Below, one piece after another: positions 1 through 32,000 of a stretch of DNA of 32,000 bases (its first letter is position 1; the number at the start of each line of letters is the position of its first letter). A program made the translations under genes and the position numbers. The DNA comes from Methanobacteriaceae archaeon (GTDB lineage: Archaea > Methanobacteriota > Methanobacteria > Methanobacteriales > Methanobacteriaceae), in contig JASEJD010000002.1 in the NCBI GenBank assembly GCA_030016715.1, positions 147,179-179,178 of the forward strand, read 5' to 3'. The notes under the pieces are model-generated. The model did not search any database and was not told the origin of the DNA. It saw nothing but the letters and a program-made list of their open reading frames with translations.

Positions 1-23
1 TGATAATAATATTTCATTAATAA

Positions 24-93
24 TTGTTTTATATCAAAAAAAGAGTTTTTAAACAACTTTTTTCATAAAATTAAACCACAATCTTTATATATA
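24..93 (+). promoter_or_regulatory. Conserved promoter cassette, copy 1 (TGTTTTATAT, A-run-GAG...T-run, AAAATTAAACCACAAT, TATA box TTTATATATA at 84..93)
   Basis: Nearly the same about 70-nt string recurs at 1378..1449. The 16-mer AAAATTAAACCACAAT is identical at 67..82 and 1423..1438. TTTATATA matches the methanogen TATA-box consensus. It lies about 124 nt upstream of the proposed start at 208. Confidence 0.6.
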
Positions 94-207
94 GTTTTAT
101 TATGATTCATTGATAGTTCAAAAGTAAGTCAAAAGCGTAAATAATAGAAAAATAAATATTCTATTTTTTTACATAAGTTCTTACTCTTGAATATTGGAGG
201 CGGTATA

Positions 208-876
208 ATTAAGCGACACTCGATATTTGCATTGCTATTTGCTTTAGGCATAGCAATGCTTGCTATTCCATCCTCTGTTGGGGTTATGGATAGTGTGAAT
301 AATCAAGAAAACGCAAAAATAGAATTAGATAATAAAGAAATACAACAAGTAAGTGCAGCAACTTATAAAAAAGTCTACTATAAAAAATACTATAAAAAAT
401 GGTATAAATCTGGAGGGCGCTGGAGATACTACTGGATGTCTTATTGGACCTACAAATATGTGAAAACTTCAAACAGTGTAAGTGCTACCAGAACTTCATC
501 TTCAACTACCTATAAGACTAGTTCTTCTAGTTCAGAATCTGTATCAACTGATGGTTTAAGTTCAACAGCTAGTTATATAAACCAGAATTTTAATCACCGT
601 TCAGGAGCTTCTACCACTGCAGCAGGTGTTCGGAGAACTGGTTATGGAGATTGCTGGGGATTAGCAGATTTAGCAGCACAGGAATTGAATAAAAAAGGAT
701 ACACAGTACGCGTAGTTCAAGGTGCAAGCAGAGGATCTCCTAGACATAGATGGGTACAGTATAAATCAGGTAGTAGTTGGAAAACCTTTGAATCGACCAT
801 GGTTACCAAAAGATATGGTTCCAAACATTATTCCTACGCCATAGCTACAGCAAGAACAATAATTAAATATTATTAA
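208..876 (+). CDS. Secreted paralog 1: signal peptide + Trp/Tyr/Lys/Arg-rich module + Ser/Thr linker + minimal transglutaminase-like (Cys-His-Glu) domain
   Basis: ORF track gives 187..876, but the TTG at 187 lies upstream of the SD GGAGG (196..200). I place the start at ATT 208 (GGAGGCGGT-ATA-ATT). The signal peptide is IKRH + SIFALLFALGIAMLAI + PSSVG. The module YKKVYYKKYYKKWYKSGGRWRYYWMSYWTYKYVK is at nt 364..465. The C-terminal GYGDCWGLADL (Cys codon 652..654), RHRWVQY and WKTFEST align without gaps to the canonical TGase core of the 2824..5172 protein. Confidence 0.85.
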   Translation: MKRHSIFALLFALGIAMLAIPSSVGVMDSVNNQENAKIELDNKEIQQVSAATYKKVYYKKYYKKWYKSGGRWRYYWMSYWTYKYVKTSNSVSATRTSSSTTYKTSSSSSESVSTDGLSSTASYINQNFNHRSGASTTAAGVRRTGYGDCWGLADLAAQELNKKGYTVRVVQGASRGSPRHRWVQYKSGSSWKTFESTMVTKRYGSKHYSYAIATARTIIKYY

Positions 877-1377
877 ATTGAATTTGGCCATTGTAATCAG
901 ATATTACCAAATATAATTTGCTAAATAAAAATCAGTGATTAACTAATTTTTAATTTTTTTTCTTAATTTCTTTAAGACTTTTAAAATGTATTAAAAATTA
1001 TTTTTAACTATTAAAATGTTATTTTTTAATCCTTTTAAAGGATTATAACACTTTTTTTGAATTAAAATTTGTTTTAATAAAATATATCCCTATAATAATT
1101 AATATATACATGAATCTATAATTTTATACAAGGCATTATTAGAATAGTACAATTTAAATTCTTTGATAAAGGTTTAAATTAATAAAATCAGCAATCATAT
1201 TCTTTTTTTTTGAATTTTAGGTTTATTTTAGAGAAATTTTTAATTAAAGATAGATCATTATCTTGAATCAGATATTAAATGATGATTCTAGTAAATATAA
1301 AAGGTTATAATTTTTCAATAGAGAAAATCAGCCATAATCTGCAGATTTTCTCATGATGATGATATAATCTCATTTTT

Positions 1378-1449
1378 AAATGTTTTATATTCTAAAAAGA
1401 GTTTTAAAACAGCCTTTTTTTCAAAATTAAACCACAATATTTATATATA
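1378..1449 (+). promoter_or_regulatory. Conserved promoter cassette, copy 2 (TATA box TTTATATATA at 1440..1449)
   Basis: Near-identical to 24..93. It lies about 140 nt upstream of the proposed ATT start at 1580. Confidence 0.6.
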
Positions 1450-1579
1450 ATCAGTTTATGATTAGAGTTATTGTTCGGAAATAGGACTTGAGAGAAATAA
1501 ATAAACCTGGAGAAAAAATTTATAAAGTAATTTACCAAGGTTTATTATTGGTCCTTGATTTGAATATGGAGGCGGTATA

Positions 1580-2284
1580 ATTAAGCGACACTCGATATTC
1601 GCATTACTATTTGCTTTCAGCATGGTAATGCTTTCAGTTCCATCTGCTATTGCAGGTATGGACATACAAAATGTAAATGAAAATAATGTTATTAAAGTAG
1701 AACAAAACAATATTCAAAAAGTTGATGCAGCGACTTATAGAAAAGTAGCTACAAAAAAATATTACAAAAAATGGTACAGATCTGGTGGAAAATGGAGATA
1801 CTTCTGGAAATCATACTGGACATATAAGTATGTAAAAACCAGTTCCAACAGTGTCAGTGCTACTAGCAGTTACAGTACAACTTCAAACACTTACCAGAAT
1901 GAAGACCAGAATGAAGATGATAAAGAAAAAGATTCTGGCGATTACTCAACAAGCACTAGTGGTTTGAATTCTGTAGCCAAATATATTAACAGAAACTATA
2001 ATCATCGTCCGGGTGCAGCTCACACTGCAGAGGGCGTACGCAGAACAGGTTATGGAGATTGCTGGGGATTAGCCGACCTGGCAGCTCGTGAATTAAATAA
2101 AAAAGGTTACAAAGTACGTGTAGTACAAGGTCCTAGCAGAGATTCATCAAGACATAGATGGGTACAATTTTTGGCTAATGGGAAATGGAATACCTTTGAA
2201 TCCACAATGGTTACTAAAAGATTTGGTTCCAGACACTATTCATACGCTATAGGAAAACTTAGAACAGTAATCAAGTATTACTAA
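1580..2284 (+). CDS. Secreted paralog 2: signal peptide + Trp/Tyr/Lys/Arg-rich module + acidic/Ser-rich linker + minimal transglutaminase-like domain
   Basis: ORF track gives 1622..2284, starting at the first ATG. The frame is open back to the TAA at 1523 and encodes IKRHSIFALLFAFS upstream of that ATG. That stretch is homologous to the paralog 1 signal peptide. The 32 nt at 1568..1599 are identical to 196..227. The module YRKVATKKYYKKWYRSGGKWRYFWKSYWTYKYVK is at nt 1736..1837. GYGDCWGLADL, RHRWVQF and WNTFEST are present. Confidence 0.85.
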   Translation: MKRHSIFALLFAFSMVMLSVPSAIAGMDIQNVNENNVIKVEQNNIQKVDAATYRKVATKKYYKKWYRSGGKWRYFWKSYWTYKYVKTSSNSVSATSSYSTTSNTYQNEDQNEDDKEKDSGDYSTSTSGLNSVAKYINRNYNHRPGAAHTAEGVRRTGYGDCWGLADLAARELNKKGYKVRVVQGPSRDSSRHRWVQFLANGKWNTFESTMVTKRFGSRHYSYAIGKLRTVIKYY

Positions 2285-2298
2285 GAATCGGGTATAAT

Positions 2299-2329
2299 AA
2301 GAGATAAATACTCTCTTACATTTTTTTTT
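2299..2329 (+). terminator. Hairpin plus T9 terminator after paralog 2
   Basis: AAGAGA (2299..2304) pairs with TCTCTT (2312..2317) around a 7-nt loop. A T9 run follows at 2321..2329, starting 15 nt after the stop codon. Confidence 0.5.
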
Positions 2330-2640
2330 ATTTGAATACTAAAACTATTTTTTATCTACTATCTAATTGAAAACTAAAATTTGTTCTAATTTTAATAATT
2401 TGAATTATGATGTGTTAATACATTATTTATGGTTCTTTTAAACTTTTAATATTCATATAAGCTTGTTTTTAATATTTATTGATTGATTAAAGATGATTTT
2501 GGATTTTAATTAACCATACTTATTCTAATTGTTATCATTATAACTATTTTTATAGAATGGGCTTTTCATTGGTTCTTATTCATAAAAATAAGCCATTATA
2601 GACATACTATTACTTTTTATAAATATTATTTCTTTAAATA

Positions 2641-2710
2641 ATGTTTTAATTCAATTAAAAGGTTCTAAGAGAGCTTTTTTTGGAAAAATAAATAGAAATA
2701 TTTATATATT
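2641..2710 (+). promoter_or_regulatory. Conserved promoter cassette, copy 3 (TATA box TTTATATATT at 2701..2710)
   Basis: Shares ATGTTTTAAT, the AAAAGG...GAGAGCTTTTTTT block and the TATA box with copies 1 and 2, but is more diverged. It lies about 123 nt upstream of the proposed ATT start at 2824. Confidence 0.5.
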
Positions 2711-2823
2711 ATCCTTTAATAGTTACATATGTTGTTCAAAAGTAGTAAAAAAGCCCAAAATTTGAAAATTTTTCAATAGGTTCAAGGGGTAATTTCTACA
2801 TTTTTGAACAAGGAGGCGGTAAA

Positions 2824-5172
2824 ATTACGCGAGAAAAAATTTTCGTGGCATTGATATTATTCAGCATTTTAGTTACATGTTCTATAGCTGATGTTAATGC
2901 TAGCGAAGACTATACTACTTTGGAAAATAGAACAAACCATATCAACGACTTCAAAGATTCAGAAGACAATCTCTCATTTAATACAACTATCTCAGAAGAA
3001 GATGAATTAGAAATACTAGAAGATACAAATAATGAAACAACTCTGAACAACAATAACCAACATGATACTTCATATGAATGCGAAGAATGCAATGATAACT
3101 GTTCCGATTATTATTTAGCAGCAGCAGGAGATACTTATGATAATGTCCAAGCTATTTGGATTCAAGCTGCTGATGTGGCAAAACTTAATGCAAATGAACT
3201 AATCAACATGGGCATAACCGACGTATTTGTTCTATGTAAAAGATTTTCAAGCCCTTATTACAGCGAAGTACTTCCACAAGTACTGGCTAAACTTCAAGGC
3301 ACAAATATTCGAGTTCATGCATGGGTTGTTTGCTTTAAAGATGCTTCTGGTAAATGGGTTGATCCTCAAAGCAGTGAAGGTACTCCTACTGTAACCCAAG
3401 TTTTAGTACCTTACTATGAAACGGTTAGAGTTCCAGTTAGAAAATCATATCAAACTACTGAAAAAGTATGGTACAAATCATGGTATAGAGCCGGACGTTA
3501 CAAACAATGGTACAAGACAAGATATAAGATATGGTATAGATCACGAGGACGCTGGTTATATCGTTGGGCAAATAGATGGCGTTACCGTTGGGCTTATAGA
3601 TGGAGATATACATGGAAATATTACAATAGAACCGTGACCAAATACTATACTGCCTATGAGAATCAACAACAGTTAAAATACAAATACGTGACACAAACAA
3701 CGCCCAGTGAACTGACCTACCAACAAGAAATCATTGATTACATCTCAAAACTAGTGAATGACTATGAGATCAATGGGGTGCATCTGGATTATGTTAGATA
3801 TTCTGGAGTCGGAGAGAATGCTGCTTACAAACATAACGGTGATGAAGTAATAACAAACTTTGTTAAAGACGTTTATAATTCAGTTAAATCAATTAAAGCC
3901 AAAGTCGCAGTTTCTGCAGCACTAATGCCGGAATGTGGAGTAAATGCTTATTATTATGGGCAGGATTATGAAAAATTAGCTCCTTATCTAGACTTCATGG
4001 TACCTATGATTTACAAAGGAAACTACAATAAAGATACAGCATGGATAGGAGCCACCACTCAGTATATTGTAAATAAAGCCAACGGAACTCCTGTTATTGC
4101 AGGATTACAAACCTATGTTTCTGATTCAAATATTCAACCAATTCCAGCCTCAGAACTGGAAGGTGATATTGAAGCAGCAATAAGCAATGGTTCCTCGGGT
4201 TATGCATTGTTTAGATACGGTTTAATCGTAAACAATAATTATTCCACTGAAACAGCTAGTGTAACTGTTCAACAAGTACTAACAGCATCCACTAATCTAA
4301 AAAACTATGTTATATCCAATAAAAAACTACCAAACACAATCCAAGTAGGAACATATACTATAAACACTGCACAATTCCTACAAATATTATTAAATACCGT
4401 TGTTCAATTAGATCAAGGCAAATTTGATCCAATACCAGTTAAAACAGTTGGAACAGCACCAAATCCAACGGGACAGAATATTTATGGAAACATAATGCTT
4501 TCAGAATACATTAACAATGCAAAAAATATTCTAAAATTCATCGAAACTAATGGAAGAGCACCAAACTATTCAATTACATCACTAGGAAACTTAAACTACG
4601 AATACTTAGTTTTCAGTTATGCAAAAATCTTAGACTTCTATAAAGTTAATAATCGACTACCAAATTACGCTATTATTCAAACATCCGACATGATATTGTC
4701 TAATCAACAATCTAGTATACCTGCAGAATTACAAGCATTTCTCATGCCAACAGCCAACTGCCAATCAAATAATTCAGTTATTATAAACCTTGCTAATCAA
4801 ATTACTAACGGCTTAACATCAGAATACGACAAAGCAAAGGCTTTATTTGAATGGGTTAGGGATAAATGTAGCTATACTTTCTACTACAATACTAAGTACG
4901 GTGCAGTAAATATGGCCACCAGGAGGAATGGAAACTGTATTGATCAAGCTCACCTATTAAATGCTTTAGCTAGATCATTAGGCATTCCTGCTAGGTATGC
5001 TCATGCACAATGTGAGTTTACTACTATGACGGTTGGACATATTTGGTCGGAACTGTATGTTAATGGACAGTGGATAACTGCGGATCCTACAAGTTCTAGA
5101 AACACCTTTGGAACACAAAACAACTGTAAGATATTATACTGGAAGGGACGATACGCCGAATTACCTTTCTAA
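2824..5172 (+). CDS. Large secreted multidomain paralog 3: signal peptide, acidic Asn-rich region, GH-like TIM barrel (GHL10/DUF4015-like) interrupted by a Trp/Tyr/Arg array, 2 pseudomurein-binding repeats, C-terminal transglutaminase-like Cys-His-Asp core
   Basis: ORF track gives 2845..5172 with a GTG start. The conserved GGAGGCGGT-AAA-ATT block places a candidate start at 2824.
- GH-like cues: VHAWVVCF, GVHLDYVRY and FMVPMIYKGNY.
- PMBR-like segments lie at about 4261..4410 (LKNYVISNKKLPNTIQVGTYTINTAQFLQIL) and about 4495..4680 (AKNILKFIETNGRAPNY...FYKVNNRLPNY).
- TGase core: NGNCIDQAHLLNALARSLGIPARY (Cys codon 4936..4938) and GHIWSELYVNGQWITADPT. Confidence 0.9.
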   Translation: MTREKIFVALILFSILVTCSIADVNASEDYTTLENRTNHINDFKDSEDNLSFNTTISEEDELEILEDTNNETTLNNNNQHDTSYECEECNDNCSDYYLAAAGDTYDNVQAIWIQAADVAKLNANELINMGITDVFVLCKRFSSPYYSEVLPQVLAKLQGTNIRVHAWVVCFKDASGKWVDPQSSEGTPTVTQVLVPYYETVRVPVRKSYQTTEKVWYKSWYRAGRYKQWYKTRYKIWYRSRGRWLYRWANRWRYRWAYRWRYTWKYYNRTVTKYYTAYENQQQLKYKYVTQTTPSELTYQQEIIDYISKLVNDYEINGVHLDYVRYSGVGENAAYKHNGDEVITNFVKDVYNSVKSIKAKVAVSAALMPECGVNAYYYGQDYEKLAPYLDFMVPMIYKGNYNKDTAWIGATTQYIVNKANGTPVIAGLQTYVSDSNIQPIPASELEGDIEAAISNGSSGYALFRYGLIVNNNYSTETASVTVQQVLTASTNLKNYVISNKKLPNTIQVGTYTINTAQFLQILLNTVVQLDQGKFDPIPVKTVGTAPNPTGQNIYGNIMLSEYINNAKNILKFIETNGRAPNYSITSLGNLNYEYLVFSYAKILDFYKVNNRLPNYAIIQTSDMILSNQQSSIPAELQAFLMPTANCQSNNSVIINLANQITNGLTSEYDKAKALFEWVRDKCSYTFYYNTKYGAVNMATRRNGNCIDQAHLLNALARSLGIPARYAHAQCEFTTMTVGHIWSELYVNGQWITADPTSSRNTFGTQNNCKILYWKGRYAELPF
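3553..3624 (+). repeat. Six tandem tetrapeptide units with Trp every 4th residue (WLYR WANR WRYR WAYR WRYT WKYY), coding repeat inside paralog 3
   Basis: Direct reading of codons 3553..3624 shows TGG at 3553, 3565, 3577, 3589, 3601 and 3613. This is part of a wider aromatic/basic insert at 3469..3690. Confidence 0.9.
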
Positions 5173-5357
5173 AATTTTTTCTTTTTTATTTTTTCTCAAG
5201 CAAGAATTTTTAATATATTAAGCAGTCATTTAAATTTTAAAGTAATTAAAAAAAATATTAATTATAACTTATAAGTGTTACAGTTATAACTTATCAGTAA
5301 ATTACATAAAAAAAACTTGAAACAAGATTTATTGAATAAGAATATTTTTAAGGATAA

Positions 5358-6479
5358 TTAATATAACTTCTTTTGGTAGGAACCATCGAATTTTACAAAG
5401 GTTTCGGCCCTTTTAATTACCACTCCTAATTTTTTAAGATCCTCTAATTTTTTAAAAATGAATCCTCCTCTTTTCCGGGAAATTATTCTCTGGGCAGATA
5501 TTTTCCCGATCCCCGGGACACGTATGAGCTCTTTAAAAGATGCTGAGTTAATTTCAACTGGAAAATCTTCAGGATTATTGAGGGCCATTATGTATTTAGG
5601 ATCTTCATCCAGTTCCAAGTTTCCATCCTCATTGAATATTATTTCATCTAATTCAAAGCCATAATAATTAAGTAATGAATCCGCCTGATAAAGTCTAGGA
5701 GATCTTTTAGGATGCGGCTTAGATCGAGATTCTAGAGGTGTTTCTTTTAATGGTTGGAATTGACTAAAATAACTTCTTTTGGTTCCGAAATTATTAGAAA
5801 GCCATTGAACTCTTCTTAAAATTTCTTCATCAGATTCATTATTTGCACCCACAATAAACTGAGTGGTTTGTCCTGAAGGTGCAAATCCTGGATTCTTTTT
5901 AGATATTCTTTTTATCCATTTCATTCTCCTTAAAATATCAATATTATAATCTTTTGTAGATGTCAATTCTTGAAATCCGTCTGCAGTGGCTGCTTCAATA
6001 TTTATACTCACTCTATTTGACAGACTCATCGCCCTTTTGATCATATCATAAGAGGAACCTGGAAGGATTTTAAGATGGATATATCCCTTATATCCATGAT
6101 TCACTCTCAATAATCGGGTTACTTCAATCATTCTCTCCATAGTACTATCAATATTTCTGCAAACACCAGAACTTAAAAAAAGACCATCCACCAATTTATT
6201 ATGATAATAATCCAAAAATATATTTGTAAGTTCTAAAGGAGAATATTCAACTCGAGAAAATTTTCTTTTACTATGATTCACACAATATTTACAGTCATTG
6301 TTACATTTATTGCTCATTAAAACTTTAAAAAGAGGTATTGAACATCCACTGGAAGAAGTGGCATAATATATTCCTGGAATCTCACTATTTTTCAAACTCT
6401 CTACACTAGGTGTTACATAGTTACATAGATCGTATTGTGCTGAATCACTTAAAATTTTTAATTTATTCCTACTATTCAT
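5358..6479 (-). CDS. Radical SAM protein with C-terminal helix-hairpin-helix (putative DNA modification/repair radical SAM family, TIGR03916-like)
   Basis: The CX3CX2C motif is CNNDCKYC. The N-terminal LSDSAQYDLC...SSSGCS is typical of that family as I recall it. The C-terminal LIRVPGIGKISAQRII is an HhH motif. No SPASM-type Cys cluster is present. Confidence 0.75.
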   Translation of the reverse strand: MNSRNKLKILSDSAQYDLCNYVTPSVESLKNSEIPGIYYATSSSGCSIPLFKVLMSNKCNNDCKYCVNHSKRKFSRVEYSPLELTNIFLDYYHNKLVDGLFLSSGVCRNIDSTMERMIEVTRLLRVNHGYKGYIHLKILPGSSYDMIKRAMSLSNRVSINIEAATADGFQELTSTKDYNIDILRRMKWIKRISKKNPGFAPSGQTTQFIVGANNESDEEILRRVQWLSNNFGTKRSYFSQFQPLKETPLESRSKPHPKRSPRLYQADSLLNYYGFELDEIIFNEDGNLELDEDPKYIMALNNPEDFPVEINSASFKELIRVPGIGKISAQRIISRKRGGFIFKKLEDLKKLGVVIKRAETFVKFDGSYQKKLY

Positions 6480-6884
6480 CAGTTATTATTTATTTTTTTT
6501 AATAATAATTATTTTATGTTTATCTTTAATGACAATCATATCCCCCTCTTACTAATAATCGACATTTTTGAATTTATATTACTATTAATAAACTTTACAT
6601 GCTTTTTAATTAGTGAAAATGATTAAATACCTCTGAAATTATTCAAACATAGTTTACTCCTTAACATGTAAAAAAACCAAATATAATGGAACATATTAAT
6701 TATATTCTAATTGCCTTTTTATAGAATATTCTATTTTTAAAAGTCTAGATTAAGTAAATAATGAATTAAAAAGCTTTATTAAGTAAAAATCGTCTTAATC
6801 CATAACTTGATTATTGAAATTCATTATGAAGAATATAATGGACTTAACTTTCTTTTATAAAACATATTAAACAGTTTAAACTTA

Positions 6885-6950
6885 AAAATAAGCTATATCA
6901 AGGCTTTTTTTTGAAAATAAAATAAAAAGATTTAAATAAGATTTATAAAT
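6885..6950 (+). promoter_or_regulatory. Promoter cassette, copy 4 (diverged; TATA-like ATTTATAAAT at 6941..6950)
   Basis: AAAAATAAGCTATATCAAGGCTTTTTTTT resembles the A-run/T-run element of copies 1-3. The TATA-like box lies about 70 nt upstream of the ATT at 7012, so the leader is shorter than in copies 1-3. Confidence 0.4.
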
Positions 6951-7011
6951 TACAATTAATAGTCTAAAAACTACCAATTAAATTTTTAAAGCAAGATTTG
7001 GAGGCGGTAGA

Positions 7012-7806
7012 ATTAAAAGACACTCACTATTTGCATTATTACTAGCTTTAGGCATAATAATGTTTGCATTTCCATCCTCTTTGGGAGGATTGGAATCTGA
7101 AAATGCTAATAATGTTATTAGTATAGATAAAAATGATATGCAGAAAATTAATGCATCTACCTATAAAAAGGTATACTATAAGAAGTGGTATAAATCAGGT
7201 GGGCGCTGGAAATATTACTGGAAATATAAATATGTAAAAATATCCAGCACCGTCAAATCTCCAAGTAAAACCTCTAATACTTCTAATTATAAAACTAGTT
7301 CAACTGATTCTAATAAAACAACTACAACAAAATATAAGAAAGTACGCTACAAGCAATATTATAAACAGTGGTATAAATCAAAGGGGCGCTGGAAATATTA
7401 TTTGAAATATCGCTGGGCAATAAAATATGTTAAATTAACATCTAAAACAGCAAGCACCGTAAAAAGCACCGTAAATAACACCCCTGATCCCTCTAACAAA
7501 TATGGAGCACGCGATGTAAAAGTAACAGAAAATTATGTTCAATGTTCTGGCAGATGTACTTGTAGTCTATATGAAGATTATGATTATCACACATCTAAAT
7601 TTGTCAACTATTGTCCTTACTGCCATAAAAAAGGACTACTGGATTATGAAGAAGGAACCGTGGTAAGTAGCAGTGGAAAGGTTTACAATAATCCTGAGGG
7701 TATGTGGGTTTGCAGTACCAAAAAAGGTGGATGTGATGCAGATTTCTGTCTAGTACATGGTAAAGCCCATGTTACTACTGGTGCAAAGTATTTAACCCCG
7801 GCTTGA
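7012..7806 (+). CDS. Secreted paralog 4: signal peptide + two copies of the Trp/Tyr/Lys/Arg module + C-terminal 8-Cys (putative Zn-ribbon-like) domain
   Basis: ORF track gives 7060..7806. The frame is open back to the TAA at 6979 with no ATG, GTG or TTG. It encodes IKRHSLFALLLALGII upstream of the first ATG. Modules lie at nt 7162..7239 (YKKVYYKKWYKSGGRWKYYWKYKYVK) and 7333..7434 (YKKVRYKQYYKQWYKSKGRWKYYLKYRWAIKYVK). The Cys-rich tail runs from about 7501. Confidence 0.85.
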   Translation: MKRHSLFALLLALGIIMFAFPSSLGGLESENANNVISIDKNDMQKINASTYKKVYYKKWYKSGGRWKYYWKYKYVKISSTVKSPSKTSNTSNYKTSSTDSNKTTTTKYKKVRYKQYYKQWYKSKGRWKYYLKYRWAIKYVKLTSKTASTVKSTVNNTPDPSNKYGARDVKVTENYVQCSGRCTCSLYEDYDYHTSKFVNYCPYCHKKGLLDYEEGTVVSSSGKVYNNPEGMWVCSTKKGGCDADFCLVHGKAHVTTGAKYLTPA

Positions 7807-8038
7807 ATAGTATAGGTCGAATCATAATCAACTTAATTTTATTTATTTAGACATTAAACATGGAGGGCTTTCTTTAAAGTAAAATTTCCCATTTTTTTCT
7901 AATTTTATCTTTAATCAAGGATTAATCTAATAATTCAAATAAAGCCTTATTAGTATAGACTTTTATTTTAATCTTTTTTTAAAAAAAGTATTCGAATTAT
8001 ATAAATAATATAAGAATAATTATTAAAGTGGTGTTAAA

Positions 8039-8590
8039 ATGTGGATTTACATAATTATAGGAATCATAATAATAATATTGCTTGCTGCACTGGCTTTTAT
8101 GTACAACAGTCTGGTGGGTTTGCGTAACAGAGTGAAAAATGCATGGTCTCAGATTGATGTTCAACTAAAAAGAAGGACAGACCTGATACCTAATCTGGTT
8201 GAAACGGTAAAAGGATACGCAGCTCATGAAAAAGGCGTTTTTGAAGAAGTAACTAAGGCACGTTCCAATCTTATGAATGCCCAGACAGTTAAAGAAAACG
8301 AGAAAGCTAATAATATGTTAACCGGCGCTCTTAAAAGTCTTTTTGCAGTAGCAGAGAACTATCCTGATTTAAAAGCAAGCCAAAATTTCCAGGATTTACA
8401 ATTGCAATTAGCAGAGACTGAAGATAAAATTGCATATTCTCGCCAGTTCTACAACGACACGGTTTTAATGTACAATAACAAGGTCCAGATGTTTCCAAGC
8501 AACCTGATTGCAAGGATATTTAATTTCACTGAATCAGAATTCTTCGAAACAGAAGAAACTGAGCGATCAGTTCCTAAAGTAGAATTTTAG
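8039..8590 (+). CDS. lemA: LemA family membrane protein
   Basis: An N-terminal TM helix is followed by [40 protein letters not shown] and NYPDLKA...F..LQ..L...E..IA..R..YN. These are hallmark LemA motifs. The SD is GTGGTG, 5 nt upstream. Confidence 0.9.
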
Positions 8591-8599
8591 GTGAATAAG

Positions 8600-10459
8600 A
8601 TGAATAAGAAACATTTTATCGCACTTTCCTTTATATTTTTACTTACATTCTCCCTTTTATCTAGCACGGCCGTAGCACAGGATGATGAAGACCGCAGCTA
8701 CACCATTCCCTACGCTAATATAGACCTCTACCTGCAAGAAAACGGTAATTTACATGTAAAAGAAAAGCTTCATTACTCCTTTTCAGGCACATATAATGGA
8801 GTTTATAGGGATATACCACTTAAAACAGGTCAAAGAATAGAAAATATCCAAATAAACACGGATGGAGCTTATTATACTCTTGAAGTTATTGATCAGGGGG
8901 ATATGAAAAGATTAAAAATTTATTTATATTCTAATCCCCAGAAAACAGTGCCAATAACTGATAGGGATGTTGATGTTTATATTGAATATGATTTTATTAA
9001 TGTTATCAAAATCTACAATGATGTTGCCGAACTTCAATACAAACTTTGGGGTGAAAACTGGGAAGTGGATGTAGGTCAAGTAACAACAAATATTCATTTA
9101 AAATCTAATGAAGGAGTTAAATACTGGTTAAATCCCCCATATTTTGTAAAAAATGATAATTGGAATAATAATATTTTAAAAATAGAATCTACTTCTATTT
9201 CTCCAGGGAATTGGTTCGAAGTAAGAATGGCCATACCCAAGGATCAATTTCAAAGTAATCCTGTATTTGCTCAAGTAATTAATAGTGATGGATTACCAGA
9301 TATGGAAAAAATCCAACAGGACTATGAGAACCAATTAAATTTTAAAACAATTTTATACTCAATTTTGTCAGTATTAATGCTTCTTAGTATATTTGCACCG
9401 TTAATTCTCTACTTTAAATTTGGCAAAGAACCTAAAATTAGTTACATGGCAGAATATGAAAGAGATCTTCCAACTGATGATCCGCCTGCCGTGGTTAACG
9501 CCATATCTGGGAAAGGATTTGCCAAGAGAGTTGGCGAACCTGATATGGATGGATTTAGGGCCACCATGATGGATCTTATAAATCGCAAATATATTTTAAT
9601 TCAGAATATTCCTAGGCAAGTGAAAGATAAAGAAGAAACTGGATCTAATAAGTTTTCATCTGTTAAAGAGATGAAAGAAGGATCATTATCCTTAAAAATT
9701 AATGATAAAATGAAAATATCAGAACTAAATGATTTTGAACAAGATGTAATATATTTCCTTCGTAAGTTTTCAGAAAAAGGTGTGGTTAATCTTGAAAAAC
9801 TAAAAAATGATTTAAAAGATAAAAACAGGGCACTATCATTTAAGATTTCATACAATAATTGGAAAGATCATCTTAAGAACCAATTTTTAGATGAATCAAC
9901 CATGGAAAAGATTTTTATTAGAAAAGGGGATAAATATCTCAAGATTTTCGGATTATTAGGCATAATTTTAGCGGGAGTTACATTCTTTTTTACTTTATCA
10001 GATCCCTTACCTGCTGCCAGATATGTTTTGATATCATCAATTGTATTGGGCATAGTGGCCATAATATCAATAATAATGCCTCAAAAAATAGCGGGGCGTT
10101 GGACTGATTATGGAGCAGAATTTGATGCAAAATGGATAAATTTCAAGAAGTATATAATGGACTTCAGCTTAATTAAAGAGTATCCTCCAGAATCTATAGC
10201 TGTGTGGAACAAATATTTGGTATATGCAACTGCACTAGGAATAGCAGATAAAGTTAGAAAATCTATGGAAATGACCCTACCTCGAGATGAACTTGAAAAT
10301 AGTAATCTATATCTTTTCCATTACTATGGAGGTTATATGGTTTTATCCTCAACCTTAGACTCTGGATTGTCCAAAGCCACGAGTGAAGATTCTGATGGCA
10401 TGGGCGGAGTAGGTGGAGTAGGTGGAGGTTCTGGAGGTGGTGGTGGAGGAGCATTTTAA
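8600..10459 (+). CDS. DUF2207-type membrane protein (signal peptide, extracytoplasmic domain, TM helices, Gly-rich C-tail)
   Basis: ORF track starts at GTG 8591, but that GTG is part of the SD AGGTGA (8589..8594). The ATG at 8600 follows after 5 nt. The architecture and the GGVGGVGGGSGGGGGGAF tail are typical of DUF2207 proteins, which commonly follow lemA. Confidence 0.8.
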   Translation: MNKKHFIALSFIFLLTFSLLSSTAVAQDDEDRSYTIPYANIDLYLQENGNLHVKEKLHYSFSGTYNGVYRDIPLKTGQRIENIQINTDGAYYTLEVIDQGDMKRLKIYLYSNPQKTVPITDRDVDVYIEYDFINVIKIYNDVAELQYKLWGENWEVDVGQVTTNIHLKSNEGVKYWLNPPYFVKNDNWNNNILKIESTSISPGNWFEVRMAIPKDQFQSNPVFAQVINSDGLPDMEKIQQDYENQLNFKTILYSILSVLMLLSIFAPLILYFKFGKEPKISYMAEYERDLPTDDPPAVVNAISGKGFAKRVGEPDMDGFRATMMDLINRKYILIQNIPRQVKDKEETGSNKFSSVKEMKEGSLSLKINDKMKISELNDFEQDVIYFLRKFSEKGVVNLEKLKNDLKDKNRALSFKISYNNWKDHLKNQFLDESTMEKIFIRKGDKYLKIFGLLGIILAGVTFFFTLSDPLPAARYVLISSIVLGIVAIISIIMPQKIAGRWTDYGAEFDAKWINFKKYIMDFSLIKEYPPESIAVWNKYLVYATALGIADKVRKSMEMTLPRDELENSNLYLFHYYGGYMVLSSTLDSGLSKATSEDSDGMGGVGGVGGGSGGGGGGAF

Positions 10460-10573
10460 TTAAATCCTCCCTATTCATCCTCATTATTTTTATTTTTTTC
10501 TTAAAAACTACAATTTTTTAAAGTTGATTCTACACTAAATTTTTAAATAAGATCACCACTTACTACTATTAAT

Positions 10574-11926
10574 ATGAGAATAGTATTAGCAGGAACAGGA
10601 AGCGGGGTGGGAAAAACAACAATTTCCACCGGTATTATGAGGGCACTTTCTAAAAAATATAAGGTACAACCATTTAAGGTTGGACCGGACTATATTGATC
10701 CTACTTATCACACCCTAGCAACTGGTAATCCTTCCCGAAATCTGGACACTTTTTTCATGTCTGATGGTCAGATAAGACAATCATTTGAGAGAGGACTAAA
10801 AAATTCCAAATCAAATCTTGGAATAATAGAGGGTGTAAGGGGACTTTATGAGGGATTAAGTCCAATAACTGATGTTGGTAACACAGCATCGGTTGCAAAA
10901 GCTCTTAATTCCCCAGTTATACTTATTTTGAATTCTAGAAGTCTGGTTAAAAGTGCTGCGGCTATTGTTTTAGGATTTAAAACCTTAGATCCCCAAATAA
11001 AAATTCGAGGCGTCATTCTTAACCAAGTAAAAAATAAAAAACATTTTCTTAAAACCAAGGAATCTGTTGAAAAACTTTCTGGAACTGAAGTAATAGGAGG
11101 TTTACCTCGAAGTGATGAAATCTCTGTCGAGCAGCGGCATCTTGGTTTAGTGCCTGCGGTGGAACGGGAAAATATTAAAGGTTACATCGAAAAGTGGGGA
11201 AAAGTAATAGAGGAAAATATAGATCTTGACTGCCTTTTAACAATTATGAAGGAATCTCATAAGATTCCGAAAGGAAGAGAAGATATCTGGTTAAAAGAAA
11301 ATCCTAATAAAGTTAAAATTGGAGTTGCTCTTGATGAAATATTCACCTTTTATTATAAAGAAAATTTAGAGGCTTTGACAGATAATAATGCAGAAATAGT
11401 GCCATTCAGCCCTTATCATGATGAAGAGTTACCTGATGTGGATGCACTTTATTTTGGTGGGGGGTACCCTGAAATATTCTCCACAGAACTGGAGTCAAAC
11501 CAGTCAATGAGAATGTCTGTAAAAAAATTCCATCTAGAGGGAAGACCTATATACGCTGAATGCGGGGGTTTAATGTATCTCACCCGATCCATTAACCATA
11601 AAGAAATGTGTAATGTTTTTAGTTTTGACTCTATAATGACCAAAAAGCCCCAGGCATTGAGTTATGTGATAGCAAAAACAAAAAATGATAATATTATCAC
11701 TAAAAAAGATGAAATATTTCATGGACACGAATTTCACTATTCCAAACTACTATTAAAAGGGAAGAATAGTTTTGCATTTGAAATTCTCCGCGGGAAGGGC
11801 ATAAAAAATTCTTTAGATGGCATAATGAGCAAAAATACTGTGGCCAGCTATGTGCACACTCATGTAGCAGCTTGCCCTCAATTTGCATCTAATTTAGCTA
11901 TTAGTGCATCGGAAATTAGTAACTAA
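10574..11926 (+). CDS. a,c-diamide synthase of the CbiA/CfbB family (cobyrinate or Ni-sirohydrochlorin a,c-diamide synthase)
   Basis: P-loop [10 protein letters not shown], the [11 protein letters not shown] motif and the glutamine-amidotransferase Cys in [10 protein letters not shown] are present. The B12 (CbiA) and F430 (CfbB) paralogs cannot be told apart by eye. Confidence 0.85.
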
Positions 11927-11955
11927 ACTCTATTCAATATAATTTCGGTGATTTG

Positions 11956-13095
11956 ATGAAGTTCAAAAATATTGATATCTTTTCTCCTTATATACTTCTT
12001 TTTGGGGTAATTCTTTACTTGTCACTGGCAGTGATCGCCTTAAAATTAAATATTAAAGGGTTAATGCCCTACTCTGTCATGACTTATTATACTGTTTTTT
12101 ATGGAAGTGTTCTATTTTTTATGGGCATCTTATTTGCAATTTTCATTCAGAGATATTTGAAAATAAAACAAAGTAAATTTAATATTAACAGGATAAAAAA
12201 GATAAATCAACACTTATCCTATGAAAAAATAGTTTTAATCTTGGTTCTTATGGGAATATTACTTCAAGTAATTAATATATATTTTATTGGAGGGATACCT
12301 CTTTTTAGCGGTTATCTAAAAGCTAAAGCAGTTACTAAAATCTGGTTTATATCCTATATTATTTTTTTACCTTCAATTAACCTATTGTTAGCTAAATTTA
12401 ACAGAAAATGGTATTATGCACTTTTTTTCGTAGGTTTTGTTCTTTTTGCATTAACCGGGTATCGTACAACAACCATGGCCATATTAATGAGCGTTTTTAT
12501 AACCAGTTATTATGTAATTAATCTAAAATTTAAATATATAGTAATTTTTTCCATATTTATATTAATCAGCGGCCTTGCTCTGGGTTTTATGGCAGTTATG
12601 GCCATTGAATGGCAGCAATGGGCTCTAAATCCATTGGATTTATTTCTTTACCGTGCTGGTTATACCCTTAATGTGTTAGATCGGGTGGTGGAGTTACAAG
12701 GAGCAACTACCGGGTCCTTGTTTTATTATACATTAACTGGATTTTTTGAATCTGCGGATCCTCGAATAATTATAGGGGAAACTGTATTAAAATATCGTGT
12801 ATCCACTACTTCAACTATTTTTGGCCCAGCTTTACTTGATTGGGGCTACATTGCACTTGGGGTGCAGATGTTTTTATTAGGATTTTTCCTTAAATTATTA
12901 CATATTCTACAAAAAATTAAAAAAGGAATTTTTACAGCTTTTTATTCTGTTATATTAGCACATTCACTTATATGGATAGAGACTGGGCCTACAGACTTAG
13001 TAGTATGGATCTTTTTTATTCTCAGCTTATTTTTAATGTTAATTTGTTATGAATTTAATATATACACAGTGAATAAAACTGGGGATTTGAAATGA
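11956..13095 (+). CDS. Polytopic membrane protein, possibly an oligosaccharide repeat-unit (Wzy-like) polymerase
   Basis: About 10 hydrophobic segments. SD GGTGAT (11947..11952) followed by N3 and ATG 11956; the track start at 11953 is the TTG directly abutting the SD. The function is guessed only from topology and the coupled downstream glycosyltransferase-like gene. Confidence 0.6.
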   Translation: MKFKNIDIFSPYILLFGVILYLSLAVIALKLNIKGLMPYSVMTYYTVFYGSVLFFMGILFAIFIQRYLKIKQSKFNINRIKKINQHLSYEKIVLILVLMGILLQVINIYFIGGIPLFSGYLKAKAVTKIWFISYIIFLPSINLLLAKFNRKWYYALFFVGFVLFALTGYRTTTMAILMSVFITSYYVINLKFKYIVIFSIFILISGLALGFMAVMAIEWQQWALNPLDLFLYRAGYTLNVLDRVVELQGATTGSLFYYTLTGFFESADPRIIIGETVLKYRVSTTSTIFGPALLDWGYIALGVQMFLLGFFLKLLHILQKIKKGIFTAFYSVILAHSLIWIETGPTDLVVWIFFILSLFLMLICYEFNIYTVNKTGDLK

Positions 13096-14153
13096 GAATT
13101 GCAATTGCTGCCGAAATTGCTCCTGCTAAATCTTTAATACCTATTATAAAATGTTTAGATGCGGAAATAATAGGATTAACTCATGGAAGTGGCGTTAAAA
13201 ATTTATTAGAACCTTATTGCACGAAAATCCATAGTATAGGGCATGGTCGTAAAAAAGAATATGGAAATAGGTCTAATTTTAAGATAGCTTATCTAGTTCT
13301 ACGGGATATTATGAAAGCTGTCAAGTCTTTGAAGGGTCAAGAAATAGATCTTTTACTTACTTGTGGCAATGCTGGTGATGTAAGAAAAGGGATAGCTGCT
13401 GCCAAAATACTTAAAATACCGACATTGCATATTGAACAAGATATCTATAACCCCATAGAAATGATAGCATTTTCCAATTTGGTAACAGTTCCATCACAGA
13501 AGTATAAGAATTTCCTAGAAGAGAGATATGGCCTTAGTAATGTAAGAGTAATTGGAGGATATCCAATGGCTTCTTATGTTAACATGAAAAAATTGAATTA
13601 TGTTAGCACTATAAAAAATCATGATAATTATCTTTTAGTGGTTTTAGGCGGCGATATAAAAAGTGAAGATCTACCCAAACTCATTGAAATGCTTGAATAT
13701 TTAGATAAAGAAATATTAATAGCTCCTTTTAGATTTAAATCGGGATATGTATCAAATTTTATTAATTCATCTAAACTAAAAGTTTTAGATGGGTATGTAG
13801 ATCTTTTCCCTCTGATGAAGGCATCCTCAGGAATGATATACGGGGCGGGAATGGGTTTAACCATAGAAGCAGGTGTATTGGAAATTCCCTCCATTAAGTT
13901 GGCTGGCTTTCATCATGAACATGCAAGTGTTGATCTGGCCAAGGAATTAAAAATCCCTGTTTTAACTATTGAAGAAATTCCAAAAGCAATTGAAAATCTT
14001 AAAAAACCAAAAGGTCACGATTTGATTAAAAACGGAGAAAAATCAGTTTATAAATTAGTTAAGTTAATAAATAACTTTGATTCTGAAAAAATTAAGACGG
14101 GGGGAGTTACAAGTATGCGGAGGATCTGGGAACAAAGATCAAAATTCAGATGA
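13092..14153 (+). CDS. GT-B fold / MurG-like glycosyltransferase-like protein (family uncertain)
   Basis: The ATG overlaps the upstream stop (ATGA at 13092..13095). LLTCGNAGDVRKGIAAAKILKIPTLHIEQD and GAGMGLTIEAGVLEIPSI resemble the N- and C-lobe motifs of MurG-type transferases. Confidence 0.55.
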   Translation: MRIAIAAEIAPAKSLIPIIKCLDAEIIGLTHGSGVKNLLEPYCTKIHSIGHGRKKEYGNRSNFKIAYLVLRDIMKAVKSLKGQEIDLLLTCGNAGDVRKGIAAAKILKIPTLHIEQDIYNPIEMIAFSNLVTVPSQKYKNFLEERYGLSNVRVIGGYPMASYVNMKKLNYVSTIKNHDNYLLVVLGGDIKSEDLPKLIEMLEYLDKEILIAPFRFKSGYVSNFINSSKLKVLDGYVDLFPLMKASSGMIYGAGMGLTIEAGVLEIPSIKLAGFHHEHASVDLAKELKIPVLTIEEIPKAIENLKKPKGHDLIKNGEKSVYKLVKLINNFDSEKIKTGGVTSMRRIWEQRSKFR

Positions 14154-14417
14154 TTTCTCGTGTTTAAATAATTCAATTAGTTTTTAGTGTAATAAAAAAT
14201 TAGCAACACAATAAATTTTAATTATATTCCTTTAATATACTGTTTAAATTATTTGATGGTTTTAGAATTTCTCAATACCCTCAATTATTCGTTTTTAAAC
14301 TTTATGGTTTGTAAAAAAATTGAATGATCACTCAAATTACCAGTATAAAAACTTAGTCATAACAATAAAATCAAAAAATACTTATTAGATTATTAAAATA
14401 GGTTTTTTGGTGATATA

Positions 14418-15248
14418 ATGGTAGTTAAAATAGGAGTTATAAAATGTGGTAATATCGGTACCTCTCCTGTAATTGACTTATTACTTGATGAGAGGGCTGA
14501 CAGACCTAATATAGACACATGTGTAATTGGTTCTGGAGCTAAGATGAACCCAGAAGAAATCGAAAAAGCAGTACCTTTAATGCTGGATATGGACCGGGAC
14601 TTTGTTATATTCATAAGCCCAAACCCTGGTGCACCAGGACCTGCTAAAGCAAGGGAATTATTAGCTGCCGCAGATGTTCCTGCAATAATTATTGGTGACG
14701 CTCCTGGATTAAGATCTAAAGATGAAATGGATGAACAAGGATTAGGTTACATTATAGTTAAAGCAGATCCTATGATTGGAGCTAGAAGGGAACTCTTAGA
14801 CCCAACTGAAATGGCATCATTCAATTCTGATGTAATTAAAGTATTAGCATTAACCGGAGCTTACCGAGTAGTACAAAACACTATAGATGCAGCAATTGCT
14901 AATGTTGAAGCTGGAAGTGAAATAGAACTTCCAAAAGTTGTTATATCTCGTGACGTTGCAATTGAAGCAGCTGATTTTGCTAACCCATATGCTAAAGCCA
15001 AAGCAATGGCTGCATATGAAATCGCAACCAAAGTTGCTGATATTGACGTTGAAGGTTGTTTCATGGTACAAGATGCTGCAAAATACATACCAATTGTTGC
15101 ATCAGCACACGAAATGATAGCTACAGCAGCTAAACTTGCTACTGAAGCTCGTGAAATAGAAAAAGCCAACGATACTGTAGTTAGAACCCCACACGGTGGA
15201 GACGGTAGCACAGTCTCAAAAGTAGCTTTAATGGACAAACCACAATAA
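14418..15248 (+). CDS. mtd: F420-dependent methylenetetrahydromethanopterin dehydrogenase
   Basis: The N-terminus MVVKIGVIKCGNIGTSPVIDLLLDERADRPNID is essentially the Mtd signature, and the length is 276 aa. SD GGTGAT (14409..14414) is followed by N3 and ATG. Confidence 0.95.
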   Translation: MVVKIGVIKCGNIGTSPVIDLLLDERADRPNIDTCVIGSGAKMNPEEIEKAVPLMLDMDRDFVIFISPNPGAPGPAKARELLAAADVPAIIIGDAPGLRSKDEMDEQGLGYIIVKADPMIGARRELLDPTEMASFNSDVIKVLALTGAYRVVQNTIDAAIANVEAGSEIELPKVVISRDVAIEAADFANPYAKAKAMAAYEIATKVADIDVEGCFMVQDAAKYIPIVASAHEMIATAAKLATEAREIEKANDTVVRTPHGGDGSTVSKVALMDKPQ

Positions 15249-15257
15249 TGATTTGAT

Positions 15258-15296
15258 AGCAGTCCTTTAGACTGCTTCTTTTTTTCTATTTTTTTA
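15258..15296 (+). terminator. Intrinsic-type terminator after mtd
   Basis: A perfect 7-bp stem, AGCAGTC (15258..15264) with GACTGCT (15270..15276), encloses the loop CTTTA. T7 runs follow at 15279..15285 and 15289..15295. Confidence 0.7.
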
Positions 15297-15403
15297 AACC
15301 ATTCTATGAATGAATTTATTATTATTAAAAAGTTCACTTCTAATCTTTACCCATAACTGAATATTTTCATAAAATCTATATTATAAAAAATCATAATTGA
15401 TCC

Positions 15404-16111
15404 ATGGATTTAAAAGAAATAATATCTGACGCCTGGAAATACACCGTCAGTGATTGGACTAAAGTACTCCTTTTAGGGTTAACCTTATTTCTTCTAGATT
15501 TTTCCAATGAAGGCGCAAATTACGGATTAAAAGGTCAAATTTTTGGCACTATATTCTTTATTTCTGGTTCAATACTTACAGTTGTTGAATCCGGATACTT
15601 ATTTCGTATAATAGAAGAAACAATAAAAGGGTCTAAAAATCCACCAAATTTTAATAAATTCAAGGAACTATTGATCCATGGAGTAAAAGATTTAGTAATG
15701 GGATTTTTTTATGCAGCCTTCCCAATAATTATCATTTTATCTGGTTTGATTGTAGCATTTGATAATTCAGATCTTGGTTTTTGGCTAATTATCTTAGGTT
15801 TAATATCAACATTTATATTTTCATTTTTATGGATGGGTGCTGTTTTAAATATGGCTCACAATCATGGAAGTTTGAGAGCAGCCTTCCAATTTAAAATAAT
15901 TTTTAGAAAAATAAGATTAATCGGTTTTAAAAGGTTAAGCCTAATTTATATAGGAATATTCGCAGGATTAGGAATAATTACCATAACATTAAAAGATGAG
16001 TTATCTTCCAATATACCTATTTTTGGAATGTTGATTTTCCAGTTAATTATTGCTCCAATATTATTAATTTTTTCTTTTAGGACTTTAGGCTTAATTGATA
16101 AACCTTCATAA
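15404..16111 (+). CDS. DUF4013-like polytopic membrane protein
   Basis: Several TM segments are present. The loop ESGYLFRIIEETIKGSKNPPNFNKFKELLIHGVKD matches the DUF4013 pattern as I recall it. Confidence 0.6.
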   Translation: MDLKEIISDAWKYTVSDWTKVLLLGLTLFLLDFSNEGANYGLKGQIFGTIFFISGSILTVVESGYLFRIIEETIKGSKNPPNFNKFKELLIHGVKDLVMGFFYAAFPIIIILSGLIVAFDNSDLGFWLIILGLISTFIFSFLWMGAVLNMAHNHGSLRAAFQFKIIFRKIRLIGFKRLSLIYIGIFAGLGIITITLKDELSSNIPIFGMLIFQLIIAPILLIFSFRTLGLIDKPS

Positions 16112-16121
16112 TAAAATTTTT

Positions 16122-16589
16122 TTATTGAAATAATTCACTAAACTCTTCCAACATATCTTTCCATGAGCCACTTTTTAGTTCATTTTTACCCAGTTTCAAC
16201 TTTCCAATAAATTGCATACCTACTTCTTCGAGTGCAGTTTTTATCTGTTCGGTTGCAATTTCATTTCCATTACCACCCATAGTTACCAGCGCCGCGCACT
16301 TTTTACCCGCCGTATTCTGGACTTTAGATAAATATTCTAGGATTCCTGAAGGAGCACGTCCAGCCCAAATCGGACCACAAACAATGAGACAATCATAATC
16401 ACTAATATCAGTCTCACAATCTTTAATAGGAACTTTTTTTTCTAAATAGGCATGAACTGCTTTTATAACATACCAACGTTCTTTGATAGGCTCGATACGG
16501 GTAAAATCTGCATTAATCTGTTTTTCTAATTCTTTGGCCACGGTTAACGTATTTCCAGTAAATGAATAACAAGCTATTAGTGTTTTCAT
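16122..16589 (-). CDS. Flavodoxin family protein
   Basis: MKTLIACYSFTGNT is an FMN phosphate-binding loop, and the length is 155 aa. The SD is GAGGAA. Confidence 0.8.
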   Translation of the reverse strand: MKTLIACYSFTGNTLTVAKELEKQINADFTRIEPIKERWYVIKAVHAYLEKKVPIKDCETDISDYDCLIVCGPIWAGRAPSGILEYLSKVQNTAGKKCAALVTMGGNGNEIATEQIKTALEEVGMQFIGKLKLGKNELKSGSWKDMLEEFSELFQ

Positions 16590-16631
16590 AATTATTCCTC
16601 GTTTGGTTTCAGTATATACTATTTATTATAA

Positions 16632-17219
16632 TTAAATTACACCTTTGGTACTTAATATGGAATTATGTTCTATACGGGACGCGTCTTTTAAAGCTTTAGA
16701 AAAAGCCTTGAATAAAGCTTCTATTTGGTGGTGGTCGTTTTTACCAGTTACATTGGCATTAATGTTTATATTCGCGGAATTTGCAAATGATTCAAAGAAG
16801 TGTTTTACATTTTCTGTGCTTAAATCTCCAACTTTTGGTTTGGTAAATTGCATATCCAAAACATAATAGCTTCTTCCACTAATATCTATAGCTACTGTGG
16901 CTAGTGCATCATCCATGGGAATTAATGCATGAGACATTCTTTTGATCCCTTTTTTATCCCCAATCGCGTTTTTGAATGCTTCCCCCATTAAAATCCCCAC
17001 ATCTTCCACAGTATGATGATCATCAACTCCAATATCGCCTTTTGCAACTATTTCTAAGTCAAAAAATCCATGGCGGGCAAAAGATTCTAACATGTGGTTT
17101 AAAAAGTTAATTCCTGTATTCACCTCAGAATTTCCTTCACCATCGATATTGAATTTTATTTCAATATCTGTTTCAGAAGTCTTCCTCTTCATTCTGCTCT
17201 TTCTTTTCATATTTATCAT
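16632..17219 (-). CDS. hisB: Imidazoleglycerol-phosphate dehydratase
   Basis: [42 protein letters not shown] and [15 protein letters not shown] are classic IGPD metal-binding motifs. The start is ambiguous (ATG at 17219, 17210 or 17192). Every option overlaps the 3' end of the ferredoxin gene. Confidence 0.9.
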
Positions 17220-17400
17220 CTCTTATTACTTGTATGGCTTCTTCAGGACATTTAGAAGCACAAATAGTACATAAATGACAAAATTCTAGGTTAGTTGCCA
17301 TAGCTTTGTCTTTTACATCCCATATCTTCGCTCCTTTAGGGCATGCTTCCTTACAGATTCCACATCCTGTGCACTTTTCCTTGTCAACAATAATCCTCAT
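17173..17400 (-). CDS. 2x[4Fe-4S] ferredoxin
   Basis: [12 protein letters not shown] and [12 protein letters not shown] are present. The track start at 17412 is a TTG adjoining the SD GGGGGT (17404..17409). I use ATG 17400, 3 nt after the SD. Confidence 0.85.
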
Positions 17401-17416
17401 ATTAACCCCCAAACTT

Positions 17417-17446
17417 ATAACTTTTAAGTTATAACTTATAAGTTAT
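17417..17446. promoter_or_regulatory. Overlapping palindromes (operator-like) between the ModE/TOBE regulator gene and the ferredoxin gene
   Basis: ATAACTTATAAGTTAT (17431..17446) is a perfect 16-bp palindrome. ATAACTTTTAAGTTAT (17417..17432) has the same half-sites with a non-symmetric TT centre. The two share the AT at 17431..17432. Confidence 0.45.
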
Positions 17447-17459
17447 GATAATTTATTAT

Positions 17460-18155
17460 TCATATTTTTATTACAGAAATTGATGTGGCCTTAAATCCTA
17501 TGTAAATAGATTTACCAAGATCCAAACCTAATTTATCTCTTGATAATTTTGTAATATATGATCTAATAGTAATATTTTCATCTAAAGCTATTTCTAGCCT
17601 AATCATCTCATTTTGAAGTTTCATACCTATAATTATTCCGGCCATTATATTTCTAACACTTGAATTCTGGGGTTCTAACATTATAAAAATGTCTTCTGGA
17701 CTGATTAAAATTAAAACTTCATCTCCAATTTTAAATTTTTCAATCAGTGGAAATATGATTCTTTTTCCACCAAGATCAACACTCATTAATAAATTTGATT
17801 CATCAACGTCACAAACTATTCCTTCAATTTCATTTACATCCGTATGCTTTTTTAAAATTTGTTCAAGTTTGATATACTCCTTTATAACTAATTTACCAGT
17901 ATTTGTAATTTTGCTTCCACCCCCACCACCCTTACCCCCTCTTGTAGTAGATACTACAGGTGATTTAAGAGTATATTCCATTAATTCTAAATATTTAAGC
18001 GCAGTTCTATAAGATACTTTAGATTGGGCTGAAGCTTTCATAATTGAACCATATTTTTCAATGTATCTTAAAAGATTGAATTTTTTTTCATCTATTAATA
18101 TAGGCTTATCATCAATTTCTAAACGATACTCAGGAAAGTTCCTTATTCTAGTCAT
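17460..18155 (-). CDS. ModE-like transcriptional regulator (N-terminal HTH + Gly linker + tandem TOBE domains)
   Basis: The HTH region is GSIMKASAQSKVSYRTALKYLELME. It is followed by GGKGGGGGS and by TOBE-like beta segments (NIMAGIIIGMKLQNEMIRLEIAL, IYIGFKATSISV). Confidence 0.7.
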   Translation of the reverse strand: MTRIRNFPEYRLEIDDKPILIDEKKFNLLRYIEKYGSIMKASAQSKVSYRTALKYLELMEYTLKSPVVSTTRGGKGGGGGSKITNTGKLVIKEYIKLEQILKKHTDVNEIEGIVCDVDESNLLMSVDLGGKRIIFPLIEKFKIGDEVLILISPEDIFIMLEPQNSSVRNIMAGIIIGMKLQNEMIRLEIALDENITIRSYITKLSRDKLGLDLGKSIYIGFKATSISVIKI

Positions 18156-18185
18156 AAAAAATACCTTATATAATAATGTTTTAAA

Positions 18186-19733
18186 CTATGTTCCAAACCG
18201 CTCTATAAACTTTATTAATTTTTCAAGCAAAGATGATAGTGGACCCATTCTTTTTGCTATTTTATTCATCATTTTCAAATCTCTAACTTCAAATCCCTTT
18301 AAAAAGATTAAAGACAATAAATACACTATTGGAGCTATAAAAATAGATAAAACAAATCCTTCAAAAGTTTTAGGGAGAATTATTAATGGTAAACACATTA
18401 TGGCTGTTGCAAGCGATATCTTCCCGAAATCCTGGTAAGGGGGAGTTACTTGGGTTTTTTGGAAGGTTTGCCATAGTATGCCAATCATTATTATAAATGC
18501 AGCTATGGTGGTAGCAAGAGCCGCCCCTACAATACCATAAAGAGGTACTAATAACAGGTTTAATCCCAGATTTATTACAGTTCCTATTAATAAAATCATC
18601 ATAGGAAGCCTAGGAAATCCGATACCCTGAGATATACTGGCAGATACCATGAATAGTGTATAAAAAGTCATACCAATAACCAATATACTAAGTGCTTCAG
18701 CACCGGGAACAAAATCAGAACCGAATAATAATGCCATAACTGGTTGTGCAAATATGGCTATTCCTACGCACAAAGGTAAGACCAATAATATAACATAGCG
18801 GTATGATTGTACAATATAATCTTTCAAAAGTCCTTTGTCTTTAAGTGCAGCTGCTTCGGAAGCTGCTGGCAATACTGCAGTTGCTACTGACAATGAAATA
18901 ACTAGCGGCATTCTAGCAATAGGATCTGCTGCAGTATAATAACCTACATACTTTGTTGCCATGTAAGAACCAATAACAAATGTACTAATATCGTATATAG
19001 CCATTTCAGAAAGTGCGGTGATAATTACAGGTATTGAAAATCCCAAAAGTGTTTTAATAAGTTTTAACTCATCCCATAATCCAAATTTCTTTTCAGGATC
19101 TGGTTCAGGTAGGTATTTCCATAAGAATTTCCTAAATATCAGAAATGCAGCGGCTGCTGATGCCATAAAACCAATTCCAGTTCCCATTACAGCACCTGCA
19201 GCATAAAATCCAATCGAAACTAGAACTACCGCCATGGTTATCATAAAGACTTGTTCTACAGCACGGGTTACTACAATGTACTCCATTTTGTAAAATCCCT
19301 GAAAAGCTCCTCTAAATGCACCTACAATCACACTAAACGGAGTTATAAGTGCCACTGCTTGTAAAGGATAAACTGCTAGGGGTTTGTGAAATACGGAATT
19401 TGCAATCCAATCCGCAGAAAAGAACATTAAAAGGCTAAAGAATATACCTAAAACTACCATGAACTTCAGAGAAGTGAAAATAACTTGTCTTACTTGATCA
19501 TACTCATTCAGGGCTTTATACTGAGAAACATACTTGGCAATGGCAGGTGGAAGACCACCGGCAGATAATATTTGAAATATTCCTTGAAAGGGTATAGTTA
19601 ATCCTAAAAGTCCGTAACCTTCTGGACCTAATAATCTACTCATTAGAAATCGGTAGAAATAACCGCCTACTCTGAAAAGAATGTAGCTTATCATCATCAT
19701 AAAGCTACCTTTTGCTAACTTTGCACTGCCCAT
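18186..19733 (-). CDS. MOP-superfamily polysaccharide/lipid-linked oligosaccharide flippase (Wzx/MurJ-like)
   Basis: 515 aa with about 14 TM segments. The N-terminus SYILFRVGGYFYRFLMSRLLGPEGYGLLGL is typical of polysaccharide biosynthesis (PF01943-type) proteins. SD GGTGAT is followed by N3 and ATG. Confidence 0.8.
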   Translation of the reverse strand: MGSAKLAKGSFMMMISYILFRVGGYFYRFLMSRLLGPEGYGLLGLTIPFQGIFQILSAGGLPPAIAKYVSQYKALNEYDQVRQVIFTSLKFMVVLGIFFSLLMFFSADWIANSVFHKPLAVYPLQAVALITPFSVIVGAFRGAFQGFYKMEYIVVTRAVEQVFMITMAVVLVSIGFYAAGAVMGTGIGFMASAAAAFLIFRKFLWKYLPEPDPEKKFGLWDELKLIKTLLGFSIPVIITALSEMAIYDISTFVIGSYMATKYVGYYTAADPIARMPLVISLSVATAVLPAASEAAALKDKGLLKDYIVQSYRYVILLVLPLCVGIAIFAQPVMALLFGSDFVPGAEALSILVIGMTFYTLFMVSASISQGIGFPRLPMMILLIGTVINLGLNLLLVPLYGIVGAALATTIAAFIIMIGILWQTFQKTQVTPPYQDFGKISLATAIMCLPLIILPKTFEGFVLSIFIAPIVYLLSLIFLKGFEVRDLKMMNKIAKRMGPLSSLLEKLIKFIERFGT

Positions 19734-19997
19734 TGCATCACCAAGAGATTTAAGAATATGTAATTAATAAAATTTTAAAATGTTATGAACTAACTTTAAA
19801 GATATTATTACTTAAATAAGGAATATTAATGGTTCAATATTCAGATAATCTTTTTGTTGATTTCAAAAAAATTAATAGAAAAAATGACCTTAAATAGTTT
19901 GTGTATTTTTAATTTAAAACTTAATTTCAATAATTAGTAGAAGATAATGAGATTTTTTATTTTAAATCACGGATTATAGTTCCTTTTTATACTAACT

Positions 19998-20588
19998 CTA
20001 TTTTTTAATCTGGTAATTTTCTAAGAATTTGGCAAACATATTAATGGTCTTTCTTAGACTTCGAAAACCATCTTCATCTTCTTTTACACCATCTAAGGTA
20101 TCTTTTGACCAAAAATTCGCCCCCAAATTAGCTCCAAAAGATCCTCCACTAATGGGAATGATTCCATTAAGAATATAAAATGTGTGTATCTGTTGAAGTG
20201 CAAGTTCCTGTCCCCCGGCTCGATCTCCACCTACAGAAATACCCATACCTACTTTATATCTTAGGAAATCATAATCAGCAGCTCCTAAGGCCCGACAACG
20301 ATCCATTAATGCTTTAGTTTGAGCACTTATACCTCCATTATACATGGGGCTGGCTATTACAATACCTTCAGCATCATTAAGCAGACCATAAACCTCAAAC
20401 ATATCGTCTTTCATAACACACTCTTTTTCCCTCAAACAGTAATCACAATGTCTACATGGACTGATATTTTTCCCTCTCACCCCAAAAAATTTGGTTTCAA
20501 ATCCTTTCTTTTCCAGCATTTTCAGAGCTTTGTTCAAAACATAATCCGTGGCCTTTTTTCGCGGACTACCGCAGATTCCAACAATCAC
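19998..20588 (-). CDS. Iron-sulfur flavoprotein (Isf / NADPH-dependent FMN reductase family)
   Basis: GICGSPRK is the flavin loop. The compact Cys motif CRHCDYCLREKEC (CX2CX2CX5C) is characteristic of methanogen Isf. The start is GTG with SD GGGGAG. Confidence 0.8.
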   Translation of the reverse strand: MIVGICGSPRKKATDYVLNKALKMLEKKGFETKFFGVRGKNISPCRHCDYCLREKECVMKDDMFEVYGLLNDAEGIVIASPMYNGGISAQTKALMDRCRALGAADYDFLRYKVGMGISVGGDRAGGQELALQQIHTFYILNGIIPISGGSFGANLGANFWSKDTLDGVKEDEDGFRSLRKTINMFAKFLENYQIKK

Positions 20589-20861
20589 GCTAATCTCCCC
20601 TAATTATTCCTTAAAAATTTTTAGTTTGAGTTTTAATTTATTATAGTATATTGAGATTGGTTTCACTTTAATTTTTCCAATTTTTAATTTTATTAATGAA
20701 GTCCTAATAGTATATGTTTAATAATTTTTCTATTAACTTTAATCTAACATGTTTTATATTGTTTAATAAACCTTTTAAAGCATTTTTCTTTCATATCTAA
20801 TAGAATAAAAAAATTTTAATTTTATTTTTTGATCATAAAAATAATTTGAGATAAAAAAATT

Positions 20862-20883
20862 AAAAAAGAATTGTAAAAATTCT
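20862..20883 (-). terminator. Weak hairpin plus T-run after fae-hps (minus strand)
   Basis: The minus strand reads AGAATT-TTTAC-AATTCT followed by TTTTTT. On the plus strand this is AGAATT 20867..20872 and AATTCT 20878..20883, with the A-run at 20862..20867 sharing base 20867 with the stem. The stem is AT-rich and only 6 bp. Confidence 0.35.
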
Positions 20884-20884
20884 C

Positions 20885-22105
20885 TTAAATAGATTCATCT
20901 TCATCGAGAGCAAGTCTCATTGTATCAGGATCTTGAGGCATATGTTCTAAGAAGTCTTCTGCAGCTCTTCTAACATCTCTGGATCCTATTATGTACCTTC
21001 CAACTACAATTATGTCTGCTCCGCTTTCTAGGGCTTCTTCGACTTTTTGGGGCGTTATTCCACCAGCCACAGCAACCTGTTTTCCATCACCTAAAATGTC
21101 TTTAATCTGGTTAATATTACCCCATTCTGTCACTTCAGATTGTTCTTCCCCTCTTTCAGCTTTAAGGGTTTCAAGATCAACATTTCTGTGTAACAATACT
21201 ATATCTGGTTTATATCTAAGTTCAGCTAGTTTTTCCACAAAGTTTTCAACATTCATCATATCTAGTATAGAGTATATGCCTTGTTTTGATGCTTCGTGCA
21301 CGGCTTTTTCTATAGATTCTACAGTTCCAAGTCCAGATATGGCAACAGCGTCTGCAGTTTCATCTGCAGCCATTTTAACTTCTATTCTACCAACATCCAG
21401 TGTTTTTAGATCAGCAATAATAAATGCATCTTTTCTTAGTTCTCTTATTTTACCAACAATACTTACACCAAATTTTTTAACCAGCGGAGTACCGGCCTCT
21501 AGTAATATTCTTTCCCTATCAGGCAAGCTTTTTATTATTCTTTCCATTTCATCCATATTATCTAGGTCAAGAGCTACTTGAAGATAAGGCGGATTCCATA
21601 GTCGGACTACTCTGAACCCCATGATTGGATGGGTTCCACGATCTTTTTCAGCTAATACTTTGTCAATAGACGGATAATTCTCTAAGGCTCTTTTCAAAGC
21701 TAATTTGGTGGCTCCGTAATTGTATTGATAAATTTTACGGAAGTCTTCTGCTTCTGGATGAATGAATATGCTAGCAATAATTACAAGATTTTCGATTTGG
21801 TCTTTGGATATTATTCCTTCTGAAACTGCATCAGCTACAGCTCTTCCTACTGCAGTCTGTGCCGGTCCAAATATTTTATCTGCATCTTTCAAATCTCTAA
21901 CTGTTACCTTGGGAACTATCAATGTAGTTGGCTTGGTCAATAAATTTGGTCTTATAACTGAAAGAAGTGGTGTGTGACCTATCGAAAGTTGAGTAAGGTT
22001 GTTGGCAAAAGCAGCACCAGCAGGGCCATCTTTACTGCCTATAATTAAATCAACATGAGCTATTTCATTTCCATTCCCTATTAGGGCTTCCCCTATATTA
22101 TACAT
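20885..22105 (-). CDS. fae-hps: Bifunctional formaldehyde-activating enzyme / 3-hexulose-6-phosphate synthase
   Basis: The N-terminal half [20 protein letters not shown]...GPAGAAFA is Fae. The C-terminal half [10 protein letters not shown]...LEAGTPL...IADLKTLD...VAVAGGI is an OMPDC-type HPS. SD AGGAGG is 7 nt upstream. Confidence 0.9.
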
Positions 22106-22301
22106 AACATTTCCTCCTTCAATATCTTAATTTTTATTCTAAACAATATAAATAAATAACATTATAGCTAAAAATTTCTATATAATTAGATATATGTATA
22201 TTTATTTGAATTATAATTAGATTAAATAATTTTTTAACTAAATTCTTAAAATTTTTTTCAAAAAAAAGAAATAAGATTATTTATATATTATTGTGAGTTA
22301 T

Positions 22302-22640
22302 TCATCCTGAAATCTCATTTTCAGTATTTCCATCACTAGTCTGATCAGTTGTTCCGCCGGTAGCATCATCATTTCCCGTATTTGTGTTATCTGTTGTAGG
22401 GGTTCTAGTTCTAGTTTTAGTGGTAGTTTTTGGCGATGTAGTTGTTGAATGTTGTTGGCTAACGTCTGTAGTTCCAATGGAATTATTATTAGCATAGGTA
22501 GTGTTGGTTCCGTTAGCATCATATGACAATTGCTCAAATGATTGTTCTTGACTGGAAGCTAAGGCCATGATTAGGTCATAACCTCCTAGAATAAAAACAA
22601 CAACCAGCATACATGCAATTAAAACTGATTTTTTATCCAA
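22302..22640 (-). CDS. Small N-terminally anchored Thr/Asn-rich low-complexity protein (hypothetical)
   Basis: The track start GTG 22649 lies inside the SD AAGGTGAT. I use TTG 22640, 4 nt after the SD. One TM or signal-anchor segment (VLIACMLVVVFILGG) is followed by T/N/D-rich sequence. Confidence 0.5.
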   Translation of the reverse strand: MDKKSVLIACMLVVVFILGGYDLIMALASSQEQSFEQLSYDANGTNTTYANNNSIGTTDVSQQHSTTTSPKTTTKTRTRTPTTDNTNTGNDDATGGTTDQTSDGNTENEISG

Positions 22641-22893
22641 ATTAATCACCTTAAATATTACTTAATTAAATTAAAATTATAGATAATTATCCTTATTTTT
22701 ATATTTATATATATCGAAGTAAATAATTTATTAGTCTAAATAATTATTAAATTCTTTTTTTGCAAGGTCTATTCTTTTCAGTGCTTGGCATTTGTTGCTC
22801 TGAAATTATAGATAATCTTTTAAAACTAATACTCGATTAATAATTCAATCTAAAAAAAATAAGTTATATTTTAAGAATATAATTAAAGGGAAG

Positions 22894-24180
22894 TTATATT
22901 TTCCCTTCTAAAAAGTCGTCATATCCTTTTAAATCCAGCATACCATGGCCTGAAAAATTAATAATGATATTTTTCTCTTCTTTGTTCTTTTTACATTCTA
23001 AAGCCAAATCCATACCTACTTTTATTGCGTGGCATGTTTCTGGAGCTGGAACTACTCCTTCAGCTTTAGCAAAAGTGGAGCCACTGGTGAATATGTCATG
23101 TTGGGATACTGAACGTGGTTCAACAATTCCTTCATGAGCTAGAAGTGCTACTAATGGTGCCATACCATGATATCTTAGTCCCCCGGCATGCACTGATGGA
23201 GGAATGAAATCATGTCCTAAAGTGTACATTTTTAGAAGCGGTGTTAAACCTGCAGTGTCACCATAGTCGTAACGGTATTCTCCTTTTGTTAAGGTTGGAC
23301 ATGATTTTGGTTCTGCTGCGATAAATCTACAATCTAAATTACCATCTAATTTGTCTTTGACAAATGGGAATATGGCACCACCAAAATTACTGCCTCCACC
23401 AACACATCCCACTATGATATCAGGAGATTCATCAATTATTTCCATCTGCTTTTTGGTTTCAAGACCAATTATAGTTTGGTGTAAAAGTACATGGTTTAAA
23501 ACACTTCCTAAGGAATAAAAAACTCCATCAGCATTTAAAGCATCTTCTATAGCTTCAGATATTGCTATTCCCAGTGATCCGGGGTGATTTGGATCTTCAG
23601 TCAGCATTTTTCTACCGAATTCTGTTTTATTGCTTGGTGAAGGAAGAACTTCTCCATCATATAACTCCATAATTGTTTTTCGGTGTGGTTTCTGGTCAAA
23701 TGATACTCGAACCATATATACTGTACAATCAATATCCAGAAGTGAACATGCTAGTGATAAAGCTGAACCCCATTGTCCAGCTCCAGTTTCTGTAGTTAAC
23801 CTTTCCGCACCTTCTTTTTTAGCGTAATATGCTTGTGCAATGGCTGTGTTTAACTTATGACTTCCTGTGGGTGAGAAATCTTCTCTTTTATAGAATATCT
23901 TTGCAGGGGTATCAAGATGTTCTTCCAGACCTTTTGCCCGGAATAGAGGACTTGGTCTTCCAATCATTTTGTATACATTTCTTACTTTCTTTGGAATTTT
24001 TATCCATCTTTCTTGAGACATTTCCTGTTCTAAAACAGATTTAGAGAATATTTTAGGTAGATTTGCCAGCTGATGTCCCTCTTCAGATTCAGAAGCGGGA
24101 GGTAATGGAACTGGCAAATCAGAAATTATGTTATACCATTTTTTCGGGATTTCCTTTGAAGGTAACGTGACTTTGTACAT
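22894..24180 (-). CDS. trpB2: TrpB2-type tryptophan synthase beta-like PLP enzyme
   Basis: 428 aa with the long N-terminal extension typical of TrpB2. The PLP lysine context is [20 protein letters not shown] and HAGGLRYHG are present. No other trp genes are adjacent. Confidence 0.85.
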
Positions 24181-24328
24181 TTAATCACCTATATTTTTTT
24201 AAAATTTCAAATATTATTATTAAATTATACTGTGCTGTACTATTTAAAGCTTTGTTGCACATATTTGTACATTATATTTTTTTATAATAAATTGTTCGAA
24301 TAAATTTTTGGTATGATTTAAACATTTA

Positions 24329-27300
24329 TTAAAGCCTATTTTCATATTTCAGCTCTTTAAACCTTATATTGAATTTGGTACCATTAGTTAAATCCACTGT
24401 TATTTCTCCGTCAAGTTGCATAGTAAGACTATGAATTAACTGTAAGCCCAGTGTTTTAGTATTCTCCACACTAATATCTTCTGGTAATCCTATACCATCA
24501 TCAGATACAGTAAGTTTATACATTCCATCTTCTTTTTTTAGTTCTACTCTAATATTTCCTTCTTCAGAATCAGGAAATGCATATTTAAGGCTATTAGAAA
24601 CTAATTCATTGATTATTAATGCTAAAGGCATTGCAGTATCAATATTTAAACTTATAGAATCGGCTATAATCTCTGTTTTTATTTTGTAACGGTTCACATT
24701 ATATGAATCAGATAAATATGAAATTAACTGTTTAATATATAATTCAAAGTCAATATAGGCTAGATCTGCAGATTGATAAAGTTGTTCATGAATAATGGCC
24801 ATGGATTTTACCCTATTCTGACTTTCTTTAAACACATCTACTGCTTCATTGTCATCAATTTTTCTAGATTGGAGATTCAATAAACTGGTTACTATTTGCA
24901 AGTTATTTTTAACACGGTGATGTATTTCTCTTAATAAAAGTTCCTTATCTCTTAAAGACCTCTTAATTTTATCTTCATCATGCATTCTTTGAATTGCCAA
25001 TGAATAAAATTCACAAAGACGCTTTACAGCTGCTAAATCATTTTCACTGTAATCATCTGATTTAAATAGTGATATTTGTCCTACAAGCTCATTTGCTAAC
25101 ATTACTGGTGCTGATAGAAATTTTAAATCTTTAATATTCTTTAAACCAGAAAATTCGATATCTTCATCTATTTCATTAAGGTAAAAAGACTTTTTTGTGT
25201 TTAATGATCTGCCTAACAATCCGTCGTATTTACCTTCAGCATTCTTTTTTAACTTAATTTCCAAGTCTTTAACAGATAAAACATTATCTAAAGAAGAAAT
25301 AGAATAATTTGTTATTTTTCCCGCATTATCTATTACAACAGCATATCCAAAAAGACTATCAGTTAATCTCTCAGCTTCCTCTAATACCGAATCTGTAATA
25401 TTTTTAATCGATGATTTCGGAGAAATTAAAGGCTCGTAAATTCTTTCTAACGCTTTTTGAATTTTCAGTTCTCTTTCCAGAGCAATTCTAGATTGTTTTC
25501 TTTCAGTAATATCTAAAAGAGATACTAAACTCTTACTGGTACTTGGGATAATTGCTACCGTGGTTAATACATCCTTGATTTCACCATTCCGATTAACAAA
25601 TTTAAATTCATAATTTCTAGGCGCAGAATCGGGATCAATCCGTCTTTTCTCATGATATTCTAACATTGCTTCTAGATGGGTGTCAGCCACAAATTCTGTC
25701 CATTTCTTTCTTCCTTCAATTTCCTCCCTTTTATAACCATAAAGCTTTTCAAATTCCGTATTTGCTAGCGATACAGTCATATCCTCTTCAACTATTATTG
25801 TGGCAGTACCTGTATTCTCAAAGATAGTACGATAATATGCTTCAGATTCTTTCAAATCTTTTTCAGCCTTTTTACGTTCTGAAACATCTCTTGAACTAAC
25901 GATGATTTCAATGACTGAGCCAGAATGTGGATCATGCAATGCTTTGGCTGTTGATTCAATCCAAGTATATAACCCATTTTTTTTACGAATACGATAAGTT
26001 ACAGAGGTTATATCTTTTTTCGTTAAAACATCCTTCAGAGTTTTTTTGGTAAGATCCCAATCATCAGGATGAATAAATTCAAAGGCACTATGTCCGACCA
26101 ATTCATCAGGTTCATAATTTAATACATGTTTACAAGCGGGTGAGACAAATAAATAGTTTGTTTCAAGGTCATGCCGGGAAATCATATCTGAAGCATTTTC
26201 TGCAATGAGCCGATAGCGTTTTTCACTGGATTTAAGCTTTTCTTCCATTGATCTTCTTTCAATAGATGTAGCCAGAACATTAGCCATAGATTGTATGAAA
26301 TTCACTTCATCATCATCAAAATCTCTTTTTTTAGTTGAATGGACTCCTAAAACACCGAAAGGATCTTCTTGGCTTCCAATAATTACACTAACCCCGCTAA
26401 CCACACCATGTTCAAAAAGTAAGTCAGGGCCTTTAAATCGAGTTTCTTTAGATAAATCTGTTACAATAACAGGTTTACTGGATAAAAGAGTATAACCTGC
26501 TTGTGATTTATGTCCAGAAGAAATTTTTTTCCTCCCTACAATACCCTTTTTCCAACCTCTTCCAGCTCTTAATAAAAATTTTTTATCATCCAACAATTCC
26601 AATATCTTACAATAATCAACTTTCAAGGTTTTTACAATTTCTTCAACAATTAAATTCATTAATTGGTTAATATCACTATTAACCAAAGCTATTTGGCTAA
26701 TTTTGGCGATACTAAATTGTCTAACTGCGTAATCCCTAATATATGTTTCCGCATTTTTTCTTTCGGAAATATCTCTCACGATAGTTGTTACAAAACGGTC
26801 ATGTGTAGTGTGCCATTCAGAAACAGAGACTTCAAAAGGGAAGCGAGAACCATCCTTTTTAATTCCATAAAATTCGGTTTTATAACCTTTAAATTTACTA
26901 GTTTCACGAATATATTTTAGTTGAGTTTTTAATTGCGTTTTATCATCAGAATATATTAAATCTAATATATTTGTTCCATTTAAATTATCTTTGGCATGAC
27001 CAAAGATATTATTAAAACTTTCATTAGAATAGATTATTTTACCATCTAAGGAGAGTGTGGCTATTCCATCTAATGCTGAATTTGCCACGGAACGAAATTT
27101 TTCCTCGCTGGCCTTTAAACGATTTTCTCTATCTTCTATTCGTTCGCTTAAGATGGTTACTACAATACCAACCACAATAAACATACTCACTCTTATAAAA
27201 TCATCAATCAAGGGGTCGGTGAGTTTAGGAGATATGAAATGGCTTAATATGATAAAAGTAGCTAAAAAAATAGGTACTGACATCCCCTTTCTTCTGAACC

Positions 27301-27460
27301 AAAATGTAGCCATAATAATAGGAATATAAAAAAGAGGGGTAAATACAATTGTCTTTCCCAGAATAAAATGATAATCATAAGTTAGTATAACTGAGAAAAA
27401 GGTAAAAACTAATACCAGAATTAATTTATAATCATCTGTATAAGAATCTTTATTCTTCAT
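24329..27460 (-). CDS. Membrane-anchored multi-PAS/GAF sensor histidine kinase (HisKA_2/HWE-type core)
   Basis: N-terminal hydrophobic helices are followed by several PAS-like segments, each ending in ...DI(S/T)ERK. GAF-like segments are also present. The H-box is [20 protein letters not shown], and the ATPase motifs are [11 protein letters not shown] and DDGIGLP. Confidence 0.85.
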
Positions 27461-27715
27461 TTATACTCCTTCTTATTTATCAAAATTTACTGAAAAAATA
27501 TAATAACATTTTTTTGATTTATTTATTCATATAATTAGTAGTGCAATATTTAGAATCTTTATGGAACCTAATAATTTTTTTTAAGCCAATTTTTAATTAC
27601 TCCCAGTCTCTATATTTATTAATATTAAATTATTAATTTTATGGTTAAGGTTGATTAAGACTAGTATAATATCGATTTATTAAATTTTTTTATAAGGTAA
27701 AATACAACATAATGT

Positions 27716-28753
27716 ATGAAAATTTTAGCTATAGATATTGGGACTGGTACTCAAGATATCATGTTTTATGATTCAAACCAAAATATTGAAAATTCAATAA
27801 AACTGGTCCTTCCTTCACCAACCAGAATAATTGGAAGTAAGATTAGGAATTCTAAAAGTGATCTTTTAATTACTGGAGAAACAATGGGTGGCGGCCCTGT
27901 AAACCGAGCCATCATGGAAAAAATTAAAATGGGTCATGAAATTGTCATGACTGAAAATGCGGCTCGCACCATAAGGGACGATCTAAAAATAGTGGAATCT
28001 TATGGTATTAGAATAATATCTGAGGATAAACTAAAAATAAATGAAGACCAATATTCTGGTTTTGATAAAATAGAATTTAAAGATGTAGATCTTGTTGCTA
28101 TAAGAAAAGCGTTGAAACAGTTCAATGTTAATTTAGAATTCGATTTTCTAGGAGTAGCAGTTCAAGATCATGGTTACTTGGAGGGAATTGGAGATAGAAA
28201 CTTTCGTTTCATGAAAATAAAAGAAAAATTAGATGTTCCTCTTAAACCTGAGCAATTTTCTTACTTTAAAACCGCACCAGATTACTTCACCCGAATGAAA
28301 GCCGTATCAAGATTATTCAATAAATATAATTTAATGTTAATGGATTCTAAATTTGCTTCAATTTGTGGGGCTACTTGTGATGATACAGTTAAAACGCTGG
28401 ATAAATTTGTAGCTATGGATGTTGGTAATGGCCATACTCTTGCTGCAGCCTTTGATGGGGAAAAAATAGTGGGCGTATTTGAACACCATACTCGCAGTTT
28501 AAATAAAGAAAAGATTGAATTGTATGTGAAGAAGCTGGTTCAGGGAACTTTAACTCATGAGGAAGTACATAATGACCATGGTCATGGTGCATGGGTTCTG
28601 GAGGGATTAGAAGATTTTGAATGTGTAGTAGCTACTGGACCTAAAAGAAAACTTTTAGATCAAACAAAATATAATATTTATCACGCTGCTCCAGCAGGAG
28701 ATGTAATGATGACAGGGCCTATAGGATTAATAAAAGCTATAAAAACGATCTAA
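27716..28753 (+). CDS. DUF1786-like protein with ASKHA-type (actin/sugar-kinase fold) N-terminus
   Basis: MKILAIDIGTGTQDIMFYD is a phosphate-1-like motif, and there is a second DVGNGHT motif. The family name is recalled from memory, not searched. Confidence 0.55.
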   Translation: MKILAIDIGTGTQDIMFYDSNQNIENSIKLVLPSPTRIIGSKIRNSKSDLLITGETMGGGPVNRAIMEKIKMGHEIVMTENAARTIRDDLKIVESYGIRIISEDKLKINEDQYSGFDKIEFKDVDLVAIRKALKQFNVNLEFDFLGVAVQDHGYLEGIGDRNFRFMKIKEKLDVPLKPEQFSYFKTAPDYFTRMKAVSRLFNKYNLMLMDSKFASICGATCDDTVKTLDKFVAMDVGNGHTLAAAFDGEKIVGVFEHHTRSLNKEKIELYVKKLVQGTLTHEEVHNDHGHGAWVLEGLEDFECVVATGPKRKLLDQTKYNIYHAAPAGDVMMTGPIGLIKAIKTI

Positions 28754-28787
28754 AAATTATATATGGATTATTTGATATGGTGATTGG

Positions 28788-29435
28788 ATGATAATCGACC
28801 CTCATATTCACAGTATTTATTCAGGAGATGCCACCGGAACACCAGAAGAAATAGTTAAAAAGGCCATGGAAATTGGACTGGATGCCATAGCCATAGCTGA
28901 TCACAACACTTTAAAAGGTTCCATGGCCGCCTTAAATATATTTAAAGATTTAGAAGAAATTGTCATAATTCCTGCAATGGAGATAAGCTCCAGTAAAGGC
29001 CACATAGTTGCTTTAGGCATAATTGAAGAAATAAAAAAAGGATTATCACCAGAGGAAACAATCGATCTTATTAGAGAATCCGGGGGTATTGCAATAATAC
29101 CACATCCTTATGTTAAATATAGGGATGGGTTATGTGAATATGTTAATAATTTAGATATAGATGCCATTGAAACCTTAAATTCTCGTTATATATTTGGTTA
29201 TTCTAATTGGAGGGCTAAAAAATTAGCTGAAGAAAGGAATATCCCAGAAATTGGTTCAAGCGACGCTCACTTTTTAGGAGGTATTGGTAGCTGTGTTACA
29301 GATGTAGAGGCTGATTTTACAGTTGAAAGTATATTGAAAGGAATAAAAAATGGAAAAACATCAGTTTTTGGTAGCAGAACACCCCTACCACTGATTCTTA
29401 AAGAGGTAATTAACAAAAAAATCAAGAAGTTGTAA
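28788..29435 (+). CDS. PHP-domain metal-dependent phosphoesterase
   Basis: IDPHIHSIYSGDA, AIADHNT, IPHP and GSSDAHF are the canonical PHP His/Asp motifs. SD GGTGAT is followed by N3 and ATG. Confidence 0.85.
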   Translation: MIIDPHIHSIYSGDATGTPEEIVKKAMEIGLDAIAIADHNTLKGSMAALNIFKDLEEIVIIPAMEISSSKGHIVALGIIEEIKKGLSPEETIDLIRESGGIAIIPHPYVKYRDGLCEYVNNLDIDAIETLNSRYIFGYSNWRAKKLAEERNIPEIGSSDAHFLGGIGSCVTDVEADFTVESILKGIKNGKTSVFGSRTPLPLILKEVINKKIKKL

Positions 29436-29594
29436 TATCCAGTAAATTAGAGTATTTATAATTTATTTTTATTCATAGGAGCTATAAAAATTGATTTTTT
29501 TTAAAAAAACTTATTTATGGATTGAAAATAACTCGGTATAAATTTTAGCTTATTTCATAGATAAGCTTAAATCATAATAATTTATAGTAGGTTT

Positions 29595-30377
29595 ATGATT
29601 TTAGAATTCATAAAAGAATATATAATCTATTTGGAACCGGGTTATAATCTGTTAAATACTATTATATTTGGTTTAATATTAGGATTAGTAATTATATTAA
29701 TAATTAAAATGTTCAACTATATAAAAAAGGATCCTAAAGATCTGCTGATTCCTTTAATCCCCTTTATATTCTTTGGTTCCAGTACCAGGGCTTTGGTGGA
29801 CAATGGAATTTATCCTCTCACTTATCTGCTGGTAACACCAGGAATATACGTTTTAACTGGTTTAATGGCTATATCAACCCTTTTAATATCTGTTTTTATT
29901 GAAAAAAAGACTGATATTAATTATAGACATATTATCTTAGGAATAGGATTGATTATCTGCATTCCTAACATTTTGAAAATATCTGCTATTGATTTAAACG
30001 CTTCATTACTAGTTTTAGTCTCATGGTCTATATTTACTTCTTTTTTTATAATTTTAAGGAAAAAATGGAGTGTTCTGAATAGCAAAATAAATCTATATGT
30101 GATTTCTGCACATCTTTTTGATGCTAGTTCTACATTTGTGGCTGTGGATTTATATGGCTATAGTGAGCAACATGTACTACCTAGCGCCCTCACTAATTTA
30201 ACTGGCACGGCCCTTGTGATGTATCCATTGAAAATTATAGTAATATTAGCTGCATTATATGTTATAGATATTTATGTTGAAGATGATAGTATTAAAAATA
30301 TGTTGAAATTGGCAATATTTATTTTAGGACTTGCTCCCGGTCTTCGGAATTTTTTAAGCCTTATAATGGCGGTTTAA
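29595..30377 (+). CDS. DUF63-like archaeal polytopic membrane protein
   Basis: About 7 TM segments. The motif HLFDASSTFVAVDLYGYSEQHVLP resembles the conserved DUF63 core as I recall it. Confidence 0.55.
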   Translation: MILEFIKEYIIYLEPGYNLLNTIIFGLILGLVIILIIKMFNYIKKDPKDLLIPLIPFIFFGSSTRALVDNGIYPLTYLLVTPGIYVLTGLMAISTLLISVFIEKKTDINYRHIILGIGLIICIPNILKISAIDLNASLLVLVSWSIFTSFFIILRKKWSVLNSKINLYVISAHLFDASSTFVAVDLYGYSEQHVLPSALTNLTGTALVMYPLKIIVILAALYVIDIYVEDDSIKNMLKLAIFILGLAPGLRNFLSLIMAV

Positions 30378-30484
30378 TTTTCCAAAATTTTAATCAATTA
30401 TTTTATTAATTATTTATTAAAGAATTAAAGATATTCCTATGTATAATCAAATAAAAAATAGCCAAGCCAAAAAGAGGTTTTTTT

Positions 30485-32000
30485 ATGTATCTAGATAGAG
30501 TAAAAAATAAGATGAATCCTCCAGATTCAGTGAAAATATTTGATACTACTCTAAGGGATGGTGAACAGACACCAGGGGTAGCTTTAACAGTTGATGAAAA
30601 GATTAGAATAGCAAAAAAACTAAACAGCTTAGGTATCAATGTAATTGAAGCTGGATTTCCCGCTGCATCAGAAGGAGAACGTGAATCTACACGTAAAATA
30701 TTAGAATTAGGATTAGATGCTAATATTTGTGGTTTGGCTAGAGTATTAATTTCAGATTTAGATTCAGCAATTGATTGTGGTGTGGATTATATTCACACAT
30801 TCATTGGAACTTCTCCCCTCCACCGGAAATTCAAGCTTAAGATGAATAAAGAAGAAATTCTCACCAAATCGGTTGATGCAATCGATTATATCAAAGATCA
30901 TGGCATAAAAGCTGAATTTTCAGCAGAAGATGCTTCAAGAACTGAATTTAACTACTTAAAAGAAATTTACCGCGCCGTGGAGAATGCAGGGGCTGATGTT
31001 ATCAATGTTCCAGATACTGTTGGAGTAATGATTCCTTCTTCTATGAAGTGGTTGATAGCTGAACTAAAAAAAGAGATTAAGATTCCAATTAGTGTGCACT
31101 GTCATGATGACTTTGGACTGGCAGTTGCCAACTCGTTAATGGCTGTTGAAGCTGGTGCCCAGCAAGTACATGCCACCATTAATGGTTTAGGTGAAAGAGC
31201 TGGAAACGCAGCTCTAGAAGAAGTAGTAATGGCTTTAACAGTAGAATATGGGATTGAAACCAGCATAAAAACTAAATTGTTAGTAAATACTTCAGAATTT
31301 ATTTCAAGAATTACTGGGGTTAAAATGCCTCCTAACAAAGCTATAGTTGGAGAAAATGCATTTGCACATGAAGCAGGAATACATGTGCATGGTGTTCTGG
31401 AAAAAGCTGAAACATATGAACCTATAACGCCGGAAATGGTGGGACATACTCGTAGAATTGTTTTAGGTAAACATACTGGAGCAAAAGCCCTTAAATCGAA
31501 ACTCGATGATTATGGTATAGAAATGAACGAAAAACAATTTTGTGATGTCTTTGATCAAGTCAAAAATCTGGGTGACAAAGGTAAAATGGTCACTGACGCC
31601 GATTTAAAAGCTATTGCTGAGAGTATTTTAGGTAAAGCAAAGGATGAGATTGTTAAACTTGAAGGTTTTGCAGTAATGACGGGGGAAAACGTTATGCCCA
31701 CTGCCACAGTAAAGCTAAAGATAAATGACCAAGTAAAAACTTCATCAAAGACAGGTGTTGGCCCAGTAGATGCTGCTATTAATGCAATTCAAGATGTTTT
31801 AAGCGAAACAGAAGACATTGAACTTTTAGAATATAATATAGAGGCTATAACTGGTGGAACTAATGCTTTAGCCGAGGTTTTTGTGGTTATGGGGGATAAA
31901 AATGGCAATAAAGCCACAGGCAGATCCACTCGAGAGGACATAGTCATGTCTAGTGTGGAAGCTGTTTTAGATGCAATAAATAAGATTCTAATATTAAGAT
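30485..32000 (+). CDS. 2-isopropylmalate synthase / (R)-citramalate synthase family enzyme (LeuA/CimA), 3'-truncated by the window edge
   Basis: Absent from the ORF track because no stop is reached. I read it directly: ...[20 protein letters not shown]..., [29 protein letters not shown] and [10 protein letters not shown]. The frame continues past 500 codons into a regulatory-domain-like region, which argues against the shorter AksA type. SD GAGGT (30474..30478) precedes ATG 30485; an alternative ATG is at 30512. Confidence 0.9.

Follow-up and report, generated by a model that had tools for sequence, protein, structure and literature searches.

A predicted β-hairpin arm, possibly pseudomurein-binding, on secreted proteins of Methanobacteriales

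Three PMB motifs are the experimental minimum for pseudomurein binding (PMC3124540, PMC3210951), and exported transglutaminases (TGases) have been proposed as the pseudomurein cross-linkers, making its Glu–Lys bonds (PMC11915815). We analysed a 32,000-nucleotide stretch of DNA from a Methanobacteriaceae archaeon (contig JASEJD010000002.1), the window, in which an earlier note had described a cluster of four co-oriented paralogous genes. The four exist as described, all on the + strand. Each has a copy of a duplicated putative promoter and of an invariant SD box in front of an ATT start, and each product combines a signal peptide with a Trp/Tyr/Lys/Arg module:

1..107, + strand: upstream block of gene 1, a T-run then AAAATTAAACCACAAT.TTTATATATA, BRE/TATA-like (direct-repeat family D3, alignment)
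196..210, + strand: SD box and ATT start of gene 1, invariant GGAGGCGGTAnAATT, ATT at 208-210
208..876, + strand: gene 1, 222 aa (ORF translation, Pfam)
364..465, + strand: module of gene 1, YKKVYYKKYYKKWYKS-GG-RWRYYWMSYWTYKYVK, arms 16/16, net charge +11, 44% aromatic
1357..1463, + strand: upstream block of gene 2, 79% identical to the gene 1 copy (D3, alignment)
1568-1582: SD/ATT block of gene 2, identical to that of gene 1
1580..2284, + strand: gene 2, 234 aa, architecture as gene 1, TGase-like head at aa 133-234
1736..1837, + strand: module of gene 2, arms 16/16, net charge +12
2618..2724, + strand: upstream block of gene 3, 66% identical (D3, alignment)
2812-2826: SD/ATT block of gene 3, identical to that of gene 1
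2824..5172, + strand: gene 3, 782 aa (Pfam, AlphaFold2, Foldseek)
3388..3702, + strand: expanded module of gene 3 (aa 189-293), a predicted all-β ribbon, net charge +22
4285..4686, + strand: pseudomurein-binding repeats (PMBR) of gene 3, three units making one set (Pfam; jackhmmer domains 488-529, 566-595, 601-621)
~6860-6940: weaker copy of the upstream block, gene 4
7000-7014: SD/ATT block of gene 4, identical to that of gene 1
7012..7806, + strand: gene 4, 264 aa (ORF translation, AlphaFold2)
7162..7239, + strand: module A of gene 4, arms 12/12, AlphaFold strands E51-62/E65-76
7333..7434, + strand: module B of gene 4, arms 16/16, AlphaFold strands E108-123/E126-141
7504..7803, + strand: 8-Cys head of gene 4, CxC...H...CPYC...C...CDADFC.VHGK.H (alignment)

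The upstream blocks, which in gene 1 lie about 100 nt 5' of the start codon, are presumably promoters, and a direct-repeat search of the window, done independently, recovered them as one promoter-like family (D3), the two small TGase-like heads forming another (D2). The near-identical SD, start and signal-peptide block noticed before is a direct repeat as well (D4, at 195, 1567 and 6999), and its start codon can now be given as ATT: the SD/ATT block is identical in the four window genes and their four orthologues in locus L001, in genes 2 and 4 the frame is closed by stops 8-11 codons upstream and offers no ATG, GTG or TTG before the signal peptide, and the homologue P0041 reads GGSIMKRH, its M falling at the position of the window genes' ATT codon. 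Read from ATT the window genes are predicted to encode Sec-type signal peptides, in agreement with the secretion first proposed for them; the public annotation of gene 4 (P0001, 248 aa) lacks one because its start was placed at an internal ATG. Signal-like N-termini are visible in other module proteins whose translations are complete at that end, and the partner domains are of types usual in extracytoplasmic proteins.

Gene 1 encodes a signal peptide (about aa 1-25), an acidic pre-segment with an IQQVSAAT motif (27-52), the module (53-86), a Ser/Thr linker (87-120) and a TGase-like Cys-protease core of about 100 residues (121-222) bearing GDCW...HRW...FES; the Pfam Transglut_core score of this head is 19.4 bits, below the 23-bit cut-off, and that of the gene 2 head 25.5 bits, at or above it. 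The pre-motif was recovered independently as direct repeat D5. In gene 3 the signal peptide and an acidic disordered linker precede a DUF4015/GHL10-type TIM barrel (about aa 105-465) with the module inserted, three PMBR units (488-621), where two had been counted, and a transglutaminase/Pei-like core (655-755). Its Pfam scores are 87 bits for Transglut_core, 29.5 for DUF4015 and 50.9 for PMBR (three stretches), and its AlphaFold2 model (mean pLDDT 77.6) is matched in Foldseek by PeiP (8z4f, 1e-10), a Cys protease (3isr), Cwp19 (5oq2) and the PgaB C-terminal domain (4p7q). Gene 4, which matches no Pfam family, runs from signal peptide through module A, a Ser/Thr/Asn linker, module B and a further linker to an 8-Cys domain of about 100 residues (165-264) that has no PDB match. 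Apart from the PMBR count, the different heads ascribed to the four genes are as the earlier note had them. Homologues of the 8-Cys head are preceded either by hairpin modules, as in gene 4, or by PMBR (P0005 and P0020, PMBR then Cys domain). Methanobrevibacter smithii tailed virus 1 encodes a tail-region protein with a segment 41% identical to this head. The layout of N-terminal module, Ser/Thr/Asn linker and head holds for genes 1, 2 and 4, but elsewhere the module is also C-terminal. N-terminal module, flexible linker and head together resemble a membrane-proximal tether, which speaks against a wall-binding reading.

The module is very probably a two-stranded antiparallel β-hairpin forming a free-standing arm. 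In the AlphaFold2 models, whose inter-domain geometry is unreliable (pTM 0.39-0.43), the turn falls exactly at the conserved x-G, and this structure prediction, which had been called for, makes the module more than a motif. In gene 4 confident hairpins (module A, pLDDT 80-85, turn at G63-G64; module B, pLDDT about 84, turn at K124-G125) stand beside truly disordered Ser/Thr linkers. The spans originally assigned to the short copies, 364..465, 1736..1837, 7162..7239 and 7333..7434, coincide exactly with the YKKV...KYVK hairpins and in gene 4 also with the AlphaFold strands, but 3469..3690 proved too narrow for the gene 3 form, whose modelled β-ribbon spans 3388..3702, with DSSP strands at 189-200, 202-222 and 230-240 / 243-253, 256-276 and 282-293, a turn at R241-G242 (nt 3544-3549) and block pLDDT of 57-85. 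This ribbon follows barrel strand β3 (aa 163-169) and precedes helix α3 (aa 299-313) as an insertion in the loop that joins them, which lies on the catalytic (C-terminal) face of the modelled TIM barrel.

Sequence comparisons point the same way. The two arms are equal in 13/13 distinct N-terminal modules (12/12, 16/16 or 20/20 residues), and in a set of 54 barrel insertions the way out (27-62 aa) and the way back (46-79 aa) change in lockstep (Spearman 0.986), their offset constant at 19-20 aa in 49 of the 54 and their lengths rising in steps of about 4 residues. In hairpin register 0, 52% of the cross-strand pairs are Lys/Arg–aromatic and 1% are cation–cation, all shifted registers being worse; W17, Y18, W24 and K15 are invariant in the alignment, and the flanks beyond the selection core are conserved by position (column entropy z = -35 to -38 against within-sequence shuffles). 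The core DNA recurs as five direct-repeat copies (D1, at 382, 1754, 3514, 7168 and 7351), and the degenerate core W-Y-(K/R)-x4-W-(K/R)-(Y/F) has 4 matches in the window where chance would give 0.03. The arm, 12 residues long in module A of gene 4 and about 50 in gene 3 at the two extremes, is built of 4-residue repeats, (W/Y)-Y-K-x outward and W-K-Y-x back, around a WYK(S/Y)-xG-(R/K)W(K/R)Y core with a 2-residue turn. Cross-strand neighbours mainly set Lys/Arg against Trp/Tyr, in effect a cation–π zipper, and arm length evolves by one repeat gained or lost on both strands together. Alignment and hairpin register together indicate an arm that lacks a hydrophobic core, with one Trp-rich and one Tyr/Lys face and a net charge of +10 to +22. 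The module is a real domain. Its highly repetitive, low-complexity sequence and the mere 13 representatives that its HMMER profile recovers at E<1e-3 might suggest a compositionally biased linker devoid of specific structure or function, but this is effectively excluded by the positional conservation, equal arms, single favourable register and AlphaFold hairpins set against disordered linkers.

As had been surmised, the module belongs to no named family, with no match in Pfam or NCBIfam (E<=1), a PDB profile search or the literature, and it is discrete and swappable, placed at either terminus or internally and combined with at least 10 different partner domains. Outside the window N-terminal copies carry TGase-like, 8-Cys or AstE/AspA-like (carboxypeptidase-like) heads; inserted copies lie in DUF4015/GHL10 barrels (Cwp19/PgaB-like, β3–α3 loop), of which homologues exist with and without the insertion; and C-terminal copies, one to three, are found on subtilases, a polysaccharide deacetylase, CARDB, PKD, PMBR-containing and β-helix/PMP-repeat (adhesin-like) proteins. 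In a GTDB genome scan at least 42 ORFs have a genuine module. Among the matches listed the genuine copies were found in the order Methanobacteriales only, mostly in Methanobacterium, the listed sources being Methanobacterium, Methanobacteriaceae, unclassified Methanobacteriota/Euryarchaeota MAGs, one "Methanomicrobiales"-labelled MAG and one Methanothermobacter MAG; every named cluster member belongs to Methanobacteriaceae or Methanobacteriales, and the module is absent from the 2.9 million viral contigs scanned. It is very unlikely that the arm is a cationic, wall- or membrane-seeking device delivering variable lytic or toxic heads of secreted lysins against competing methanogens, by the logic of polymorphic toxins: a constant N-terminal part with swappable C-terminal heads, Pei-like heads and the viral tail-region relative of the 8-Cys head would suit it, but no small immunity-like ORFs adjoin the four genes, the gene order of the cluster is kept in two genomes, and the module is also present, in several copies per genome, on large adhesin-like proteins and housekeeping-type wall enzymes.

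Presence of the module is linked to the number of PMBR units. Among 121 DUF4015–PMBR–TGase homologues 51 have the module, 48 of these with 3 units, and counts of 5-11 prevail in the 70 that lack it (Mann-Whitney p = 9e-21). Module-bearing barrel proteins retain one PMBR set, and the others have two or more. On a rough NJ tree of the module-free parts module presence changes state at least 10 times, and the module-bearing clade has fewer units in 5/5 sister-clade contrasts on this rough tree. Such a repeated inverse relation is easier to explain if both elements bind the same target. It would be left unexplained if the ribbons of two or more proteins, or tandem copies, zipped together by their exposed aromatic faces into enzyme oligomers or a rigid stalk or spacer of set length, any envelope polymer being secondary. 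Being a single layer with one Trp-rich face, the ribbon should be inclined to face-to-face pairing, tandem copies are common (two in gene 4 and P0006, two or three in C-terminal cassettes), and quantised lengths suggest a ruler or stalk, but single-copy proteins such as genes 1 and 2 are common too and the density of like charge disfavours pairing without a polyanion; self-association is accordingly an improbable primary role.

We propose instead that the module is a non-catalytic arm by which proteins are retained on the cell envelope, with pseudomurein as the likeliest binding partner, a proposal that taken whole we consider evenly poised. Retention on the envelope is rather probable from domain architecture and composition; pseudomurein as the specific target is a tentative assignment on architectural evidence, made because the listed matches lie only in pseudomurein-walled Methanobacteriales, the module stands where PMBR or membrane anchors stand in related proteins, and PMBR units are fewer in its presence. 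The arm would keep Sec-exported proteins on the Methanobacteriaceae envelope by binding the anionic, glycan-containing sacculus non-covalently, aromatic faces on sugars and Lys/Arg on carboxylates, beside PMBR repeats or in place of extra PMBR sets.

Covalent attachment, in which co-occurring TGase-type enzymes would cross-link Lys ε-amino groups of the arm to pseudomurein Glu, with a sortase-like outcome by different chemistry, fits the TGase-fold heads in 3/4 window genes, the cross-linking role proposed for exported TGases and the 32-38% Lys+Arg of the module. We regard it as most improbable: many module proteins have no TGase domain, a Lys donor would need neither strict Trp/Tyr positions nor hairpin register, and the TGase heads are at least as like the hydrolase PeiP as cross-linking enzymes.

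The main rival to pseudomurein binding is a membrane-interface anchor, the cationic Trp/Tyr-rich ribbon resting flat against the anionic surface of the archaeal membrane and doing the work of a lipoprotein anchor or a C-terminal transmembrane anchor, with heads held on Ser/Thr linkers and PMBR binding the wall. Trp and Tyr prefer membrane interfaces, where Lys and Arg can snorkel, and the composition, that of a Lys/Trp/Tyr amphipathic peptide, has the look of an interface binder. A synthetic antimicrobial 12-mer, KWYKKWYKKWYK, is described as membrane-active and disrupts membranes (PMC6943720). Only about 25 residues separate N-terminal copies from the signal peptide and the linkers behind them have 23-46 residues, C-terminal copies occupy the site of membrane anchor domains in Methanobacteriales adhesin-like proteins (10.64898/2026.08.03.742440), and module and PMBR that occur within one protein (gene 3; L070, L073, L110) may bind different targets and not be substitutes. 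Such an anchor is nevertheless unlikely, as the recurrent inverse relation to PMBR number suits a common target better, Lys on both ribbon faces leaves neither cleanly apolar, and the gene 3-type arm stands on the catalytic face of a putative wall glycosidase, whose active site membrane binding would turn towards the membrane.

In genes 1, 2 and 4 the arm would tether two minimal TGase/Pei-like Cys-enzyme cores and the 8-Cys domain through flexible Ser/Thr linkers, and in the model of gene 3 it juts from the catalytic side of a Cwp19/PgaB-like barrel to which PMBR and a Pei-like domain are fused. The cluster thus has the look of a group of wall-remodelling or wall-interacting proteins with one common targeting device, and the lineage puts the same arm on many further secreted wall enzymes and adhesin-like proteins, most likely as an envelope holdfast.

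The four co-oriented genes described in the earlier note were borne out by ORF listing and direct reading, and a DNA repeat search recovered, without prior input, every block they had been said to share, namely the SD, start and signal-peptide block, the motif preceding the module, the module core and the two small heads. The observation is confirmed, and the search adds a repeat the note had not mentioned, an upstream promoter-like region.

Features of the cluster (window coordinates)
208-876, + strand: g1, module and small TGase-like head
1580-2284, + strand: g2, module and small TGase-like head
2824-5172, + strand: g3, DUF4015 barrel with inserted module, PMBR and TGase/Pei-like core
7012-7806, + strand: g4, two modules and 8-Cys head (7504-7803)
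1-107, 1357-1463, 2618-2724 and about 6860-6940: duplicated upstream blocks, a T-run then BRE/TATA-like AAAATTAAACCACAAT.TTTATATATA
196-210, 1568-1582, 2812-2826 and 7000-7014: SD/ATT blocks (counterparts at 10040, 11549, 12829 and 17044 of L001, the syntenic cluster of a second genome)
382, 1754, 3514, 7168 and 7351: module core, five copies at the DNA level
5358-6479, - strand: radical-SAM + HHH protein between g3 and g4, in the same position in L001

As the shared blocks include the promoter-like region, it is whole transcription units that have been duplicated. The BRE/TATA-like element lies about 100-125 nt before the ATT codon discussed below, implying leaders of roughly 90-110 nt; these upstream leader blocks match no Rfam family, and searches for RNA genes in the window gave no Rfam or tRNA match. 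The window has 4 matches to a degenerate core pattern where 0.03 would be expected. The module coordinates of the earlier note are exact in g1, g2 and g4, but in g3 the structured insert is wider, extending over aa 189-293 (nt 3388-3702) in the AlphaFold2 model. The surroundings (G+C about 31%) are ordinary methanogen chromosome, with for example CobB-like, Mtd-like, HisB and sensor kinase genes, and the g4 product is 100% identical to NCBI protein QME14_02705 of a Methanobacteriaceae archaeon MAG. Gene order is the same in the second genome, GCA_049975245.1, with an interposed opposite-strand radical-SAM gene, LemA and DUF2207; the radical-SAM protein is of TIGR03916 type (336.9 bits, just under the 343.5-bit cut-off), a putative DNA modification or repair protein with no apparent functional link to the cluster. 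The g1 orthologue there has two modules and the g4 orthologue 20/20-residue arms, so module copy number and length vary between close relatives.

The four genes and their four orthologues in the second genome carry the invariant string GGAGGCGGTAnAATTA, and in each an ATT codon stands 7 nt after the invariant GGAGGCGGT. The codon preceding ATT varies (ATA, AAA, AGA), which leaves ATT as the conserved start candidate. Followed upstream, the reading frames of g2 and g4 meet a stop after 8-11 codons, and neither offers an ATG, GTG or TTG ahead of the hydrophobic signal-peptide core. Downstream of ATT, synonymous changes have accumulated between paralogues and orthologues while the signal-peptide character is kept, and the homologue P0041 has GGSIMKRH here, the ATT-equivalent codon being M (ATG). 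ATT is on this reading the predicted start codon of all four genes. Proteins read from it begin M-K/T-R, with two basic residues in aa 1-5, followed by an 18-residue core (aa 5-22, mean Kyte-Doolittle hydropathy 1.96-2.41) and then SVG, AIA, VNA or LGG. All four thus have the basic n-region, 12-20-residue hydrophobic core and small residues at -3/-1 of a predicted Sec-type signal peptide, in support of the export proposed in the earlier note. Among public gene calls, P0001, P0004 and P0017 begin at an internal ATG and lose the signal peptide, and P0006 and P0016 run through the SD box; being truncated, the former will be missed by secretome predictions for this lineage. Read-through as GGGIIKRHS is also seen in other Methanobacterium surface-protein calls (P0094, P0012). 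Directly before the N-terminal modules (340-363, 1712-1735, 7138-7161) stands a conserved (I/M)Q(Q/K)(V/I)-x-A-(A/S), kept in distant homologues as V-N-A-A/S, where AlphaFold confidence is low. This motif may be a second processing site: its V-x-A-(A/S) agrees with the -3/-1 rule of signal-peptidase sites, although some 25 residues separate it from the hydrophobic core.

In a core-anchored, gap-free alignment of 33 non-redundant module copies, W17, Y18, W24 and K15 are invariant, and column entropies of the flanks, which played no part in selection, fall 35-38 standard deviations under those of within-sequence shuffles. The outward strand repeats (W/Y)-Y-K-x with a period of four residues, and the return strand W-K-Y-x. 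Structure prediction with AlphaFold2, proposed in the earlier note, gives a β-hairpin with its turn exactly at the conserved x-G. In g4 the paired strands are residues 51-62/65-76 and 108-123/126-141 (block pLDDT about 80-85), flanked by Ser/Thr linkers of pLDDT <50, and in g3 they are residues 189-240 and 243-293 (block pLDDT 57-85), with two short breaks per arm. Two arm-length tests, drawn from sequence only and independent of AlphaFold, support this pairing. All 13 distinct N-terminal modules have as many residues between YKKV and the turn as between the turn and KYVK (12/12, 16/16 or 20/20); and across 54 distinct barrel insertions the two arms (W(V/I)DP to turn, 27-62 aa; turn to G(I/V)HLDY, 46-79 aa) change length in steps of about four residues (Spearman 0.986), with an offset of 19-20 aa in 49. 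Equal and lockstep lengths mean that indels always strike both arms together. The register with a two-residue turn pairs Lys/Arg with an aromatic residue in 52% of cross-strand positions, aromatic with aromatic in 13% and like charges in 1%, compared with 16-46% Lys/Arg–aromatic and 8-24% like-charged pairs in all other registers. One face derived from the alignment in the supported register bears K:W and W:Y pairs, the other Y:K and variable pairs; each N-terminal module has a net charge of +10 to +13, and the g3 arm one of +22.

The module is therefore a conserved, autonomous, variable-length cationic–aromatic β-hairpin. That it is mere compositionally biased linker is effectively excluded by the flank entropies, matched arms, favoured register and AlphaFold hairpins. 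We propose a family defined by a core WYK(S/Y)-xG-(R/K)W(K/R)Y with (W/Y)YKx repeats leading into it and WKYx repeats leading out, by arms of equal length and by location in an extracytoplasmic protein of Methanobacteriaceae, features found in all five window copies and in more than 60 elsewhere. An extended β-strand rises about 3.3 Å per residue, and at full extension the shortest arms (12 residues) would reach about 4 nm and the longest (about 50) about 17 nm. Such a ribbon could serve for self-association or as a rigid stalk, a lesser alternative to the envelope retention that we favour below.

The earlier note could place the module in no named domain family, and Pfam and NCBIfam agree, with no match over it at E ≤ 1 here or in module-bearing proteins of other genomes. 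Profile search of all PDB sequences gave nothing meaningful, Foldseek with the g4 model found no PDB match at E ≤ 0.001, and the literature on pseudomurein binding, Methanobacteriales adhesin-like proteins and pseudomurein biosynthesis does not mention the module; the sole literature match to exact module strings is a synthetic antimicrobial peptide, KWYKKWYKKWYK. The closest functional parallel is PMBR (PF09373), which has no Pfam match (E ≤ 1) over the module in g1, g2, g3 (aa 189-293) or g4. Both are non-catalytic units on secreted wall enzymes and surface proteins of Methanobacteriales, in which copy number matters for function, and they occupy equivalent places before the 8-Cys head and beside DUF4015/TGase. 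However they are unrelated in sequence, the g3 PMBR region (aa 488-621) is mixed α/β in the AlphaFold2 model whereas the module consists of four-residue repeats forming one long β-hairpin, and pseudomurein binding is experimental for PMBR but would be a predicted property of the module. Choline-binding repeats (CW_binding_1, PF01473; no Pfam match over the module at E ≤ 1), which hold secreted enzymes of Gram-positive bacteria non-covalently on a wall polymer, are likewise aromatic-rich β-hairpins with Gly-containing turns (compare GWxK-x-GkWYY) and cation–π chemistry. They are however arrays of hairpins of about 20 residues stacked into a solenoid, with aromatic cages for a cationic ligand, whereas the module has one turn, a four-residue period and the cations on the protein itself.

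Designed trpzip and Lys–Trp peptides share with the module the two-stranded hairpin, the two-residue NG/GG-type turn, the lack of a hydrophobic core and stabilisation by cross-strand aromatic and cation–π pairs, but are synthetic, 12-16 residues long and built on Trp–Trp pairs, whereas the module is natural, with 12 to about 50 residues per arm. Given that cation–aromatic pairs far outnumber aromatic–aromatic ones, the module is zipper-like, not a tryptophan zipper. Tachyplesin, protegrin, arenicin and synthetic (KWYK)n resemble it in composition and amphipathic cationic–aromatic character, and cationic hairpin antimicrobial peptides have affinity for anionic membranes and polysaccharides. The natural ones are short and disulfide-locked (17-25 aa, 1-2 disulfides), unlike the longer module, which is part of larger enzymes and in the window contains no Cys. 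The KxYKxGKxW motif (TIGR03715) of Gram-positive serine-rich glycoproteins, superficially like the core K-W-Y-K-S-G-G-R-W and also followed by a Ser-rich region, sits in the n-region before the signal-peptide core, whereas the module begins at aa 51-53, past the hydrophobic core, and occurs also at C-termini and inside barrels; NCBIfam gave no TIGR03715 match at E ≤ 1. The g3 arm, placed within the β3–α3 loop at the catalytic side of the barrel, recalls the inserts of other TIM-barrel enzymes, such as the B domain in the β3–α3 loop of pyruvate kinase and the CBMs of glycoside hydrolases, and pyruvate kinases are among the Foldseek matches of the g3 model, but those inserts are globular β-barrels or β-sandwiches and the g3 insert is a two-stranded ribbon. 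The module is thus outside PMBR, choline-binding repeats, KxYKxGKxW, disulfide-locked hairpins and trpzip, and is best regarded as a structurally new answer to a familiar problem, how a non-catalytic unit directs secreted proteins to the surface.

HMMER over 1.84 billion representative proteins gave 13 matches at E < 1e-3, and a module profile against a word-indexed database of 5.8 billion proteins gave one, low-complexity words probably defeating the index. When each GTDB species was represented by one genome and scanned with a degenerate DNA pattern, at least 118 loci matched; translation removed about two-thirds of pattern matches as out-of-frame chance occurrences in bacteria, leaving at least 42 ORFs with a genuine in-frame module among the loci listed. 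Their hosts are Methanobacterium, Methanobacteriaceae, unclassified "Methanobacteriota" or "Euryarchaeota" MAGs, one Methanothermobacter MAG and one "Methanomicrobiales" MAG, and the named cluster members are "hypothetical proteins" of Methanobacteriaceae or Methanobacteriales. The "Methanomicrobiales archaeon E05-015" MAG (GCA_049975245.1) is the second genome carrying the syntenic cluster; with this, its PMBR proteins and at least 8 module genes (L013, L030, L063, L090, L102 and P0004), its label is doubtful, and it is probably a mislabelled member of Methanobacteriaceae. Among the matches listed the module is confined to Methanobacteriales; the 37 pattern matches in 2.9 million viral contigs were all chance, none of them a genuine copy. 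It occupies N-terminal, inserted and C-terminal positions beside many partner domains, bearing out the idea of a module on swappable heads.

Architectures of module-bearing proteins
N-terminal module, Ser/Thr linker, small TGase-like core: g1, g2, L004, L116
N-terminal module, Ser/Thr linker, 8-Cys domain: g4, L026
N-terminal module, Ser/Thr linker, AstE/AspA-type Zn-carboxypeptidase-like domain: L063
Insertion in DUF4015/GHL10 barrel: with PMBR and TGase (g3 type), or barrel alone (L052, L066)
C-terminal cassette: CHB_HEX_C_1/Fn3_assoc domain, 1-3 modules, tail ...ETRWG...VLT-COOH
Proteins ending in this cassette: subtilase S8; CARDB; polysaccharide deacetylase + Big_5; PMBR + unknown domain; PKD; NosD/β-helix; Chlamydia-PMP-type repeats

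The partners are types usual in extracytoplasmic wall-active enzymes or adhesin-like proteins, and attachment of the module is promiscuous, to proteins with secretion-type architectures. C-terminal modules always directly follow CHB_HEX_C_1/Fn3_assoc, with the tail ...ETRWGxxxVLT-COOH (L051, L053, L055, L070, L073, L080, L110; P0151-P0157), and barrel insertions end in ...YKYETRTGY. The C-terminal copies may form a composite cassette whose last strand docks back on the preceding domain.

Transglut_core (PF01841, cut-off 23 bits) scores 87 bits in g3, 25.5 in g2 and 19.4 in g1, so that the TGase-like heads proposed for g1 and g2 are confirmed by weak to moderate matches; the g1 head is under the cut-off but 77% identical to that of g2 at the DNA level (repeat family D2), and the GDCW of the heads aligns with the calpain catalytic Cys motif. 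Judged by profile score above the curated cut-off and Cys-His-Asp/Glu catalytic residues, the criterion for TGase-like/Pei C71 heads, those of g1-g3 are predicted members of the transglutaminase-like core, with putative hydrolytic or cross-linking activity. Exported TGases are proposed pseudomurein cross-linkers (PMC11915815), which favours another lesser alternative, that the Lys-rich module is a donor substrate for TGase-mediated covalent attachment. The modules could also be delivery arms of antagonistic lysins, a lesser possibility again, against which no immunity-like small ORFs were found between the four genes. The g4 product matches no Pfam family, but a segment 41% identical to its 8-Cys head (BLASTP 3e-13) is present in an 847-aa protein of Methanobrevibacter smithii tailed virus 1 (L157, PP537965.1, 3330-5873), encoded between Sipho_tail (Dit-like) and tail-repeat proteins and 2.4 kb upstream of the viral Pei. 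Caudoviricetes sp. vir249, whose host is given as Methanobacteriales, has the segment as well, and there is a BFVD fold match (A0A6B9JE54, 3e-4). This suggests that the 8-Cys domain is itself a wall-interacting unit common to host and virus.

For g3, the barrel, pseudomurein-binding repeats and TGase core of the earlier note are confirmed by Pfam as DUF4015 (29.5 bits, cut-off 27), PMBR and Transglut_core; Peptidase_C71 falls under its cut-off (20.8 vs 22 bits). The top Foldseek match of the g3 model in the PDB is PeiP (8z4f, 1e-10), to which the C-terminal domain is related, as it is to a TGase-like Cys protease. The barrel, a DUF4015/GHL10 (β/α)8 TIM-barrel, is related to Cwp19, a peptidoglycan hydrolase (5oq2, 5e-9), and to PgaB through its PNAG hydrolase domain (4p7q, 5e-9). 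The best Pfam stretch for PMBR is aa 555-582, with jackhmmer units at aa 488-529, 566-595 and 601-621. The AlphaFold2 model has the arm emerging from the catalytic side of the barrel, after β3 (aa 163-169) and before α3 (aa 299-313). A 2011 review knew of no enzyme cleaving the pseudomurein glycan (PMC3210951), and with its Cwp19/PgaB-like, glycosidase-type barrel the g3-type family (P0030-P0149) is an obvious candidate.

This architecture is common (566 homologues), and among the best 121, 51 have the arm and 70 a short loop instead. Of the 51 arm-bearing proteins 48 have three PMBR units, whereas those without the arm mostly have 5-11 (p = 9e-21), 11 being the most in any member; three PMB motifs are the experimental minimum for pseudomurein binding (PMC3124540, PMC3210951). 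On a rough NJ tree of the module-free parts, arm presence changes state at least 10 times and the arm-bearing clade has fewer PMBR units in 5/5 pure sister-clade contrasts, which speaks against a single evolutionary event. Likewise, the 8-Cys head comes after modules in g4 and after PMBR in P0005 and P0020. The acidic g3 N-terminal linker (net -19) does not serve to balance the +22 arm, as linker charge is equal with and without the module (p = 0.98). The recurrent trade-off is the best available, if indirect, argument that the arm does a PMBR-like job. The main rival, that the module is a peripheral membrane anchor, is favoured by its composition, by the layout of N-terminal tether and linker, and by its co-occurrence with PMBR.

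The modularity claimed in the earlier note is supported, as are the novelty of the module and, by predicted signal peptides, export. We infer that the module would retain secreted proteins on the cell envelope, its most likely target being pseudomurein. Aromatic residues commonly stack on sugars and Lys/Arg pair with carboxylates; the aromatic faces would stack on the wall sugars, and Lys/Arg would pair with free carboxylates of the peptide stems. A bolder reading, which we consider unlikely, is that a natural single-layer cation–π zipper ribbon is an unrecognised archaeal wall-binding device lengthened in 4+4-residue quanta, from roughly 4 nm to almost 20 nm at full extension, a ruler or probe that threads or spans the sacculus and sets the working depth of hydrolases, cross-linkers and adhesins.

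Such very long natural, core-less β-hairpins with Lys–aromatic ladders are of interest for protein design. Little is known of how pseudomurein-walled methanogens hold their surface proteins; the 2011 review covers PMBR as the only pseudomurein-binding domain and two phage Pei enzymes as the only known lytic activities (PMC3210951). If the ruler reading is true, the module would constitute a second pseudomurein-targeting system, structurally unrelated to PMBR. A second targeting module would provide a compact tag (26-34 aa) for display on methanogen cells or for targeting lytic enzymes, with a bearing on methane mitigation, and would flag candidate wall-remodelling enzymes, among them the Cwp19/PgaB-like barrel, Pei-like cores, the deacetylase and peptidases.

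Follow-up and report, generated by a model that had tools for sequence, protein, structure and literature searches.

ATT (AUU in the mRNA) is, on comparative sequence evidence, probably the true initiation codon of four genes in the window (the whole 32,000-nt stretch of DNA analysed here) and of the entire family to which they belong in Methanobacteriaceae. The window contains exactly four copies of the motif GGAGGCGGT-NNN-ATT, and every copy is in frame with a transglutaminase-like or pseudomurein-binding protein of the secreted type. Across the whole window, a search for GGAGGCGGTNNNATT with 1 mismatch tolerated returned only positions 196, 1568, 2812 and 7000 of the plus strand, against a chance expectation of 0.02 matches (mean of 100 dinucleotide-preserving shuffles). 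The four putative starts are as follows.

196-210, plus strand: paralog 1, SD GGAGGCGGT (196-204), spacer ATA and ATT start codon (208-210), from the motif scan; predicted SD/anti-SD duplex -12.1 kcal/mol
1568-1582, plus strand: paralog 2, SD GGAGGCGGT (1568-1576), spacer ATA and ATT start codon (1580-1582), from the motif scan and predicted SD duplex
2812-2826, plus strand: paralog 3, SD GGAGGCGGT, spacer AAA and ATT start codon (2824-2826), from the motif scan; predicted duplex -12.8 kcal/mol
7000-7014, plus strand: paralog 4, SD GGAGGCGGT, spacer AGA and ATT start codon (7012-7014), from the motif scan and predicted SD duplex

A first-pass annotation of this DNA had proposed a non-canonical ATT start conserved across the paralogs, and the evidence from orthologue frames, codon conservation and coding signature supports that proposal. 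The sequence bears out its placement of ATT at 208, 1580, 2824 and 7012, preceded by ATA, ATA, AAA and AGA, respectively, and of the first canonical starts at ATG 1622, GTG 2845 and ATG 7060 in paralogs 2, 3 and 4. Its claim that the nearest upstream in-frame stop of paralog 2 is TAA 1523 did not hold; the nearest is TGA 1556-1558, which shortens the startless leader before ATT to only 7 codons and so makes the argument for ATT stronger. In paralog 1, the TTG at 187 does sit 5' of the SD, and comparison of the leaders showed that a difference of 1 nt puts its counterpart in paralog 2 out of frame, both as described earlier. An additional TTG of paralog 1 at position 232 (codon 9), absent from the earlier description, is replaced by a synonymous TTA in paralog 2.

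The likeness drawn previously between these starts and the GGTGAT-N3-ATG geometry of canonical genes was also confirmed, the arrangement being present before mtd (14409-14420), the MurJ-like flippase gene, trpB2 and the PHP gene. An O-antigen-polymerase-like gene brings the total to five window genes, provided that it starts at ATG 11956. Over 252 kb of Methanobacteriaceae DNA, the distribution of ATG has its maxima 4 nt behind GGTGA and 6-7 nt behind GGAGG, and the ATT of the family lies 7 nt after GGAGG. Statistically, ATT occupies the register in which ATG stands in ordinary genes of the same genomes. The predicted SD duplexes of the ATT family (-12.1 to -12.8 kcal/mol, calculated with an anti-SD sequence assumed from general knowledge of Methanobacteriales 16S rRNA) were the strongest among 23 window genes. 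Searching the same 252 kb for strong-SD near-cognate starts in startless leaders revealed no other ATT-start gene outside the family; two further candidates, at position 816 of locus L008 and position 8565 of locus L010, turned out to be a TTG start and an ATG start, respectively.

Read from ATT, the frames are open to stops at 876, 2284, 5172 and 7806 and encode the following products.

208-876, plus strand: paralog 1, CDS of 222 aa with signal peptide, basic-aromatic segment and transglutaminase-like domain (open frame; Transglut_core E = 1.3e-3, under the Pfam cut-off)
208-282, plus strand: predicted Sec signal peptide of paralog 1, (M)KRHS-IFALLFALGIAMLAI-PSSVG, two K/R followed by 23 uncharged residues; lost or cut if translation starts at TTG 232 or ATG 256
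1580-2284, plus strand: paralog 2, CDS of 234 aa with signal peptide, basic-aromatic segment and transglutaminase-like domain (open frame, in-frame TGA 1556 lying 8 codons upstream; Transglut_core 25.5 bits)
2824-5172, plus strand: paralog 3, CDS of 782 aa with signal peptide, DUF4015 glycosyl-hydrolase-like domain, pseudomurein-binding repeat and transglutaminase/Pei-like domain (open frame; domain search)
7012-7806, plus strand: paralog 4, CDS of 264 aa; same leader and basic-aromatic repeats followed by a Cys-rich C-terminal domain (open frame)

Judged by sequence comparison, the paralogy of the four genes is real: paralogs 1 and 2 share 65% identity over their full length, paralogs 1 and 4 share 55% identity over the N-terminal 115 aa, and paralog 3 has the leader layout and the basic-aromatic segment in common with the others. 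Against the transglutaminase-like superfamily model PF01841 (cut-off 23 bits), paralog 3 (87 bits) and paralog 2 (25.5 bits) scored above the threshold and paralog 1, despite its 65% identity to paralog 2, scored 19.4 bits, below it; paralog 4 gave no PF01841 match and is not a member of this superfamily, and its C-terminal domain gave no match in Pfam. The Cys, the His and their flanking motifs are invariant in the family alignment (A2). Paralog 3 scored 20.8 bits against Peptidase_C71 (Pei, PF12386), slightly under the gathering cut-off of 22 bits, and one relative (L029) reached 24.5 bits. A PDB sequence search with paralog 3 returned 3isr, a transglutaminase-like cysteine protease, and a weak match to PeiW (8jx4, E = 0.0059); a PDB profile search with the alignment of the small paralogs gave no match, and no NCBIfam model covers the ATT-led family. 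Wall-related domains were found in every ATT-led protein tested. The pseudomurein endoisopeptidases PeiW and PeiP (Peptidase C71) are, like paralog 3, transglutaminase-fold Cys enzymes with pseudomurein-binding repeats, the matches of paralog 3 being strong for the pseudomurein-binding repeat (PMBR) and Transglut_core and weak for Peptidase_C71 and PeiW. Unlike the ATT-led family, PeiW and PeiP come from phages and lack signal peptides. A phage or provirus origin of the ATT-led family was rejected after a pattern scan of viral contigs that gave 59 matches, none of them family members. Exported transglutaminases have been put forward as the best candidate for forming the pseudomurein cross-link (orthogroup OG0000044 of Methanobacteriales; PMC11915815), in a paper in which the term "start codon" does not occur.

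With ATT as the start, all four products begin with two K/R followed by 17-23 uncharged residues, this leader ending in AIA|G, VNA|S, SVG|V or SLG|G, so that each fits a heuristic descriptor of Sec-type signals (a positively charged n-region, then an h-region free of charges, with small residues at positions -3/-1 of a cleavage site). The earlier observation that the n-region and much of the h-region lie upstream of the first canonical starts was borne out, since a charged n-region together with a full h-region is obtained only from ATT. From the canonical starts of paralogs 2 and 4 the K/R n-region is gone and 11-13 uncharged residues remain; in paralog 3, a start at GTG 2845 would leave 15 uncharged residues in a row, which might still act as a signal.

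The first-pass annotation had called for a comparison of orthologous loci. A protein-based genome scan relying on C-terminal domain patterns, and therefore blind to the start region, yielded 21 loci from five named genera (Methanobacterium, Methanothermobacter, Methanobrevibacter, Ca. Methanorudis and Ca. Methanobinarius). The relatives compared include isolates and a complete genome (M. filiformis, M. cuticularis, M. curvatus and Methanothermobacter sp. MT-2), the MT-2 homologue, near position 1,372,040 of AP017647.1, having the same leader. Judged by its closest relatives, the organism that carries the window appears Methanobacterium-like. In the protein-based scan, the frame was unbroken from the domain back to an ATT 3 nt after the SD in 21/21 loci, and ATT was never swapped for ATG, GTG or TTG in these loci or in the 49 contexts examined overall. 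When extra paralogs at the same loci were included, ATT was found in 30/30. A metagenome pattern scan that left the start codon free gave mostly chance matches in unrelated, GC-richer DNA; at least 16 family members were present among the matches listed, 13 with ATT, 3 with ATC and none with a canonical codon. Over all 49 distinct contexts (including the metagenome matches listed), the codon 3 nt after the SD was ATT in 46 and ATC in 3, and in no case ATG, GTG, TTG or ATA, these sequences being phylogenetically related so that the counts overstate the number of independent observations. The ATC variants belong to one clade. Isoleucine codons elsewhere in the same ORFs are mixed (ATT 53%, ATA 36%, ATC 11%), so an ordinary Ile codon would not be expected to stay invariant, and the subsequent His, Arg and Ser codons show synonymous variation (His CAT 11 and CAC 8; Arg CGA 17 and AGA 9). 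The flanking bases are also constrained, with A at -3 in 30/30, at -1 in 29/30 and at +4 in 29/30 family members vs 9/41, 14/41 and 23/41, respectively, in SD-led canonical genes. Codon periodicity follows ATT, the sequence before the SD is little conserved, and the synonymous fraction of differing codons was 0.195 in frame compared with 0.10 in frame +1 and 0.04 upstream. By these substitution patterns, sequence evolution is of the coding type after ATT but not before the SD.

Several other readings of these data were considered. The first accepts ATT as the start and proposes that in Methanobacteriales, given the very strong SD and the A-rich surroundings, AUU is decoded efficiently, with no throttling of translation, the codon being a peculiarity inherited with a leader cassette that was duplicated; promoter layout, hairpin, SD and ATT do seem to travel together with the leader peptide through duplications and domain shuffling, and the strongest SD of the window could offset a weak codon. 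If ATT were equivalent to ATG, however, a single T-to-G change would be predicted in some lineage, neighbouring synonymous sites having reached saturation in the same period, and ATG was found in 0/49 DNA contexts (including the metagenome matches listed) and no protein of the 84 called starts there, which makes this reading very unlikely.

A second reading, which we consider highly improbable, places the start at the first downstream canonical codon (ATG 1622, GTG 2845, ATG 7060, and TTG 232 or ATG 256) and treats the ATT region as an untranslated leader. It agrees with the annotation of nearly all database homologues, with the uncharged stretch of 15 residues that paralog 3 retains from GTG 2845, and with a termite-gut Methanobrevibacter subclade in which an ATG 2 codons past ATT could serve as a start. 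Yet the position of the first canonical codon is not conserved, ranging from codon 2 to codon 259 across members, and there is no SD in front of it; in six relatives it lies at least 76 codons downstream and its use would remove 76-259 residues. Such starts would also strip the K/R n-region from paralogs 2 and 4, leaving 11-13 uncharged residues, although pseudomurein-binding and wall-acting domains require export. Codon periodicity and synonymous changes moreover mark the supposed untranslated leader, whose frame is unbroken in 21/21 independently found loci.

It is scarcely credible, thirdly, that a neighbouring non-canonical codon (the -1 triplet ATA/ACA/AAA/AGA, or codon 2, AAG/ACG) is the start and ATT an ordinary Ile codon. 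The -1 triplet is ATA, itself near-cognate, in 12/30, and the ATC that replaces ATT in one clade is a synonymous Ile change; against this, the triplet is not conserved as near-cognate (ACA in 8, AAA in 7 and AGA in 2 of 30), it directly abuts the 9-mer (0 nt), a register unlike that of canonical genes, and an ordinary Ile codon would be expected to be ATA in about one third of cases, compared with 0/49 seen (including the metagenome matches listed). The chance that translation begins further upstream, with GGAGGCGGT read as Gly-Gly-Gly, is practically negligible: a few homologues with an in-frame ATG or TTG have been called in this way (P0002, P0003, P0019 and P0028-P0031, giving entries such as MVFEYGGGIIKRHS... 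and MPDFKV...GGGIIKRHS...), but about half of the members carry an in-frame stop within 4-12 codons upstream (median distance about 12 codons), which in three (L011, L015 and L021) is a TGA 4 codons upstream that overlaps the SD, most members have no ATG, GTG or TTG between this stop and ATT, the upstream sequence is not conserved and contains non-triplet indels, and the variants of the 9-mer (GGAGGTGAT and GAGGTGAA) move toward the rRNA complement and are not synonymous Gly codons.

The leaders preceding the proposed ATT starts share a layout of putative promoter elements and predicted RNA structure.

58-63, plus strand: oligo-T run of paralog 1, 18-20 nt upstream of the TATA box (sequence)
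1415-1421, 2675-2681 and 6905-6912, plus strand: equivalent oligo-T runs (sequence; layout conserved in relatives)
84-91, plus strand: putative archaeal TATA box TTTATATA of paralog 1, read from the sequence
1440-1447, 2701-2708 and 6931-6938 (TTTAAATA), plus strand: putative TATA box equivalents, read from the sequence
118-190, plus strand: predicted 5'UTR hairpin of paralog 1, ending 5 nt before the SD (RNAfold -13.6 kcal/mol)
1472-1566, plus strand: predicted 5'UTR hairpin of paralog 2, ending 1 nt before the SD (RNAfold -20.0 kcal/mol; leader z = -1.96)
2732-2811, plus strand: predicted 5'UTR hairpin of paralog 3, abutting the SD (RNAfold -19.5 kcal/mol; leader z = -3.75)

The same putative box stands at a similar distance in relatives from other genera. 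In paralog 1 the SD-side arm of the hairpin pairs upstream better than in 95.5% of shuffles, and for paralog 3 none of 200 shuffles was as stable as the leader or, in the arm test, paired as well (0/200 in both). A different hairpin, sequestering the SD by pairing with codons 3-5 (CGA-CAY-UCG) and predicted in paralog 2, was rejected: RNAalifold gave no consensus structure for 45 sequences, pairing reached 64.2% vs 63.2% in shuffled sequences (83/500 shuffles being as high), the inner pairs showed no compensatory changes, and members without the RHS motif still keep ATT. An upstream ORF with stop-start coupling (TAA/TAG overlapping ATT-AAG or ATT-AGT in another frame) was likewise discarded, because reading that frame of paralog 1 back to its preceding stop at 174 reveals no start codon. 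No Rfam 15 family matched anywhere in the window at gathering score, and the window holds no tRNA genes.

These features suggest how initiation at ATT could operate. Each gene would form its own transcription unit from a TATA box 80-140 nt upstream, and the leader is usually predicted to fold into a long hairpin ending 0-5 nt before an exposed, unusually strong SD (GGAGGCGGU). By base-pairing with 16S rRNA at its 3' end, this SD would bring the codon 3 nt downstream into the P site, where the initiator tRNA could pair with bases 1-2 of AUU and mismatch at base 3, making initiation possible but inefficient. Such inefficient AUU initiation through a third-base mismatch is established for bacteria and eukaryotes. 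The near-invariant A at -3, -1 and +4 may provide a family-specific context around the weak codon. The product would start with M-K/S/N/T-R-H-S and run on into a hydrophobic core and a cleavage site of small residues, giving a Sec-type signal peptide. This signal would direct to the pseudomurein wall enzymes whose domains are transglutaminase/Pei-like, DUF4015 glycosyl-hydrolase-like and pseudomurein-binding. It is plausible that translation is throttled or regulated, since ATT appears to be kept by selection against both ATG and ATA; the absence of ATG in particular makes it likely that the weak start holds down synthesis of potentially lytic wall enzymes or renders it sensitive to fidelity. 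A strong SD coupled to a weak codon, maintained by selection, would most likely keep production of potentially wall-damaging enzymes low, and synthesis might also depend on the stringency of start-codon selection.

To our knowledge, AUU starts are rare and the known ones are single bacterial genes. No report of AUU use in vivo by archaeal ribosomes, or of any remark on the start codon of this family, was found in the literature searched. Among the closest parallels is ebpA of Enterococcus faecalis, encoding a pilus tip protein, in which an ATT start behind an SD is conserved in all strains, stop codons introduced between ATT and ATG abolished the protein, and changing ATT to ATG gave about 3.5-fold higher reporter output (Montealegre et al. 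2015, PMC4447247). As here, the product is secreted, in that case to the cell surface, and the annotated ATG falls downstream of its export signal, with the same logic of mis-annotation. In contrast, ebpA is a single gene of one bacterial species, whereas the present family is archaeal, comprises multiple genes of several architectures in at least five genera, shows additional conserved context bases, and would use aIF1, aIF1A and aIF2 in place of IF3. Escherichia coli infC, encoding IF3, also has a conserved AUU behind a functional SD, the weak codon tying output to start-codon proofreading in an autoregulatory manner (PMC4447247). The infC product is the proofreading factor itself, closing a feedback loop; the ATT-led genes encode transglutaminase-like, DUF4015 and PMBR proteins and not initiation factors, and since these are exported wall enzymes any dependence on fidelity factors would be feed-forward. 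In E. coli pcnB (poly(A) polymerase I), AUU limits an enzyme that is harmful in excess (PMC4447247); by analogy the same rationale may apply to potentially lytic pseudomurein enzymes, although pcnB is a bacterial, cytoplasmic, single-gene case. The ATT family shares with such genes the SD register and a conserved AUU amid varying synonymous sites. It also shares the lack of a complete product from any canonical start, except in the Methanobrevibacter subclade with ATG at codon 3 and in paralog 3, whose GTG leaves a partial signal.

Near-cognate initiation in eukaryotes, where the Kozak context is favourable (purine at -3), likewise involves constrained flanks, here A at -3 and +4, but the eukaryotic start is chosen by scanning and here by SD pairing. 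The eukaryotic factors eIF1, eIF1A and eIF2 have homologues among the initiation factors of archaea. An AUU-led family spread over at least five archaeal genera could serve as a natural system for studying start-codon fidelity on the archaeal ribosome, which brings eukaryote-like factors together with a bacterial-like SD. A broader, tentative reading that we regard as unlikely treats the ATT-led genes as a translational regulon spanning the order Methanobacteriales, made up of exported pseudomurein-remodelling enzymes with a common leader. Their synthesis would follow the stringency of start-codon selection (aIF1, aIF1A and aIF2), by which wall remodelling would be tied to the condition of the translation machinery, and the A at -3/+4 would act in a Kozak-like manner on an SD-led mRNA. 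In the leader envisaged there, a hairpin at the 5' terminus is combined with a very strong SD and an AUU set within an invariant A-N-A-AUU-A.

If the family starts at ATT, public databases give the wrong N-termini, with export signals missing or buried and localisation predictions unreliable as a result. Gene finders limited to ATG, GTG and TTG systematically miss such starts, and because signal peptides are removed by cleavage, the start would also escape ordinary proteomics. The mis-annotated family includes the published best candidates for the pseudomurein cross-linking enzyme as well as Pei-like hydrolases, wall enzymes that are targets of interest against rumen and gut methanogens. None of the 84 database homologues begins at the ATT position, all being truncated or over-extended, and the 15-nt signature GGAGGCGGT-ANA-ATT offers a simple correction rule for Methanobacteriaceae.

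The ATT-led genes lie at positions 1–7806 of an AT-rich window (32% G+C) of a Methanobacterium-like methanogen that also contains mtd, fae-hps and trpB2, along with envelope genes for O-antigen-polymerase-like, GT28/MurG-like, MurJ-like flippase and CobQ-like amidotransferase proteins. These four + strand genes (paralogs 1–4, par1–par4) share a common N-terminal leader.

Features of the four ATT-led genes (window positions, all + strand)
par1: ATT 208 (context 205–213); small transglutaminase-like protein; oligo-T run 58–63; TATA-like box 84–91; predicted 5′UTR hairpin 118–190; basic-aromatic low-complexity segment ~370–480
par2: ATT 1580 (context 1577–1585); small transglutaminase-like protein; oligo-T run 1415–1421; TATA-like box 1440–1447; predicted 5′UTR hairpin 1472–1566; basic-aromatic segment ~1740–1850
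par3: ATT 2824 (context 2821–2829); 782 aa with a DUF4015 glycosyl-hydrolase-like domain, pseudomurein-binding repeat and transglutaminase/Pei-like domain; oligo-T run 2675–2681; TATA-like box 2701–2708; predicted 5′UTR hairpin 2732–2811; basic-aromatic segment ~3500–3640
par4: ATT 7012 (context 7009–7017); leader as in par1–par3, Cys-rich C-terminus; oligo-T run 6905–6912; TATA-like box 6931–6938; two basic-aromatic segments, ~7150–7240 and 7330–7430

[quoted passage not shown] The motif GGAGGCGGT-NNN-ATT, in which the 9-nt SD sequence precedes ATT by 3 nt, had four matches in the window (196, 1568, 2812 and 7000) against 0.02 expected by chance. Rechecking the window sequence confirmed the ATT codons, preceding triplets and downstream canonical starts reported in the first-pass annotation. 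Its comparison with mtd was also borne out, GGTGAT-N3-ATG being present before mtd as well as before the flippase, trpB2, PHP and polymerase-like genes. The O-antigen-polymerase-like gene reads GGTGAT-TTG-ATG (window 11953–11958) with ATG 11956 in the standard register, and TTG 11953, its mechanical ORF start, is probably wrong. Across 252 kb of DNA from Methanobacteriaceae, ATG with a long ORF peaked 4 nt past GGTGA and 6–7 nt past GGAGG; the family ATT lies 7 nt past GGAGG. The predicted SD duplexes of the four leaders (−12.1 to −12.8 kcal/mol) were the strongest among 23 window genes, calculated with an assumed anti-SD sequence taken from general knowledge, the data holding no 16S 3′ end.

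Orthologous loci were compared using a genome-collection scan with peptide patterns of the C-terminal domain, blind to the start region. This gave 21 loci, distributed over Methanobacterium-like MAGs, Methanothermobacter, Methanobrevibacter, Ca. Methanorudis and Ca. Methanobinarius; the Methanobrevibacter isolates M. filiformis, M. cuticularis and M. curvatus were among the sources. The ATT position was kept and the domain frame undisrupted back to it, 3 nt past GGAGGCGGT or a GAGGTGAW variant, in all 21, and ATT was present in 30/30 once extra paralogs of these loci were included. The leader was identical in layout in the complete genome of Methanothermobacter sp. MT-2. A metagenome scan with the start codon left free gave at least 16 true family members among the matches listed, 13 with ATT and three with ATC. 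Across 49 distinct contexts (the metagenome part being the matches listed), the start position was ATT in 46, ATC in three and never ATG, GTG, TTG or ATA, counts that are not independent events because the sequences are related by descent. The ATT starts proposed for four paralogs are thus supported as a family-wide feature of at least five genera. ATC was the sole variant seen, and ATA, likewise an Ile and near-cognate codon, was absent; ATC was confined to one clade (relatives' loci L029:11329 and, on the − strand, L060 and L079) of IKRHSLLV... proteins with DUF4015/GH18-like and PMBR domains, up to 887 aa long.

The nearest in-frame stops lie down to four codons upstream of ATT, and in three loci (L011, L015, L021) an in-frame TGA overlaps the SD. 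For par2, the in-frame stop closest to ATT is TGA 1556 and not, as first annotated, TAA 1523, so that just seven open codons, SD included, precede the ATT. The position of the first canonical start varied between codons 2 and 259 and, in six members, was at least 76 codons downstream. Only the ATT reading gave a charged n-region (M-K-R-H...), 17–23 uncharged residues and a small-residue cleavage site; canonical alternatives left 11–15 residues and no charge, of which initiation at the par3 GTG could retain a partial signal. Information content collapsed upstream of the SD, and three-base periodicity was evident past ATT, the second codon position holding an invariant T, in keeping with codons for hydrophobic residues. 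The synonymous fraction among differing codons was 0.195 in frame, 0.10 in frame +1 and 0.04 upstream. Nor does this ATT behave as an ordinary Ile codon, since Ile codons elsewhere in the family ORFs were mixed (ATT 53%, ATA 36%, ATC 11%) and the adjacent His, Arg and Ser codons varied synonymously. In a termite-gut Methanobrevibacter/Methanorudis subclade (proteins P0045–P0058), an ATG lies two codons past the retained ATT (ATT AGG ATG AAA; L012:1252–1260, L013:512–520) where sister sequences have ATA (ATT ACG ATA AAA; L011:517–525, L015:4768–4776), which may represent an escape route or evolutionary switch between ATT and ATG starts.

Adenine flanked the family ATT at −3 (30/30), −1 (29/30) and +4 (29/30), −2 being free, as compared with 9/41, 14/41 and 23/41, respectively, in genes of these loci that have an SD and start with ATG, GTG or TTG. 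The +4 A was kept across Lys, Ser (AGT), Asn, Thr and Arg codons, indicating a nucleotide-level constraint, and the three adenines may form a context specific to a near-cognate start. A separate secreted 287-aa protein (MKKYIAGFLLVLML...), encoded 2–3 kb from ATT-led genes on the − strand (starts at L002 8954, L004 8818, L009 8700 and L101 2677), uses GAGGTGAT-N3-ATG; with identical geometry and an ATG start, it argues that ATT is family-specific and not general to exported proteins.

None of the 84 homologous database proteins inspected starts at the ATT position; their called starts fall at Met, Val or Leu codons scattered downstream of it, or the protein is over-extended through ‘GGG’, the translated SD. 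A literature search yielded no account of AUU initiation in an archaeon and nothing on the start codon of this family. Start codons are not mentioned in a pangenomic study (PMC11915815) in which exported transglutaminases rank as the top candidates for the pseudomurein cross-link. The nearest parallel is E. faecalis ebpA, whose export signal begins at an ATT that lies 5′ of the annotated ATG and reduces expression (PMC4447247); the present family differs from known AUU-initiated genes in being archaeal, multi-gene and conserved in sequence context.

The initiator tRNA would decode AUU at reduced efficiency, and the products would be exported by the Sec pathway. The most likely purpose would be to keep production low for enzymes that cleave or cross-link the cell’s own pseudomurein, or to tie that production to start-codon stringency. 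The main argument is that ATG is one transversion away yet absent while neighbouring synonymous sites are saturated, which suggests that the weakness of ATT itself is selected.

Upstream, all four genes have a TATA-like box (TTTATATA or TTTAAATA) 80–140 nt before ATT, which we infer to mark the promoter. Every ATT-led gene also has an oligo-T run at a fixed 18–20 nt upstream of the box, in many cases following GC and an A-run. This layout recurs across genera (L001–L005, L009, L029, L033, L020, L202:1360–1410), and the run may act as an upstream terminator or insulator, or as a transcription-factor site common to the family. For par1–par3 and many relatives (e.g. L001:7169–7268, L061, L024, L002, L009), the predicted 5′UTR forms a single long hairpin, spanning from near the expected transcription start to 0–5 nt before the SD. 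In 12 of 45 members, the 14 nt adjoining the SD paired upstream better than 95% of shuffles (p ≤ 0.05; ~2 expected), and the arms differed by clade (GUUCAA/UUGAAC, GUCUAAA/UUUAGAC, AUGUUCUU/AAGAACAU). These predictions are suggestive of a family feature that is not universal, par4 lacking the hairpin. Sequestration of the SD by a hairpin was without support in structure tests on family leaders.

After the signal peptide, all four paralogs and most relatives carry a basic-aromatic segment rich in K/Y/W/R (e.g. YKKVYYKKYYKKWYKSGGRWRYYW), with no match in a Pfam search, which may be a wall-binding module. In par4, a Cys-rich domain (CSGRCTC...CPYCHKK...C...C..C; window 7480–7803) without a match in Pfam or NCBIfam replaces the transglutaminase domain behind the ATT leader, and it has an orthologue at L001:11496. 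L001 (JBNGDB010000022.1) and L010 (JBNGDB010000008.1) belong to a MAG labelled ‘Methanomicrobiales archaeon’, which is syntenic with the window, with the same four ATT-led paralogs in identical order, and has Methanobacteriaceae-type pseudomurein genes, so that its label is probably wrong.
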